This document shows positions 1 to 64,000 of a stretch of 64,000 bases of DNA, piece by piece. This DNA is from Oligoflexia bacterium (GTDB lineage: Bacteria; Bdellovibrionota; UBA1018). The notes under the pieces were generated by a model. That model was not told the origin of the DNA and searched no databases. It saw only the letters and a list, made by a program, of their open reading frames with translations. The stretch's first letter is position 1, and each line of letters starts with the position of its first letter. Position numbers and translations under genes: made by a program. Where the stretch lies: the NCBI GenBank assembly GCA_963758495.1, contig CAVWVI010000003.1, positions 1-64,000 of the forward strand, read 5' to 3'.

Positions 1-11
1 GTTACCAAAAA

Positions 12-41
12 ATATAGTCTTATCTAGACAAATCTATAAAA
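12..41 (+). repeat. IS607 left-end subterminal direct repeats (putative TnpA binding sites)
   Basis: ATATAGTCTT / ATCTAGACAA / ATCTATAAAA in tandem; 22-35 is a 13/14 inverted match to 4618-4631. Confidence 0.6.
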
Positions 42-61
42 ATAAGTAATGCAATGAAATC

Positions 62-682
62 ATGCGAGTCAGTATAAACCAAGCAGCTAAGGCTTTAGGT
101 GTGACTATTGAGACTCTTCGTAGATGGGAAGCGGACGGAAAAATTCAGTCTGAACGCACTCCAGGAGGACATCGAAGATATGATTTAACTTCCTTTGGAA
201 CTCGATCGACAGGACCTATTTTGAAGGATGCTCGTCGCACAATTGGTTATGCTCGTGTGTCGGGTCGAGATCAGACTTCGGATTTGAAGCGCCAGATTCA
301 ATTGCTTGAGTCGTTTTGTTCAGCTCGAGGTTGGCAGTATGAAGTATTGAGTGATCTGGGATCTGGACTCAACTTCCAAAAAAAGAACCTCAGACTTTTG
401 ATGAAAAAGATCTGTTCAGGAGAAGTCGATCGGCTTGTATTGACCCACAAAGATCGCCTTTTACGATTCGGATCTGAGCTTGTATTTTCTCTTTGTGAGC
501 AGTTTCAAACTGAAGTAGTGATCATGAATGCGAGCAGTGAACTTTCGTTTGAAGAAGAGTTGGCCCAAGACGTGCTTGAGATCATCACAGTTTTTTCGGC
601 GAGACTCTATGGAGCCAGAAGCCACAAGAATAAAAAAATTGTACAAGCATTGAAAGAGGCTGCTGATGAAGCTTGCGGTTAA
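62..682 (+). CDS. tnpA: IS607-family transposase TnpA (N-terminal MerR-like HTH + serine recombinase)
   Basis: AAKALGVTIETLRRWE...RTPGGHRRY HTH; YARVS catalytic Ser; DLGSGLN; HKDRLLRFG; ELAQDVLEIITVFSARLYG. Confidence 0.95.
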   Translation: MRVSINQAAKALGVTIETLRRWEADGKIQSERTPGGHRRYDLTSFGTRSTGPILKDARRTIGYARVSGRDQTSDLKRQIQLLESFCSARGWQYEVLSDLGSGLNFQKKNLRLLMKKICSGEVDRLVLTHKDRLLRFGSELVFSLCEQFQTEVVIMNASSELSFEEELAQDVLEIITVFSARLYGARSHKNKKIVQALKEAADEACG

Positions 683-1067
683 AATTCCCCTGAACCTCAC
701 TCCCGAGCAGGAGTACTCCTTGGAGGGTCAGTCAAGGATCTGCAATTGGCTTTACAATCGTCTTCTGGAACGAGCCAATCAGGAGAAAGAAGCGTTTAAG
801 CTCACAGGTTCTTCTGAGGCATCGCAAACGGTTTACACGAAACGTGGACTTAGAAATTTGGTACCTGGTCTAAAGAAAGAACACCCTTTTTTACTAACCT
901 CTCATTGTGCGCCCTTAAAAAATGCAGCTTTAAGACTATCTCGATCGATTCAACGATTTCAAAAAAATCGTAAGCTTCCGAAGAATCAGCAACAAAATGT
1001 AGGGTGGCCGAAGTTTCGCTCGTCCAAGAAAAAGTTCTTTTCTTTGGAATATGATGAATATGCAAAC
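666..1067 (+). CDS. tnpB: TnpB RNA-guided endonuclease, exon 1 (134 codons)
   Basis: TnpB-type N-terminus (KIPLNLTPEQ...CNWLYN...GWPKFRS). It ends on a codon boundary (AAC, 1065-1067) immediately before the intron GTGCG. Confidence 0.88.
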
Positions 1068-1344
1068 GTGCGACACGAGGTCGCTCACCATGAGTGAGGT
1101 TAACGCCTCTATACCAGTGTCTAGGTATATCCTCACTTCCCGGAGCGCCACTGGTAACAGTGGGGTTCTAAGCGAGAAGTAATGTCTAAGGACCCTATAA
1201 CCATAATAGGAGACCAGATTAGAGGAAGATAGAAAGGGTTAATGCAAATAAATCTTCGATGAAGCTGCGATAATTCGAACAATCGGAAGATGGCTAATTA
1301 AAGACGATTGAAATGGAGCAGGGGTTGAGAAGCCCAAAATGAAA

Positions 1345-1364
1345 GCCTTCTTGTTAGCGAAGGC
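1345..1364 (+). other. Putative EBS1 stem-loop of the intron
   Basis: Stem GCCTTC/GAAGGC with loop TTGTTAGC; GTTAGC (1353-1358) pairs 5/6 with the exon end GCAAAC (1062-1067). Confidence 0.65.
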
Positions 1365-1666
1365 GCACAGACACCAAAGCTCCCGCAGTACAGAAGAAAC
1401 CCAACCCTATCGAATCTCATATGTGCGGAACGTGGAATCCCAAATGAGTCCGAGATAACTCGGTAAGTCGATCGCAAGAAAGATCTAATTCTCATTGGGG
1501 GACAGGAGGACCTAAGAAGCAAATGCTACCAACCGAAAGGTAAGAGAAATACATAACTCGGTAGATAGGGAAAAAAAAATACCCGCCCTGAAAAGGGAGC
1601 TAACGTGGGTCTGGTGGATTGTCCAAAGTAAGGTGTGAAGTTTCTAAATCTTATGGGAAAAGTTAG

Positions 1667-3406
1667 ATGCGAGTTAAAAGACAAGCAAATGTAACCAAAG
1701 AACAAATTGAATGGGAATCTATCCAGTGGGATGAGGCCAATCGAATTGTAAGAAATCTAAGACACCGGATCTTTCGGGCTTCTCAAGCAGGAGATCTAAA
1801 AAAGGTACGATCTCTACAGAAACTAATGCTGCGATCACGCTCCAACAGCGCTATAAGCGTAAGGAGAGTAACGCAAATTAATTCTGGAAAGAAAACACCT
1901 GGAATCGATAAGGTGGTAGCAAAAGACTCTTTTGAAAGAGGACAACTGCTGAATACTCTATCAGAATACACTCTCTGGAAGGCTAAACCAACTAGAAGAG
2001 TATATATCCCAAAAGCAAACAAGCAACCCCGTCCGTTAGGAATTCCGGTGATTCTCGATCGCTCTCTTCAAGCTATGGTCAAGAATGCACTTGAACCATA
2101 CTGGGAGGCTAAATTCGAAGGATCATGCTACGGATTTCGACCAGGACGGGGCTGTCATGATGCTATAGAGAAAATATTTGGATACGTACGTCCAAGTAAA
2201 GGCAAAAGAGAATGGATCTTAGACGCCGATCTCAAGGGAGCATTTAATGAAATAAATCATGAATTTCTTCTGAAAACCATTGCGGGATTTCCCGGAAGAG
2301 AATTGATAAAACAATGGTTAAAAGCAGGATACATGGAAGATGGGGAATGGAACCCTACTGAAAGTGGGACACCACAAGGAGGGGTCATTAGTCCATTATT
2401 ATTAAATATAGCCCTGCACGGCATCGGAGATGCGTTGAAGGAACAAAGGTATTCACAGAGATATAACAAATTCGTAGAATATGGCTCGCCCAAAAGGGAT
2501 GTGATCATATACGCGGATGATTTAGTCGTGCTCTGTGAATCCAAAGAAGAAGCTGAAAAATCACGTAAGATCCTCGATAACTGGTTAAGACCAAGAGGAC
2601 TTCAATTCTCGGAGGAAAAGACACGAATAGTCCACATCTCCGAAGGATTTGATTTTCTAGGTTTCAATGTCCGACAATATAGCACACCTCGTTCATCTCG
2701 ATCTGGAAAGAAATTGATCATCAAGCCTAGCAAAGCATCCATAATGAAGCTTCGCAAGAACCTGAAGGATAAATGGCTTTCAATGAAAGGGAACTCTCCC
2801 ATTGAGATAATAGGAAAATTCAACTCTATCATTCGTGGGTGGGCTAATTACTTCAGAACCAGTTGTGCAAAACGTATCTTCGGTAAGATGGATAATTGGA
2901 TGTTCAAACGGGAAATGCGATATGTAAAATATCGACACCCCAATAAATCAATGCGATGGATGCGCAATAGATACTGGGGGAAATTCAATGAAAAGCGTAA
3001 CGATAAATGGGTATTCGGGGATAAAGAAACCGGAGCCTACATGTTACGATTCAATTGGTTTCCTATTGAACGTCATACGTTGGTCAAAGGAAGCTCTTCT
3101 CCTGACGATCCGAGCCTAAAATCATATTGGGAATCACGGAAACGAAAAGACATCAAGAACCTCAAACCACAGCAGAAAATCCTCGCAAAAAGGCAGGAAT
3201 TCCGCTGCCCAGAATGTGGGAATGATTTACTGAACGGAGAAGGGCTTCTTGAATATCCAATTATTCGTCCTAAAGTTGGAGGCTCTCCACTAGCTGAGAA
3301 CCGTTACCTCATGCACTACGACTGTCAGCAACTCAGAAACAAACATCGCCGACAGAACCTTAAAGAAACTAAAGATAACTTTAAAAGAAGTGAGCAATCT
3401 GCTTGA
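1667..3406 (+). CDS. ltrA: Group II intron reverse transcriptase/maturase with degenerate C-terminal HNH region
   Basis: GKKTPGID, RRVYIPK..RPLGIP, YGFRPGR, DADLKGAF, GTPQGGVISPLL, YADD, GFDFLGF, X-domain IRGWANYF, then CPEC...HYDC. Confidence 0.96.
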   Translation: MRVKRQANVTKEQIEWESIQWDEANRIVRNLRHRIFRASQAGDLKKVRSLQKLMLRSRSNSAISVRRVTQINSGKKTPGIDKVVAKDSFERGQLLNTLSEYTLWKAKPTRRVYIPKANKQPRPLGIPVILDRSLQAMVKNALEPYWEAKFEGSCYGFRPGRGCHDAIEKIFGYVRPSKGKREWILDADLKGAFNEINHEFLLKTIAGFPGRELIKQWLKAGYMEDGEWNPTESGTPQGGVISPLLLNIALHGIGDALKEQRYSQRYNKFVEYGSPKRDVIIYADDLVVLCESKEEAEKSRKILDNWLRPRGLQFSEEKTRIVHISEGFDFLGFNVRQYSTPRSSRSGKKLIIKPSKASIMKLRKNLKDKWLSMKGNSPIEIIGKFNSIIRGWANYFRTSCAKRIFGKMDNWMFKREMRYVKYRHPNKSMRWMRNRYWGKFNEKRNDKWVFGDKETGAYMLRFNWFPIERHTLVKGSSSPDDPSLKSYWESRKRKDIKNLKPQQKILAKRQEFRCPECGNDLLNGEGLLEYPIIRPKVGGSPLAENRYLMHYDCQQLRNKHRRQNLKETKDNFKRSEQSA

Positions 3407-3480
3407 GCCGTATGATGCGATAAGTATCACGTACGGTTCTGAGAGGAGGGGGATGTAGCAATACATCCCTCTTACTCGAC

Positions 3481-4584
3481 GGGTACAGCATCAAGCGAGT
3501 GAACCATCAATGGTACTTAGATTTATCTTTAGGTGAAAACAAGGAAGGCCCCCTGAAGCATAGGATCGAGATTCAAGAGATGCCTGAGTCCGTAGCGGAT
3601 CAACTTCTTCATGCGGAAAAAGAGCATAAAAGAATGAAGGCACAGAAGAAAAAAGAAAAATCCAAAGAAAAGTTACTCTCGATTCGAAAGCTTCTTTCAT
3701 TCACTGGCATTCGAATTAAAAAAGAAGGGGCTTGTTGGTCAGCTACCTTGAGCATCAATAAAACAATGCCTGCTCCGATTGCCGAAATAAACTCAGTAGC
3801 AGTCATAGATCCCAACCATAAAAATCTAGGATATCTCATTGATACGGAAGCCAATGGGGTCGAAATTGAAAATCTTTGGTTCGTAAAGTCTTTGGATCAA
3901 AGAATAGATGAAATTAAAGCAAGGAGAGATCGATGTAATAAAAACTCAGTTTTAATAAAAAGAGAAGATGGAAGTAAGATGACGCGACCATCCCGAAGAT
4001 GGAAGTTCTTTCAAAAATACTTGGATGAGTTGTATCGGGTGAAACGAGAAAAGATTAAGTCAGCCCTCTATGCAATCTCCAATGCTCTGGTGAAACGCTA
4101 TGATTTTATTGCAGTAGGCGACTACACTCCTCGTGGGGGAGGGATCTCCACTGGAATGAGGCGCTCTATGAATAACCAAAGTCAAATTGGGAAGTTCAAG
4201 CAAACTTTGAGCTGGGTTTGTACCCGTGAAGGGAAGAACTACTTTGAGTGGGATGAAGCTAAGAGCACAAAAACCTGTTCCCAATGTGATCACCCCACAG
4301 GCCCGACTCAAGACCCTTCAGTGAGACAATGGCAATGTGGCCAATGTAAAACTCATCACATCAGGGATGAGAATGCCGCCATGAATGGGTTTAAAAAAGT
4401 TGCTCAGGAAATAAAAATATTACAGGTGCCTTGCTCGGGCCAACTCTGGGAGAAAGTGGAGAAAGAAAAAATTCTCCAGCCCACTCAGAGATGGGCTTGG
4501 CGGTTCCACGGTAGTGGGATTCACGTCTCGCGGGCCAGTGGATGCGTTCAATCGCAACCCCAAGAAATTCAATGTGCTGGTTAA
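3481..4584 (+). CDS. tnpB: TnpB RNA-guided endonuclease, exon 2 (RuvC + zinc finger; 367 aa)
   Basis: In frame with exon 1 after splicing (…YAN|GYSIKRVNHQW…). Contains VAVIDP, IAVGD, WDEAKSTKTCSQC, WQCGQC and RDENAAMN. Confidence 0.9.
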   Translation, partial: GYSIKRVNHQWYLDLSLGENKEGPLKHRIEIQEMPESVADQLLHAEKEHKRMKAQKKKEKSKEKLLSIRKLLSFTGIRIKKEGACWSATLSINKTMPAPIAEINSVAVIDPNHKNLGYLIDTEANGVEIENLWFVKSLDQRIDEIKARRDRCNKNSVLIKREDGSKMTRPSRRWKFFQKYLDELYRVKREKIKSALYAISNALVKRYDFIAVGDYTPRGGGISTGMRRSMNNQSQIGKFKQTLSWVCTREGKNYFEWDEAKSTKTCSQCDHPTGPTQDPSVRQWQCGQCKTHHIRDENAAMNGFKKVAQEIKILQVPCSGQLWEKVEKEKILQPTQRWAWRFHGSGIHVSRASGCVQSQPQEIQCAG

Positions 4585-4663
4585 ACCAGACGTCTTAATC
4601 TAAACTCGATCGTATCCAGATTTGTATAGATTAAGAAGAGCGGCTGCTCGTTCCATACCTCCA
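4423..4663 (+). ncRNA. Putative TnpB omegaRNA (scaffold to ~4643 + flank-derived guide)
   Basis: Position expected for TnpB systems. Hairpins at 4428-4440, 4577-4589 and 4593-4602/4627-4636. Loop TGCTC (4432-4436) is complementary to GAGCG (4638-4642). Boundaries are inferred. Confidence 0.5.
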
Positions 4664-4722
4664 TTCTACCCTAGATTGGACATTTTATGGGGGTAAAAAA
4701 AGTGAGGCGGTCCAGTATTTTG

Positions 4723-4900
4723 CCAAAGCCCCAGCTTTATACCGCCGCAACTCATCCGCCGAAGGCGGGAGACAAGGGGCTCCCGGTAAAAGTGAGGGGT
4801 TTTTGCGGCATGGATGCCGCAGCCGGCGTAGCCGGCGCAAAAAGGGCAGGAGCCCGACCCCGACATCTTTTTACCGGGAAGCCCCTCTGGATTGCTTTGG
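4723..4900. repeat. GC-rich branched palindromic element (REP/MITE-like or structured RNA)
   Basis: Nested inverted repeats CCAAAGC/GCTTTGG and GGGGCTCCCGGTAAAA/TTTTACCGGGAAGCCCC enclose several short hairpins. Confidence 0.6.
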
Positions 4901-4933
4901 AAAATATCAATAAATCCAGTTACACTGAAAGAA

Positions 4934-5374
4934 ATGACTGAAAGTATAAAAACTGTCCTGGATATCCATGCAGAAACCGCTTTATTTGACGGGCAAGTTC
5001 AGGCTCTTGCCGTTACCCTATATGAAAACGAGCGCCCTCCCTGCGGCCTTTCTGGCTTAATGGACTGGCATTTTCGTGGCGCAATATCCCAGTGTATTAA
5101 AGCAGGAGCCATTACTGGAAAAGTAGGAGAATGCATTTATTTCCCATTCACTCGGCATGGCTCTACCTACCATGTCATTTTGGCTGGAGCTGGCCCATCT
5201 GATTCTCCTGGAAAACGACAACCGCCTCCTCCAGATACTCTTGCAGCCTTACAAAAGAATTTAGTCTCATTACAATTACCTCAAGTCTGTATTTCAAAAT
5301 CGGATTTTGGAGAAATAGAGTCCGACTTTTTTGAAAAGCACTTGAAAGGAGTTCCTCTTTGGATCGCACTGTAA
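4934..5374 (+). CDS. Stand-alone M17 leucyl aminopeptidase N-terminal domain-like protein
   Basis: ENERPPCGLSGLMDWHFRGAISQCIKAGAITGKVGE resembles the PepA N-terminal domain. ATG at 4934 is preferred over TTG 4892. Confidence 0.6.
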   Translation: MTESIKTVLDIHAETALFDGQVQALAVTLYENERPPCGLSGLMDWHFRGAISQCIKAGAITGKVGECIYFPFTRHGSTYHVILAGAGPSDSPGKRQPPPPDTLAALQKNLVSLQLPQVCISKSDFGEIESDFFEKHLKGVPLWIAL

Positions 5375-5730
5375 AACCATTTAATTTGGAAATCGCTCGA
5401 AACCTGCTATCCACTTCAGAACAATTTGAACCGTACGTCCCAGAATCACATCAAGATTTGCTATACTCACTCAATCTACTAAAAGACCTCGGTGCGATCA
5501 CTTTACAAAGCCTTCAAGTTAAAAAAACCATGAAAGAAATCCCAGCACCCCCTCCGAACCCCCTTCCTCAGGCCCCTGCCCATTCACCCAAAGATCATAA
5601 AAAGGAATCCCATCCCATGATCAAAGACCAACAGATCTTGGAAGCTTTACTTGAACTACGTAACTCGAATCGACTTTCTAAACGTAGTCTTAGCATGCAC
5701 AGCGCCATCATTCGCTCGAAAAAACCATGA
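5359..5730 (+). CDS. Hypothetical protein with Pro-rich linker
   Basis: 123-aa ORF overlapping both neighbours; start uncertain. Confidence 0.5.
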   Translation: MDRTVKPFNLEIARNLLSTSEQFEPYVPESHQDLLYSLNLLKDLGAITLQSLQVKKTMKEIPAPPPNPLPQAPAHSPKDHKKESHPMIKDQQILEALLELRNSNRLSKRSLSMHSAIIRSKKP

Positions 5731-6239
5731 AACTATTTGAATTCTTAACTCACGTATTATCCGCACACGCTCACACCCTCCAAAGACTTGCTGCTTTTTT
5801 TGGTGAAGAAGAATTTTTAGAAATTCTAGAACTGGCAGGTGACTCTCCAGCAAATGAACTCTCTTCATTTCATTTAGATCCCGATTGGTTCACTTCGTCC
5901 AAGGCCGTAGATCAATCATCTGCCTATCAAAACCTTGAAGGAACTGTAAATGACTTCAAACTTTCCGCCGTACTCGAATTCCACCTCTGGACCTATCCTT
6001 TTTATCGATCTATCATTGAAAGCTCAATCAACCTGAATTCTGATATTCGCCTTTCTAAAGATCACGTGGATGAAGGAATCATTCAGCAAGCAGTTACCGA
6101 AGCAAAGAATTGGGTAAAATCTCTCCCCCTTTCACCTGACCTCAGCCGCCAGGCAGAGCAAATTGCCATTACTCCTTGGGTCAGATTTCGCTCTGAAGTT
6201 CTTAAAAAAATGGGTAAACGTCCGTTTGCTTCGTTATAA
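5727..6239 (+). CDS. Hypothetical protein
   Basis: 170-aa ORF with ATGA overlap to the upstream ORF. Confidence 0.65.
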   Translation: MKLFEFLTHVLSAHAHTLQRLAAFFGEEEFLEILELAGDSPANELSSFHLDPDWFTSSKAVDQSSAYQNLEGTVNDFKLSAVLEFHLWTYPFYRSIIESSINLNSDIRLSKDHVDEGIIQQAVTEAKNWVKSLPLSPDLSRQAEQIAITPWVRFRSEVLKKMGKRPFASL

Positions 6240-6265
6240 TATGAGGAGTAGCACTTAGAGTAGTG

Positions 6266-7132
6266 CTAGGGAAAAAATTCCACCAAATAAGAATATAAAT
6301 TCATAAGCAATGGGGTTTCGTTAGGCCTAAATGGATAAGAAATCACTTTAACTTGAGGATGTGAATCAATCATCTTTTGTGTAAGCAAATTATTTCCAGC
6401 CGCAATAAAGTTGAAGCCATATTTAGTTTCAAAAATCCCTGTTTTAAGCAATAAGGTTTTCCAGACTTGTTCATCACTTCCATAATCAAGCCCTATAGTC
6501 AGATTATTGAAATAACCTTCTTTTTTAGCTAAAAAAGCAAGATAAATGACAAAAAAAGGATTTGTTGAACTGATCATCACTTGATCTAATTTATTTAACT
6601 TACTCTTTAGAAATCGACTTACAATTCGAGCGTCATGATCAATAGTTGATAAATTGGATGAATAATCTTTAATATCAAGCCAGAATATAATTTGATCAAT
6701 ATACTTATCAAACACTTCATCTAAAAATGAAAATTTGTTATTTTTTCCATATTTATGGGTAAAAACTTTACCATTTCTCTCATAAGTAAGTTCATCTGCA
6801 ATCACTAGTTCCTTAATCTTTTCTCGTGAAAGATTTTGAATCAATAAATCTTCATGCGGGGAAATAATCTCTTTTACATTCTCATCATGATTACAGACAA
6901 TATCACCCGATTTTGTAACCATGATATCTAAATCAATAATAGGAACACCCCTCTGAATAGAGGCCACAATCCCATCTTCAGTATTTTCTTGGGCTTCATT
7001 CATAATCCCCCTATGTGCACTCACCCAAGGAGGAGCGTGGCCAGGAGCCTCTGGCGGTCGGGCCATACCATACGCAGTTGAGAAGCCTAAAAACAATAAA
7101 CTTAATAAATAGACTGCTATAGATCCATCCAA
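6266..7132 (-). CDS. Glycerophosphodiester phosphodiesterase family protein, probably exported
   Basis: SAHRG, ENT, IDLDIMVTKSGDIVCNHD, WLDIK motifs; hydrophobic N-terminus. Confidence 0.85.
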   Translation of the reverse strand: MDGSIAVYLLSLLFLGFSTAYGMARPPEAPGHAPPWVSAHRGIMNEAQENTEDGIVASIQRGVPIIDLDIMVTKSGDIVCNHDENVKEIISPHEDLLIQNLSREKIKELVIADELTYERNGKVFTHKYGKNNKFSFLDEVFDKYIDQIIFWLDIKDYSSNLSTIDHDARIVSRFLKSKLNKLDQVMISSTNPFFVIYLAFLAKKEGYFNNLTIGLDYGSDEQVWKTLLLKTGIFETKYGFNFIAAGNNLLTQKMIDSHPQVKVISYPFRPNETPLLMNLYSYLVEFFP

Positions 7133-9903
7133 TTCTTACCCACAGCGGTATTTACACTGAGCTTAATAGATAGCGTCATTGCATTCTCCATCGCTTCGGT
7201 CACTAATTTCTGAATCTCAGGAACCTCATCTTTCGGACAATCTAATACGACTTCGTCATGCACTTGAATAATAAGTTTGGATCGATACCCCCCCGCTGTC
7301 AAGCGACGATCAATTTCAATCATAGCCAATTTAATTAAATCAGCCGCCGTTGCCTGAAGCGGAGTATTCATCGCCATTCTTTCTGCATTTCCTCGAATAG
7401 CTGCATTCTTGGATAAAATATCTGGTAGCCGCCTCTTTCGTCCCATCAGAGACATGACATAACCGCGTTCTTTTGCTTCGAGAATTTGTCGATCCAAGAA
7501 ATCTTTCACACACCGATATCGTTCAAAATATCGATCAATCATTTCTTTTGCTTCACGACGAGGAATTTTTAATTCTTGCGCTAGACCAAAAACACTCTTG
7601 CCATACATCAGACCAAAATTAATAGCCTTGGCCACACTACGCATCTGGTCATCCACTCGATCTTCAGGAACTCCATAAATTTCGCTCGCTGTTCTCTTAT
7701 GAACATCTTCATTATTTTGAAAAGCTTGTGTGAGTACCGGATCTCCACTCATATGAGCCATGAGTCGAAGCTCAATCTGGCTATAATCTGCACTCACCAG
7801 TAAATTTCCCTCACTCGGGATAAATGCTCGACGAATTCTCATTCCTCGCTCTGAACGAACTGGAATGTTTTGTAAGTTTGGATCAGAACTAGAAAGCCGT
7901 CCCGTTGCAGTGACAGTCTGATGAAAACTCGCATGAATTTTACCGGACTTCCGATCGATCATTTGAGGAAGCGGATCTACATAAGTACCCTTAAGCTTGG
8001 AAATTTCTCTATATTCTAAAAGCAATCTAGGAACTTCATGCAATGGTGCTAGAGCTTCCAGCACTTGAGCATCCGTAGAAAATCCTGTTTTAGTCTTTCC
8101 CTGAGTCGGGAGCTTTAACTGATCAAAAAGTAATACTGCAAGTTGTTTGGGAGAATTCAGATTCACAGGACCTTGTGTGTAAGACTGAATTCGATCTTGA
8201 ATCGCTTTAAGCTCATTATTAAATTCATTCGAAAGCATCTCCAACCAGGACGTATCGACACTCACTCCCGCAAGTTCCATTTTCATAAGAACTGGCACAA
8301 GAGGTAGATCAATCTGATAAAACACCTCACTTAACTTCTCCTCATCCAGAAGAAGCTTAAGTTTAGACCAAAGCCTCATTGCTATCCATGCATCTTCAGC
8401 CGAATAACGTGTCGCAACATTTACGTCAATCTGACTAAATGAAATTTCATTGGCACCTTTTCCACATACTTGCTCATAGGTCATGACCTGATAATCTAAA
8501 TACTGGTCCGCCAGTTTCTGTAGATTATGCCGCCCTTCTGGATCCAGAAGGTAAGCTGCAACCATGGTATCCGCGCCAATCCCCTGGGGATTCCATCCGA
8601 GCGATCGAAGTACACTCCAATCATATTTTAAATTCTGCCCGATTTTTTTGTAGTCTGGGTTTTCAATAAAAGGACGAAGAGCTTCTAAAACCTGGGTCTT
8701 TGGAAGTTGCGCTATCGAAGAACCTTGATGCCCTATAGGAATATAACAAGCAAACTCATGATCATAACAGATTGCAATTCCAACAATTTCAGCATCTCTA
8801 GGATTGAGAGAGGTCGTCTCTAAATCAAACCCAAATTGGCGAGTCCGTGCCATCTCATTTAAAAGGTGGTCTAAATCCTTTTCCGTATTCACAGTTCGGA
8901 AACGAGGATCTGGCTCAAACGCGGTCCCTAACATTTCGATTTGTAGCCCCCCCGAAGAGGAAAGAACGGCCTCAGCTTTTTCGCTTTTAGATTCAACTTT
9001 TTCTTTTCCGGCGTCCATTCCATCGGTTTTAATTTTCCACTTCGCCACCAGAGAGTGAAAATCAAGTGCCTTCAACAACTGAGCACAATCTTCTGTGATA
9101 TGAAATCGATATTTCAATAACTCGAGTGGAAAATCAACTTTCAAATCTTCCCGCACAGTTGCAAGTTCTGCAGATAATCGAGCATCTTTTTCATGGGTCT
9201 TTAGGGTCTCCCCTTTCTTACCTGCAATTTTGCCTTCCTTTGCCGCTTCAAGAATCCCCTCTAGAGTTTCAAATTCCTTTAAAAGATCGCTGGCACTCTT
9301 GGGGCCAATGCTCGGCACCCCAGGAATATTATCTGAACTATCTCCCACTAATGCCAAATAATCCCGAATTTGAGTGGGTTTCACTCCAAACTTTGCTTCT
9401 ACTTCAGGGGGATTATAAAACTTATTCGACATGGTATCCCAGATACATACCCGATCCGTTACTAGCTGCATCAAATCCTTGTCACTAGAAACAACGACCA
9501 CATGATTTTCTGGAGAAATCTTGCACCAATTTTTTGTCAGTGTTGCAATCAAATCATCTGCCTCTATCCCACTCTCCCGATAAGAATGAATTTCAAAACA
9601 GCGGATCAACTCTTCAATTCGCGCAAACTGAGGAATAAGATCATCAGGCGCTTCACTCCGATTCGCTTTATATTCGGGATAAATCTCTTTTCTAAAAGAC
9701 GGCTCTTTAGAATCGTAAACAACCGCTAAATATTCAGGTTGAGCTTCATCCGCTAATTTAGCGAGCATGGTAGCAACACCGTACACCGCGTTCGTAGGCT
9801 CCCCTGTCTTCGACTTAAGAGAACGAATTGCAAAAAAAGCACGAAATATAAAGGAGCTGATATCAATCAAATAGAGCGTATGTTTTGAGTCGAGTATAGG
9901 CAT
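7117..9903 (-). CDS. polA: DNA polymerase I
   Basis: 5'-3' exo (IEADD, GDSSDNIPGV), 3'-5' exo (FDLETT), polymerase motifs (ADYSQIELR, KAINFGLMYG, QVHDE). Confidence 0.98.
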   Translation of the reverse strand: MPILDSKHTLYLIDISSFIFRAFFAIRSLKSKTGEPTNAVYGVATMLAKLADEAQPEYLAVVYDSKEPSFRKEIYPEYKANRSEAPDDLIPQFARIEELIRCFEIHSYRESGIEADDLIATLTKNWCKISPENHVVVVSSDKDLMQLVTDRVCIWDTMSNKFYNPPEVEAKFGVKPTQIRDYLALVGDSSDNIPGVPSIGPKSASDLLKEFETLEGILEAAKEGKIAGKKGETLKTHEKDARLSAELATVREDLKVDFPLELLKYRFHITEDCAQLLKALDFHSLVAKWKIKTDGMDAGKEKVESKSEKAEAVLSSSGGLQIEMLGTAFEPDPRFRTVNTEKDLDHLLNEMARTRQFGFDLETTSLNPRDAEIVGIAICYDHEFACYIPIGHQGSSIAQLPKTQVLEALRPFIENPDYKKIGQNLKYDWSVLRSLGWNPQGIGADTMVAAYLLDPEGRHNLQKLADQYLDYQVMTYEQVCGKGANEISFSQIDVNVATRYSAEDAWIAMRLWSKLKLLLDEEKLSEVFYQIDLPLVPVLMKMELAGVSVDTSWLEMLSNEFNNELKAIQDRIQSYTQGPVNLNSPKQLAVLLFDQLKLPTQGKTKTGFSTDAQVLEALAPLHEVPRLLLEYREISKLKGTYVDPLPQMIDRKSGKIHASFHQTVTATGRLSSSDPNLQNIPVRSERGMRIRRAFIPSEGNLLVSADYSQIELRLMAHMSGDPVLTQAFQNNEDVHKRTASEIYGVPEDRVDDQMRSVAKAINFGLMYGKSVFGLAQELKIPRREAKEMIDRYFERYRCVKDFLDRQILEAKERGYVMSLMGRKRRLPDILSKNAAIRGNAERMAMNTPLQATAADLIKLAMIEIDRRLTAGGYRSKLIIQVHDEVVLDCPKDEVPEIQKLVTEAMENAMTLSIKLSVNTAVGKNWMDL

Positions 9904-9912
9904 AGCTTTACC

Positions 9913-10380
9913 CTATACACCTAAGCGCCTCTTAACCTCAATGACTTCGGTGTCTCCCATCACATCACCCAGACGATGCCCAGATTCAACGCTCGCCATC
10001 AAGTAGACTTCCATCACCATCAAAGGGATTCCAATCAATGCCAGGATGAGCCAACCCCAAACCGGAACGATAGCAAAAAAAGTCGTTACTCCTACGGGCG
10101 CATTCCGAAGGGCTGACTCTCGCAATGAGGCCGACTTCCTGTGAAGGGTACTAATCACTTGGAGTCCCATGATCTTTTTTCCGACACTTTGGCCCTGAAA
10201 AGACCCGACATGAATGCCATCACCAAACAAACTATAGAGGAAACCCAGAAGCGGACCAACAGGATAGGGAAGTACCGCGGCCATTAAGAAAACAATAATA
10301 ATATCAATAATTTTAGCAATAACTCGATTGACTACACTGACTCTTACCTGCGCATTAAGAATAGGAACTACAAAAAACAT
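9913..10380 (-). CDS. RDD family membrane protein
   Basis: R..A..ID, GQSVGKKIMGLQV, LRN, RLGD..GDT.V. Confidence 0.85.
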   Translation of the reverse strand: MFFVVPILNAQVRVSVVNRVIAKIIDIIIVFLMAAVLPYPVGPLLGFLYSLFGDGIHVGSFQGQSVGKKIMGLQVISTLHRKSASLRESALRNAPVGVTTFFAIVPVWGWLILALIGIPLMVMEVYLMASVESGHRLGDVMGDTEVIEVKRRLGV

Positions 10381-10390
10381 GAGAAGTATT

Positions 10391-11008
10391 TCACCTCGTG
10401 GGTCCCTGAATCACTCCTACCTGATCGGCATCTTCTAAAAAAAATCGATCTAATAAATCCACCATACTGTGAATTGCAAAAATATGAGTTTCTTGAATTC
10501 TACTTGAATTTTGACCTAGCGCAGCATTTAAACAAATATCACACAAATCCTTAAGACCTCCCCCCGTACCCCCCGTTAGACCAATCACTTTACAATCCAA
10601 ATTACGTGCTTCTTTCACCGCAGCAATCACATTATGGCTCGCCCCGGAGGTAGAAATTGCAATCACGAGGTCACCCGACTTAGATAATGCCTGAATTTGC
10701 TTGACGAAAATTTGATCATAACCAAAATCATTTCCTAAGGCAGTCAAATTTGAAGTATCTGTAGTCAAAGCCAGTGCAGGTAGAGGGCGTCGATCGACTA
10801 GCATTCGTCCGACCATTTCGGCTGCCATATGTTGAGCATCGGCCGCCGATCCCCCATTACCTAAAATCAATATTTTTCCACCCAAACGAATACATTCACC
10901 CATCATTTGTGCAGCAGCCACTAATTGATCGCCACACTCACGTATAAAACCTTGTTGGATGGAAATGGATTCCTGAGAAGTTTTTCTTAAATAATCGTGT
11001 GCTGTCAA
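10391..11008 (-). CDS. gmhA: D-sedoheptulose 7-phosphate isomerase
   Basis: GNGGSAADAQH, ALGNDFGY, ISTSG, RIQETH; TTG start with SD GAGAGGA. Confidence 0.95.
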   Translation of the reverse strand: MTAHDYLRKTSQESISIQQGFIRECGDQLVAAAQMMGECIRLGGKILILGNGGSAADAQHMAAEMVGRMLVDRRPLPALALTTDTSNLTALGNDFGYDQIFVKQIQALSKSGDLVIAISTSGASHNVIAAVKEARNLDCKVIGLTGGTGGGLKDLCDICLNAALGQNSSRIQETHIFAIHSMVDLLDRFFLEDADQVGVIQGPTR

Positions 11009-11145
11009 ACTTTCCTCTCATTCTTGACATCTCTCACTCGACCCTATCGAGAAAACATGTTAGAATCTGTGTACTTTAAGCTAGAGTACTGAATCTTTCG
11101 ATAAAACTAAAGTAAGAATGCAAGAAAATCCTAGGAGTTTAAGTC

Positions 11146-11475
11146 ATGACATCAAAAAACGTCCACGGTGCAACCGATAGCAACTTTGAATCAGATATTA
11201 TGAAATCCTCTGAGCTCACACTGGTAGACTTTTGGGCAGAGTGGTGTGGCCCTTGTCGTCTTTTAGGGCCTACGATTGAACAAATTGCCGATGAATACGC
11301 AGGAAAAATCAAGGTTTTCAAAATGAATGTAGATGAAAACCCAAACACTCCTGCTCGATTTCATATTCGTGGAATTCCTACAGTTATTTTCTTTAAAGGT
11401 GGACAGGCTGTAGATCAGCTAGTCGGAAATCAACCTAAGGATGTTATTGTCCAAACGATCCTCAAGCATTCTTAA
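11146..11475 (+). CDS. trxA: Thioredoxin
   Basis: DFWAEWCGPC, IRGIPT. Confidence 0.97.
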   Translation: MTSKNVHGATDSNFESDIMKSSELTLVDFWAEWCGPCRLLGPTIEQIADEYAGKIKVFKMNVDENPNTPARFHIRGIPTVIFFKGGQAVDQLVGNQPKDVIVQTILKHS

Positions 11476-11485
11476 TGGATGAGCT

Positions 11486-11521
11486 GCGCCTCGGAGAATG
11501 ACGCAATGCTCTTCGAGGCGC
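11486..11521 (+). terminator. Hairpin downstream of trxA
   Basis: GCGCCTCGGAG...CTTCGAGGCGC inverted repeat; no U-tract on the + strand. Confidence 0.4.
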
Positions 11522-11564
11522 AAAATAAATTCAAATAATATCCACTATTCACCGAAAAGAGACC

Positions 11565-12272
11565 ATGCAATGTATTCTTCTTATTGATGACCATGTTGAA
11601 ACACAGCTCATCGTTAAAAACGTGGTTTTTCCAAAATATCGACTGATTTCTGCCTCCTCAGCTTCGGACGCATTGAAAAAAATAGAGAACTTTCCATTCG
11701 ATCTTATTCTAATTGACATCAGCCTACCCGATGGCAATGGTTTAGAATTCTGCACTCAACTTAAAAATAATAGTAAAACACGAAACACACCCTTCATCTT
11801 TTTAACGGCGGACGGAAACACCCACAGCAAGGTCATAGGCTTTTCACTTGGGGCTCAAGATTACGTTGTAAAACCTTTCGATCCCGTTGAACTACGAGCA
11901 CGGATCGAGGCAAGACTTCAAAATATTCAAGAAAACAAAGAGCGGGAAGAAGTTATTAACGTTGAGAATCTCATTATCAATACTGTTTCACAAAAAGTCC
12001 TACTGACCAAAGGGGATGAGGAAATTGATTTAAAACTAACCCCGCTTGAATTTAAAATTCTTCTTTATTTTGTAAAAAATGAGAAAATAGTTCTCAATAG
12101 AGAACAAATCATTACTGCAGTATGGGGTTGGAATGCAGATATTTTTGATCGTGTTATCGATAAACATCTGTCTACCCTTCGCCATAAACTAAAAGATTCA
12201 TCTCAGATTATCGAAACCGTACACGGATTAGGTTACTATTTTAACCCCTCTTCAAAAAAGATAAAACCATGA
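11565..12272 (+). CDS. OmpR/PhoB-family response regulator
   Basis: Receiver (IDD, LIDISLPDGNG, KPF) + winged helix (LTPLEFKIL, LRHKL, IETVHGLGY). Confidence 0.93.
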   Translation: MQCILLIDDHVETQLIVKNVVFPKYRLISASSASDALKKIENFPFDLILIDISLPDGNGLEFCTQLKNNSKTRNTPFIFLTADGNTHSKVIGFSLGAQDYVVKPFDPVELRARIEARLQNIQENKEREEVINVENLIINTVSQKVLLTKGDEEIDLKLTPLEFKILLYFVKNEKIVLNREQIITAVWGWNADIFDRVIDKHLSTLRHKLKDSSQIIETVHGLGYYFNPSSKKIKP

Positions 12273-12438
12273 GACGTAACCCATTGTATTGATAGAATAT
12301 AATTATTACGAAACAGTAATAATTTCGTGAATTTTTTTATCCTTAAATTGGTTATTATTAAGTTATATAAAAAGAGTGTTAAAAACACTCTGAAGTGACA
12401 ATTCAAAGGAAGTAAATAACTTCGAAAAGGGAGGGAAT

Positions 12439-12840
12439 ATGGAGCACCCGAAAACAAATCCTGCGACTAATAAAATTCTGGTTGTAGAAGATGATATTTG
12501 CCTTTCACATATTATCACTCGCATTTTTAAATCAATAGAACCTCAACCTGAAATTCATTGGGTATGCAGCGCAGAAGAGGCTGATATTAAGATCAAAGAG
12601 AATGACGCGAATTACTCTCTTATTATTGCCGATTACACGCTCAATGGAGATCAAACTGGCATAGACTTATGGAATAACTGCTTAAAAAAATATCCAAAAA
12701 TTCCATTTATGATGATTTCATCTTTAACGATCAGCATGTTTTTTGATTTAATCGGACCTAACAAAATCTCTCCCCCATTTCTTCCAAAACCATTTTACAC
12801 TGGAGAGTTTAGGCAAATGATTGAAGCATTACTGCATTGA
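12439..12840 (+). CDS. Single-domain response regulator
   Basis: ILVVEDD, IIADY, FLPKPF. Confidence 0.88.
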   Translation: MEHPKTNPATNKILVVEDDICLSHIITRIFKSIEPQPEIHWVCSAEEADIKIKENDANYSLIIADYTLNGDQTGIDLWNNCLKKYPKIPFMMISSLTISMFFDLIGPNKISPPFLPKPFYTGEFRQMIEALLH

Positions 12841-12870
12841 AATAAAATAACACTCAAAGGAGGCTTTTAA

Positions 12871-13257
12871 ATGTCAACCTTAGACGTCATAGATCTCAAC
12901 TCACTTATGAAGCTAAAACAAATCCAAGGAGATGGCCAGCCGGATATTGTCAAAGAACTTGCTGATCTTTTCTTTAGCACAACCCCAGTTCGTCTTAAAA
13001 ATATGGAAATCTCAATAGACTTGGGGCTTGGACCTACGGTAGCCAGGGAAGCTCATAGTCTTAAATCTGGATCCGCCTATTTAGGTGCAACAGAAATGTC
13101 TCACATCTGCGCACAACTTGAAAACATAGGGCGAACAGCCGTACTTTCTGATGCCCGTCCTTTAATGCTACAACTCAAATCAGAATATGAAAAAGTAAAG
13201 ATTGAACTTGAAAATATTATTCATAAAGGCATCTTAGATGTTCCAAATGGTGGATAG
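12871..13257 (+). CDS. Hpt (histidine phosphotransfer) domain protein
   Basis: AHSLKSGSAYLGA...CAQLE motif. Confidence 0.9.
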   Translation: MSTLDVIDLNSLMKLKQIQGDGQPDIVKELADLFFSTTPVRLKNMEISIDLGLGPTVAREAHSLKSGSAYLGATEMSHICAQLENIGRTAVLSDARPLMLQLKSEYEKVKIELENIIHKGILDVPNGG

Positions 13258-13340
13258 CCCATAGATCGTCAACTTTATGACAGCACAACCCGCTAAAGGA
13301 ACTATTTACCTATTAATTATAAATTTGATATTCTTAAACT

Positions 13341-14918
13341 ATGCAAAAACTTTTCTGCATTTTATCTGCAGGGTTAGTCCTTGTTATCGGGATTATCGGT
13401 ATTTTTTGGTCACCGATTCTTTTTTCTTTCATTCTAGTTGCTCCACTGATTCTCATTGGGATTGGAGATATGCTTCAGACCCAACAAACTATTCGAAGAA
13501 ACTTTCCTCTTGCAGGCCGACTTCGATATCTACTTGAGCTGATTCGTCCTGAAATTTATCAATATTTTATTGAATCAAATTCAGATGGTGTCCCATTCAA
13601 TCGAGAAGAACGTTCAATCGTTTATCAGCGCGCCAAGGGTCAATTAGATACTTTGCCCTTTGGCACTCAATCTAATGTTTACACTGTGGGTTACGAATGG
13701 ATCAATCATTCCCTCGCTCCAAAATCTCCACTCAAAGAGGAGCCTCGAATTCAGGTGGGAGGACCTGACTGTAAGCAACCCTATTCAGCGTCAGTTTTCA
13801 ATATTTCAGCTATGAGTTATGGCTCTCTCAGTAAGAATGCCATCCTTGCCCTCAATACAGGTGCAAAATTAGGTGGATTTGCCCACAATACGGGAGAAGG
13901 AGGCTTAAGCCCCTACCATCTCCAACCCGGGGGAGATTTGATTTGGCAAATTGGAACTGGGTATTTTGGATGCCGAAATCATGATGGCACCTTTAATTTA
14001 GATAAGTTTAAAACACGAGCCAATTTACCCAACGTGAAAATGATTGAAATCAAATTATCCCAAGGTGCAAAGCCTGGACACGGCGGAATTCTTCCTGCCC
14101 GAAAAGTGACTCAGGAAATTGCTGACATTCGTGATGTTCCTATGGGTGTTGATGTCAACTCACCTCCTGCACATAGCACGTTTACTTCTCCACTCGGATT
14201 GTTAAAATTTATTGAAACTCTCCGTATTGCATCAAACGGTAAACCCGTTGGATTTAAAATTTGCTTAGGAAAGCATCGCGAGTTTCTCGCAATCGCAAAA
14301 GCCATGCTTCACTCTCATATTTTTCCTGACTTCATTACAGTAGATGGAGCTGAAGGTGGAACTGGAGCGGCCCCTCTCGAATTTTCAAACTCAGTAGGAA
14401 CCCCCTTACAAGAGGGTCTCACCTTTATCCATAGTACACTCCTTGGAATTGGAGCTCGTGATCAAATCAAGATTATTGCTGCCGGAAAAATTACGACGGG
14501 ATTTGGAATCGCCCAAAAACTTGCCCTAGGTGCTGATATGTGTAATTCCGCAAGAGGGATGATGTTTGCACTCGGATGTATACAAGCCCTACGATGCAAT
14601 ACCAATCACTGCCCGACCGGCGTAGCAACTCAAGACGCTGAACTGACTAAAGGACTCCATGTTCCCGATAAAGCTACCCGAGTTGCAAACTTTCACAAAG
14701 GCACTGTTCACAGCTTTTTAGAGGTGATCGCAGCCGCTGGATTATCTCACCCCAATGAATTACGACCTTGGCATATTCAAAAAAGAATTAGCTCTAAAGA
14801 AGTCCTTCACTATGATGAAATTCACTCATTTCTTAATCACGGTGATTTATTAAAACACCCATTACCAGAAAAGTATGAAAGACCTTGGAACAACGCCAGC
14901 ATCGATACATTTAACTAA
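13341..14918 (+). CDS. FMN-binding glutamate synthase family protein
   Basis: SAMSYGSLS, HNTGEGG, EIKLSQGAKPGHGG, VDGAEGGTGAAP, GCIQALRCNTNHCPTGVATQ. Confidence 0.93.
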   Translation: MQKLFCILSAGLVLVIGIIGIFWSPILFSFILVAPLILIGIGDMLQTQQTIRRNFPLAGRLRYLLELIRPEIYQYFIESNSDGVPFNREERSIVYQRAKGQLDTLPFGTQSNVYTVGYEWINHSLAPKSPLKEEPRIQVGGPDCKQPYSASVFNISAMSYGSLSKNAILALNTGAKLGGFAHNTGEGGLSPYHLQPGGDLIWQIGTGYFGCRNHDGTFNLDKFKTRANLPNVKMIEIKLSQGAKPGHGGILPARKVTQEIADIRDVPMGVDVNSPPAHSTFTSPLGLLKFIETLRIASNGKPVGFKICLGKHREFLAIAKAMLHSHIFPDFITVDGAEGGTGAAPLEFSNSVGTPLQEGLTFIHSTLLGIGARDQIKIIAAGKITTGFGIAQKLALGADMCNSARGMMFALGCIQALRCNTNHCPTGVATQDAELTKGLHVPDKATRVANFHKGTVHSFLEVIAAAGLSHPNELRPWHIQKRISSKEVLHYDEIHSFLNHGDLLKHPLPEKYERPWNNASIDTFN

Positions 14919-15826
14919 GCGCCAGCCTGAAGCCGTGCAATCCGCTCATCCAAAGGAGGATGGGAAGCAAACAATCCCATCAAACCCGTGGGACGACCCG
15001 AGATTTTAAGACTCTGAACTGCAGGTTGCGCGGTAGGATCGACATATTCAAAAGTTCTTTTTAAAGACTCTAATGCTCGAATCATATTAGTTCGACCTGC
15101 CAGTTTAGCACCCCCCGCATCTGCGCGAAATTCACGATAGCGTGAAAAAGCAGCAATCACGATAGAGCCCAGAAGCATAAAGACAATTTCTAAAACCATC
15201 TGAATTAAAAATGAAATCATAGGAGGACTTTGACGGTCTCGACTGTCCCGATCTCCTCTCATCGCTTGCGAAATAGCAAATGCAATCACTCGAGAGAGGA
15301 ACATTGCAAAGGCATTGACTACACCTTGGAGTAAAGTCATGGTCACCATATCACCATTGGAAACATGGGTAATTTCATGACCTAATACGCCTTCTAACTC
15401 TTCTTGATTCATTCGACCTAATAATCCGCTGGATACTGCTACAAGCGCGCGGGATCGAGTGGGACCGGTAGCAAAGGCGTTCACCTCAGGAGAGTCATAA
15501 ATCCCTACTTCAGGCATCACGGGTAAGTTTGCACCTCTGGCTAAATGATGAACTGTTTGAAGAAGTTGCTGGAGGTCTGGGTCTCGGGTTCCTGGATCGA
15601 TCACCTGAACTCCCATCATCCATTTTGCCATGATGCGAGAAAGAGCCAGGGAAATGAAAGCGCCACCCATACCCCACACTAGGCAAAAACCCATCAAATT
15701 TGTGTAATCAAGTCCATAGGGAGTCAAATACGGACCAATTCCTAGAACTCTCAATAGAACTGAAATAGTGAATATCACTAGAAAATTAATTGCCATGAAC
15801 AAGAAAATTCGTTTCATCCAACCCAT
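14915..15826 (-). CDS. htpX: Membrane zinc metalloprotease HtpX
   Basis: NAFATG, HEITH, SRYREFRADAG, SHPPLDERI. Confidence 0.96.
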   Translation of the reverse strand: MGWMKRIFLFMAINFLVIFTISVLLRVLGIGPYLTPYGLDYTNLMGFCLVWGMGGAFISLALSRIMAKWMMGVQVIDPGTRDPDLQQLLQTVHHLARGANLPVMPEVGIYDSPEVNAFATGPTRSRALVAVSSGLLGRMNQEELEGVLGHEITHVSNGDMVTMTLLQGVVNAFAMFLSRVIAFAISQAMRGDRDSRDRQSPPMISFLIQMVLEIVFMLLGSIVIAAFSRYREFRADAGGAKLAGRTNMIRALESLKRTFEYVDPTAQPAVQSLKISGRPTGLMGLFASHPPLDERIARLQAGA

Positions 15827-15868
15827 GTGTAAACTCCTTCGCTTAATTCTGGGGCATAAGCCCTCTTA

Positions 15869-15896
15869 AGTTGGGGCTGATTTGATCACTGTCAAG
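15869..15896 (-). promoter_or_regulatory. Sigma-32-like heat-shock promoter for htpX
   Basis: Minus strand CTTGACA-N13-CCCCAACT versus the RpoH consensus CTTGAAA-N13/14-CCCCATNT. Confidence 0.5.
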
Positions 15897-15901
15897 CCGT
15901 A

Positions 15902-16750
15902 TCAAAATCCAAGTACATTCAGTATCATAATTATGCCTGCTCCCACGACGCAATAAATCCCAAAGTATTTCCATCGGTGTTTTTCAAGCCATGCAGAAAG
16001 CCAGTATAACGCCAAAAGACCTGCACCAAAACTAAAAAACATTCCAAGAAAACCCGGCATCATCAGACGTCCTAACTCCCTATTTAAATAAACTGGAGAG
16101 CCCAAAGCTTTTAGAAATCGATGAGCCTCTATCGCCAAAACAGGAGGAGTCAAAATGACAGCCAGTGCAAAACTAAAGTCTTCTGCAGTCCTTTGTGAAA
16201 TCCCAGAGAGAAGCGCAGTAGAAATGGTAGCCCCGGATCGGGAAAAGCCTCGAAATGGCAAACAGAGCCCTTGAATAACTCCAATAAGAACCGAGGAAGA
16301 GGTATTTACCCCATCATGACTTTCTTTTTTCGTTTTTAAATCTGCAATGATAATCAAAATTCCAACTGCAAAAAGAGCAAGTGCGATCAGTGGCAGACTT
16401 TTAAAAAGATGTTCAATTTCAGCTTTTGACCCATCTACTAGAAGTCGACTTAAAATGACCTTTTCAATCAGTATCTTAAGACTCAATCCAACCGCTCCAG
16501 TATAAATCGTAGCCAGAAAAACTTTTTTAAAAAAATCGAATTTAAGCCGTCGCCACCTGGACCAAAAATAGAAAAGAACGGCGAACATCGTCCCAGTATG
16601 AAGCATGACTAATAAAAATGTCATATCAGGAGCTGATGGATCTAAACCCATTAGTTTTTCGGCCACAATGACGTGAGCGGAACTCGACACGGGCAACAAC
16701 TCTGCTGCCCCTTGAATGACAGCAAGAACCAAAATCTGCAATAGACTCAT
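15902..16750 (-). CDS. uppP: Undecaprenyl-diphosphate phosphatase
   Basis: QGAAELLPVSSSAH, GFSRSGATI. Confidence 0.93.
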   Translation of the reverse strand: MSLLQILVLAVIQGAAELLPVSSSAHVIVAEKLMGLDPSAPDMTFLLVMLHTGTMFAVLFYFWSRWRRLKFDFFKKVFLATIYTGAVGLSLKILIEKVILSRLLVDGSKAEIEHLFKSLPLIALALFAVGILIIIADLKTKKESHDGVNTSSSVLIGVIQGLCLPFRGFSRSGATISTALLSGISQRTAEDFSFALAVILTPPVLAIEAHRFLKALGSPVYLNRELGRLMMPGFLGMFFSFGAGLLALYWLSAWLEKHRWKYFGIYCVVGAGIIMILNVLGF

Positions 16751-16762
16751 TTTTCTCTAGTC

Positions 16763-18175
16763 TCAACTCTCTAAGGCGGTAGCTAATGCTCCATTCCCTG
16801 TATTTGAGTCTGTCTCGACATAGCTCCGAACTTTATATCGTGCAGCACTCAACACAAAGATTATCGAAACTAGAAACATCAGCCCAGCAAAAAAGTAGAA
16901 GAATAGGGCACCTTGAAAAATATTGAGTTTGGCTATAGACGCATCGAGTAAATTTCCTACAAATACAGTTAAAAGCCAAAAACTCATAATAGTGCTCTTC
17001 ATGGTTCTAGGTGCCTGTGTATATGCGAATTCAAGTCCAGTAATAGAAATCATCACCTCCGAACAGGTAATAATCAAATAAGGAATGATCTGCCAAGCTA
17101 CCGAGATTCTTTGCCCCGAATCGATAGCGGCCTGCAAAAGACCTACGATCACAAAGGAAAACGCCGCTAGAACCATTCCAGCAGACATCTTTCGTAGAGG
17201 CGTTACTTTGAATCCTAATTTTTCTACACTTGGGTAAATAATGGATCCAAAAACTGGAATCAGGATCATGACCATGATGGGATTTAAAGCCTGAATCTGG
17301 GCAGCTTCTACATGAAATCCCCAAATATTCAGATCCATACTTTCAGCTTGAAGAACCCAGCTAGATGCATTTTGATCAAAGAGTGCCCAAAATACGGACA
17401 CGGTAATGAAAACCTTCATAATAGAAGCAACTGCCTTAGCTCCCTCGACTTCTTCAAGAGAGTACTTCCTTAAAGCAACATCGAAGAAGCTCTTTCCTTC
17501 CTCTTTTTTTCCATAGTTTTGAAGGGAATATATGAAAATAGACATAAAGCCGGCCGCACCTGTCTTGCCAGAGGGAGGTATATTGACGTACTCTTTTCTA
17601 CCCAACCAAAACAAAAGGGTCGCGATGGCCATCAATACTCCAGGAATCCCAAAGGCAGCCTGAGCTCCGTACTTCACTAAAACAACTGGAATGAGTAAAG
17701 TCGAAAAAAACGAACCAAAATTAATTGACCAGTAAAATAGATCAAAAACCTTTTTTAGAAGATCTTTATTTTTTTCATTGAATTGATCTCCCACATAAGC
17801 CGAAACACACGGTTTAATCCCTCCTGATCCCAGTGCAATTAAGCCAAGCCCAAAATAAAGACCATTTTGACTCTCCCAAAGAGAGAGAGAAAGGTGCCCT
17901 AGGCAATAGACCAGAGAAAGAAGAAGTATTGTTTTATATTTGCCCAAAAATCGATCTGAGAAATACGCTCCCAAGAGCGGCAAGAGATAAACTGCACTAG
18001 CAAAAAGATGATAAATGGTTTTGGAGTCTTGTTGAGCCATTTTCAGATGATTCATCATGAAGACGACAAGAATGCTGCGCATTCCATAGAAACTAAATCG
18101 TTCACAAGCTTCGTTACCTACGATGAATTTAACTTGAGATGGAAAAGCACACAGACTGTTTTTAAAAGCTTTCAT
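16763..18175 (-). CDS. POT/PTR family proton-dependent oligopeptide transporter
   Basis: EACERFSFYGM, GSGGIKP, FYWSINFGS, multiple TM segments. Confidence 0.95.
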   Translation of the reverse strand: MKAFKNSLCAFPSQVKFIVGNEACERFSFYGMRSILVVFMMNHLKMAQQDSKTIYHLFASAVYLLPLLGAYFSDRFLGKYKTILLLSLVYCLGHLSLSLWESQNGLYFGLGLIALGSGGIKPCVSAYVGDQFNEKNKDLLKKVFDLFYWSINFGSFFSTLLIPVVLVKYGAQAAFGIPGVLMAIATLLFWLGRKEYVNIPPSGKTGAAGFMSIFIYSLQNYGKKEEGKSFFDVALRKYSLEEVEGAKAVASIMKVFITVSVFWALFDQNASSWVLQAESMDLNIWGFHVEAAQIQALNPIMVMILIPVFGSIIYPSVEKLGFKVTPLRKMSAGMVLAAFSFVIVGLLQAAIDSGQRISVAWQIIPYLIITCSEVMISITGLEFAYTQAPRTMKSTIMSFWLLTVFVGNLLDASIAKLNIFQGALFFYFFAGLMFLVSIIFVLSAARYKVRSYVETDSNTGNGALATALES

Positions 18176-18338
18176 GATTTTGTCGCGACAAACGGATGGC
18201 CTAAAGCAATCCCCGTATCACGATTCCCCCTTCCCTATTGATGAGTAGCTATCGGCTCTACTTCAGTCATTTCTCATAACATGATCTGAACAGCATGTCG
18301 CAAACTAAAGACGATGACTTCCTGAATCAACCATAAAC

Positions 18339-18378
18339 AAACGGCCTTGGGCACCTTTCGGCAACACCAAGACCGTTT
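18339..18378 (-). terminator. Probable intrinsic terminator of hppA
   Basis: AAACGGCCTTGG...CCAAGACCGTTT hairpin, followed by a T-rich tract on the minus strand. Confidence 0.5.
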
Positions 18379-18412
18379 ACTACTTATTTACCGTTACTGA
18401 TTTTACTTTTAC

Positions 18413-20905
18413 TTATGCACCCGCATGACTTGGGACTGGCTTTTCCTTACGGCTTTTTGCCTCGTCCTTCACACTGGCTTGACTAATACGCATTCCGTAA
18501 AAGGATCTAGCCACAAAGAATAAGCCGACTATGAATAGGAAAACTCCAAAATAGAAAGCCTTTTCTTTAGCAGAAACAGCAATCTCAACAGCCAAAAGAC
18601 CGAAGAGAGTGGTGAATTTGATAATAGGATTCAATGCAACCGAGGAAGTATCTTTATAAGGATCTCCAACGGTATCTCCCACTACAGTAGCAGCATGTAG
18701 CGCTGTTCCTTTTTCCTTAAGATCTACTTCAACCACTTTTTTAGCATTGTCCCAAGCACCACCTGCATTAGCCATAAACATCGCTTGGAATAGACCAAAG
18801 CAAGCAATTGAGATCAAATAGCTAGCAAAGAAAGTAGGGTCGAAGAAAGCAAACGCCAAAGTGAAGCAGAAGATGACACCAAAGATGTTAATCATCCCAG
18901 CTTGAGCATATTGCGTACAAATCTTAACCACTTCCTTGGAGTCTTTTACAGAAGCTTTTTCGGTTGAGTCTAAGCGAATATGTTCCTTAATGTACTCAAC
19001 AGCTCTGTATGCTCCCGTTGTCACAGCTTGCATCGAAGCACCTGTGAACCAATAAATCACGGCTCCACCCGTAATCAACCCAAGAAGAACTCGTGGATCT
19101 AATAGATCGAGTTTCAAGTTGAGCATCAGGATGATCGAAAAAATCATCGTAGTCGCACCGATGACCGCTGTTCCAATCAAAACCGGCTTCGCAGTGGCTT
19201 TGAAAGTATTTCCAGCTGAATCGTTTTCTTCTAATAACTCCTTGCCTTTATGAAAATTCGGTTTAAATCCGAATTCTTTTTCAATTTCCTCACTGATTTT
19301 AGGCAGGCTTTCAATTTGAGAAAGCTCAAATACAGACTGGGCATTATCTGTAACTGGTCCATAGCTATCGACAGCAATAGTGACCGGACCCATTCCTAAA
19401 AATCCAAAGGCAACAAGACCAAAAGCAAATACAGCCGGATAAACCATGAACTGATCTAAACCAGAAGAGCTCGTCACATAAGCGACTAACATGAGCCCCA
19501 CTATGGCCATACCTTTCCAAAATGCACCAAAGTTACCCGCTACAAGTCCTGAAAGGATATTGAGAGAGGCTCCACCTTCTCTAGAAGCACAGACAATTTC
19601 TGCCACGTGCTTAGATTTAGATGAAGTAAACACCTTAGTGAGTTCGGGGATTACGGCTGCTGCAATTGTACCACAGCTAATAATGGTCGAAAGCTTCCAC
19701 CAGAGAGTGTCTCCCATATCCCGAATTAACAAATAGCTTACGCCATAGGTTACAGCGATAGACATCAGGGAGGTGATCCAAACTAAAGAGGTCAAAGGCG
19801 CTTCAAAATCAAATTGATCTTTATCTTCATAAAGAGCCTTTGCGATCGCATCATTGATCCAATAAGAACCGATCGACGTCACAATCATCAGGACACGCAT
19901 CACAAAAATCCAGACAATCAACTTAGCTTGAATGACTTCAAACCCAGGTCCCTGAGCTAACTTCCCATCAGCACCCATGACCATGCCTACAGCAAGGACG
20001 ATAAAGCTAATCAGTGCTACACCCGTCACACCGTAAGTTTCAAAACCATCGGCAGTAGGGCCTACTGAGTCGCCTGCATTATCTCCAGTACAGTCTGCAA
20101 TCACACCCGGATTTCGAGCGTCGTCTTCCTTAATATTAAAAACAATTTTCATTAAATCTGAACCGATATCTGCAATCTTGGTAAAAATACCGCCGCAAAT
20201 ACGAAGTGCAGAAGCACCTAGAGATTCGCCGATTGCAAAGCCGATAAAACAAGCTCCTGCACTTTCACGAGGAACGAACAGGAGAATAAAAATCATCATC
20301 GCGAGTTCAACGCAAATCAAGAGAACACCGATTGACATCCCAGAACGCAAAGGCAATGACATCACTGGGAACGGCTTTCCTCTTAAAGAAGCAAAAGCAG
20401 TTCGGCTATTCGCATAAGTATTGATTCGAATACCAAACCACGCCACTCCATAGGAACCTAAGATTCCAAGAATCGACCACAATAAAATGAGCAATACCCG
20501 AGGCAGCTCCATTCCTTGCAGAACCCAGAAATAATAGAAAATACAAAAACCGATAAAGGTTTCAAGAACAACCAATAGCTTGGCTTGTTGATACATGTAT
20601 GTTTTACAAGTCTCATAAATGAGATGGGAAACTTCTAGCATCGAACGATGGGCAGGAAGATTTTTAACTCTCAAAAACTCAATCAGTCCAAATATCATCC
20701 CCAAAAAAGCAACGACCATTCCCGCACCGAGAAGTGTTGTGCCATCCACTGTTGCACCGAAGAGATTATAAGTCGTGTTTAAAGCTGGAATATGAAGCTC
20801 AGCTTCACTCGCAAAGGCATTTGACTTTAACCCTAGGGCAACGGCTGAAATGATAAAAATACGGATCATAGAGATCCAACTTGCTCTCTTTTTGCTTTGG
20901 CGCAT
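18413..20905 (-). CDS. hppA: Membrane-bound cation-translocating pyrophosphatase
   Basis: GGIFTKIADIGSDL, DCTGDNAGD, DSYGPVTDNA, GGAWDNAKK, GDTVGDPYKDT. Confidence 0.96.
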   Translation of the reverse strand: MRQSKKRASWISMIRIFIISAVALGLKSNAFASEAELHIPALNTTYNLFGATVDGTTLLGAGMVVAFLGMIFGLIEFLRVKNLPAHRSMLEVSHLIYETCKTYMYQQAKLLVVLETFIGFCIFYYFWVLQGMELPRVLLILLWSILGILGSYGVAWFGIRINTYANSRTAFASLRGKPFPVMSLPLRSGMSIGVLLICVELAMMIFILLFVPRESAGACFIGFAIGESLGASALRICGGIFTKIADIGSDLMKIVFNIKEDDARNPGVIADCTGDNAGDSVGPTADGFETYGVTGVALISFIVLAVGMVMGADGKLAQGPGFEVIQAKLIVWIFVMRVLMIVTSIGSYWINDAIAKALYEDKDQFDFEAPLTSLVWITSLMSIAVTYGVSYLLIRDMGDTLWWKLSTIISCGTIAAAVIPELTKVFTSSKSKHVAEIVCASREGGASLNILSGLVAGNFGAFWKGMAIVGLMLVAYVTSSSGLDQFMVYPAVFAFGLVAFGFLGMGPVTIAVDSYGPVTDNAQSVFELSQIESLPKISEEIEKEFGFKPNFHKGKELLEENDSAGNTFKATAKPVLIGTAVIGATTMIFSIILMLNLKLDLLDPRVLLGLITGGAVIYWFTGASMQAVTTGAYRAVEYIKEHIRLDSTEKASVKDSKEVVKICTQYAQAGMINIFGVIFCFTLAFAFFDPTFFASYLISIACFGLFQAMFMANAGGAWDNAKKVVEVDLKEKGTALHAATVVGDTVGDPYKDTSSVALNPIIKFTTLFGLLAVEIAVSAKEKAFYFGVFLFIVGLFFVARSFYGMRISQASVKDEAKSRKEKPVPSHAGA

Positions 20906-21147
20906 TACTATTTTTTCCTCATCTTAATTATATAATTATAGAGATTGAGCCTTACCCTTACCTAGCTTTTAAACTTTTGTAAAGTGTCTTGCTTTTGTCT
21001 GGTTTCTTCTTTTGATTCGTTCCCTGACCCACCGACCTCAAAATGACTGAGCGCAATAAATATTCAATTTACTGTTCCCGACTGATCGAATCAGGTGGCT
21101 TTGAGCTCTCGTATAGTTTAGAATGCTGCATATATAAAGAGGTGCAT

Positions 21148-23946
21148 ATGGCCGCAAAAAATTTAAATAGTTTTCATACAACCACGACACTCACACTCAA
21201 AGGTAAGAACTTTTACTTTCACTCTCTCCCCGCATTTTCAAAAGCAAGTGGAAAAGATATTTCAAAACTTCCTTTTTCTTTAAAAATCCTTCTTGAAAAC
21301 CTTTTGCGCCATGAAGATGGTATCACTGTAAAAAAGAAGGATATCGAAGCCCTCGCTCATTGGAATGCTAAAGCTGCACCTAAAGATGAGATTCAATTCA
21401 TGCCTGCTCGAGTGCTCCTTCAAGATTTTACGGGGGTACCCGCAGTTGCTGACCTCGCAGCGATGAGAGGCGCCATTCAGCGGCTAGGTGGAAATCCAAA
21501 TTTAATTAACCCACTTCAACCTGCGGATTTAGTCATCGATCACTCCGTCCAAGTGGATCAATATGGGACTCCCGACTCATTTAAGGTGAATGCTGAACTC
21601 GAATTCGAAAGAAATTCAGAGCGCTATCAATTTCTTAAATGGGGACAAAAAGCCTTTCAAAATTTTCGAGTGGTTCCTCCAGACACAGGAATTGTTCATC
21701 AAGTGAACTTGGAATACCTTGCCCATGTCGCAATGACTCGCGAAATAGATCAGAATGAATGGGTCTATCCCGATACTCTTGTAGGCACAGATTCTCACAC
21801 CACCATGATTAACGGCCTCGGTTGTTTGGGTTGGGGTGTCGGCGGAATTGAAGCTGAAGCTGCGCTCTTAGGACAACCTTGCTCCATGCTCATTCCTCTT
21901 GTTGTTGGTCTTAAACTCACTGGAAAACTGCCTGCCGGAACTACTGCTACAGATTTAGTTTTAACAGTAACTCAACTTCTTAGAAAAAAAGGAGTGGTGG
22001 GTAAATTTGTTGAATTCTATGGACCCGGCCTTGCCAATCTCAGCCTTGCAGATCGCGCAACCTTGGCAAATATGGCGCCTGAATATGGTGCAACTGTTGG
22101 AATTTTTCCAGTAGATGAGGTCACCACTCAGTACCTCCATTTAACAGGTCGAGGAGATCAAGTTCCACTGATTGAAGCTTACTACAAAGAACAAGGCCTC
22201 TGGTATTCTCCAGATCAACCAGAACCTTCCTACTCGGACCAATATGAGCTTGACTTAAATCAGATTGAACCGAGCCTGGCAGGACCTGCACGACCTCAAG
22301 ATCGAGTTTCACTAGGCGCAGCTCGGAGTTCGTTTAGAACCTCCCTGATTTCCTTACTTCAAGATCAATTAAAGTATTTGGACAAAGATACCTATACACG
22401 CTGGATCCAAGAAGGAGGCAATCCCTCTTCAGTTGCTCCAGAGCTTGAAAATCAACATCCTGATTTGAATTTGGGTGTGTTGGGAAAAACAATTCCCGTC
22501 AAACAACCTGACGGCTCTTCGTACAATCTCTGTCATGGATCTATTGTGATTGCAGCAATCACAAGCTGTACCAATACCTCCAACCCTGCTGTACTGATGG
22601 CTGCAGGTCTACTTGCAAAGAATGCTGTCGCTCGTGGCCTTCAAGTGAAACCTTGGGTAAAAACCAGTCTTGCTCCGGGATCTAAAGTCGTCACTGATTA
22701 TTTAACTGAAGCGGGACTCATGCCCTATTTGGAATCTTTAAAATTCAATCTAGTCGGCTATGGCTGCACTACTTGCATTGGAAATAGTGGACCCCTTCCA
22801 GATTGGATTTCCAAAGCTGTAGTCGATGGAGACCTTGCTGTGGCAGCAGTTCTTTCAGGAAATCGAAACTTTGAAGGAAGAATTAATCCTCATGTACGCG
22901 CAAACTACCTGGCCTCTCCCCCTCTCGTAGTTGCCTATGCCCTCGCCGGCAATATCAATATTAATTTAACCACTGATTCCCTAGGAAAAGATCGGGATGG
23001 AAAACCAGTCTACTTAAAAGATATTTGGCCGACTCCCGAACAAGTTTCTCAACAAGTTGCGAAACACGTGACCTCAGCGCAATTCCACAACAGCTATAGT
23101 GATGTCTTTTCAGGATCAAAAGAATGGAGTGACCTTCAAATCCCAACAGGAGAACTTTATAAATGGGAGAAAACTTCCACATACATTAAAGAACCTCCAT
23201 TTTTTGATGGAATCACAGCACAACCGGCTCCTCTACAGGATATCAAAGGAGCCCGTATCCTTGCTTATCTTGGCGACTCGGTCACTACCGACCATATTTC
23301 ACCGGCAGGATCGATTGGAAAATCCACCCCTGCAGGTCAATACCTTTTAAAAGAAGGTGTTCAAATAAAAGACTTCAACTCTTATGGTGCTCGACGAGGA
23401 AATCATGAAGTCATGGTTCGTGGCACATTTGCTAATATTCGGCTCAAAAACTTACTGGTTCCAGGCATCGAAGGAGGAGTTACAAACTATCTTCCAAATG
23501 ATAAACAGATGTCAATTTACGATGCCTCCATGGAGTATCAAGCTCATCAGATTCCCTTGATGATCATTGCGGGCAAAGAATATGGAACAGGATCTTCACG
23601 AGATTGGGCTGCAAAAGGACCTAAACTACTCGGTATTCGAGCTGTCATTGCAGAAAGTTTCGAAAGAATCCATCGTTCAAACCTGGTTGGAATGGGAATC
23701 CTTCCATTACAATTTCTCCCCGGAGACACAGCAAAGAGCCTTGGAATCACCGGCACTGAAACGTTTGAAATAACAGGAATATCCACCCTCACTTCAGGAC
23801 AAAAAGTAACCGTAAAAGTGCAATATACTGATAGTTCTACTAATACGTTTACAGTTTTATCGCGAATTGATACCCCCAATGAAGTGGAATACTTTCGGCA
23901 TGGTGGAATTCTTCCCTATGTTTTAAGGCAAACACTCAAACAATAA
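21148..23946 (+). CDS. acnA: Aconitate hydratase A
   Basis: QDFTGVP, DHSVQVD, GTDSHTT, TSCTNTSNP, GCTTCIGNSG, TTDHISPAG; ATG 21148 follows SD GAGG. Confidence 0.98.
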   Translation: MAAKNLNSFHTTTTLTLKGKNFYFHSLPAFSKASGKDISKLPFSLKILLENLLRHEDGITVKKKDIEALAHWNAKAAPKDEIQFMPARVLLQDFTGVPAVADLAAMRGAIQRLGGNPNLINPLQPADLVIDHSVQVDQYGTPDSFKVNAELEFERNSERYQFLKWGQKAFQNFRVVPPDTGIVHQVNLEYLAHVAMTREIDQNEWVYPDTLVGTDSHTTMINGLGCLGWGVGGIEAEAALLGQPCSMLIPLVVGLKLTGKLPAGTTATDLVLTVTQLLRKKGVVGKFVEFYGPGLANLSLADRATLANMAPEYGATVGIFPVDEVTTQYLHLTGRGDQVPLIEAYYKEQGLWYSPDQPEPSYSDQYELDLNQIEPSLAGPARPQDRVSLGAARSSFRTSLISLLQDQLKYLDKDTYTRWIQEGGNPSSVAPELENQHPDLNLGVLGKTIPVKQPDGSSYNLCHGSIVIAAITSCTNTSNPAVLMAAGLLAKNAVARGLQVKPWVKTSLAPGSKVVTDYLTEAGLMPYLESLKFNLVGYGCTTCIGNSGPLPDWISKAVVDGDLAVAAVLSGNRNFEGRINPHVRANYLASPPLVVAYALAGNININLTTDSLGKDRDGKPVYLKDIWPTPEQVSQQVAKHVTSAQFHNSYSDVFSGSKEWSDLQIPTGELYKWEKTSTYIKEPPFFDGITAQPAPLQDIKGARILAYLGDSVTTDHISPAGSIGKSTPAGQYLLKEGVQIKDFNSYGARRGNHEVMVRGTFANIRLKNLLVPGIEGGVTNYLPNDKQMSIYDASMEYQAHQIPLMIIAGKEYGTGSSRDWAAKGPKLLGIRAVIAESFERIHRSNLVGMGILPLQFLPGDTAKSLGITGTETFEITGISTLTSGQKVTVKVQYTDSSTNTFTVLSRIDTPNEVEYFRHGGILPYVLRQTLKQ

Positions 23947-23963
23947 TTGCTGGTATTAAATTT

Positions 23964-24287
23964 ATGGAAAGATTCCAAAAACTAGAACTGATTCAACGCT
24001 CTCTGGGTATCCGCCATAAGCTTAAAGTCCATGAAAGTATGAAAGCACCTGATACACACGAAGATCTTGCCATTTTATTACTTTCAAAATGGGAACTTGA
24101 AGACGAACTTCGGGCGATTGAGGAAATTCTAGCTGAATCCCGACTTGCAGCGGTTGCATTTAAAAAATCAACCTATCAACGAGAAGGTACAGTATTTGGA
24201 CGAGAAGCAAGAGAAGCTCGTGAAGTGAGAGAATCCTCTAGAAGAAAAACAGCAGAGCAAATTCTAAGTGATTCTTTAAAAGCTTAA
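23964..24287 (+). CDS. Hypothetical helical protein
   Basis: 107-aa ORF directly downstream of acnA. Confidence 0.7.
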   Translation: MERFQKLELIQRSLGIRHKLKVHESMKAPDTHEDLAILLLSKWELEDELRAIEEILAESRLAAVAFKKSTYQREGTVFGREAREAREVRESSRRKTAEQILSDSLKA

Positions 24288-24341
24288 AAAGCTAGCCGCT
24301 TATTTGGATCAACCAGCCGTTATGCCTGTCAACAGCAGGCA

Positions 24342-25256
24342 TTAACTGTTGGCTTCTACGAATATTTCGGCTTTGTTCATTTTCTTCAGCAATCGATTAA
24401 TATGCCTGCGTAAGAAAAACCCATTCAACCCCAGCTCAAAACGATCTCCAAACGTCAAAGCATAAGAGGCCAAATCCATGTTCCAACCCCAAGGAAGCTC
24501 GCGGGTAGCGGCAAACTTTAAGACAATTGCGGCAATAATGCCTGATAAGAGATCAGCAGAACACCCAAGCTGGGATGCTGGTATTTCCGGACTTTCCAAC
24601 AAATCAACAAACAACTGAAGGGAATGAGATGGCATGGCTTCAATCGGAAACATCGTCAATAGACCCTGAATTGGATTCTTAGTTTTCTTACAGGCCTCCA
24701 ATCGTCCACCGATAGGCTGAACTGACGATTTACGGTAATCAAATACATAACCCATTTGGCAAAAACCAGGATCGAGTGGAGAAAGAACGGGTCTCCTTGC
24801 TTTTTTTGCGACTTCATGAAGATGAAATTTTAACTGAATAGATTCCTGTACCGTTACATCAACTGCATCAATCACCAGATCCGCCCACTCAATAAGAGTG
24901 TCAAGATTTTCACGGGTCACTCCCTCAGGAAAGGCAACTACATCTGCAAAAGGATTAATTCGAGAAACCTCCTGAGCATGAAAAGAAGACTTATTGACCC
25001 CAACTTGGTCAATAAAAGTATGTTGCCGATTCAGATTACTCAGCTCATAAGTACCGTTATCCGATAATCGAAACTGTGTCACTCCAAGACGAGCCAAAGG
25101 CTCTATACATGCACCGCCCGCCGCTCCACACCCCGCAATAAACACCCTTAAACCTTTGAGTTGCCCCTGAGTTGGTAAGGATATAAAATGCCGATTTCGC
25201 GTGGTTAACTGACTATAAAACTCATCAGAGCCCATTGACCGAAAGTCTAGATTCAT
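24342..25256 (-). CDS. ThiF/MoeB/E1-family adenylyltransferase
   Basis: IAGCGAAGG, D....SNLNRQ, GVNK, INPFA, VIDAVD; no Zn CxxC pairs or rhodanese domain seen. Confidence 0.88.
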   Translation of the reverse strand: MNLDFRSMGSDEFYSQLTTRNRHFISLPTQGQLKGLRVFIAGCGAAGGACIEPLARLGVTQFRLSDNGTYELSNLNRQHTFIDQVGVNKSSFHAQEVSRINPFADVVAFPEGVTRENLDTLIEWADLVIDAVDVTVQESIQLKFHLHEVAKKARRPVLSPLDPGFCQMGYVFDYRKSSVQPIGGRLEACKKTKNPIQGLLTMFPIEAMPSHSLQLFVDLLESPEIPASQLGCSADLLSGIIAAIVLKFAATRELPWGWNMDLASYALTFGDRFELGLNGFFLRRHINRLLKKMNKAEIFVEANS

Positions 25257-25383
25257 AATATTAAGTATACCTTTCCATACGGTTGAATTTGAGTTAAATT
25301 TTCTTAACCACGAATCATCTTCAGGACTTACCTCATTATTTGAACTTAAGCTCTCTCAGGTGACATCCGATAAAAGTATTGAA

Positions 25384-25406
25384 AATAAGAGATCTCTTCT
25401 CTTATT
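25384..25406. promoter_or_regulatory. Palindrome in divergent promoter region (candidate operator)
   Basis: AATAAGAGA-N5-TCTCTTATT, 18 nt upstream of GTG 25425. Confidence 0.4.
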
Positions 25407-25424
25407 AACAAGGATGACTAACCC

Positions 25425-26198
25425 GTGGACTTTAAATTACAAAAAAAATTAAAAAATTTAGTAATGGTCATACTTAAATGCCCATATCTAAATTGGCATA
25501 ATAAAAATACGCGAGAATTATTTACAAAAATGATTAGTTTAAAACTAGAAGGTTACCAACGAAAACACTTCTTTGGAGTTATGCCTATTGATCAAACAGA
25601 CTATATTGCCAATCACCTTTTGATTTGTAAAAAAGAGAAAAATGGGGATCTTATCCCTATTTCCGGTGTCAAATCGCTTCCTTATGATTTTTGCAAAGTA
25701 TTCAGAACAGACTTTACAATCGAATTATTTTTAAAAAAAGATAATCAATTAGAGCACCTTCATTATGTACAAAACCTTATTAAGGAAAGCCAAGAATCTC
25801 AACGACGCATTTCATACTATAGCTCTTGGACTCAAAGCCCCAGTATTCGAAGTGATTTCGAACTCGTTCAAATATTAAAAGAGTTATTTGCAGCAATGAC
25901 AGTTTTACACCATCGAGAGGAAAAAACTCCTGATCTACTCGGCTTGGGATTACCCAAATTTAAAACTGATTCATTTTTCTATTCCTGGGGTTTTGAAAGG
26001 GCAAAATTAGACAAAAAGGAATTAGTGAATATCCCACTCCGTTTTCTTGGAGGAATTGATTGTGTTGTGATGCATCTCAAACATTATAGTGATTACGCGA
26101 AAGAGATGTCAAATAAGTATCTCAACGTTTGGATGAATCGGGTTTCGGTAGGAAAATCCTTCAATCCTGACACAGAACAAGAAAATATCGCAGCCTAA
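25425..26198 (+). CDS. Hypothetical protein with LuxI/FeeM-like (GNAT) acyltransferase features
   Basis: Pattern LKLEGY...IDQTDYIANHLLI...ISGVKSLP...FFYSWGFE parallels acyl-HSL / N-acyl amino acid synthase motifs; divergent. Confidence 0.5.
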   Translation: MDFKLQKKLKNLVMVILKCPYLNWHNKNTRELFTKMISLKLEGYQRKHFFGVMPIDQTDYIANHLLICKKEKNGDLIPISGVKSLPYDFCKVFRTDFTIELFLKKDNQLEHLHYVQNLIKESQESQRRISYYSSWTQSPSIRSDFELVQILKELFAAMTVLHHREEKTPDLLGLGLPKFKTDSFFYSWGFERAKLDKKELVNIPLRFLGGIDCVVMHLKHYSDYAKEMSNKYLNVWMNRVSVGKSFNPDTEQENIAA

Positions 26199-26213
26199 TG
26201 GCCTTTCATCAAA

Positions 26214-27101
26214 TTATGCACTAAACTTCAAAACATAGAGAGTTTCATCATTATCCCGATAAATAGACTTCTGCTCAGTAATTTCTAAAAGCTTTTCTTG
26301 GTTACTTTGATTCGCTCTCAAAAATTTAGATAAACTTTTCAATTTATTTTCTCTAAATATATCAAGAAAAATGTGAGAATTCGCTGAAAGCACATTAAAA
26401 TGGTCGGCAATTTGTATCAAAGGTTTGATACTGAAATAGATCTGATTTTCTTTTTGCTCAAAAGCATAATCAAAAATTTGATCATACTTACGTATTTCCT
26501 TTAAATACGTAAGTATAAGGTCCTTTTCAGTTTTACATGCTCGATATTGACAAGATAAATGCCCATGAGTACTCTCAAATGCATAATACTTTCCAACTTC
26601 GGCAAAGGCCAACTCATCGGTCTCTTGGTTTTGAAAAATAGCTTCTACAAAGTCATCTAAAAAAATGAGGTTAATTTGGTTATCAAGAATTCTAAAAAAA
26701 AGAGGTTCGACTTGAAAACCTTCAATTACTCTTTGTATTTGAGTGGGGCCAAATGACCGCGAAGCATATTCTAACAATGGAATAAGCTCTCTTACTTTTA
26801 TGCATTTGTTATTCGCATAGCGTAAAGGTAACAGAAATCCATTTTCGTATTTCTGTGAGTTAATATTCACGATCGATTCAAAATCCATATAACCGAATCT
26901 ACATGAATCCGGCCTAATCTTAAGTAAGCTCGCAATTTGAAACCAAAAATCTACAGTAGGAATCAGTAATTCACGCTCAACCCTAGAAAGGGTGGGTTGA
27001 GACACATTCAAAAGAGAAGCAAGCTCTCTTTGGCTTAATCCATGCATTCTTCTAGCACAAGCAATGATCTTACCCATATTGAGAAGCATGCTATCGTTCA
27101 T
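26214..27101 (-). CDS. XRE-family HTH regulator with C-terminal putative ligand-binding domain
   Basis: RRMHGLSQRELASLLNVSQPTLSRVE HTH; C-terminal region resembles the upstream paralog. Confidence 0.8.
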   Translation of the reverse strand: MNDSMLLNMGKIIACARRMHGLSQRELASLLNVSQPTLSRVERELLIPTVDFWFQIASLLKIRPDSCRFGYMDFESIVNINSQKYENGFLLPLRYANNKCIKVRELIPLLEYASRSFGPTQIQRVIEGFQVEPLFFRILDNQINLIFLDDFVEAIFQNQETDELAFAEVGKYYAFESTHGHLSCQYRACKTEKDLILTYLKEIRKYDQIFDYAFEQKENQIYFSIKPLIQIADHFNVLSANSHIFLDIFRENKLKSLSKFLRANQSNQEKLLEITEQKSIYRDNDETLYVLKFSA

Positions 27102-28054
27102 TATTTTATCCTACATATCATTTTATTGTTATTGTTATTGTTATTGTTTTTTAAATAGGGTCGACCGAATTGAATGAGATATTTACAACAACTTCCATCA
27201 TCATGAACACAATGAGTTTCTGTCACTTTCGAATCTTCAAATCCAATATAACGCGTAACAGCACTTAGCGCGCCTTTTCTATAGATACAACGCTCTTTTC
27301 CTGCAATTTTTCTCACACGAAAAGCATCCAAAAGATCCGGAATTTCATGTGATTCTACCTCACAACAAAAATAATTCAATTTTGTAATTTGATAACGATT
27401 ATTTTTTTCAATAAGTAAAATACTCTCACTAAAATACTTTTCAAACATTTCGTTTGGCAATAAGCATGTTGATAAAGACTCCTCAAAAGTGGTACGTCGA
27501 CTTGATTCAACACTATGAATCCCAATATTGAAAATCTGTGTTTCTCCAAGACCCACAGTACGTAAATATTTAAGCACATCTTCAAATAAATAGACATTCA
27601 TACGGTCATTCGGGTCTGCTTGATCTATATCTTGAATCTGAAAATATCGAAATAAATCTTCCTTAATACTCCAATGAAAATAAAGACCCAGATAGGAAGA
27701 TACTGTTTGAAGTAACCGTTTTTTGCTAAAAGCCTGAAAAGTATATTTTTCAGGTAAATAATTAAAATTTTTAATATGTTGCTGTCTCAAAATCTCAAAG
27801 TCAACTTGGTCTGCACTAAATGCTTCGACACTAAAATTAAAATGATCCGCTAGCCTTATTAATTCGCTAATTTTTACGGGTCGAGAATGCTCTTTGAACT
27901 TATCGTATTCAGTTATTTCTAATTTCAAAACATCGGCTAGATAAGAATCACTTAAATTAAGAACAGATTGAAGTCGACTTATAAACTGAACTGTTTTTAC
28001 GTCGTAGGCTCCTTGACCTTTTCGAGTTGATATCTTACCTTTTGCCACTATCAT
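27101..28054 (-). CDS. HTH regulator with C-terminal V4R-like domain
   Basis: N-terminal XRE-like helices; C-terminal CIYRKG...VTETHCVHDDGSCCKY matches the V4R Cys pattern. Confidence 0.7.
   Translation of the reverse strand: MIVAKGKISTRKGQGAYDVKTVQFISRLQSVLNLSDSYLADVLKLEITEYDKFKEHSRPVKISELIRLADHFNFSVEAFSADQVDFEILRQQHIKNFNYLPEKYTFQAFSKKRLLQTVSSYLGLYFHWSIKEDLFRYFQIQDIDQADPNDRMNVYLFEDVLKYLRTVGLGETQIFNIGIHSVESSRRTTFEESLSTCLLPNEMFEKYFSESILLIEKNNRYQITKLNYFCCEVESHEIPDLLDAFRVRKIAGKERCIYRKGALSAVTRYIGFEDSKVTETHCVHDDGSCCKYLIQFGRPYLKNNNNNNNNKMICRIK
27123..27146. repeat. (TTATTG)x4 microsatellite encoding poly-Asn
   Basis: Four perfect hexamers giving NNNNNNNN near the C-terminus of ORF 27101-28054. 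Confidence 0.85.
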
Positions 28055-28487
28055 AGCGTACGGTAACTTACTTTATTTTCAAAAAAATTAAATAGCTTAT
28101 TTAGACGCTTCTCCCAATCGAGCTTAATCACATCCTGTTGGATCAAGGCTATTCAACTCAGTCTAGGTGGAGTTAAAAGCAAGACTCTCCTCAGTGCCCT
28201 TTAAAATATCTGACAATATTTATCCACTTAAGACTATTCTAGCCAAGCATTTCTAAAATGTTATTTATGAAGGGGATTTTTTATTACTTTTAGAAATAAA
28301 TGAATCCAATGAAAGATCTCCCGCGTAAACACGCGAGATTTATGGACGGCAAGGAAGAAGGCATTTTAAAGATTTGCACAATCCCTCATCCAAAAAGAGC
28401 TTGAAATCCACATAAAAAGCAAAACATGGCTAAAATTAGCTATTATTCCAACTGGCACTTACCCTCAGTATATGCGAAAAAGAGATC

Positions 28488-29246
28488 ATGCAAACTTTTT
28501 GGAAACCCTTTCTTCAACCTCGACCTCGAATAAAACGCCTTAAACAAATCATTGGTGAAGCGAATTATCTTGCAGGCAGACATTCTCGCTTCAATGAATT
28601 GACGAGAATCTTAAGAATTTCTATCGAATTTTTAAGAGGAATGAGAAAACTCCATAGAATTGGCCCTTCAATAACGGTCTTCGGTTCAGCTCGATTTAAA
28701 GAAGGCCATCGCTATTACACCCTCGGGCGCACAGTCGGTGCTGCTCTCGCTCAGGCAGGATTTACTGTCATGACAGGGGGTGGTCCTGGGATCATGGAAG
28801 CCGCCAGCCGAGGAGGAAAGGAGGCTGGAGGAATCAGTGTGGGGTGCAATATTCTACTGCCACACGAGCAAAGCCCAAATCCTTATTTAGACCATGTCGT
28901 GACTTTTTACTATTTTTTCGTACGTAAAGTCATGTTGATTAAATATTCATACGCTTTCATCATTTTACCTGGGGGATTCGGGACTCTGGATGAGATGACA
29001 GAAGCAATCACATTAATTCAAACTGGAAAACTCTACGACTTTCCGGTTATTTTGATGGGAAGTGACTACTGGAAGGGCTACTACGAATGGATCAAAGATG
29101 TTGTCGTCAAGCAAGGTGCAGCTGACGTAGAAGATTTGAGCTTCATTCATATAACGGATGATCCTCATGAAGCAGTTCGAATCATTAATACCACAATTCA
29201 GGGTTTGGGTTTGTCACTTCGACCCATAAAATCCACGGTGGATTAA
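28488..29246 (+). CDS. LOG family (TIGR00730-like) nucleotide phosphoribohydrolase
   Basis: VFGSAR, TGGGPGIMEA, FFVRK, PGGFGTLDE. Confidence 0.93.
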   Translation: MQTFWKPFLQPRPRIKRLKQIIGEANYLAGRHSRFNELTRILRISIEFLRGMRKLHRIGPSITVFGSARFKEGHRYYTLGRTVGAALAQAGFTVMTGGGPGIMEAASRGGKEAGGISVGCNILLPHEQSPNPYLDHVVTFYYFFVRKVMLIKYSYAFIILPGGFGTLDEMTEAITLIQTGKLYDFPVILMGSDYWKGYYEWIKDVVVKQGAADVEDLSFIHITDDPHEAVRIINTTIQGLGLSLRPIKSTVD

Positions 29247-29334
29247 AAAATTCGCTCATTTATCGGAGATTTTCAGAAAAACTGGTTGCAGTGTTTTCAA
29301 AAGGACCCTAAAACAATTTAAGGAGATTCTTTTT

Positions 29335-29688
29335 ATGGCAAAGAAAAAAACAAAATATTCGTTCATTAATGAAGTCTATGAAAGCATTCTGCAACACGCA
29401 GAAGTCAGTCGCAAAGGACAAGTCCGAATCAAAAGATCTGACCTTAAAAACTGCATTGAAACTGCTTTTACCCATGGCGCTAAAGCTGCTGCCGCAGGTG
29501 AACGCGTGCGCTTTCCAGTCATCGGCGCACTCGTTCGTAAGGAAGTAAAAGCTCGTAAAGCAGGAAAAGGCACCAATCCATTTACAGGCGCACCCATGGA
29601 CATTAAAGCGCGTCCAGCAACGAAAAAACCTCGTTGGTCATTTCCTCGATCCCTAAAAGATACTTTCGCTAACAAGCGCAATTGGTAA
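29335..29688 (+). CDS. HU/IHF family DNA-binding protein (divergent)
   Basis: GERVRFPVIG, KARKAGKGTNPFTG, IKAR....KP. Confidence 0.85.
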   Translation: MAKKKTKYSFINEVYESILQHAEVSRKGQVRIKRSDLKNCIETAFTHGAKAAAAGERVRFPVIGALVRKEVKARKAGKGTNPFTGAPMDIKARPATKKPRWSFPRSLKDTFANKRNW

Positions 29689-29704
29689 TTTTATAGAATG
29701 AACC

Positions 29705-29765
29705 GCCACGCTACCTCAGTAAATCCATTCTGATTGATCTGATTCAAAGGAGCGTGGCTTTTTTT
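29705..29765 (+). terminator. Probable intrinsic terminator
   Basis: GCCACGCT...AGCGTGGC followed by T7. Confidence 0.55.
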
Positions 29766-29779
29766 AATGTGGAGTGTTT

Positions 29780-30766
29780 ATGAAGCTCGTGACCTATCTA
29801 AATGACAAAAATCTTGAGTGTGTGGGAATCGTAGACAATGATACAATCATTGACTTATCGGAAGCCCTTCATTGGCTTGAAGGTGGGGGTCCAACATTTC
29901 CTCAAGCAGATATGCTCAGAGTCATTCGTGAACAGTCTTATTTTTTACCGGCAATTCGCCGTATTTTAGCTGCAAACCAGGAGCAGAAACTCCCTCATTC
30001 TTGTATTCGACAAGAAAGTAAAGTTTCATTACTTTCTCCCATTCCTCGCCCCCTCTCTATGAGAGACGGATATGCCTTTAGGCAACATGTCGAAGCAGCT
30101 CGAAGGAACCGTGGCGTTCCCATGATCCCAGAATTTGACCAGTTTCCTATTTTTTACTTTACTAATCATTTAGCGGTCACTGGACCTGGTGATGTTTCTG
30201 TTCAAAAGCTTGCCCTAGATAAGCTCGACTTTGAATTAGAAGTTGCAATTGTAATTGGCAAAGAATGTCGCAATGTCCCTGCTTCGCAAGCAGATGATTA
30301 CATATTCGGCTTTATGATTATGAACGACTGGTCAGCTCGTACCCTTCAAATGGAGGAAATGAAACTTAATTTAGGACCTGCAAAAGGGAAAGATTTTGCA
30401 ACCTCACTCGGCCCTTATCTTGTTACCCGCGACCAGCTAGAAAGTGTCCGAATTGCTGGCCCTCATGGCGAAAAACATGACTTAAAAATGAAAGCTTTCG
30501 TAAATGGCAAGCAACTCTCAGAGGGGAACATGAAAGATATCAGCTGGACTTTTGCGCAAATTATCGAGCGCGCAAGTTATGGAGTCACCCTCTATCCCGG
30601 TGAAGTCATCGGCTCAGGAACAGTTGGAACAGGTTGTCTCTTAGAACTGAATGGATCCAAAATAACGGATAACCTCTGGTTAAAGGCCGGTGATCAAGTA
30701 GTGATGGAAGTTGAAAAACTCGGACGACTCGAGAATAAAGTGGTTGCTGCCGCGGAAAACCGATGA
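29780..30766 (+). CDS. Fumarylacetoacetate hydrolase family protein
   Basis: RDGYAFRQH, LDFELE, MNDWSAR, KGKDFATSLGP, GSGTVG; adjacent to maiA. Confidence 0.92.
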   Translation: MKLVTYLNDKNLECVGIVDNDTIIDLSEALHWLEGGGPTFPQADMLRVIREQSYFLPAIRRILAANQEQKLPHSCIRQESKVSLLSPIPRPLSMRDGYAFRQHVEAARRNRGVPMIPEFDQFPIFYFTNHLAVTGPGDVSVQKLALDKLDFELEVAIVIGKECRNVPASQADDYIFGFMIMNDWSARTLQMEEMKLNLGPAKGKDFATSLGPYLVTRDQLESVRIAGPHGEKHDLKMKAFVNGKQLSEGNMKDISWTFAQIIERASYGVTLYPGEVIGSGTVGTGCLLELNGSKITDNLWLKAGDQVVMEVEKLGRLENKVVAAAENR

Positions 30767-31398
30767 AATTACGACTTTATCATTATTGGAGATCCTCCAG
30801 TAGCTGGAGAGTTCGATGGGCTTTAGCGATCAAGAACGTTTCTTGTGAGTATGTGCCCATCAATCTCCTCTCCGATGAACCCGAGAGTGTCGAGCATAGA
30901 AAGAGAAATCCTTTAGGGTTTGTACCCGTTTTAGAGATTTTAGATGAAAATCCGCACTTTCGACATATCAGCGAGTCAGTTGCTCTTATTGAATGGCTCG
31001 AAGAAACTTACCCCACTCCTTCTCTCTTTTCAGGCGACTCTTTTCAACGCGCCCGAATCAGACAATTGTCCGAAATCATCAACTCAGGAACTCAACCCTT
31101 GCAAAATCCCAATGTTGCCCAATTCCACTCCTCTGACTCAGAGGAACAAAAAAAATGGAATCAGCATTGGATTCGAAAGGGAATGCAAGCCTACGAAATA
31201 CTCGTTCAAGAAACGGCAGGGAAGTTTTCGGTTGGCAACACGATCACCATGGCCGACCTTTTCTTAATTCCACAATGTTATAATGCAGCAAGATTTGACG
31301 TAAAAGTGAGTGAATTTCCTACCTTAGAAAAGATTTATACTGAAGCACTCACTACTGAGAGTTGTCAGGCTTCTGCGCCAGAGAAGTTTAAGCCATAA
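30763..31398 (+). CDS. maiA: Maleylacetoacetate isomerase (zeta-class GST)
   Basis: YWRSSSSWRVR, NPLGFVP, SGTQPLQN, ADLFLIPQCYNA. Confidence 0.92.
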   Translation: MKLRLYHYWRSSSSWRVRWALAIKNVSCEYVPINLLSDEPESVEHRKRNPLGFVPVLEILDENPHFRHISESVALIEWLEETYPTPSLFSGDSFQRARIRQLSEIINSGTQPLQNPNVAQFHSSDSEEQKKWNQHWIRKGMQAYEILVQETAGKFSVGNTITMADLFLIPQCYNAARFDVKVSEFPTLEKIYTEALTTESCQASAPEKFKP

Positions 31399-31517
31399 TA
31401 GAATCTTGATCTTTTACTAGAAACTACAGCAACAAGCTCTAGTGTAGACGCTTTTTGTAGAATCTGTCATCTGTTTAAAGAACTCCGCCCACTGTCAGTG
31501 AATACTACAGCTTTCCT

Positions 31518-31546
31518 TTGTCAAGAGACGGTAAATTCTTTATAAT
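31518..31546 (+). promoter_or_regulatory. Sigma-70 promoter of aro operon
   Basis: TTGTCA-N17-TATAAT. Confidence 0.65.
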
Positions 31547-31585
31547 AATGAAAACCATCTCAACGGAAAGTCGACACCCAATATC

Positions 31586-32866
31586 ATGGATTACAGAATT
31601 CATCCGACTCGAAAATTTTCAGGAAAAGTGATCGTCCCAGGCGATAAGTCTATTTCCCATCGAGCCTTGATTTTGGGTGCAATCTCAAACGGAAAAACTG
31701 AAATCAGCCATCTTCTAGAGAGTGATGATGTCTGCTCAACACAAGGCTGCCTAGAAAAATTGGGTGTGCAATTCTATAAAGACAGTAACAAACTCATTGT
31801 TGAAGGAGTGGGAATTCACGGCCTTCAGGAATATTCTGGAATTTTAAACAGTGGCAATTCTGGAACCACTCTCCGAACCCTCATGGGATTATTAGCAGGC
31901 CAAAGGTTTTCTACTCAAATCACTGGAGATTCGTCACTCTGCAGCAGACCTATGCGCCGAGTGGCAGACCCGCTTCGTCAAATGGGAGCCCAAATTCAGC
32001 TAGAAAATGGCGATTTTGCACCCATGCGAATTGAAGGAAGACCCCTTCATGGAAGTCACCACTTCCTTAAAATAGCAAGCGCTCAAATCAAAACTGCCTT
32101 GCTTTTAGCTGGACTGTGTGCAGAGGGAGAGACCCAGCTCACAGGTTTGATTTCAAGTCGCGATCATACCGAAAGAATGCTCCCTCACTTTGGGGCTAGC
32201 ATTCAGTGTGATCCTAATCAGATTGTCATTCGAGGCGGACAAAGTCTTCACGGCACCTCGATCCAAATACCAGGCGATCCCTCGTCTGCTGCTTTTCTAA
32301 TGGCAGCCGCCTGCCTCGTCGGAAAGGGTATCGTGGAAATTGAAAATCTATCACTCAATCCAACGAGAACAGGGTTTTTTCGTATTCTGGAAAGAATGGG
32401 AGCAACCCTGGAACAATTCGTTCTTTCAAAAAAGCCAGAACCTATCGGTACAGTCAGGGTTCAAGCCAAAGAATTACAGGCAGTTCAAGTATCTTCAGAG
32501 GAAATACCTTCCCTGATTGATGAAATACCCCTCATCGCTCTACTGGCGTCTCAAGCCAAAGGACAAACGATCGTTTCTGGTGCGAAAGAACTCAGAGTAA
32601 AGGAAACCGACAGAATTGAAGCCATCGCGAAAAACCTGAGACGAATGGGTGTCACTCTTGAAACTTTTGAAGATGGTTTTTCCATTCAAGGTCCACAAAA
32701 ACTAATTGGAACTCAGCTGAATTCATATCAAGATCATAGAATTGCTATGGCATTCTCTGTCGCGGGCTTAGTTGCAGAAGGAGTCACAGAAATCCAAGAC
32801 GCCGAATGCGTAGCCATTTCATTCCCCAACTTTTTTAATATTTTAAACAGGTTAGCATATGAATAA
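31586..32866 (+). CDS. aroA: EPSP synthase
   Basis: PGDKSISHR, GNSGTT, SAQIK, RDHTERM, ELRVKETDRI, DHRIAM. Confidence 0.97.
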   Translation: MDYRIHPTRKFSGKVIVPGDKSISHRALILGAISNGKTEISHLLESDDVCSTQGCLEKLGVQFYKDSNKLIVEGVGIHGLQEYSGILNSGNSGTTLRTLMGLLAGQRFSTQITGDSSLCSRPMRRVADPLRQMGAQIQLENGDFAPMRIEGRPLHGSHHFLKIASAQIKTALLLAGLCAEGETQLTGLISSRDHTERMLPHFGASIQCDPNQIVIRGGQSLHGTSIQIPGDPSSAAFLMAAACLVGKGIVEIENLSLNPTRTGFFRILERMGATLEQFVLSKKPEPIGTVRVQAKELQAVQVSSEEIPSLIDEIPLIALLASQAKGQTIVSGAKELRVKETDRIEAIAKNLRRMGVTLETFEDGFSIQGPQKLIGTQLNSYQDHRIAMAFSVAGLVAEGVTEIQDAECVAISFPNFFNILNRLAYE

Positions 32867-33734
32867 TGTAAATGTTTCGACCCCCTTAGCCGCACTCATT
32901 GGCTATCCAGTTCAGCATTCACTTTCGCCTGCCATTTATTCATTTATTGCTCAAATGAATCAGACGAAACTCTTTTATAAAGCCTGGGAAGTCGCACCCA
33001 CTGAACTGAATCAAACCATGAATGCCATCAAAAACTTGCCCTTCATTGGTTTTAACGTCACGATTCCCAACAAGGAATTGATGCACCCCTTTATGAGTTG
33101 GGTCACCCAAGAAGCTCAAGTTTGTGAATCTATCAACGTAGTTGAATATCGGAATGGTTCATTAATAGGCCATAATACTGACGTATATGGAGTGATTCAA
33201 ACTTTAAAAGAATCAAAGATTAAAGTAAAAGGGGGCTCAGTCCTACTCATAGGTGCGGGAGGAGCTGCAAAAGCGGTGGCTTATGCAGTCGCTCTATTAG
33301 GTGCTCAGTCCGTATGGGTCCAAAACCGGAATCTCGATCGTGCAGAAAAGTTGTGCACTCAACTCAAAAAACACTTTGAACAAACTGATTTTCATGCCGT
33401 CGAGAAAAATGAAGATATTCCAAAAAACATTCAGCTCTATGTGAATGCAACTCCTTTAGGTATGAAAGGTTTTCCAAAATCGGAATTCTTTAAGATGATC
33501 CCTATCAATAAAAAGGCGTGGGCATTTGATCTTATTTATAATCCAGAAAAAACTGATTTTATCCTACAAGCCACTCAGTTAGGCTTAAAAACTTTGGGTG
33601 GTCTTGATATGCTCATCTGGCAAGCGATCGCTACCTGGGAAATTTGGTTTGGGCCGGTATCTTCGAAAACCGAACTCAGCAATGCCTTAAAGCAGCACCT
33701 CAAAAATCATCTAAAAAAGAAAGCCTCTCGATAA
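32859..33734 (+). CDS. aroE: Shikimate dehydrogenase
   Basis: HSLSP, NVTIPNK, NTD, GAGGAA, NATPLG, DLIYNP. Confidence 0.95.
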   Translation: MNNVNVSTPLAALIGYPVQHSLSPAIYSFIAQMNQTKLFYKAWEVAPTELNQTMNAIKNLPFIGFNVTIPNKELMHPFMSWVTQEAQVCESINVVEYRNGSLIGHNTDVYGVIQTLKESKIKVKGGSVLLIGAGGAAKAVAYAVALLGAQSVWVQNRNLDRAEKLCTQLKKHFEQTDFHAVEKNEDIPKNIQLYVNATPLGMKGFPKSEFFKMIPINKKAWAFDLIYNPEKTDFILQATQLGLKTLGGLDMLIWQAIATWEIWFGPVSSKTELSNALKQHLKNHLKKKASR

Positions 33735-34936
33735 TGCGACTTCGTTTCCTCACAGCCGGAGAATCTCACGGAAAAGCCTTAGTGGGAATTCTAGAAGGCA
33801 TCCCTTCGGGGCTATCCATTACATCAGAATATATCCACCAACAACTCAAACGGAGAAAGTTAGGTTACGGCCGCGGCGCACGCCAAAAGATGGAAGAGGA
33901 CTCAGTTCAGATATTAAGTGGAGTCAGACATGGATTTACATTAGGAAGTCCAATAGCACTGATCATTGAAAATGCGGATTGGAAAAACTGGCAAGACGTC
34001 ATGCAAGTCGAGCCCTTTCACAAAGAGACTGGCGAAGAAACTGGCGGAGAAAGGCGGAGAACTCGGCGAAAACTCGAAGTTCCTCGCCCCGGGCACGCAG
34101 ACTACGTGGGTGGAATTAAATATCAACATGAAGATATGCGCAACGTCCTCGAACGCGCCAGCGCACGCGAGACCACGATGCGTGTCGCATTAGGATCTAT
34201 TACAAGGAAGTTTTTAGAAGAACTCGAAATCCATATTGGAAGTAGAGTGATTCAAATCGGACCCGTTTCAGATCCAGGCTCTCTGGAAATTCCAGTACGG
34301 TCGCTGAATGAGCGAGCAGATCAGTCCCCCCTTCGATGCTTATCCTCAAACATTGAAACAGAAATGTGTAAAGAAGTAGATTCAGCAAAAAAGCGAGGGG
34401 ATACCCTAGGCGGCATCTTCGAAGTCTATGCTGCTCATACTCCAATAGGACTTGGAAGTTACGTTCATTGGGATCGACGGATTGAAGGGCAAATCTCTCA
34501 AGCCATCCTCAGTCTGAATGCCATTAAAGGGGTCGAAATTGGATTAGGTTTTGAATCGGGAAAAATTTACGGCTCCCAAGCTCATGACGAATACCTGCCC
34601 ACTCATGCAAAAAATCGAGTCTCTTACCGCACCAATCGCTCCGGTGGAATTGATGGCGGAATGACAACGGGTCAAACTATTTTAGTTCGAGCTGCCATGA
34701 AACCTCTCTCTACCCTAATGAACCCCCTTTCTTCGGTCAAGCTCAGTACCGGTGAAGTAGAATCAGCCCACGTAGAACGTTCCGATGTGTGCGCAGTGCC
34801 TTCAGCCGCAGTGATCAGTGAATCCCTTTTAGCTAACGTATTGGCAGATGCCCTATTGGAAAAATTGGGGGGTGATTCCATGAATGAAATCATCCCCAGA
34901 CTCAAGCACTGGCGACAGTACTCGAATGCCGAATAA
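33734..34936 (+). CDS. aroC: Chorismate synthase
   Basis: TAGESHG, RPGHAD, ERASARET, ERSDVCAVP; ATG 33734 overlaps the aroE stop. Confidence 0.97.
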   Translation: MRLRFLTAGESHGKALVGILEGIPSGLSITSEYIHQQLKRRKLGYGRGARQKMEEDSVQILSGVRHGFTLGSPIALIIENADWKNWQDVMQVEPFHKETGEETGGERRRTRRKLEVPRPGHADYVGGIKYQHEDMRNVLERASARETTMRVALGSITRKFLEELEIHIGSRVIQIGPVSDPGSLEIPVRSLNERADQSPLRCLSSNIETEMCKEVDSAKKRGDTLGGIFEVYAAHTPIGLGSYVHWDRRIEGQISQAILSLNAIKGVEIGLGFESGKIYGSQAHDEYLPTHAKNRVSYRTNRSGGIDGGMTTGQTILVRAAMKPLSTLMNPLSSVKLSTGEVESAHVERSDVCAVPSAAVISESLLANVLADALLEKLGGDSMNEIIPRLKHWRQYSNAE

Positions 34937-35447
34937 CCTCTACCTAGTGGGCTTTATGGGCTCCGGGAAAACCACGGTAGGCAAACTACTCGCTCGGAAG
35001 TTGAAATGGCCCTTCCTAGATACTGACCAGGAGATTGAAAAATGCTTAAAGCTCTCCATCACTCAAATATTTGAAAAATATGGAGCAGAGCGCTTTCGCG
35101 CTGAAGAAAAAAAGGAACTCAAAAAATTAATAAGAAAGAGTAACCACGTCATTTCTCTGGGAGGCGGAAGCCTTATTAATAAGGAAAACTTAACACTCAC
35201 TCAATCCAATGGAGTTTTAGTTTATCTTAAAGCTTCAACCCAGACTCTTATCTCAAACTTAAATCATCAAACAAACCAGCGTCCGTTACTAGCAAATTTA
35301 AGTAAAAGACAGCAACTCATTCAAATCAGAAAACTTTTACAAGAACGCAAAACTACCTACGAAAAATGTAGTTATATTATAAAAATAGATAATCTCACCC
35401 CTCTTGATATCGCTCAAAAAATAATAAAAGATCTGATCAATTTATAA
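34926..35447 (+). CDS. aroK: Shikimate kinase
   Basis: GFMGSGKTTVG, DTDQEIE, SLGGG, RPLL. Confidence 0.95.
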   Translation: MPNNLYLVGFMGSGKTTVGKLLARKLKWPFLDTDQEIEKCLKLSITQIFEKYGAERFRAEEKKELKKLIRKSNHVISLGGGSLINKENLTLTQSNGVLVYLKASTQTLISNLNHQTNQRPLLANLSKRQQLIQIRKLLQERKTTYEKCSYIIKIDNLTPLDIAQKIIKDLINL

Positions 35448-35816
35448 AAAGACTCTATAATCTGTCTTAAATACTACCGCGAAACGCTTTGCCAACGTCT
35501 TGCCCACGGTTCTTTTTCCATTTTCAATCTGAGATAACTCTGCCTGCCGGATCGAGATCTTCTTTGCTAACTCTACTTGAGAAAGTTCATCTCGAACACG
35601 ATAACCGCGAATGATCGTCCCAACCTTTCCATATCTTGCATGAAGCTCCTTAAAGACTTCATCAGCTGGAACAGTTTCTTCTGTTTCGTACTCTCGGAGT
35701 AACGCCGCTACATTTTCGGCCTTATCTTTAGGCACAAGAAACAGTCGTTTGCGTTTTCCTTCAAACATAATTTTAACACTATTTTCAATAGGGCGCGTTT
35801 TCATGGGTTCCGACAT
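35442..35816 (-). CDS. XRE-HTH antitoxin (HigA-like)
   Basis: C-terminal LSQVELAKKISIRQAELSQIENGKR HTH; downstream of and overlapping the toxin. Confidence 0.8.
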   Translation of the reverse strand: MSEPMKTRPIENSVKIMFEGKRKRLFLVPKDKAENVAALLREYETEETVPADEVFKELHARYGKVGTIIRGYRVRDELSQVELAKKISIRQAELSQIENGKRTVGKTLAKRFAVVFKTDYRVFL

Positions 35817-36069
35817 AGTACACCTCCAAAACTTGAATTTTTCCTGCTACTTCTAGCCAACAAGCAACATAAGTAGGACGACCCTTTTTTATATGGCAAT
35901 GGTGATGCCCAAGCTTGCCCTTTAATTTACTATAATTATGCCACCCTGGTTGCATAGCTCCAAGAACGACGAGATCACGATACAAAGCAGCCATAGCTAA
36001 TTGGACTGTTTGAGGAAGCTTCTTGAGCTGCTTATCGGCTTTTTTGGTAAACTCGACTTTCCAAGCCAT
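35785..36069 (-). CDS. RelE/HigB-family toxin
   Basis: WKVEFTKKADKQLKKLP...YSKLKG...HCH...EVYYVGTHENAPY; ATG 36069 preferred. Confidence 0.8.
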   Translation of the reverse strand: MAWKVEFTKKADKQLKKLPQTVQLAMAALYRDLVVLGAMQPGWHNYSKLKGKLGHHHCHIKKGRPTYVACWLEVAGKIQVLEVYYVGTHENAPY

Positions 36070-36079
36070 GAAATACAGA

Positions 36080-36100
36080 ATATAGCATTTTTTGCTATAT
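36080..36100. promoter_or_regulatory. Palindromic operator upstream of TA operon
   Basis: ATATAGCA-N5-TGCTATAT just upstream of the toxin ATG. Confidence 0.6.
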
Positions 36101-36399
36101 CGCAATACTTATTTTTATGGTCGCACTCATTTGTATTTTATAGATTTTCTTTCTTTATTTTAAGGATAGTTAAGGACTGCCTCAAGAATCGTTTGATGAT
36201 CCTGTTGGGTCTTGGTTGTTTAATAATAAGTATTCTTTGTTCTTCACTTTGGCCTTATTTAGTTGCAATGCTTCTTGTCGTCTTTTTACCGTTACTTTAT
36301 TCGTATCACTTCTATCGCAAACACGAGACAAAACATCACATTAAGAGTTAAGCTTACCCATACAATAACCACAAATTGATCTCTCTCGAAAATTTTTTC

Positions 36400-36921
36400 T
36401 CATTTGAAAGCTAATCGAAATTTTTTCATTAACCCAGGTGCACGCACGGTACACCAGGCAATTGCACCATATTTAATGCCTCTTCCACCTAAAATAGCCA
36501 AAAATACTTTCCACAAGGGCAAGTGAGCCAACCCGACGACCGCAACAGCGATATGCTGAGGTAATGGACTTAAAGAAATCAGTGCGAGTCCCCATGCCCC
36601 TTCCTTCTGAACCCATCCTACAGCATCTCTCCATTCTTGGGACTTCGTGACACCTGGAAGAATGGCACTCAGGAATAATTCACCGTAAAGAGACGTAAGT
36701 AGAGCAAAAGAAGTGGCCCCGATTGCAGATCCGATGGTCATCCATAATGCAACACGCATCCAATGCTTTTTTCTTGCCATTACTGACGGAATTAAAAGAG
36801 CCTCATTGGGTACCACAAAGATGTATGCATCGAGCCCTGCTAAAGCTCCAATCAAAGGTAAATACCATCTTTTTTCTGCACTAGCATGAACCGTTTTAAA
36901 AAATGAATGAAGTGCCGCCAT
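36400..36921 (-). CDS. YqaA/DedA (VTT domain) membrane protein
   Basis: FVVPNEALL, GSAIGA, LSPLP, GRGIKY. Confidence 0.75.
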   Translation of the reverse strand: MAALHSFFKTVHASAEKRWYLPLIGALAGLDAYIFVVPNEALLIPSVMARKKHWMRVALWMTIGSAIGATSFALLTSLYGELFLSAILPGVTKSQEWRDAVGWVQKEGAWGLALISLSPLPQHIAVAVVGLAHLPLWKVFLAILGGRGIKYGAIAWCTVRAPGLMKKFRLAFK

Positions 36922-37015
36922 GAGTACTTAAATCTCTTTTTTTGCCATCGGTCAATTCCATAACCTAAAATAACGAGCTTGCATGAATCTTGAATAGGCT
37001 GGAAAATGGAAATAT

Positions 37016-37882
37016 ATGACTGAACCTAAGAAAAAAACAGCAACCCTTCGACTGACTTGTCCTGACCGCAAGGGACTCGTGGCCAGCATGTCTAATTTCC
37101 TTTTTAAACATGGTGCGAACATCCTCCATGCTGATCAGCATCAAGATTCTGAAAGTGGCCTTTTCTTGATGCGCATGGAATTTGATCTCCAAACATGGGA
37201 TCTTCAACCTCAATCCTTCCACCAGGCACTTCAAGCGATTACCACACCTTTAAATATGTCCTGGGATCTCGCCTATTCAGACTATAAGCCAAGAGTTGCC
37301 ATCTTTGTTTCTCGATTTGATCATTGCCTCTCTGACCTTCTCTATCGACATCGAATGGAAGAACTTCCTTGTGAGATTCCGTTCGTAATCAGTAATCACT
37401 CTGACACAAAACACTTGGCCGACTTCTATCGGATCCCCTTTCTGACGATTTCCATGGACGCGGAACGAAAAGAGGAAATTGAACAACAGCAACTAGATTT
37501 GCTGAAAACGCATAAAATAGATTTAGTCGTCCTTGCCAGGTACATGCAAATTCTCTCCCCTCATTTTGTGAATACCTACCGAAATCGAATTATCAATATT
37601 CACCATTCATTTCTCCCTGCGTTCCTAGGGGCGAAGCCTTATCATCAAGCCTTCGCCCGGGGTGTCAAGGTCATTGGCGCGACCAGCCACTATGTGACAG
37701 AAGTACTGGATGATGGCCCAATCATTGACCAAGATGTGATGAGGATTTCCCACCGAGATGAGGTGAGTGACTTAGTCCAAAAAGGACGTGATCTGGAAAG
37801 ACTGGTGCTTTCGCGTGCTGTCAAGTGGCACTTGGAAAACCGAGTTATCATTTATGGTAAAAAGACAGTTGTTTTTGACTGA
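37016..37882 (+). CDS. purU: Formyltetrahydrofolate deformylase
   Basis: ACT domain CPDRKGLVA; LARYMQIL, INIHHSFLP, GATSHYVT, LDDGPII. Confidence 0.97.
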   Translation: MTEPKKKTATLRLTCPDRKGLVASMSNFLFKHGANILHADQHQDSESGLFLMRMEFDLQTWDLQPQSFHQALQAITTPLNMSWDLAYSDYKPRVAIFVSRFDHCLSDLLYRHRMEELPCEIPFVISNHSDTKHLADFYRIPFLTISMDAERKEEIEQQQLDLLKTHKIDLVVLARYMQILSPHFVNTYRNRIINIHHSFLPAFLGAKPYHQAFARGVKVIGATSHYVTEVLDDGPIIDQDVMRISHRDEVSDLVQKGRDLERLVLSRAVKWHLENRVIIYGKKTVVFD

Positions 37883-37958
37883 CCAGTCAATAAACTCGGT
37901 AAGTCCTTTTTGTATAATAATTTTCGTTGCGCCTCTCATTTTGTGAAATAATCTCTTC

Positions 37959-40340
37959 ATGCGACCTTGGAAATTGCTCAAGCAAAAGACCTTCTTTTAT
38001 GTTTTTATCTTATTTCTTTCCTCACAACTCTGGGCAGCGGGAGTTGAGTTACCCCCCCTTGAGACCGATGAACAGAAGCTTGCATTTTTGCTAGAAGCAA
38101 AAAACAGAGTTCCAGCTTTATTTTCGAACGCCGCAAAATATGACATTGACCTCTTTGCTCTCTTAGATGACGAGAATCATCTTTTTAAGATATTAAAATC
38201 TAATTCAGAATATAATCAGCTTTTTTCTAATAAGAAATACTTCAAGCTTTCAATCATTCCTCCTCCTGAAGGAATCCCTGTGGGTCGGGTCGAGATTAAG
38301 GAGGAAGCAATTGAGAGTTGGAAAGAGGAATTGACTCAGTCACTGAATGAATTGAATCAACATATACCCTCTCTGAATCGACCTGATCAGCTATTATCAA
38401 AACTCCGAGAAGTTAAAAAGGAGTATGAAGAGCTGATTTTCGGTAAAAATCTTGATTTCAAACAACAATTTGGAAAAATAGGCGCAAAACCGAAAATCCC
38501 TGAACAAAACCTGACTCATGAAGAACTGAATCGATTTAAGGAAGCACAGAAAAGACTCAATCGATTATTACAACAAAACAAAGGCAAGGACTGGGTACAA
38601 CGGTATCAGCTTATTTTGGATCATTATGATTCCTTGATAGCACTACCCAACCTTCCACAGAAAGAGAGACTAAAAAAGACTCTTCATATTTTAAATACCG
38701 AGAATCAACTTCAAGCCTTATTACAACTCTGGATGATTGCTTCGCAATCACCCGAACAAGAACCAAAAGATTGGAGTGGATTACGAGAACGAATTCAGAC
38801 TCTATCAGAACAGGACCTCATCTTTTACCACGACAAACAAGATACCTTAATGCCTAAAATTAAAAAGGCCCTACAATCTGGAGTTCTTGAGCAAAGATTA
38901 GTGGATGGAATCTTTCGCAAGATTGACACATTTGCAAGCCAAACGATGAGAACTCAAGATAAGGCGAAACATCCGATCCAAATAACTCAAGTTCCTCCCT
39001 CTATTGGAATTTTTCGAGGATGCACAGGAGGCGATTGCTCCACTCAGTATTCTTTTCCTTATCCTAATGATCCTTATGAGATGGTCTTCTTTATCACCGA
39101 TTTTAACAGCGATTTAGAGACGAATCCATCTGTAAATCTCAAAGGTTATGTGAGCGCAACCCACGTTCTCATGAGTAATGGAGACCCGGCTCTTTATGTC
39201 ATTACTATCAGCGGAAATCGAGTGAGTGCTGGAGATGTAGAACTCATTTTAAGAGCTTTGGAAAAGGAAAAGAAAAATCTTGGTGTAAAACACATCCTGC
39301 TACCTGAAACCACCAAACTCAGTGATCTAATCAACTTTCCAAGCATTCTTGGGGTTTATGAAACTCATACTAAAAATAAAAGCCCTGTTTCATTCTCCTA
39401 CCAGAATCCAGAAATTCGCAAAGAGATAGAAGAGTTTAAATCGAGTCTAGATTATAATATCGGCACCTATGATCACATGAAGGATAACACTCAAGGAGTC
39501 GTTCTTACTTTCAAAGATCTACTTTCTAAAAAAATAGAAATTCATTTAGATCATCAGATCTCAGGTGATGCTCCAAAACCCAAAGAAATTTCTCAATACC
39601 CTCTCAGTGAAATTTTAGAATTTGTAATTGATTTACATCACTCAAAAAGAGATCAGCTCACTCAAAAGATCCTTCGATTGCTGGAGGTTCAACGAAATAT
39701 CAACCCAGAAGTTCTGACTCGCCTTTTTCATTTATTAGATTCATGCACTATCGCTGGAAATAAAGATGAACTTCTTTCTGTACAGGAGTACAAAAAGAAA
39801 CTTGAAAGTGAACTCGCAAAACTTCAAATCGGCTTACAGCTTTTTACAAAGCATTCAAATTTTCTTTATCCCGGGATCGTTCATTGCAAGAACGCTTTCT
39901 CTGAGGAAAATCGAGAACAAACAGCATTATGGATTACAGAAGACATAATGAATCATTCTGAAGATTATTATAAGCCTTCAAAAATTAATCCCGACTTTAT
40001 CACGTCAAACTCGGATGCCCTGAATAAAACGGCTGCAATTAAAAAATTCTCTTTAAAGTTAATTAAACTTTTAGAAGACCCGACTTGGAGTGTCCGCTAT
40101 AAAGCAGTTTATGGACTCGCTTTAATCAAGCCGACAAATCCGGAGGCTTTAAATGAAATCGAAAAATTACTGGAAACTCAGCATTGGCAAACCCGAATTT
40201 TAGCCGCCACTGTATTGGTAGAGACCCAACCGACAAATCCTAAGCTTCACAAAGCTTTAACGGAGCTTCTTGCAGATCAGAAAAAGGACGTTCGCCGTGC
40301 AGCAGCCGCTGTGTTGAAAAAATTAGAAACGTGGAAGTAA
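37959..40340 (+). CDS. Large exported hypothetical protein with C-terminal HEAT repeats
   Basis: Signal-like N-terminus; LEDPTWSVRYKAVYGL, WQTRILAATVL, DVRRAAAAVL repeats. Confidence 0.75.
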   Translation: MRPWKLLKQKTFFYVFILFLSSQLWAAGVELPPLETDEQKLAFLLEAKNRVPALFSNAAKYDIDLFALLDDENHLFKILKSNSEYNQLFSNKKYFKLSIIPPPEGIPVGRVEIKEEAIESWKEELTQSLNELNQHIPSLNRPDQLLSKLREVKKEYEELIFGKNLDFKQQFGKIGAKPKIPEQNLTHEELNRFKEAQKRLNRLLQQNKGKDWVQRYQLILDHYDSLIALPNLPQKERLKKTLHILNTENQLQALLQLWMIASQSPEQEPKDWSGLRERIQTLSEQDLIFYHDKQDTLMPKIKKALQSGVLEQRLVDGIFRKIDTFASQTMRTQDKAKHPIQITQVPPSIGIFRGCTGGDCSTQYSFPYPNDPYEMVFFITDFNSDLETNPSVNLKGYVSATHVLMSNGDPALYVITISGNRVSAGDVELILRALEKEKKNLGVKHILLPETTKLSDLINFPSILGVYETHTKNKSPVSFSYQNPEIRKEIEEFKSSLDYNIGTYDHMKDNTQGVVLTFKDLLSKKIEIHLDHQISGDAPKPKEISQYPLSEILEFVIDLHHSKRDQLTQKILRLLEVQRNINPEVLTRLFHLLDSCTIAGNKDELLSVQEYKKKLESELAKLQIGLQLFTKHSNFLYPGIVHCKNAFSEENREQTALWITEDIMNHSEDYYKPSKINPDFITSNSDALNKTAAIKKFSLKLIKLLEDPTWSVRYKAVYGLALIKPTNPEALNEIEKLLETQHWQTRILAATVLVETQPTNPKLHKALTELLADQKKDVRRAAAAVLKKLETWK

Positions 40341-40385
40341 AACAATCATTCTAAAATTACATCACTATTCACAACTCCGACTCGT

Positions 40386-42008
40386 ATGGTAGACTACCCT
40401 ATGCTCAATGCGTTCTTAATCAAATCAGGACTTAAAGTAGAGCCTCATGAGTTGAAATTTATTTTTCGTTGGCTTTTCCTGGCTCTCATCCTCCACGTGA
40501 TCGCGGCAGTAATGAGCACTGGGTTTTACCATGTAGATGAGCATTTCCAAATTTTGGAATTCATGAATTACAAACTAGGAAGAAGCCCTGTCCATGAGTT
40601 ACCTCTCGAGTATGGACAACTGATGCGCCCCTGGCTCTTACCTGCACTTCTCACGGGAATCACGAAATTTCTTCTGGCACTTGGAATCCAAAGTCCTTTT
40701 GACTGGGCATTGAGCTATCGATTATTTGCCTCCTTGCTAGGATGGTTCAGTACAGCTGGACTGGCACTTTGTTGCTTGAAATGGTTCCCTGAGTTCCCTA
40801 AGTTCTCTAATAAAAAGTGGCGTCATGGGGCAGTGATGGCCCTCACCCTTCTTTGGTACATGCCGAGCCTCCACGCCCGTCCTTCTTCAGAAAACCTAGC
40901 CGGCTCTGCTTTTTTTATGGGACTCAGTTTTTTGCTTCTGGGTTCACCTTCACTTTCGCCTACACGAACTCCCTCAAGGAACAGCCCTGAGAGTGGTCCT
41001 GAAAGAGTTCCTGCCTCTGTTGCTTGGATATCAGGGATTCTTTTTGGCTTCGCATTTGAATTTAGATACCAAGTCGCATTCATGATCTTAGGATTTCTGC
41101 TTTGGTTACTCGTCGTAGCGAAAATTCCTATTCGTCAGATAGTCCCTCTTCTTTTAGGAATGCTGATTCCCATTGGACTCGGAACCTGGGCAGACCAATG
41201 GGGATACGGACAATGGACTTGCGCACCCTGGAACTATCTCAATTATAATATTATTCAAAATCATGTATCTGATACAGATCAGACTCAGTGGTGGGATTAT
41301 TTTCGCCGTGCCTTCACTGAAAGCTGGCCTATCCTTGGATTTTTGACCTTAGTCAGCTTTCTTATAGCTTGGGTCCGACATCCCAAACACGTCTTAACAT
41401 GGAGCCTCGCGCCTTTTTTTCTTGCGCACGAGATCATCGGGCATAAAGAATTTCGTTTTCTATTTCCCATGGCTCATGCAGGAGGAGTTCTCCTGATGCT
41501 CAGCATTTGGCCCACTCCCCACATAAAATTCTTAAACTTCCCGAAGAAGGCGAATAGTCTAAATAACTCAAATAGCCTAAATAAATGGGTTCAAGGACTC
41601 GTGTGCTTAAATCTCATTGCTCTGATCATCACCAGCTCCATTCCAGCAGGAATGCCTATTCGTTTTTATTCTTATCTCTATTCACATTCCTCTCCTCGTC
41701 TTGAGGTCTACTACAAGGACGATAGCTTATTTAACTTTGGCGGTGCGATTATGAATTTCTATCGCTCTCCGACACTCACCCTGACGCATCTTACAAAGTA
41801 CTCCGACTTAATGCTCAAATTGGATCAAACGAAGCAACCCCTGAGACTTTTTAGTCCGCATAGCACCCTCCCTCAGGAAGCAGGAGCCCTTCCGTCTCAA
41901 TGTAATGTGGAGTTTTCTACGCTTCCAGAATGGCTGGAGCATTTTAGATCCCTTGGCTTTCTCAATCGCGTGACCAATTGGACTCTCTTTAAATGCCAAA
42001 TGCACTAA
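40386..42008 (+). CDS. Alg9/PIG-B-like (GT-C, GT22-like) membrane mannosyltransferase
   Basis: HVDEHFQILE and HKEFRFLFP motifs; many TM helices. Confidence 0.8.
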   Translation: MVDYPMLNAFLIKSGLKVEPHELKFIFRWLFLALILHVIAAVMSTGFYHVDEHFQILEFMNYKLGRSPVHELPLEYGQLMRPWLLPALLTGITKFLLALGIQSPFDWALSYRLFASLLGWFSTAGLALCCLKWFPEFPKFSNKKWRHGAVMALTLLWYMPSLHARPSSENLAGSAFFMGLSFLLLGSPSLSPTRTPSRNSPESGPERVPASVAWISGILFGFAFEFRYQVAFMILGFLLWLLVVAKIPIRQIVPLLLGMLIPIGLGTWADQWGYGQWTCAPWNYLNYNIIQNHVSDTDQTQWWDYFRRAFTESWPILGFLTLVSFLIAWVRHPKHVLTWSLAPFFLAHEIIGHKEFRFLFPMAHAGGVLLMLSIWPTPHIKFLNFPKKANSLNNSNSLNKWVQGLVCLNLIALIITSSIPAGMPIRFYSYLYSHSSPRLEVYYKDDSLFNFGGAIMNFYRSPTLTLTHLTKYSDLMLKLDQTKQPLRLFSPHSTLPQEAGALPSQCNVEFSTLPEWLEHFRSLGFLNRVTNWTLFKCQMH

Positions 42009-42038
42009 CCGATTACAAATGTTAAAATAAAATATAAA

Positions 42039-42437
42039 ATGATAAATAAGAAAAAGTCATTGTTTCAGATTCTCTCTTCATACTTTCGATTCCGATGTCC
42101 CGTATGTAGCCAGGGAGATCTTTACATTCCAATCACCCGAGTCAGATCATTTACCCAACTCTGTTTGCCACCGGAACAGTGTAATGTTTGTCATTTTCGG
42201 TTCCGTCGGGAACCTGGATATTACTTTGGGGTTTTAACACCCCTCCTTCCGATTCTTTCGCTGATGACAGGTTTAGTAACTACAAGTATTTACTATTTTA
42301 CCTTACGCCCTGAAGATCCGTTTCAACTTCTATTACCAGCGATTGCTGGGACTGCTATCGGATTTGTCCTTTTTTTTAGGCCAGCCATTGCGTTCTATAT
42401 TCACCTGGATCATGCGATTGATCCTCCATCCCATTAG
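42039..42437 (+). CDS. DUF983-like zinc-ribbon membrane protein
   Basis: RCPVCSQGDLY...CNVC...REPGYYFG plus two TM helices. Confidence 0.7.
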   Translation: MINKKKSLFQILSSYFRFRCPVCSQGDLYIPITRVRSFTQLCLPPEQCNVCHFRFRREPGYYFGVLTPLLPILSLMTGLVTTSIYYFTLRPEDPFQLLLPAIAGTAIGFVLFFRPAIAFYIHLDHAIDPPSH

Positions 42438-42460
42438 ATAAAAAGGACCATCGCACAAAT

Positions 42461-42503
42461 AAAAAAAGAGGAAGCGATAAACTCGCCTCCTCTCCCGTTT
42501 TTT
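42461..42503. terminator. Bidirectional terminator between convergent genes
   Basis: A-tract, AGAGGAAGCGA/TCGCCTCCTCT stem, T-tract. Confidence 0.6.
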
Positions 42504-42560
42504 ATCAGCTGTTTTTACCAGCCACCCACTGAATCGTAGTTCAGCAGGGACTTAAATGAC

Positions 42561-43538
42561 CTAGTGATTCAGCACATAGCTAAAAATCAGCGGTGCAACG
42601 ATTGTTGCATCCGATTCAACGATGAATTTCGGAGTATCGATTCCAAGCTTACCCCAGGTGATTTTCTCATTGGGGACCGCTCCAGAATAAGAACCATAAC
42701 TGGTAGTCGAGTCGCTGATTTGAGCGAAATAGCCCCATAATCTTGCTTCAATTCCCAAATCTTGATGAAGCATCGGTACTACACAGATCGGAAAATCACC
42801 TGCGATACCGCCACCAATTTGGAACATTCCTAGAGAATGGTTCTTGGTAATCCCTTGATAAAATGCAGAGAGCTCAACCATGTACTCGATGCCAGTACGT
42901 ACGGTATGCACATTCTTCACATCTTTACGCATACAAGCTGCAGCGTACATATTTCCCAAAGTTGCATCTTCCCAACCCGGAACAATAATAGGAATATTTT
43001 TCTCAGCGGCTGCAACCATCCAACTATCTTTAGGATCAATTTGGTAATGTTGCTTGAGCTTTCCGCTACGAATCGCACGATAGAAGAACTCATGAGGAAA
43101 ATACCGCTCCCCAGACTGGTCAGCAGAAGTCCACTGTTCAAGCATGACAGATTCAATCCGACGCATGGCTTCTGCTTCAGGGATACAAGTATCTGTCACT
43201 CGATTCATATGACGATTCAACAAATCTTGTTCATCTTGAGCACTCAAATGTCGGTAATGAGGAACACGTTCATAATGGTCATGGGCAACCAAATTAAAAA
43301 TATCTTCTTCGAGGTTAGCCCCTGTACAACTAATCAAGTGTACTTTATCCTGCCGAATCATTTCAGCAAAAGAAATTCCAAGCTCAGCGGTACTCATGGC
43401 ACCCGCCAAGGTGACCATCATTTTTCCACCCTGATCGATATGCTTTTTGTAACCTTCTGCTGTATCCACTAATGCTGCTGCATTAAAATGGCGGTAATTG
43501 TGCTTAATGAATTTAGAAATCGGTCCCATTGAACTCAT
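42561..43538 (-). CDS. Deoxyhypusine synthase-like protein (probable homospermidine synthase)
   Basis: TLAGAMST, TGANLEED, NRVTD, IGGG, GSYSGAVPNEKITWGK, ESDATIVAP. Confidence 0.9.
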   Translation of the reverse strand: MSSMGPISKFIKHNYRHFNAAALVDTAEGYKKHIDQGGKMMVTLAGAMSTAELGISFAEMIRQDKVHLISCTGANLEEDIFNLVAHDHYERVPHYRHLSAQDEQDLLNRHMNRVTDTCIPEAEAMRRIESVMLEQWTSADQSGERYFPHEFFYRAIRSGKLKQHYQIDPKDSWMVAAAEKNIPIIVPGWEDATLGNMYAAACMRKDVKNVHTVRTGIEYMVELSAFYQGITKNHSLGMFQIGGGIAGDFPICVVPMLHQDLGIEARLWGYFAQISDSTTSYGSYSGAVPNEKITWGKLGIDTPKFIVESDATIVAPLIFSYVLNH

Positions 43539-43718
43539 GGTTTGAATTACTCCTGTTTAAACAAAGTTTTTACACTCACTAGCCTAATCCGACTCCAAAA
43601 GTCAATTAAAAACCAACAGCCTTTTCTTCCTCGCCCCAGCTTAATTCCAGGGAAAATTACCCCAATCTGACCTGTAATTAAACTTGCTCGATTTGAATTT
43701 CCTGAATACTTTTAAGCT

Positions 43719-44561
43719 ATGCATATCAATAAGCTCTCAAAGTTCTCACTTTTTTTGATTCCTACTTTATTCCTTTCCACCCTCTGTCAAGCAAATTGGA
43801 CCTTCCTACCGGAATCCCATCATCAGCTTTACGACTCCTGGGGGTTATTCTTTGATGAGCAAAGCATGCTACTCAATTACGGGCAAGGCCGGGTTTGGAG
43901 TGCTCTGGGAGGGACTATGCCCATTTTTGGTAACGAAGAATCCCTTCATCATCCTGAGATTATTTTTCATGCGTCTGCAAATGCTGCCATTCACTACAAT
44001 GACAATTTTCGACTTTGGACTGAAACCCTAGATGCAAGACTCGGCATCGCGATTGAATGGGAGCTGAATCCAAATTTGCGCTTCTCTATTGGCTATCAGC
44101 ATTTCTCAGGACATTCCGTCGATGGAATTAATGTAGCCGACAGTGATTTAATCCAGCCTACGCTCGGACAAGAATTTATTCCTATTAAAATAATTTATGA
44201 CATAGGCCGTATGTTTCGCTTGAGTGGCACAGTCAGCCCTGTCGTAAGATCCTCACCTTCCATTGAACCTATTTGGATGGATCAATCGATTGAATTTTTC
44301 CCTTGGGGGGCTCTGGATAATCCTCATCAGCCTTCACCTTATATTTCTTTGGGATTTAGTGAGTCTGGAGTGAATCACTATACCGTAACTTATAATATGC
44401 AATTAGGAATTTATTTAGGAAATCACTTTTCACCTGGACATCATCAAACCATGCGAGGCGTGGTCGGCTATTACAACGGAGCCGATCCACGCCTCAAATA
44501 CTTTGAATTTCGAGAAGCAATGATGTCGTTTGGCTACTTAGGTTTAATGTTCGACCTGTAA
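43719..44561 (+). CDS. Exported, probable outer-membrane beta-barrel protein
   Basis: Signal peptide, amphipathic strands, HFSGH motif, C-terminal YLGLMFDL. Confidence 0.65.
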   Translation: MHINKLSKFSLFLIPTLFLSTLCQANWTFLPESHHQLYDSWGLFFDEQSMLLNYGQGRVWSALGGTMPIFGNEESLHHPEIIFHASANAAIHYNDNFRLWTETLDARLGIAIEWELNPNLRFSIGYQHFSGHSVDGINVADSDLIQPTLGQEFIPIKIIYDIGRMFRLSGTVSPVVRSSPSIEPIWMDQSIEFFPWGALDNPHQPSPYISLGFSESGVNHYTVTYNMQLGIYLGNHFSPGHHQTMRGVVGYYNGADPRLKYFEFREAMMSFGYLGLMFDL

Positions 44562-44594
44562 GTAAACTCCGGCAGCCTTACAGGGCTTACCTTA

Positions 44595-45863
44595 TTATTC
44601 TCCTAAAGGAGAGCTGAACTGTTCTTCTTCAGTAGAGCCTGTCAACGCTCCTGTTGAAAAAGCTCCGTCGGCAATCTTTTGAGCCACTTCATCAAAGTAA
44701 CCTGTCCCTACAAATCGTTGATGAGTGGTGGCACGATAACCGTGTTCCTGTTCACTAACAAATTCACGTTCTTGAAAATCAGCATAGGCCGTCATTCCCT
44801 GCTGCTTATAAGCGCGAGCAAGAGTAAACATACTATGATTTAAAGCATGAAAGCCAGCAAGGGTCACAAATTGAAACCTGTAGCCCATTGCTGCAAGTTC
44901 CTTTTGGAATTTCGCAATGGTCTTAGAATCTAACTTTTTCTTCCAGTTAAAGGAAGGCGAACAATTATAAGCGAGGAGCTTACCTGGATATCGACTCTGT
45001 ATGGCTTCAGCAAATTTTTTAGCCTCTTCTAAATTAGGTTCAGAAGTTTCACACCACACCAGATCAGCATAAGGAGCATAAGCAAGCCCACGCGCAATAG
45101 CAGATTCCAAACCTCCTCGGATTTTATAAAAACCTTCAACAGTTCTTTCGCCCGTTAAGAACTTCTGATCACGAGGATCAATATTACTGGTTAAAAGGTG
45201 CGCCCCGTTAGCATCAGTCCTTGCAATAATAAGAGTCGGAACATCCGCCACATCTGCAGCAAGACGGGCTGCGGTGAGCTTTTGAATAAATTCCATGGTT
45301 GGAACAAGAACTTTTCCGCCCATATGCCCACATTTTTTTGCAGATGCCAGTTGGTCCTCAAAATGGACACCCGCCGCACCCGCATCAATCATGGCCCTCA
45401 TGAGTTCATAGGCATTCAATGCTCCCCCAAAGCCTGCTTCTGCGTCAGCCACGATGGGAACAAACCAATGGGTCTTACCTTTTCCTTCAACCGATTGAAT
45501 TTGATCTGCTCTAATAAAGGCATTATTAATTTTTCGAACGACTTGAGGCACACTATCTGCCGGATAAAGACTTTGGTCAGGATACATTTGCCCGGCCGTA
45601 TTAGCATCGGCTGCTACTTGCCAACCACTGAGATAAATGGCTTTCAATCCTGCCTCTACTTGTTGAATCGCCTGATTCCCTGTGAGAGCACCCAAAGCAC
45701 CTACAAATTCCTCCGAATGAAGAAGTTTCCACAGCCGATTTGCACCCATCTTAGCCAAAGTATACTCAACCGTAATTGAGCCCCGTAGCTTGAGAACATC
45801 TTCCTTCGAATAAACCCTTTTAATTCCCGCCCAACGATTTTCCGTATCCCAATCCTGCTTCAT
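44595..45863 (-). CDS. aceA: Isocitrate lyase
   Basis: [36 protein letters not shown] 45863 follows a purine-rich SD. Confidence 0.97.
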
Positions 45864-45873
45864 AGATTCCCCT

Positions 45874-47490
45874 TCATGCCAAATATTCATAAGCAGGCAG
45901 AGTAATGAACTCTACAAACTCATGATTTGTGACAACAGACGTTAAGAGTTCATTTGCTAATTCAAATTTTCCGGCTCGATAAGACTCCATTCCTAAACTG
46001 AGTTGAATCTGCTTCGTCTCTTCAAACAAACTTTTTTCAAAACTTTTTTTCGTAATTTTTCCGTACTGAATCCATTGCCAAATCTGAGACCTTGAAATCT
46101 CAACTGTTGCTGCATCTTCCATCAAATTCGCAATAGGGACACAGCCAAATCCACGAAGCCAGGACTCAAGATAAAAAAGAGATACCCGAATATTTGTCCT
46201 CAAACCCTGTTCCGTGACTTCTCCTTGAGGAACCGTCAACAGATCGGCTGCTTGTATGATCCATTCGTTTCTTTTAAGCTGAATTTGATTGGGACTCACA
46301 TGGTTTCGATTAAACGTATCCAGCGCAATTGGAATCAGCCCCGGATGAGCTACCCACGTACCATCATGACCTAATGAAACTTCCCGTTCCTTGTCAATGC
46401 GTACTTTTTCCATTGCAAGGGCATTCTCTTGAGAATTTTCCTTAATGGGAATTTGAGCAGCCATTCCACCCATTGCATGAATTCCTCGATGATGGCAGGT
46501 CTTCACCAAGAGCTGGCAATAGGATTTTAAAAAATGAACATTCATTGTCACCTGAGCCCTATCAGGGAGAATAAATTGGGGATGTTTTTGAAATTTTTTT
46601 ATAAAGCTAAAAATATAATCCCAGCGGCCGCAATTCAATCCAGCCGAGTGATCTCGCAGTTCATAGAGAATTTCATCCATTTCAAAAGCCGCGAGAACGG
46701 TCTCTATCAAAACCGTCGCTCGAACTGTTCCCTGGGGTACACCTAGTTCATTTTGTGAAAAAACGAATATGTCATTCCACAGTCTCGCCTCTAGATGACT
46801 TTCCATTTTAGGTAAATAAAAATACGGTCTCGTCCCCCTCCTTAGATGTTCTTTTACATTATGAAAAAAATACAAGCCAAAATCAAAAAGAGAGGCCGAA
46901 ATAGGCTCTTGATCTACCAAACAGTGCTTTTCAACTAAGTGCCATCCTCGGGGTCGGACGAAAAGTACGGCCGTTTTTTCATTTAAGCTATACTCTTTAC
47001 CTTCCTGACTTTTGAATTGGATTGATTTACGTACAGCATCATAGAGATTGATTTGACCTTCGAGTGTACCCTTCCAAGTCGGAGAATGCGAATCTTCAAA
47101 ATCAGCCATGAACACTTGTGCACCGGAATTGAGGGCATTGATCATCATTTTCCGATCAACAGGACCCGTTATTTCAACTCGACGATCCAACAAATCATCA
47201 GGAATGGGAGCGACTGTCCAGGCACTCTCTCTCAGCTCTTTCGTATCCTTTAAAAAAGAAGGTAAAAAAGAAGGAAAGTGACCCGAATTCATTTCTCTTT
47301 GTCGATTTTGACGCTGCTCAAGAAGTTTTCGACGAGTCGGGTTAAATTTTTTATGAAGCTTAGCTATAAAATGAAGAGCCGAAGGCGTTAGAATTCGAGA
47401 AAACTCCAGTGACGTTTCTCCAAGTAATGTGATTGAATTGGAGAATTTTATATCATCTTGACTTGAACTTGCTTCAATAGGCATTTCCAT
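45874..47490 (-). CDS. aceB: Malate synthase A
   Basis: [52 protein letters not shown]. Confidence 0.97.
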
Positions 47491-47547
47491 GAATCACTCC
47501 CAGTGACTATGGAACCATATTTTATAAAGAAAAAAAGTAAAATCATT

Positions 47548-48633
47548 TTAATTGATAAAAAAATTAACCCAGAGTCCCAAAGACAAAAGAAGTCCCCAAA
47601 AGAAGTGAAGTTTTCCTGCATCAATGCGAATGGGTCCCAATAATGCCGAAGCTGGCCCCGAAGATTGATACACCTTCTGCATTAAATGATACACGGAGAA
47701 CAGTCCCACAGAAACTGTCATCAATACTGTGACAGGTAAAACTCTCAGAACGAAACCTGTGACAATAGAAAGATAGGCAGAGCCATAAAGAAAAATAAAG
47801 ATAGAACGAGACATTTTAAATCCCACCCATGATGCAAGGGTCACTCTCTCGTTTGAATGATCCGATTCAATATCTTGAAAATTACTCGCATGAGAAAGTC
47901 CCCATGCTGTAAATCCAAAGAATAATCCAATCAACAAAATCGAAAGATCAAATCGTCCAAATGCCGCCTGAGTCATACCCATGGCCAACAAGGGACCGAC
48001 CAAAGAAAAGATGAGCACATCTCCTAGTGCCCGGTACTTAATTCCAAAGGGCCGATTTGAGTAAGCTAAAACTCCAAATGCGCCCAATGCCCCCACAAAA
48101 AGCAAGATTTTTGGATTTTTTAAAACGGCAGGAATCCCCAATAAGATTCCAATTGCTAAAGAAAGATATCCAAAATTTCTGAGATTTTTTGCACTTAACC
48201 AGCCTTTTTGAATGACACCACTCCCGCGCAACGTACCTGGAAGATCAATGAGCCTCAAATAATCTTCAACATCATTAAGAACATTGACTGAGATCTGAAA
48301 AAATACTGCACCTAAAAAAGCAAGAATTCCTATTTTCCAATCCAATTCCCATTGCTTCATGCATCCATACATCCATAGAGCCAGACATGGAGTGCACGTA
48401 ATGGTTAAGGTATCAGGCCGAATTGCCTTGAGCCAAACCCATCCCAAAGACGGCCTATTGGAATCCGCAATTCGAATGGCTTCAAAAACAATAGAATCAA
48501 CTCCATTGATATTAGACACGACTTCACGAGGAAGAGCAGTCCAATACTCTCCATATCGCATCGTAGTTCCTTCGTTCAATAGAGGATAAAGCTCTGCTGC
48601 ATCCCTTCTCACACTGAAAATTTCTTGATTCAC
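47548..48633 (-). CDS. menA: 1,4-dihydroxy-2-naphthoate prenyltransferase (UbiA family)
   Basis: WLKAIRPDTL, NVLNDVED, KYRALGD, SNFQDIESD...TLA. Confidence 0.8.
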   Translation of the reverse strand: MNQEIFSVRRDAAELYPLLNEGTTMRYGEYWTALPREVVSNINGVDSIVFEAIRIADSNRPSLGWVWLKAIRPDTLTITCTPCLALWMYGCMKQWELDWKIGILAFLGAVFFQISVNVLNDVEDYLRLIDLPGTLRGSGVIQKGWLSAKNLRNFGYLSLAIGILLGIPAVLKNPKILLFVGALGAFGVLAYSNRPFGIKYRALGDVLIFSLVGPLLAMGMTQAAFGRFDLSILLIGLFFGFTAWGLSHASNFQDIESDHSNERVTLASWVGFKMSRSIFIFLYGSAYLSIVTGFVLRVLPVTVLMTVSVGLFSVYHLMQKVYQSSGPASALLGPIRIDAGKLHFFWGLLLSLGLWVNFFIN

Positions 48634-49592
48634 CGGATTCTCTCTTTAAGATAAACAAGGATTGACGTCAAAGCTTGCAAAGCATCGTAATCTGGAGACT
48701 CTAATGACTTAGAAATTTGAGAAAGAATTTGATCTGCGGCCTCAAGTTTAGCCTGAGCTCTTGCCCTCACTCGATCACATGCAGCTAAGAGTTCATGAGG
48801 GGTCCAGGGCCAGACCGGATGTGAAATATCTTGCCCTAAAAGCTTTTGAAGCGGGTCAATTAAACCAGAATTATACTCCAACATCTCTAATGTCACAAAA
48901 TTCACTAAACCTTCACGAATATCTTGGGCAAATGGTTTTTCACCCGATGCATCATAATCGATAATGTCATCAATCATCTGAAATGCAATCCCCAAACATT
49001 CCCCAAATTTTCGAGATGCCTCTAAAATCGAGCTGTCCGCTCGAGCAAGTCGCGCCGGAGCGACACAACACCACGACATTAAACTTGCAGTTTTATTTTT
49101 TGCAACTGTTTCCAAATGGTGTCGATTGACTGTAGAAATTTTTCGAGCTTCAAGCTGTAGCCACTCACCACTCACTAATGCCTCTACAGTCAATGCAAGG
49201 TCATGAATAATTTCTAGTTCTCCTAAAGAGGAAAGCTCCGCCATCACTCGAGCTAAAAGTAAATCTCCCGCTAAAACTGCTCGAGCGTTCGATACTCGTG
49301 CATTTAATGTAGGACGATTGCGTCTCATTTGACTTTCATCAATCACATCATCATGTGCCAATGTGGCCGCATGAACAAACTCCGCAGCCCTTGCGTAAGA
49401 ATGAACTTTTTCAAGAGGAATTTTAAAAAGTCGTGCCATCAAAAAACAAAGTGTCGGTCTAAATTTTTTTCCACGAAACAACACTGTCTTACTCAGAGCT
49501 GCATCAATTTCAGGCACAGAACGGACACTCAGAGTTAAATCGAGTTTTTCCACTGCTTGTACGGTGTCTTTAGGCATCCAATCCAATTGCAT
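48630..49592 (-). CDS. Polyprenyl diphosphate synthase
   Basis: GKKFRP, HDDVID..RR, KTA, FQMIDDIID. Confidence 0.93.
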   Translation of the reverse strand: MQLDWMPKDTVQAVEKLDLTLSVRSVPEIDAALSKTVLFRGKKFRPTLCFLMARLFKIPLEKVHSYARAAEFVHAATLAHDDVIDESQMRRNRPTLNARVSNARAVLAGDLLLARVMAELSSLGELEIIHDLALTVEALVSGEWLQLEARKISTVNRHHLETVAKNKTASLMSWCCVAPARLARADSSILEASRKFGECLGIAFQMIDDIIDYDASGEKPFAQDIREGLVNFVTLEMLEYNSGLIDPLQKLLGQDISHPVWPWTPHELLAACDRVRARAQAKLEAADQILSQISKSLESPDYDALQALTSILVYLKERIR

Positions 49593-49916
49593 AGTTTCAA
49601 TTTACTGAACGGGTTGAGGTTTAATGTATCATGGGCGTCCAGTAGAGTGTGCTGGAAGATACAAATAGGGAGCAACCCTGTCAACAATTCATACAAGTTT
49701 CAGTGATTAAAACAAATTAATTGATATCCAGGCCTTGTGTTTCCTTCAGAAGTCTTGTATTCCCGTGAGCGCTCTTATAGGGCTTTGTTTTTAAAGCTAA
49801 TTCTAGCAGGGCTTGGGCAGTTGTGGGTGTAAGTTATGGGGTGGCAACTGCCCAAGAATCCTATTTTCTATAAAATTTTTAGAAATTTTTTGCTCTTAAT
49901 CATGCATTCTGGATGA

Positions 49917-51221
49917 ATGATTATTAGAAAATACGGATTACTCCCCCTTATTATTTTGAACTTAATCACCTCAATAGAAGCATCGGCTAAAAATCGGATG
50001 AACATGACCGACATGATGGGCCCCAATACTCTTTGGCAAACTCCTCTAGACTGTAGAGAGATGAGTGTTTGGGATGTGGCAATGGGGATGTGTATGCCTC
50101 TGTCGATCGGAGGAATGCCAATGAAAATGCTGATGCTTCATGGTAATATTTTTGGCACTCGGATTTGGCAACAAGGTCTGAGAGGGAGAGATGCCTATGC
50201 ATCCACTAGCATGGTCATGGGCGATCTGGGAACCACTCTCGGTGATCACCATTATTTAAATTTGGATATTATGGCAACCGCAGAAAAGTGGACTCTTCCA
50301 AATTATGGTTATCCATTACTGTTGCAGATTGGCGAACATAACCAACAAGGAACGCCTTATATTGACGCACAACATCCCCATAGCTCTCCAATTATGGGGC
50401 TCACACTTTCAGACACGATTACATGGGGCCAAGAGAAAAATAATTTGAAGATTTTTTTTGCTCCCCGAGGAGAGGCGACTGATGGTCCAGTCGCTTTTAT
50501 GCATCGAAGTACTGGTATGATCAACCCAGATGCCCCATTAGGTCATCATATTGGGCAGGACGTGGGTCATATCACGAGCACGGTCATTGGAGCCTCATTG
50601 AAGCTTGGAGGCACCCACATTGAAGCATCGGCCTATCATGGTGCAGAGCCAGAACCAGATCAAGTTGATCTTCCACTGGGTACTCCTGACTCTATTTCCT
50701 TTCGCCTGACTGAGGAATTTTCACCCAGATGGATGGCTATGGCTTCCATAGCCAGAGTCAATGCCCCTGAGTCTGATCAGCCCAGCGTCCTTTTTGAGAA
50801 TCGTTATTCGGCTTCGATCTACACAACTCAGCCGTTTATAAGTGATTGGACTTTTTACAACTCGTTGATTTACGGCCTGGTCACACAATACGATCAAGCT
50901 TCTTTTTTATCTTCCTTTACCGAAGAATTTTTATTTCGGGGAGACAAACCTAGAATTTGGGGCAGAATCGAAGTCCTTCAGCGAACTTCGGAAGAACTTG
51001 CAATACCTACCCTTTCTAATGCAAACCAAGGACTCTGGGTAGCCGCTCTCACCCTGGGCTATACTCATAAGATTGCTTCATTCAATGGAGTAGAGCTTGG
51101 AATCGGAGGCTCAGCCACTCGGGACCTCCTGCCGGGCCCATTTATTGGAACCTATGGTGGAAACCCTTGGACTGGAAAAGTACTCTTACAGCTGGGCGGA
51201 ATGAAGATGTGGGGATACTAA
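49917..51221 (+). CDS. Exported hypothetical protein, Met/His-rich, probable outer-membrane barrel
   Basis: Signal peptide; Met-rich N-terminus; DAQHPH, AFMHR, APLGHH..D..HI motifs. Confidence 0.7.
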   Translation: MIIRKYGLLPLIILNLITSIEASAKNRMNMTDMMGPNTLWQTPLDCREMSVWDVAMGMCMPLSIGGMPMKMLMLHGNIFGTRIWQQGLRGRDAYASTSMVMGDLGTTLGDHHYLNLDIMATAEKWTLPNYGYPLLLQIGEHNQQGTPYIDAQHPHSSPIMGLTLSDTITWGQEKNNLKIFFAPRGEATDGPVAFMHRSTGMINPDAPLGHHIGQDVGHITSTVIGASLKLGGTHIEASAYHGAEPEPDQVDLPLGTPDSISFRLTEEFSPRWMAMASIARVNAPESDQPSVLFENRYSASIYTTQPFISDWTFYNSLIYGLVTQYDQASFLSSFTEEFLFRGDKPRIWGRIEVLQRTSEELAIPTLSNANQGLWVAALTLGYTHKIASFNGVELGIGGSATRDLLPGPFIGTYGGNPWTGKVLLQLGGMKMWGY

Positions 51222-52409
51222 ATTATTTTTTATTTTCTGGCTCTGCTTTAAATCATCGATTGCGTTGATGATCTCCGATGAATTCATGTCATTTACCTGA
51301 AAGGACTCACCGATCTTTCTAATGAGGGTAATATTCAAAGTGCCCCCCAAATGCTCACGAAATTCTTCTAAACCTTCCAAAATAAGATTGCCTTGAGTTT
51401 CTGAATTCTTTTTGATGAGTAAAGGTTGCCAAAGTTGAAACCCTATCATCTTAAGACAATCGATAATTTCAAAAACCGTCGCTCTAGAAAGCCACCCCAT
51501 TCTTAAAGAATAGAAGAGATCTACAGCCATTCCCGTCGCTACCGAGTGCCCATGACTCAATCGGTATCCAGAGAGTTGCTCTAATTTATGCGCAACCCAA
51601 TGTCCAAAGTCCAGTGGTCTGGCAGATCCTTGCTCAAACGGATCACCGGATGTCGTAATATGCCTGATATGAAGTTCTGCACACTTTTGAATCAAGCATT
51701 TCATGCTCGATAAATCTCGGTTTTTTAATAAAAGAGCATTTTCCTTAATCCAATAAAAAAATTCACTATCTTTAATCAAAGCCACTTTAATTGCTTCAGC
51801 GATTCCGCTGATCCAATTCGTCTGATCGAGGGTTGTAAGAAATTGCGAGTCGTTAATCACTGCATAAGGCGGATAAAAACTCCCTAAAAAGTTTTTTTTA
51901 CCAAACGCATCAATTCCATTTTTAATTCCAATTCCCGCATCATCTTGAGCTAATACAGTCGTAGGAATTCGAATTTGCCTCACTCCCCTATGAACAATGC
52001 TAGCCGCAAAGCAAACTAAATCAATCACGGCCCCTCCACCGACCACCACTACATAGGAATGACGACAGATTTTTGCATCATGAATAGCCTGTACCACGCT
52101 GTCAAAAAGGTCCTTTCTCTGCTTGGCTTCTTCCCCACCAGGAAGCAGAAATGGGGGACGCACAAGTCGAGTGTTTTTTTGATGAAGATAAAAAAATCCT
52201 TGTATCTTATCCTTTAAATGCGGCTGAGACTGACTCAAACTCTCATCCAAAAAAAGAAGAACCCGCGAGTAGGGGGTATTTACATCCTCAGAATGAAGAA
52301 GCTGGATCAGAGCTAAATTATTTGGATCAAAAACATTTTCAGTAAAAATTAAACGATAAGAAAATGTCATAGGAATAGAATAATTTAGCTGAACAGCCGA
52401 TGTCCTCAT
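51186..52409 (-). CDS. eboD: 3-dehydroquinate synthase-like sugar-phosphate cyclase (EboD)
   Basis: GGEEAK, GGGAVID, PTTVLAQDD, KNFLG, RPLDFGHW.AHKLE; ebo context. Confidence 0.85.
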   Translation of the reverse strand: MRTSAVQLNYSIPMTFSYRLIFTENVFDPNNLALIQLLHSEDVNTPYSRVLLFLDESLSQSQPHLKDKIQGFFYLHQKNTRLVRPPFLLPGGEEAKQRKDLFDSVVQAIHDAKICRHSYVVVVGGGAVIDLVCFAASIVHRGVRQIRIPTTVLAQDDAGIGIKNGIDAFGKKNFLGSFYPPYAVINDSQFLTTLDQTNWISGIAEAIKVALIKDSEFFYWIKENALLLKNRDLSSMKCLIQKCAELHIRHITTSGDPFEQGSARPLDFGHWVAHKLEQLSGYRLSHGHSVATGMAVDLFYSLRMGWLSRATVFEIIDCLKMIGFQLWQPLLIKKNSETQGNLILEGLEEFREHLGGTLNITLIRKIGESFQVNDMNSSEIINAIDDLKQSQKIKNNLVSPHLHSAQL

Positions 52410-52423
52410 GTGATCAATCCTTA

Positions 52424-53800
52424 TTATTGAAATAGATGTTGCAATAAAATATTTTTTACATCAGTAGCAGCTAACGACTGAACCTTAGACGAAATCACGT
52501 CTGTTCTTTCTGTTAGAAAAAGTGGCCAATATTCTTCAGATACTTCAGCACGGCCATGAGAACCCTTAACTAAGGAATCATCTAACGGAATGACATCCAT
52601 TAGGTAACGAAATCCCAGTTTTTTGCGAATTAAAGTACGAATGATTTTTATTTTTGGAAACTTAATCTTTGGATCAAGGAAAAGCTCTACCGGATCATAG
52701 CCCGGTTTTTTATGAATTTCAACGGTGCGCGCAAAGTCGGGAGCCTTCTGCTCATCTAACCAATAAGCATAGGAGAACCAACGATCCATCTTTGAAATTA
52801 AAACGAGCTCTCCGCTTCGGTCATGACAAATTCCATAACGGCGCTGTTCTTGTTTATCCAATATTTTTTCAATCCCAGATGTCTCTTCAAGTACTTTTCG
52901 AACGAGCGGGATTTGGCTGGGATCGGAAATATAGACGTGAGCAATTTGGTGATCCGCAACCGCAAAAGCTTGACTGACTCCTGGATCAAGATGATCCTCC
53001 CCACACTCTTCTCTTACCTTGATCCACCCTTTTTCCCGAAGAATTCGGTTGATAGGAACTGAACCCTTGACTTCATTAATACCGTACTCCGACAAAAAAA
53101 CGATTTGAGTTTGATTCGCTTTAAAAAAAGAAATCAACTCCTGGCATACTCGGTCGAGCTTTTCAAGCTCACGACTTACATTGGGGCCATGAGGTCCCTC
53201 TTTTTGAAGACAGTAATCTAAATGAGGGAGATAAATCAGGGTGAGTGTAGGATTATATTTTTCAAAAACACGCTGACTTGCTTTTGCTATCCACTCCGTA
53301 GATCGTATGCTAGCTCCAGGTCCCCAGAACTCAAAGAGCGGAAATGGACCCAGGCTTTCTTGCAAATCATCCCGAATTTCTATCGGTTCTGACGAAATAT
53401 CAGGCAACTTCAATCCATCGGATCGATAAACAGGACGAGGTGTAACTGAATAATCCACTGAAGAATACATATTGTACCACCAAAAAAGATTGGCACATTT
53501 AAAGTGAGGATTCCTCTTCTTCGCTGCATCCCAAAGCTTTTCGCCAGAAACTAGACGATTGGATTGTCTCCATAACCAAATTTGTGAAAGATCATGAAAA
53601 TACCAACCATTCCCTACAACTCCATGTTCACTCGGGGTAAGACCTGTAAGATAGGTGGATTGAGCTGAACAGGTTAATGCTGGAAAGATCGGCTGAATTT
53701 TTTTGAGCGCATTGAGTTTCGCAAACTGAGCTAAAGAAGGAATTCTTGCAAGAAGGTTTGACGACAAACCCACAATATTAATGACAGCAGTTTGATTCAT
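52424..53800 (-). CDS. eboF: Alkaline phosphatase superfamily / nucleotide pyrophosphatase (EboF)
   Basis: FPALTCSAQ, HGVVGNGW, YLPHLDY, ADHQIAHVY, HKKPGYDP, GSHG; ATGA overlap with eboC. Confidence 0.85.
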   Translation of the reverse strand: MNQTAVINIVGLSSNLLARIPSLAQFAKLNALKKIQPIFPALTCSAQSTYLTGLTPSEHGVVGNGWYFHDLSQIWLWRQSNRLVSGEKLWDAAKKRNPHFKCANLFWWYNMYSSVDYSVTPRPVYRSDGLKLPDISSEPIEIRDDLQESLGPFPLFEFWGPGASIRSTEWIAKASQRVFEKYNPTLTLIYLPHLDYCLQKEGPHGPNVSRELEKLDRVCQELISFFKANQTQIVFLSEYGINEVKGSVPINRILREKGWIKVREECGEDHLDPGVSQAFAVADHQIAHVYISDPSQIPLVRKVLEETSGIEKILDKQEQRRYGICHDRSGELVLISKMDRWFSYAYWLDEQKAPDFARTVEIHKKPGYDPVELFLDPKIKFPKIKIIRTLIRKKLGFRYLMDVIPLDDSLVKGSHGRAEVSEEYWPLFLTERTDVISSKVQSLAATDVKNILLQHLFQ

Positions 53801-54684
53801 GTGCTCTGAATACGTTTTTGCCATAATCGAGCTCCTATAAAGCAGATCCACGCAATACCTACTCCAAAAAAGGCATTCACTTTAGCCAAGATTAGAGCAT
53901 CCAATAAACTAATTCCTGACAACATTCGCCCTACAGCAGCCATAGGGTAAATTTTCTTCTGAATCAGTTGAAGTCCAGTTTGAAGTAACCATGAAAGGGC
54001 AATTAAAAATGCTATAATAAGAACAAAATGAGTTTCATGAACTAACTCATGGGTGAGCATCATAGGCAAAAAGACCGTACCTACCGCTACGATAAAAAAA
54101 AGCGGATGAATCCAACTCAGAGAATCCTTGAGCTCATAACGAGCTATAAAAGATACAGCCGAAATATAGAGCATCAGAACTCCAGCCATAATCCAGATCC
54201 ACTCAAAGGGAGCCTTCCAACCTCCTGCAACAGCTGCAATCAGATAAATACTGCCACGACAGCCTCCCATTAATATCGGTGAATAAAGAAAGCGTACATG
54301 AACCCAGTTATAGAGAAGAATGAGACCGGTAAGACTCAAGGCAAGAAAAGTTGCTTTTGGACAAAATAAAATGATGATTAAAATTCCAATAACGAAAAGC
54401 CCAATCGTCATGAGAATGGCTTCCTTTTTTGAAACCCTACCGGATGGAATGGGACGATGAGGCCTTTCTAAACAATCTATTGAATAATCACAAATATCAT
54501 TTAAAAACATTCCTGCTTCATACAAACAAACAATGGCTAATACAGTTATGAGCCAAGTGCCTAAAGATTGGACGAGACTTCCCCCTCCTAGTAAAAACCC
54601 TGCTGTCACGTTACTCACCGTGGTAGGAATATTAGATACCCGCCCTAACTCTAAAATAGCTCTCCATTTATCTCGACTCATCAT
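53797..54684 (-). CDS. eboC: UbiA-family prenyltransferase (EboC)
   Basis: RVSNIPT, LNDICDYSID..ERPHRPIPSG, MGGCRG. Confidence 0.85.
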   Translation of the reverse strand: MMSRDKWRAILELGRVSNIPTTVSNVTAGFLLGGGSLVQSLGTWLITVLAIVCLYEAGMFLNDICDYSIDCLERPHRPIPSGRVSKKEAILMTIGLFVIGILIIILFCPKATFLALSLTGLILLYNWVHVRFLYSPILMGGCRGSIYLIAAVAGGWKAPFEWIWIMAGVLMLYISAVSFIARYELKDSLSWIHPLFFIVAVGTVFLPMMLTHELVHETHFVLIIAFLIALSWLLQTGLQLIQKKIYPMAAVGRMLSGISLLDALILAKVNAFFGVGIAWICFIGARLWQKRIQST

Positions 54685-55903
54685 GGCTTTCTTGAATCAC
54701 TTGATTCAACCAGTTCATTTCCTCAGCAATCCAATCTGAAATTTCCCCTTTTTTTTCATTTTGCGGGAGGGTAGGCCAGGTATAGGTTTCCACTTCCCAA
54801 TGAGAGGTAATCTTACGATGTTTTGCTAACTCAATGAGCTCTTGAATATGGTTTTGAGTAGTCGAAAGAGTATTAAATTTTTTTAAGAAAATAGGAATAT
54901 GATAATGAATTCGATACTCATTTAATAAATTCTTTTGATACTTCCACTTTAAAAGGGCCTCTGAAAGATCTGTAAAAGCTTCTAACTGGTTATCTAAGCC
55001 CATTCCTACAACCTGATGAAGATAACGATCAGAAGATAATTGATTCAAAAGACTCAAAGAAGAAGATTTCTCTCTACCATGTAGTTTATTAGGATAATAA
55101 ACTAGAGCTGAACTAATTTGAACCTTACCCACTTTAATCCCTACCGCTTCATAATTATTTAAAATATCTTGAGGTTTTTCAAAAACTACAGCTGCATGAC
55201 AAGTATCGTAACAAACTCTAATCTTATTTAACAAATGTGTTTCAGCTTCTGATTGACTTAAATTCATCTCCTTTTTAAGTCGATACACGCCTAAAGGAAG
55301 TAAAAAATCTTTAAAAAATAGGACTACGTCTTCGCTTTTTTCTAAGTAACAAAAAGGTTCTGGTTCAAGAGCCAGGTGAACTCGAATATTTTTTTCTTGT
55401 TCTAATCTAATTGATGCTTTTACAAAATCGACTAAATGCGAAGCAGATCTTTTAATTTGATCGTGAGTCAGGCGATCTTCTCTATAACCTATTGGGACTG
55501 TAGATATACTGATTTCAGGTAAATCAAATGCCAAATTTTGAATCAGTTCCAACAAATCCAAAGTGTAATGAAGTCGAGATGGCTCAGACCAATTCGGAAT
55601 ATAAACCTCTGCCTTAACTTGAGTTTGATGAAAATCTGAATAAGGAAAGGCATTCCAAGAAAATACTTGAATTTGTGTCTCCTCACAAACATTCTTCAAT
55701 TTTTCTAAATGACTTCTTTGCTTAAACCCTTGGACGGTTTTTGCAGAAAGCCACAATCCAATTTCAAAATGAATGGATGAGTCGATTTTTTCTTTTACCT
55801 TCAAGCAATCTGTCTTTATGATGCGAATAATGTCTTCTGGAGAAGTACCCGGATGGACATTAGTACAATATCCAAGGATTGCATTTTCACCTAAAATTCT
55901 CAT
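54668..55903 (-). CDS. eboE: Xylose isomerase-like TIM-barrel protein (EboE)
   Basis: YCTNVHP, NAFPY, ISTVP, ALEPEP, CYDTCH, KVQISSA, YLHQ, RIHYHIP, EVETYTW. Confidence 0.9.
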   Translation of the reverse strand: MRILGENAILGYCTNVHPGTSPEDIIRIIKTDCLKVKEKIDSSIHFEIGLWLSAKTVQGFKQRSHLEKLKNVCEETQIQVFSWNAFPYSDFHQTQVKAEVYIPNWSEPSRLHYTLDLLELIQNLAFDLPEISISTVPIGYREDRLTHDQIKRSASHLVDFVKASIRLEQEKNIRVHLALEPEPFCYLEKSEDVVLFFKDFLLPLGVYRLKKEMNLSQSEAETHLLNKIRVCYDTCHAAVVFEKPQDILNNYEAVGIKVGKVQISSALVYYPNKLHGREKSSSLSLLNQLSSDRYLHQVVGMGLDNQLEAFTDLSEALLKWKYQKNLLNEYRIHYHIPIFLKKFNTLSTTQNHIQELIELAKHRKITSHWEVETYTWPTLPQNEKKGEISDWIAEEMNWLNQVIQESHDESR

Positions 55904-56715
55904 AACCTCTCATCTATAAGTATCAGCTTCCCTGATTGGGACATAAACTTCGCTGGATTATGAACTGTTACTTTTTGAATCAAGTGAGAATCATGTTTTC
56001 GTAGCCGCATCTCCAATTGAAGTTTTGGGATAGCCAGGGGATCACTTGGACCCCAATCTCCTCCCGAGTTCACCATGAGTCGCTCACCTTGAAACCGCTC
56101 TATGACATCAACAGCTCGAGGAATACTTATTTTAGAAAAAGGATAGAGCGTCATACCCGCCCAATATCCTTGACTTAATACATCTGAAGCAGTGTGTTCT
56201 TCAATATGATCAATCAGCACTCGATTTGGATCGAGTTCCGATCTGTTTTTAAGTATATTCAAAATAATATGAGTTCCTTTAAGTTTATCTTCTAAATGGG
56301 GAGTGTGGACCATAATGATCTGTTTATAACGAATTGCTAAATCAACTTGCTCTTCAAATATTTGAATTTCATTCCGAGTTACTCTATTCAGGCCTATTTC
56401 TCCAATTCCTAAAACATTAGGAAGCTTTAGAAAATCAGGAATCAGGGCCATCACTTCACGAGATAAGCCTATATTTTCTGATTCCTTAGGATTCATGCAA
56501 ATCCAAGTAAAATGTTGAATCCCATATTGAACCGCTCTCTTAGGTTCAAACTCTGTCAATTGTTTAAAATAATCGCAAAATGCTTGAGGCGAGCCTCGAT
56601 CAAAGCCAGCCCAAAATGCGGGCTCTCCAACAGCGACACACCCCGCTATAGCCATCTTTTCATAATCATCTGTAGTACGTGAAACCATGTGAATATGGGG
56701 ATCGATAAATGTCAT
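55900..56715 (-). CDS. eboB: TatD-family hydrolase (EboB)
   Basis: DPHIHMVSRTTDDY, EPAFW, NPKE, GEIG, HTPH, IDH, DWG.SDPLA. Confidence 0.9.
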   Translation of the reverse strand: MTFIDPHIHMVSRTTDDYEKMAIAGCVAVGEPAFWAGFDRGSPQAFCDYFKQLTEFEPKRAVQYGIQHFTWICMNPKESENIGLSREVMALIPDFLKLPNVLGIGEIGLNRVTRNEIQIFEEQVDLAIRYKQIIMVHTPHLEDKLKGTHIILNILKNRSELDPNRVLIDHIEEHTASDVLSQGYWAGMTLYPFSKISIPRAVDVIERFQGERLMVNSGGDWGPSDPLAIPKLQLEMRLRKHDSHLIQKVTVHNPAKFMSQSGKLILIDERL

Positions 56716-56724
56716 TTCAATCTC

Positions 56725-57045
56725 CTAGCAACATTCCATTTTTTTTATTACAGATGCGCCCAGAGCACTTTTATGCTCGCCTACACTCTCTTTAGGATCT
56801 ACCGTGAGGTCACTCAGTATCCTCTGAACTTCCTCGACTCGATTACTTTTAAAACTTAAAAGGACTCCAATAGCCTCCCTCAAAGCAACTAATCGAAAAT
56901 CTTCCTCTACTAATTCTGGATTCTTGGATCTCTCAATTCGGTCCAAATACGCGGCAAGATCAATCAGTCGTGATCTATTTTCAATAAAATAACGCTGTAG
57001 AGTTTGCTCAGAAGTCATCGGGCAATTATTTTGAGTGGATTCCAT
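56725..57045 (-). CDS. Small helical hypothetical protein, first gene of ebo operon
   Basis: YFIENRSRLIDLAAYLDRIER...D.R...ILSD; SD GAGGA upstream. Confidence 0.75.
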   Translation of the reverse strand: MESTQNNCPMTSEQTLQRYFIENRSRLIDLAAYLDRIERSKNPELVEEDFRLVALREAIGVLLSFKSNRVEEVQRILSDLTVDPKESVGEHKSALGASVIKKMECC

Positions 57046-57140
57046 GAAAAGTACTTCCTCTCAGTAAAGGATTGAATGAATTGGAATCATAATGTGATAG
57101 ATTTAGACTTTCAAATATAATTTCAGGAATACCATAAAAA

Positions 57141-57214
57141 GTAAGCACTGCAAGGAGTCCTATTGCGCCGGGAATCTAAATCTTTATGGCGCAGCAGGAC
57201 TCCTTGCAGTGCTT
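57141..57214. repeat. Long palindrome (REP-like)
   Basis: 19-bp perfect stem AAGCACTGCAAGGAGTCCT (57143-57161 / 57196-57214) plus inner TGCGCC/GGCGCA. Confidence 0.8.
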
Positions 57215-57264
57215 GTCAACAGCCCTAAAAGAACTACTTACCATTAAAAGCGGTGATTACTTTC

Positions 57265-58254
57265 CTATTTGAATGCATTACATCCATAATTCGTTAAAGT
57301 TACCGTCACTATCGCAAGTGTATTCTCTTGTGTCAGAGGCAGCCCCCCAGACACGTCTTGCAGATAAAACGTAGACCCATCACCCACCCACTTCCCTGTA
57401 GTCAAAGATCCGTCTCCTGTAGCTCCAGCCACGAGTAAATCCCCATTCGGAGCATTGATGTGAACCTCCACCGCAGTAGTGCCTGATGAAGTCCAATTCA
57501 ATGTAGTGCTACCCGCTCCGGAACCATCACAAACAAGTGCGGGATTGGGGGTCGCTGCGATCTTTCCGGTTCGAGTACTTTGGACTGGCTTAAAAATCGC
57601 TGTATACGTTTTATGATTAACACTTGTCGTAATATCATGAGTCTGAGTCGCGCCATCTGCCCATGAGCTAAACTCATAAGAAACTCCATTCAAAGTTTGC
57701 GGAGAAGCTACGCCCAAACTTCGAACAAAACCCACCACCCCTTGCGCACAATTGGGTGTACTCACCGTCTGTCCATCTAAAGTAACAGTTAGCCCTGAAG
57801 GACTCGTATTGAAGGTCAAAAGAGACGTATTAGGATAGATATCACGAACGACTTGAGTCTTCAGCCCCGAAGAACTCGTCACGGTCAATGTAATCTCGTA
57901 CCAAGTATTATTCGAAGACTCACCCTGAGTAGGAATAGTAAAAAAACCAGCTGTTTTACCACTTGTTGGGGTAATAAAGGGAAGAACTTGAGTATTATAG
58001 TGAAAATCTACCTGCCAAGTGTAGGCAGAAGGAAGTAGCCCGACTCCCGTAGAATCAGTGGCCGTAGCACCATAATAAACGACATCTCCAGCATTATAGT
58101 GCGTGTTCACAGCTGGATAATCTATAGTGGCCACCGGAGGTGCGTCATTCGCAAAACCCTTTAATGGAAGTGCAATCGATAGCCAGACAAATACTGAAGC
58201 AATAAACTCATATTTCCGAGTATATTTAAATGAGTTAACTTTTGATCTTAGCAT
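57265..58254 (-). CDS. Secreted protein with PKD/Ig-like beta domains
   Basis: Signal peptide; PVATIDYP, ATATD, YTWQV, YEITLTVT, YEFSSWADG; Thr/Ser/Gly-rich. Confidence 0.7.
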   Translation of the reverse strand: MLRSKVNSFKYTRKYEFIASVFVWLSIALPLKGFANDAPPVATIDYPAVNTHYNAGDVVYYGATATDSTGVGLLPSAYTWQVDFHYNTQVLPFITPTSGKTAGFFTIPTQGESSNNTWYEITLTVTSSSGLKTQVVRDIYPNTSLLTFNTSPSGLTVTLDGQTVSTPNCAQGVVGFVRSLGVASPQTLNGVSYEFSSWADGATQTHDITTSVNHKTYTAIFKPVQSTRTGKIAATPNPALVCDGSGAGSTTLNWTSSGTTAVEVHINAPNGDLLVAGATGDGSLTTGKWVGDGSTFYLQDVSGGLPLTQENTLAIVTVTLTNYGCNAFK

Positions 58255-58417
58255 TTTTTTCTCCTAACTATTTATATAAATATCTTATTGTACGATAAAA
58301 TATTTAGTTAAGTAATATTTTAATTATTAATAACCGATGAAATCAATGCGAAAAAAATCTAATATAGTTTTAACTAGTCAATAAACATTTATTTTAAATC
58401 ATGAGATAGTCGCTCGT

Positions 58418-59437
58418 ATGTTACTAAAAAAATATTTATTTTCGGTATCTATTTTATTTGCATATAGCTTTTTCTTATTCTACTCATACTCCACTCAGGC
58501 AAGTTCACTGAATCCCAATATCCCCACTCTTTCTGGAACATTTATTCAATATCAATCTTGGATGTTACAGTTAGACCCAAACAAATGGACCCATGAGCTA
58601 GATTCTATGAAAAACATTGGAATCCATACTATTATCATTCAATGGCTTAAATCTGACCAAACACGTTTTTACCCTATTCATGCTCTTGGAAATGATCCCA
58701 CAGAAATTATCTTAAGTTATGCAGACAAAAATAACATTAAGGTCATTCTAGGCTTAGAATACAGTAGAGATTGGTGGACAAAATGGGATGACGAGTCCTT
58801 TCTTAGCGCTATAGTAAAAAAGAACATCCAATTTGGAAAAAATATCTTATTAAGGTACCAACACCACCCTTCATTTTCCGGATGGTATATTCCATACGAG
58901 ATGAGTGACGCAGATTTTGATGAAACCGAGATCAAAAACCTGCATACCTTTCTGAAAGACTTCTCTAGTGGGGTAAAAAAACTCTCTAAAAAAAAATATT
59001 CTATTTCACTTTCTACCTTTTTCTCAAACAAAATACCTCCCGCAGCAGTTCAAGAAAACTATATGAAAATTTTATATAAAAGTGGAATTGACATTCTCTT
59101 AGTTCAAGATGGCGTAGGTACAAATAGTTGGAATTCTCAAATAGCAGATAAAGTTACTCCCTATATCGCTGCTTATCGCACTGCAGCTATAAATAATAAA
59201 ATCCACGTCTGGAACATAGTCGAAAGCTTTACTACACTCAAAGATGCATCAGGAAATAATACAGGACGCGCTCCGACAGACATCAATCGCTTGAAAGAAC
59301 AACTAAAAGTTTTATCTTCTACTGTACCTGAAAAAATTCTAACTTTTGACTTTTTTCATTACATGAGCCCACATCGAGGCGAAGCTCAAAAACAACTGTA
59401 TGATCATTACATTCAAGAGCTTAAAAGCACTCGTTGA
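58418..59437 (+). CDS. DUF4434 (YbcH-like) putative glycoside hydrolase, exported
   Basis: SGTFIQ, W...LDSMKNIGIHTIIIQW, HPSFSGWYIPYE, VQDGVG, VESF. Confidence 0.78.
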   Translation: MLLKKYLFSVSILFAYSFFLFYSYSTQASSLNPNIPTLSGTFIQYQSWMLQLDPNKWTHELDSMKNIGIHTIIIQWLKSDQTRFYPIHALGNDPTEIILSYADKNNIKVILGLEYSRDWWTKWDDESFLSAIVKKNIQFGKNILLRYQHHPSFSGWYIPYEMSDADFDETEIKNLHTFLKDFSSGVKKLSKKKYSISLSTFFSNKIPPAAVQENYMKILYKSGIDILLVQDGVGTNSWNSQIADKVTPYIAAYRTAAINNKIHVWNIVESFTTLKDASGNNTGRAPTDINRLKEQLKVLSSTVPEKILTFDFFHYMSPHRGEAQKQLYDHYIQELKSTR

Positions 59438-59480
59438 TCAGAGATCATTCCAATAAATGACATCATTATTCATGATAAAC

Positions 59481-60677
59481 TCATAATGAAATATCTACCT
59501 CTTTATAAGGAGTGATTCGTGGTGGTGATTTCAAAGGAATAGCTTTTGAAATCGCCTCAGGGTTTCTTTGAAGATGAGATAAAATCTCATTGACAACCCG
59601 CTCGCTTGCAAAGCCATCTCCAAAAGGAGTCTTTATAAACCCTTCTTTAGACCTCTCCATCTGTAGCGCATAATTCAAGGCTATCTTAAGTCGATTTGGA
59701 TCTGTCCCCACCAATATCCCTCGGCACTGAAGCACTTCTGGACGCTCCGTCTCGTCTCGGGTGATCAAAACAGGCAAATCAAAGCTAGGAGCTTCCTCTT
59801 GAATCCCCCCTGAATCAGATACAACAACGGATGCGCGATCTAATAACGTAACAAAATCAGGATAATTGAGGGCGGGTACCAAATGCACCCCATCTAATTG
59901 CCCAAGGGCACTCTGAGCACTCTCATTTGCACTGGGATTAGGATGGGCAACATGAATCAGGATTGTGTCGTGTCTTTTCTGAACTTCTTCACCTAACGCT
60001 CTTAAAATCTTTATTAAAGGCTCACCTAGGTTTTCTCGGCGATGCCCAGTCGACAGGATTAATTTTTTACCATAAGGAATGATTGGGACTTCTTCAGGCC
60101 AATACCCAGTCTTTTTAATTTTTTCTCGAGCCCATAAAAGAGCGTCGATACCTGTGTTTCCAGTAGGAGCAGAGACGTGAGAATGCCCTTCTTTTAAGAG
60201 TATACTTCGAGATAACTCTGTAGGAGGAAATCTCCAAGTTGAAATCAAATCAATAACACGGCGATTCATTTCTTCTGGAAATGGAGAATTGATATCTCCA
60301 CTTCTCAACCCGGCCTCTACATGGGCAATTGGAATCTTCAGATGAAACGCTGCTAATGCTCCTGCCAAAGCGGTAGTCGTATCTCCCTGGACAACAACGA
60401 CAGACGGTCTTTTTTGAACAAGTTCTGCCTCCAATTTATTAAGAAGCTTAGAAAAGAGCTCATTTGAACTCTGACCTGCCTTTAAGAGCTTCCACTTTAC
60501 ATCACATTTCAAATCAAAAAATTCAGCTGGTCCGTTGGCCAAAGATAAATGTTGCCCTGTCATCCAAAACTCCACAGGTGCATTTTTTTGTATAAATTTA
60601 TGATAAACACGAGCCAACTTAATCACCTCAGGCCTAGTACCTGCTATGATCACTACTGGATTTGAAATAGCATCCAT
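59481..60677 (-). CDS. wecB: UDP-N-acetylglucosamine 2-epimerase (non-hydrolysing)
   Basis: GTRPEVIK, QGDTTT, HVEAGLRS, PFPEEMNR, HRREN, SDSGGIQEEAP, TERPE. Confidence 0.96.
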   Translation of the reverse strand: MDAISNPVVIIAGTRPEVIKLARVYHKFIQKNAPVEFWMTGQHLSLANGPAEFFDLKCDVKWKLLKAGQSSNELFSKLLNKLEAELVQKRPSVVVVQGDTTTALAGALAAFHLKIPIAHVEAGLRSGDINSPFPEEMNRRVIDLISTWRFPPTELSRSILLKEGHSHVSAPTGNTGIDALLWAREKIKKTGYWPEEVPIIPYGKKLILSTGHRRENLGEPLIKILRALGEEVQKRHDTILIHVAHPNPSANESAQSALGQLDGVHLVPALNYPDFVTLLDRASVVVSDSGGIQEEAPSFDLPVLITRDETERPEVLQCRGILVGTDPNRLKIALNYALQMERSKEGFIKTPFGDGFASERVVNEILSHLQRNPEAISKAIPLKSPPRITPYKEVDISL

Positions 60678-60746
60678 AAATCATCCTCTCACAGTATCAA
60701 TCTGAATTAATTTGAAAGCTCTCAAATACCTTGTTAGATATTATCT

Positions 60747-61544
60747 ATGAAATATTTTATGTCGATTAATATTTTTTTAATAATTTTTAGTGGAGCAATT
60801 TCAAATTGCTTCGCTGAAAGTCTAGACATACAAAATCAATCTCACTGGACGAACTTAAATGAAATATACTTTGAAAACTCACGCCTCACCAGAGCAGATA
60901 CCTATGCTGCATTCGGTCAGGTCCGATCTGGTGGGCATTGGGTCCCAGGCCAAATTGAAGCATACGCAATAACTCGAATGGGTGCAGATAGTAGAACCAT
61001 TCTCGATTCCTCAAATAATATTTATAATGATAACTATGTTTTTGCCGGCGTAGGTATAGATTACTTAGGACTTCTCCAAGGAGTACGCTTAGGTTTACAA
61101 ATAGGGGGATCATTTGATTTAAGCTCAAAAATTCAGGAGGGCGGTTTTGACTACCGCATAGGAACTCAGAGCTATCATGAAATTGAGTGGGTAAAGCGAA
61201 ACTTGTTGAGCGAAATATATTCAGAAGCGCTCTATTACCGACGTTATAATAACCTATTAAGCTCAGTCCAGTTTCGAACGATATATAATTTATTTCAATG
61301 GAATGAAGTAGGACATCGAATTGAACTGGGACCTATGATTAATTTAGTAGGCTCGACTGATCTTGATGGCCTTGATTATAATCGTTTTATAGAGTTAAGA
61401 ATGGGACCTCGACTCACTTTTCGTGGTCCTATCACTTTATCGTTATCACCTTTTTATACATTTGGAAGTCGCTGGGAAAGACCAACAACGTTACCCACTT
61501 ACCAAGACTTTAGGGTCCTGTTAACTGGATTTATTTCACTCTAG
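60747..61544 (+). CDS. Probable outer-membrane beta-barrel protein
   Basis: Signal peptide, alternating aromatic/Gly strands, hydrophobic C-terminal strand. Confidence 0.65.
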   Translation: MKYFMSINIFLIIFSGAISNCFAESLDIQNQSHWTNLNEIYFENSRLTRADTYAAFGQVRSGGHWVPGQIEAYAITRMGADSRTILDSSNNIYNDNYVFAGVGIDYLGLLQGVRLGLQIGGSFDLSSKIQEGGFDYRIGTQSYHEIEWVKRNLLSEIYSEALYYRRYNNLLSSVQFRTIYNLFQWNEVGHRIELGPMINLVGSTDLDGLDYNRFIELRMGPRLTFRGPITLSLSPFYTFGSRWERPTTLPTYQDFRVLLTGFISL

Positions 61545-61567
61545 TTCACAATTGTAAGTAGTTCCTT

Positions 61568-61589
61568 TAGGACTCCTTACAGTGCTTAC
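61568..61589. repeat. Second copy of REP-like arm
   Basis: TAGGACTCCTTACAGTGCTTAC is a 21/22 reverse complement of 57141-57162. Confidence 0.8.
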
Positions 61590-63029
61590 TCACAACTCGA
61601 ATTCTTCTTCCAATCCCATATCTCTAGCAACACCAAATCCTTCTGGAAGTTCATGCTCGGTTTTAATCCATTTGGGAACTGTCCCTAAAATCTTACTTTC
61701 TAGGTATTGTTTTGTAGCATGATAGGTCGCCAGAAAATTGATTATATTTGCTAAAGGCCATCTAATAGGAGCAAGAATAGCAAGCTTCCAACCATAAAGA
61801 AGCTGCACACACCAGACGCGTTGGAGCATTCTATTGATCATAAAAAAAATATTAATCTGTAAAAGCCAGAGAACAGGCCCCTTTCCAAAAAGCTCTTGCT
61901 GAAATCCAGGGTACCATCGCTCCCGAAAAACAGAATAAAAAAAGATAAAAAAAGCAAAAAGTACAAGTACATTACAAACAGGACCCTTTCTATCGCGAAA
62001 CAGAAAGTATTTATGTAACCCATCTCCCTTCCAACCTAGATGCTCTGTTCCTTGAAATGCTATTCCTAAAGTCCACCTAGACTTCTGCCGTATTGAAGCA
62101 CGAATAGATTTTGGAAAATACTCTCGAGTGGCAATAAAATCTTTCTGATTTCCTTCAAGTTTTAGGTAATAACAACTCAACTTTGATGAAACACCGTAAG
62201 CATGTGTGGATAGTCCCAATTCGTAATCTTCTGTCAAACTCTTTGTATTCATAAAATCTCCTGCTTGCTGCTTCAGACAAGCAAGAACAAATTTTCTAGA
62301 TAGGGCGGTTCCCACCCCTGCCGATGGAATTGCCGCTCCTAATCGATTTCGTACTAATACGGACTTAGTATGAGCTTCTGAGAATTCATCTATATAAATA
62401 CCAGCAACCAAGGAAAATGGAGATACCGGTAATGAAAATATTGGAACTTGAATAAAATCATAACGGTCTAGATCTTTATTTACTAATTTAAATTCTTCCT
62501 TGTGGATCAAATCTTCACTATCATGAACGATAAATGCATCATAGTTCACGCCAGTTTCCCTAGAAGATCGCAAAATACATCTAACAAGAACGTTCAACAT
62601 CTGTCCTTTACAGGTTGGACCTTCCATTGAATTCACTATAACGTGAACCTGAGAATTTTGAGAGGCTAACTCCCTGGCTTCTTGGAGCGTTGCAAGATCA
62701 TTAGGATAGACACCAATAAAGAATGAATAGTTTTGATAATTGATTGTGGCCAGATTACCACGAATCATATTTTTTAAGACTCCATGTTCTTTCCATGCGG
62801 CTACTAATACCGCAATTCGCTTCTCAGGTAGGCTTTGAATTGTCTTTTGCTCCTCCGAAGTGAGGACCGAAGGCTTCACTTTGAGTACATAGGCACAAAG
62901 ATCAATAATAAAATCATCTAAACCAAAAATAAAAAATAAAACTGCCATTGGAACTATGGCTTGAAAGGCAGCATGATCAAGAAATCTTATGATATGTGTG
63001 CTATCTCCATAAAATATGAAAGACTTCAT
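61590..63029 (-). CDS. nfrB: NfrB-like GT2 processive glycosyltransferase (no C-terminal MshEN region)
   Basis: GLDD..ID, AAWKE, GVYPND, GPTCK, HDSED, IDEFSEAH, PSAGVG, SLTEDYELG, TREYFP, RQKSRW, RDRKG, W.KTEH. Confidence 0.85.
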   Translation of the reverse strand: MKSFIFYGDSTHIIRFLDHAAFQAIVPMAVLFFIFGLDDFIIDLCAYVLKVKPSVLTSEEQKTIQSLPEKRIAVLVAAWKEHGVLKNMIRGNLATINYQNYSFFIGVYPNDLATLQEARELASQNSQVHVIVNSMEGPTCKGQMLNVLVRCILRSSRETGVNYDAFIVHDSEDLIHKEEFKLVNKDLDRYDFIQVPIFSLPVSPFSLVAGIYIDEFSEAHTKSVLVRNRLGAAIPSAGVGTALSRKFVLACLKQQAGDFMNTKSLTEDYELGLSTHAYGVSSKLSCYYLKLEGNQKDFIATREYFPKSIRASIRQKSRWTLGIAFQGTEHLGWKGDGLHKYFLFRDRKGPVCNVLVLFAFFIFFYSVFRERWYPGFQQELFGKGPVLWLLQINIFFMINRMLQRVWCVQLLYGWKLAILAPIRWPLANIINFLATYHATKQYLESKILGTVPKWIKTEHELPEGFGVARDMGLEEEFEL

Positions 63030-63191
63030 ATTATTCCACCCCAATTGACAAAATGAGCGCTGGTCTCAGACTCTGAAACCAAAAATCTTAATTTGCAAGA
63101 CTTTTTTGTAGCTGTTCAATCAGAATGGAATAAGTTAATTCTTGATAGGCATTGTCTTGATTCAATCTGATGATTGTGCGAAGTTAACCTC

Positions 63192-64000
63192 ATGAGGTCA
63201 TATTCTAAAAAGACTGCTATAATCGATCGCCACTGGCTTGAAGAAGCCATTCTAAAAATCGAAGCTGACTTTAACCGATCTGCAGATACGCACCTTTTTA
63301 AATTAAGTATTCCCACTTTCAAAGGAATTGAAATCTATCTAAAGGATGAATCTACTCACCCTACCGGCAGTTTGAAGCATCGACTTGCTCGATCACTTTT
63401 TCTTTACGGACTTTGTAATGGAAAAATCCAGGAAGGCACAACAATTATCGAGGCATCATCGGGAAGTACTGCTGTTTCAGAAGCTTACTTTGCAAAGCTC
63501 TTGGGCTTGCCTTTTATTGCCGTTATCCCTCGTTCTACGTCTGAAGAGAAAATCGCTCAAATCTTATTTTATGGAGGAAAGGTACATTTAGTAGACGCTC
63601 CAGCCACAGTTTACTCTGAGTCTGAACGCTTAGAAAAGGCGACAGGTGGATACTATATGGATCAGTTTACTTTCGCTGAACGTGCAACAGACTGGCGAGG
63701 AAATAATAATATCGCCGAGTCAATATTTACTCAATTACAATATGAAAAATATCCAACTCCTTCTTGGATTGTTTGTGGCGCAGGCACAGGAGGAACCTCG
63801 GCAACACTGGGGCGCTTTATTCGTTATCGCCGTCTAAATACTCAGATCTGCGTAGTCGATCCTGAAAATTCAGTTTTTTATGATTATTACTTATCAAAAG
63901 ATAAAGCGACAGCTTCTTCTGTCTCTTCTAGGATTGAGGGCATCGGAAGGCCTCGCGTAGAAGCTTCCTTTCTTCCAGAAGTAATTGATCGAATGATCAG
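63192..64000 (+). CDS. PLP-dependent cysteine synthase family protein (Cds1-like cysteine desulfhydrase), runs off the window
   Basis: Not in the ORF track; translated by hand: [48 protein letters not shown]. Confidence 0.9.

Follow-up and report, generated by a model that had tools for sequence, protein, structure and literature searches.

A group II intron splits the tnpB gene of an IS607-family element in an Oligoflexia bacterium

Results

The window, which is the whole 64,000-nucleotide stretch of DNA analysed here, opens on a composite mobile element (Table 1), and the contig (G000:C3) begins 5 bp to the left of it. ORF and profile searches give the order of its parts as a serine-recombinase tnpA followed by a tnpB gene that is interrupted by a group II retroelement. 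IS607 membership is indicated by the score of TnpA against the NF033518 profile (206.2 bits, cut-off 110), by its N-terminal MerR-type HTH and Resolvase catalytic domains, and by the subterminal inverted repeat (22-35 / 4618-4631) lying just inside the ends at 6 and 4644, which were set by comparison of two copies. The tnpB gene lies directly downstream of tnpA, its start (666) overlapping the end of tnpA (682) by 17 nt. At the other extreme of the element, the 3' end (about 4400-4644) folds with a minimum free energy of -83.4 kcal/mol, where shuffled sequences average -64.0 (z = -4.3; 0/200 shuffles fold as well), and occupies the place where the scaffold of a TnpB guide RNA would be expected, and zero Rfam families, RAGATH-type models included, match it as an omega RNA (reRNA) at E <= 1. 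The ORFs, Pfam and NCBIfam agree on the three-part anatomy given in a preliminary description of this DNA, and the splitting of an IS607 tnpB by a group II intron is thereby confirmed at the sequence level.

Table 1. Features of the composite element (positions in the window)
Feature	Positions	Strand	Basis and remarks
Whole composite (IS607-family IS plus intron)	6..4644	+	4639 bp; extent is the stretch matching the second copy at 99.87%
Left subterminal inverted-repeat arm	22..35	.	Partner 4618-4631; 14 nt, 93% complementary (repeat search)
tnpA, IS607-family serine recombinase, 206 aa	62..682	+	NCBIfam NF033518 transpos_IS607; Pfam MerR and Resolvase
tnpB exon 1, 402 nt, 134 codons, ending ...EYDEYAN	666..1067	+	Pfam HTH_OrfB_IS605; NF040570
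Intron-binding sites, exon 1	1055..1067	+	IBS2 UGAAU 1055-1059, 2-nt gap, IBS1 GCAAAC 1062-1067
Group II intron, 2413 nt	1068..3480	+	5' GTGCGACACGAGG common to relatives; RF00029 at 3' end; second genome copy
EBS2 AUUCG	1273..1277	+	Loop following conserved CG(A/T)TA; pairs with IBS2
EBS1 hairpin	1345..1364	+	Stem GCCTTC/GAAGGC; EBS1 GUUAGC 1353-1358
RT/maturase, 579 aa	1667..3406	+	TIGR04416; RVT_N, RVT_1, GIIM
Intron domains V and VI	3403..3480	+	Catalytic AGC helix; RF00029 full-length match
tnpB exon 2, 367 codons plus stop, starting GYSIKRVNHQWY	3481..4584	+	Cas12f1-like_TNB; NF040570
Structured 3' end of IS, presumed omega RNA scaffold	4400..4644	+	Folding; putative assignment

The 5' splice site (1067/1068) reads ...TATGCAAAC/GTGCGAC and the 3' splice site (3480/3481) reads ...CTTACTCGAC/GGGTAC, where the slash marks the boundary. 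The intron carries the signature of group II, with GTGCG at 1068, canonical domains V-VI and a bulged branch A, and its 5' motif GTGCGACACGA is also present in 12 related introns. The Rfam model for domains V-VI (RF00029) matches end-to-end at 3403-3480 with 59 bits (gathering 40, E 4.6e-10), and in its alignment the bulged A stands 7 nt upstream of the 3' splice site; the D1-D4-7 model yields 28.7 bits, below its cut-off of 34, matched over positions 26-69 only. Position 1068 in the intron and position 3481 in the exon are both G, and moving both splice sites by one base leaves the product unchanged; both the spacing of domain VI and the GUGCG consensus favour the boundaries at 1068 and 3480, which coincide with those proposed in the preliminary description. 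By every sequence criterion, then, the intron appears splice-competent.

Pairing between intron and exon 1 comprises 5/5 positions for EBS2-IBS2, one G-U among them, and 5/6 for EBS1-IBS1, the one mismatch (A-A) being internal and lying at exon position -4 (1064). The same IBS geometry (-13..-9 / -6..-1) recurs in related introns, in which an EBS1 that pairs at 6/6 occupies the loop of a hairpin (intron positions 267-310), and in which the loop homologous to EBS2 covaries with the exon, as illustrated by L096 (TTTTA/TAAAA) vs L097 (TTCTA/TAGAA) and also by L092 and L094. As a control, the homologous site was scored in uninterrupted tnpB loci (75 out of 80, the other 5 being without a recognisable motif), where pairing reaches at most 4/6 for EBS1 with 5/5 or less for EBS2, and is exceeded in all 75 cases by that of the window intron. 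Judged by these pairings, the insertion site is a near-cognate target (10/11 EBS/IBS pairs). The A-A mismatch could lower splicing efficiency; functional group II introns tolerate a single EBS1 mismatch when EBS2 pairing is full.

The 5' ORF piece of tnpB (666..1097) encodes 143 aa, namely the 134 aa of the exon and 9 aa contributed by the intron, and the 3' piece (3499..4584) encodes 361 aa from a GTG, in a frame that is open already from 3481. Both exons are phase 0 and, exon 2 being 1101 nt (367 codons) long, they sum to 501 aa, exactly the length of the closest homologue, P0001, which is uninterrupted and 80% identical; by exon, identity to P0001 is 87% for exon 1, against its residues 1-134, and 80% for exon 2. 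Placed on the genome, residues 1-134 of P0001 fall on 666-1067 and residues 134-501 on 3478-4581. In alignment A1, in which the two exon products stand as separate rows beside 8 uninterrupted homologues, the products abut without gap or overlap and no residue is lost or duplicated, the junction being EYDEYAN/GY in the window and EYDEYGNGY in the 501-aa homologue. Hence the phase-0, stop-free fusion of 134 + 367 aa that had been predicted for this locus stands, and so does its expected agreement with TnpB homologues.

The exons also share the TnpB profile NF040570 between them, exon 1 covering profile positions 2-110 (31.3 bits) and exon 2 positions 134-385 (83.6 bits), each below the cut-off of 100 when searched singly, as against 126.2 bits for the uninterrupted P0001. 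The RuvC triad (D in VIDPNHKN, E in KREKIK and D in IRDENAA) and the zinc-finger cysteines (CSQC...CGQC, of the form CxxC...CxxC) are kept in nearly invariant columns of alignments A1 and A2, and the RuvC D...D regions align with solved TnpB-type chains. The predicted ligated junction reads ...TATGCAAAC/GGGTACAGC..., and removal of the intron would restore a full-length, catalytically complete TnpB of 501 aa. As the preliminary description had also argued, the ORF layout and the exon alignment indicate that full-length TnpB would be obtainable from spliced RNA only, the unspliced RNA being limited to the N-terminal, RuvC-less fragment of 143 aa.

The ORF of the intron-encoded RT/maturase is intact, with RVT_N, RVT_1 and GIIM domains, a score of 331.6 bits against TIGR04416 (cut-off 300) and a conserved YADD. 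Its nearest solved chain is 6me0_C (E 8.3e-108), which we take to be the Thermosynechococcus T.el4h RT, and RT similarity would place the intron in class CL/IIB1. Towards its C terminus the window RT has a degenerate HNH motif (LEYPII...DCQ), and it has no Pfam match to an HNH domain at E <= 0.01. Among its 10 full-length RT relatives, 9 show histidines in this motif (HxHH, or DH in L116, followed by CH), the tenth, L092, being degenerate too. Because the histidines found in 9/10 relatives are missing from its HNH, the mechanism by which this intron moves is uncertain. Mobile group II introns without En do exist, an active HNH being a feature of En-plus lineages only, and the degenerate motif is therefore no bar to group II membership. 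The best full-length matches to the RT in the genome scan are 37-54% identical. Searches with two TnpB profiles, which matched the window and a second composite locus (L128) as controls, revealed no TnpB in the available flanks of any of the 33 loci with RT relatives, and several of the related introns adjoin tRNA-like 3' ends. Judged by its sequence surroundings, the lineage is not specialised on tnpB.

A second copy of the composite is found on the minus strand of G000:C3 at about 1300163-1304801, with 99.87% identity over 4639 bp (5 mismatches and 1 gap) and flanks that are unlike beyond both ends. Divergence amounts to 5 differences in 2225 IS bases vs 1 (a substitution) in 2413 intron bases (Fisher p = 0.11; p = 0.20 with substitutions only). 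The second copy is frameshifted at the equivalent of window position 3748. It also carries W86S in exon 2, which replaces a Trp that is invariant in alignment A2 (position 220 of full-length TnpB), as well as R122H within the PRPLGIP motif of the RT; tnpA is intact in both copies. The preliminary description had proposed a search for intron-less copies of the IS, and none was found in this genome, in 74 genomes of the family or in 400 of the phylum. The IS itself is rare in relatives, being detected in 1/74 other family genomes and 2/400 other phylum genomes, with 41-47% identity only.

The same genome holds another, independent intron-in-tnpB composite (locus L128 on G000:C1, minus strand). 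As in the window, its intron is sense-oriented within tnpB, in phase 0 and with a seamless junction (...VWNYC/NDTSF... vs ...VWNYCNDTSY... in the homologue P0122). Unlike the window composite, the L128 element belongs to the IS605 type, its Y1 TnpA being divergent, and is split between codons 54 and 55; its RT is 37% identical and its tnpB 28% identical to those of the window. Other IS types in this genome also have group II introns beside or within them, a pattern to be expected if mobile DNA simply tolerates insertions.

Discussion

The reading that we favour, with a probability of about 0.8, is that an ORF-bearing bacterial group II intron inserted opportunistically, in the sense orientation, between codons 134 and 135 of an IS607-family tnpB, as a splice-competent passenger that leaves the spliced TnpB intact and has probably been copied together with its host. 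Splicing would rebuild the 501-aa TnpB and, because tnpA lies upstream and untouched, the IS should still be able to move with the intron aboard. Such an insertion may be seen as a 'safe-haven' nesting of one selfish element inside another. Opportunism, rather than a dedicated device, is suggested by the lack of specialisation of the intron lineage on tnpB and by a site that is near-cognate (10/11 pairs), and an optimised arrangement is made less plausible by the EBS1-IBS1 mismatch and by the degenerate En motif.

Those same two imperfections could be taken to mean that the intron splices poorly or not at all, that tnpB is in effect knocked out, and that the IS moves by TnpA alone while intron and tnpB decay. 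The lesions of the second copy (the frameshift, W86S and R122H) and the scarcity of the IS among relatives fit such a dead end. We nevertheless consider it unlikely, since in the window copy all three ORFs and the two exons are unbroken and none of the catalytic residues checked is missing, its domains V-VI are canonical, and a lone EBS1 mismatch with full EBS2 pairing is of the kind that functional group II introns tolerate. At the opposite extreme, the arrangement might be a selected regulatory device in which splicing gates TnpB output and the unspliced 143-aa product has a role of its own. The dependence of full-length TnpB on splicing and the presence of a second, unrelated intron in a second, unrelated tnpB of the same genome are in its favour, but the close homologues P0001-P0008 and 75 metagenome loci are all without an intron at this site, the related introns are placed elsewhere in 33/33 loci, the pairing is imperfect, the decay of the second copy shows no sign of selection, and introns here also adjoin or interrupt other IS types, all of which makes such a device highly improbable. 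A broader proposal, that group II introns in tnpB genes are splicing-dependent gates, and that the IS607 composite moves as a single three-enzyme unit of serine recombinase, RT and TnpB in which TnpB production needs an active maturase and the HTH-bearing 143-aa product of unspliced RNA has a regulatory or competing role, is in our view very unlikely; if true, it would imply that selection, rather than tolerance alone, accounts for the two unrelated intron/tnpB pairs of this genome.

The two copies most likely arose when the composite was copied whole to another locus, at which it now seems to be decaying, and are consistent with an intron riding along with IS607 transposition. Two separate retrohoming events into pre-existing intron-less IS copies would also produce the observed pair; group II introns normally retrohome into identical sites, the two introns differ less from each other than do the IS sequences around them, and the same possibility has been raised for a comparable case by Kapitonov et al. 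(2016, PMC4810608). This alternative seems less likely to us, however, given that the difference in divergence is not significant, that the genome retains no intron-less copy of this IS, that the efficiency of repeated homing should suffer from the imperfect target and the degenerate En motif, and that tnpA is intact in both copies. Copying of the composite as a unit thus remains the preferred account.

The novelty implied by the preliminary description does not survive comparison with the literature, since site-specific group II insertions in tnpB ORFs are already described in Suppl. Fig. S9 of Kapitonov, Makarova and Koonin (2016, J Bacteriol, PMC4810608). According to that source, 2511-bp introns encoding an RT-maturase-HNH protein occupy the TnpB ORFs of IS605-1_CC and IS605B-1_CC in Coleofasciculus chthonoplastes PCC 7420, and 2/3 copies of IS605B-1_CC carry the intron, with the choice between one insertion followed by transposition and two insertions left open. 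The window element resembles that case in having its intron inside the tnpB frame and in the same orientation, and in the existence of near-identical composite copies that pose the same question. It differs in its host, which is IS607-type with a serine recombinase TnpA where the other is IS605-type with a Y1 TnpA, in its site (codons 134/135 vs 50/51), in its degenerate HNH and in a genome devoid of an empty copy. The window element is therefore a clean and real new example of an already described habit, that of introns living in tnpB genes, and its importance is modest.

Through the nearest solved chain to its RT, 6me0_C, the window intron resembles the CL/IIB1 introns of Thermosynechococcus elongatus, from which it differs in host gene and organism. 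The T. elongatus introns were assigned to CL/IIB1 by Mohr et al. (2010, PLoS Biol, PMC2882425), who find the F4 introns in an IS200-family element (ISEL1), where their site is conserved, and TeI4h in a tRNA gene; the tRNA-like 3' ends that adjoin relatives of the window intron recall the latter. The composite also invites comparison with IStrons, in which a group I intron is fused to IS605/IS607 tnpA/tnpB (Tourasse et al. 2014, PMC4227781; Zedaveinyte et al. 2023 preprint, PMC10690162) and which likewise combine a self-splicing intron and a tnpA-tnpB unit in one nested mobile entity. In an IStron, as those sources describe it, the group I ribozyme surrounds the IS and splicing frees the host transcript of the whole IS, whereas here a group II retroelement sits inside the tnpB of its own IS and splicing would repair tnpB. 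The identification of the window element as an IStron was rejected, given that only group II intron models of Rfam match in 1-6000 and that the intron lies within the IS and not around it. No conflict between splicing and guide production would be expected in the window element, because some 900 nt separate its 3' splice site from the presumed guide-RNA region further downstream.

A composite IS607-family element and its second copy

The genome of this Oligoflexia bacterium (G000) comprises 3.66 Mb in 5 contigs, with a G+C content of about 42%, and the window opens contig C3. Comparison with a second copy, which lies on the minus strand of the same contig at about 1300163-1304801, sets the limits of one mobile unit at window positions 6-4644. 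The two copies are 99.87% identical over 4639 bp (5 mismatches and 1 gap), and beyond both element ends they are unrelated in sequence. The tnpB frame opens at 666, before tnpA has ended; no match was obtained when an omega RNA was sought with Rfam models. Only 5 bp (window 1-5) lie between the start of contig C3 and the IS, and the assembly was probably broken at this IS repeat, to the left of copy 1, the composite in the window, so that the target sequence in its left flank is unreadable. Directly to the right of the IS end, window 4680-4890 is G+C-rich and strongly structured (z = -5.4); contig C1 carries partial copies of it (92% identity over 112 nt and 83% over 47 nt), Rfam gives no match, and it may represent a small repeat element or an RNA of unknown type.

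Features of the composite element and of other nested elements in the genome
Feature	Location	Position	Strand	Remarks
Subterminal inverted repeat	window	22-35 / 4618-4631		14 nt
tnpA, IS607-family serine recombinase	window	62-682		NF033518, 206 bits (cut-off 110); MerR and Resolvase domains
tnpB exon 1	window	666-1067		134 codons
RT/maturase ORF	window	1667-3406		579 aa; TIGR04416, 331.6 bits (cut-off 300); RVT_N, RVT_1, GIIM; YADD kept
Intron domains V-VI	window	3403-3480		Rfam model full length, 59 bits (gathering 40)
tnpB exon 2	window	from 3481; stop 4582-4584		367 codons
Second composite	L128, contig C1	7615-11594		tnpB and intron on minus strand, tnpA on plus strand
Divergent Y1 TnpA	L128	11097-11594	plus
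tnpB exon 1	L128	11102->10941	minus
Intron	L128	10940->8566	minus	2375 nt; 568-aa RT
tnpB exon 2	L128	8565->7615	minus
Third-family intron copy	L130	G000:C3:325001-332000
Third-family intron copy	L129	G000:C4:21501-28500

Predicted splicing would restore the tnpB reading frame

The preliminary description had placed a group II intron within tnpB and proposed that splicing rebuilds a 501-aa TnpB; every coordinate in its account of the anatomy and boundaries proved correct. The exons were kept unjoined and aligned as separate rows beside uninterrupted homologues gathered by an exon 2 search. Exon 1 ends in ...FFSLEYDEYAN and exon 2 starts with GYSIKRVNHQWY, and the best homologue, P0001 (501 aa, 87% identical over exon 1 and 80% over exon 2), reads ...FFSLEYDEYGNGYFIRRVNNQWF, in agreement with seven further homologues of 453-506 aa. 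In a six-frame genome search, residues 1-134 of P0001 map to 666-1067 and residues 134-501 to 3478-4581. Residues missing or duplicated at the junction, which would have spoken against an intact product, were thus not found, and the predicted spliced junction would read ...TATGCAAAC joined to GGGTACAGC... One homologue, P0007, is exactly as long as the GTG-started exon 2 ORF (361 aa) and was considered as a possible split gene, but it is a full gene with an internal deletion.

The RuvC Asp/Glu/Asp residues and both CxxC pairs are present, in nearly invariant columns, and all lie in exon 2; unspliced RNA should therefore yield only the 143-aa N-terminal piece lacking RuvC, as had been anticipated. 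On sequence grounds, the best-supported reading is that splicing would restore TnpB and that the intron would be a passenger of the IS.

Intron structure and pairing with the target exon

The intron starts with GTGCG at 1068, and the end of the Rfam match to domains V-VI coincides exactly with the proposed 3' splice site; a bulged A lies 7 nt before that site. Going solely by the similarity of its RT to 6me0, the intron would be assigned to class CL/IIB1. To locate the exon-binding sites, the window intron was compared with introns that encode RTs of 37-54% identity to its own; a genome scan for RT relatives gave 33 loci, with 5' junctions inspected in 16, of which 11 were aligned with the window. 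These relatives share with the window the intron start GTGCGAC(A/C)CGA, and in them EBS1 occupies the loop of a hairpin (intron positions 267-310) and matches the 5' exon of the same locus at 6/6 positions. EBS2 lies in the loop following a conserved CG(A/T)TA and has its partner at exon positions -13 to -9, with which it covaries between the near-identical loci L096 (TTTTA/TAAAA) and L097 (TTCTA/TAGAA). An earlier EBS2 candidate in the window, ATCTTC at 1252, was rejected because this stretch is conserved in relatives irrespective of the exon.

In the window, EBS2 (AUUCG, 1273-1277) forms 5/5 pairs with UGAAU (1055-1059), one G-U among them, and EBS1 (GUUAGC, 1353-1358, in the hairpin at 1345-1364) forms 5/6 pairs with GCAAAC (1062-1067), the mismatch being an A-A opposite the third base of an Ala codon. 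A search of the intron for a perfect EBS1 found none. As a control, the same pairings were scored at the homologous site of 75 uninterrupted metagenome tnpB loci (5/80 loci, which had no recognisable motif, being excluded), and none of these beats 4/6 combined with 5/5 or less. The window site thus makes a good target, though an imperfect one, and is compatible with either near-cognate (ectopic) insertion or later drift. The histidines of the C-terminal HNH motif of the RT are lost in the window; they are present in 9/10 aligned full-length relatives. Endonuclease-dependent homing by this intron therefore appears doubtful from its sequence.

Unit transposition or two insertions

Two intron-bearing copies of one IS could have arisen by transposition of the composite as a unit or by separate insertions of the intron. 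Six differences separate copy 2 from copy 1. In copy 2, tnpA carries a single synonymous change and the RT has R122H, in its PRPLGIP motif; exon 2 has two changes that are synonymous, the substitution W86S (residue 220 of the full protein, a Trp invariant in the TnpB alignment) and a 1-nt deletion with a resulting frameshift. This leaves copy 1 as the intact one. The differences fall on 5/2225 bases of the IS part and 1/2413 of the intron, which is not significant (Fisher p = 0.11).

An intron-less copy of this IS was sought at several levels. None was found in the genome or among 75 genomes of the family, this one included, in which the sole IS match (G066) is 41-47% identical. The phylum search (401 genomes, again including this one) returned two distant matches and no empty site, and a metagenome scan gave IS relatives of about 40% identity, plus a lone 60% locus (L010) that does not span the intron site. 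Because the target is imperfect and the endonuclease motif degenerate, we consider it more likely, at odds of about 2:1, that the composite transposed as a unit than that there were separate insertions.

Other nested elements in the genome

Mobile elements are often nested within one another in this genome. Contig C1 holds a second, independent composite (locus L128), in which a different group II intron (RF02012, 76.7 bits; RF00029, 53.9 bits) splits a different tnpB, belonging to an IS605-type element. Its RT is 37% identical to that of the window and its tnpB 28% identical. The split follows codon 54 in phase 0, and the junction ...VWNYC/NDTSF... is seamless against homologues such as P0122; no 6/6 EBS1 was found in this intron. 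The third family of group II introns (RF02005, 118 bits; RT of about 436 aa) is represented by two copies. That in L130 holds, between domains I-IV and the RT ORF, a 483-aa Tn5-like DDE transposase ORF on the opposite strand (4266-5717), and an IS110-family transposase fragment lies directly upstream of the intron. Intron-less IS607-type elements were also observed, at L128 1081-2963 (minus strand), with an uninterrupted 478-aa tnpB, and at G000:C2:123224-123784, their TnpA being 38-39% identical to that of the window; IS607-type elements of different lineages, some occupied by an intron and others not, therefore coexist in this genome.

Precedents and significance

The novelty claimed in the preliminary description has to be reduced, since intron insertions in tnpB have been in print since 2016. 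In that year Kapitonov, Makarova and Koonin (PMC4810608) described group II introns inserted in tnpB, both in their Discussion and in Supplementary Figure S9: two tnpB genes of 60% identity carry, at one and the same codon position and in the same orientation, identical RT-maturase-HNH introns of 2511 bp. The intron is present in 2/3 copies of IS605B-1_CC, and the authors ask the same question of two insertions versus composite transposition, mention many more introns at other tnpB positions and propose such insertions as a possible source of the IscB/Cas9 HNH domain. In our full-text literature search, direct description of group II introns in tnpB came, in the passages retrieved, only from this paper, and no description of an IS607 variant was found. 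What remains of the novelty is that this is the first IS607-type instance to be seen here in clean form, that its endonuclease domain is degenerate and that its genome has a sister case. No new category is opened. The element is a textbook-clean, fully resolvable case in which 4.6 kb hold three nested selfish systems, and its genome has an intact copy and a decaying one besides the second independent case. It could offer a natural setting in which to ask two questions: can the expression of TnpB be gated by a group II intron, and are introns with a defective endonuclease of their own spread by IS607 transposition?

Insertion sites of related introns

The lineage of the window intron is not devoted to tnpB. 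TnpB was searched for with two profiles, one made from 110 homologues and the other from 106; they matched the window and L128 as positive controls and 0/33 of the RT-relative loci within the flanks examined. In L116 the intron begins within the last 2 nt of an Rfam tRNA match, and in L092, L093, L095 and L118 a T-arm-like GGTTCGA motif closes the 5' exon, with tRNA genes around. The introns at L092, L093, L118 (Thermoguttaceae MAG), L095 and L116 thus adjoin tRNA-like 3' ends in clusters of tRNA genes. Mohr et al. (2010; PMC2882425) place TeI4h in a tRNA-Ile gene and family F4 introns in an IS200-family element. In a Rickettsia endosymbiont (L106), intron copies lie head to tail, with domains V-VI at 8-82, 2351-2425 and 4695-4769 and the next intron starting from 2426.
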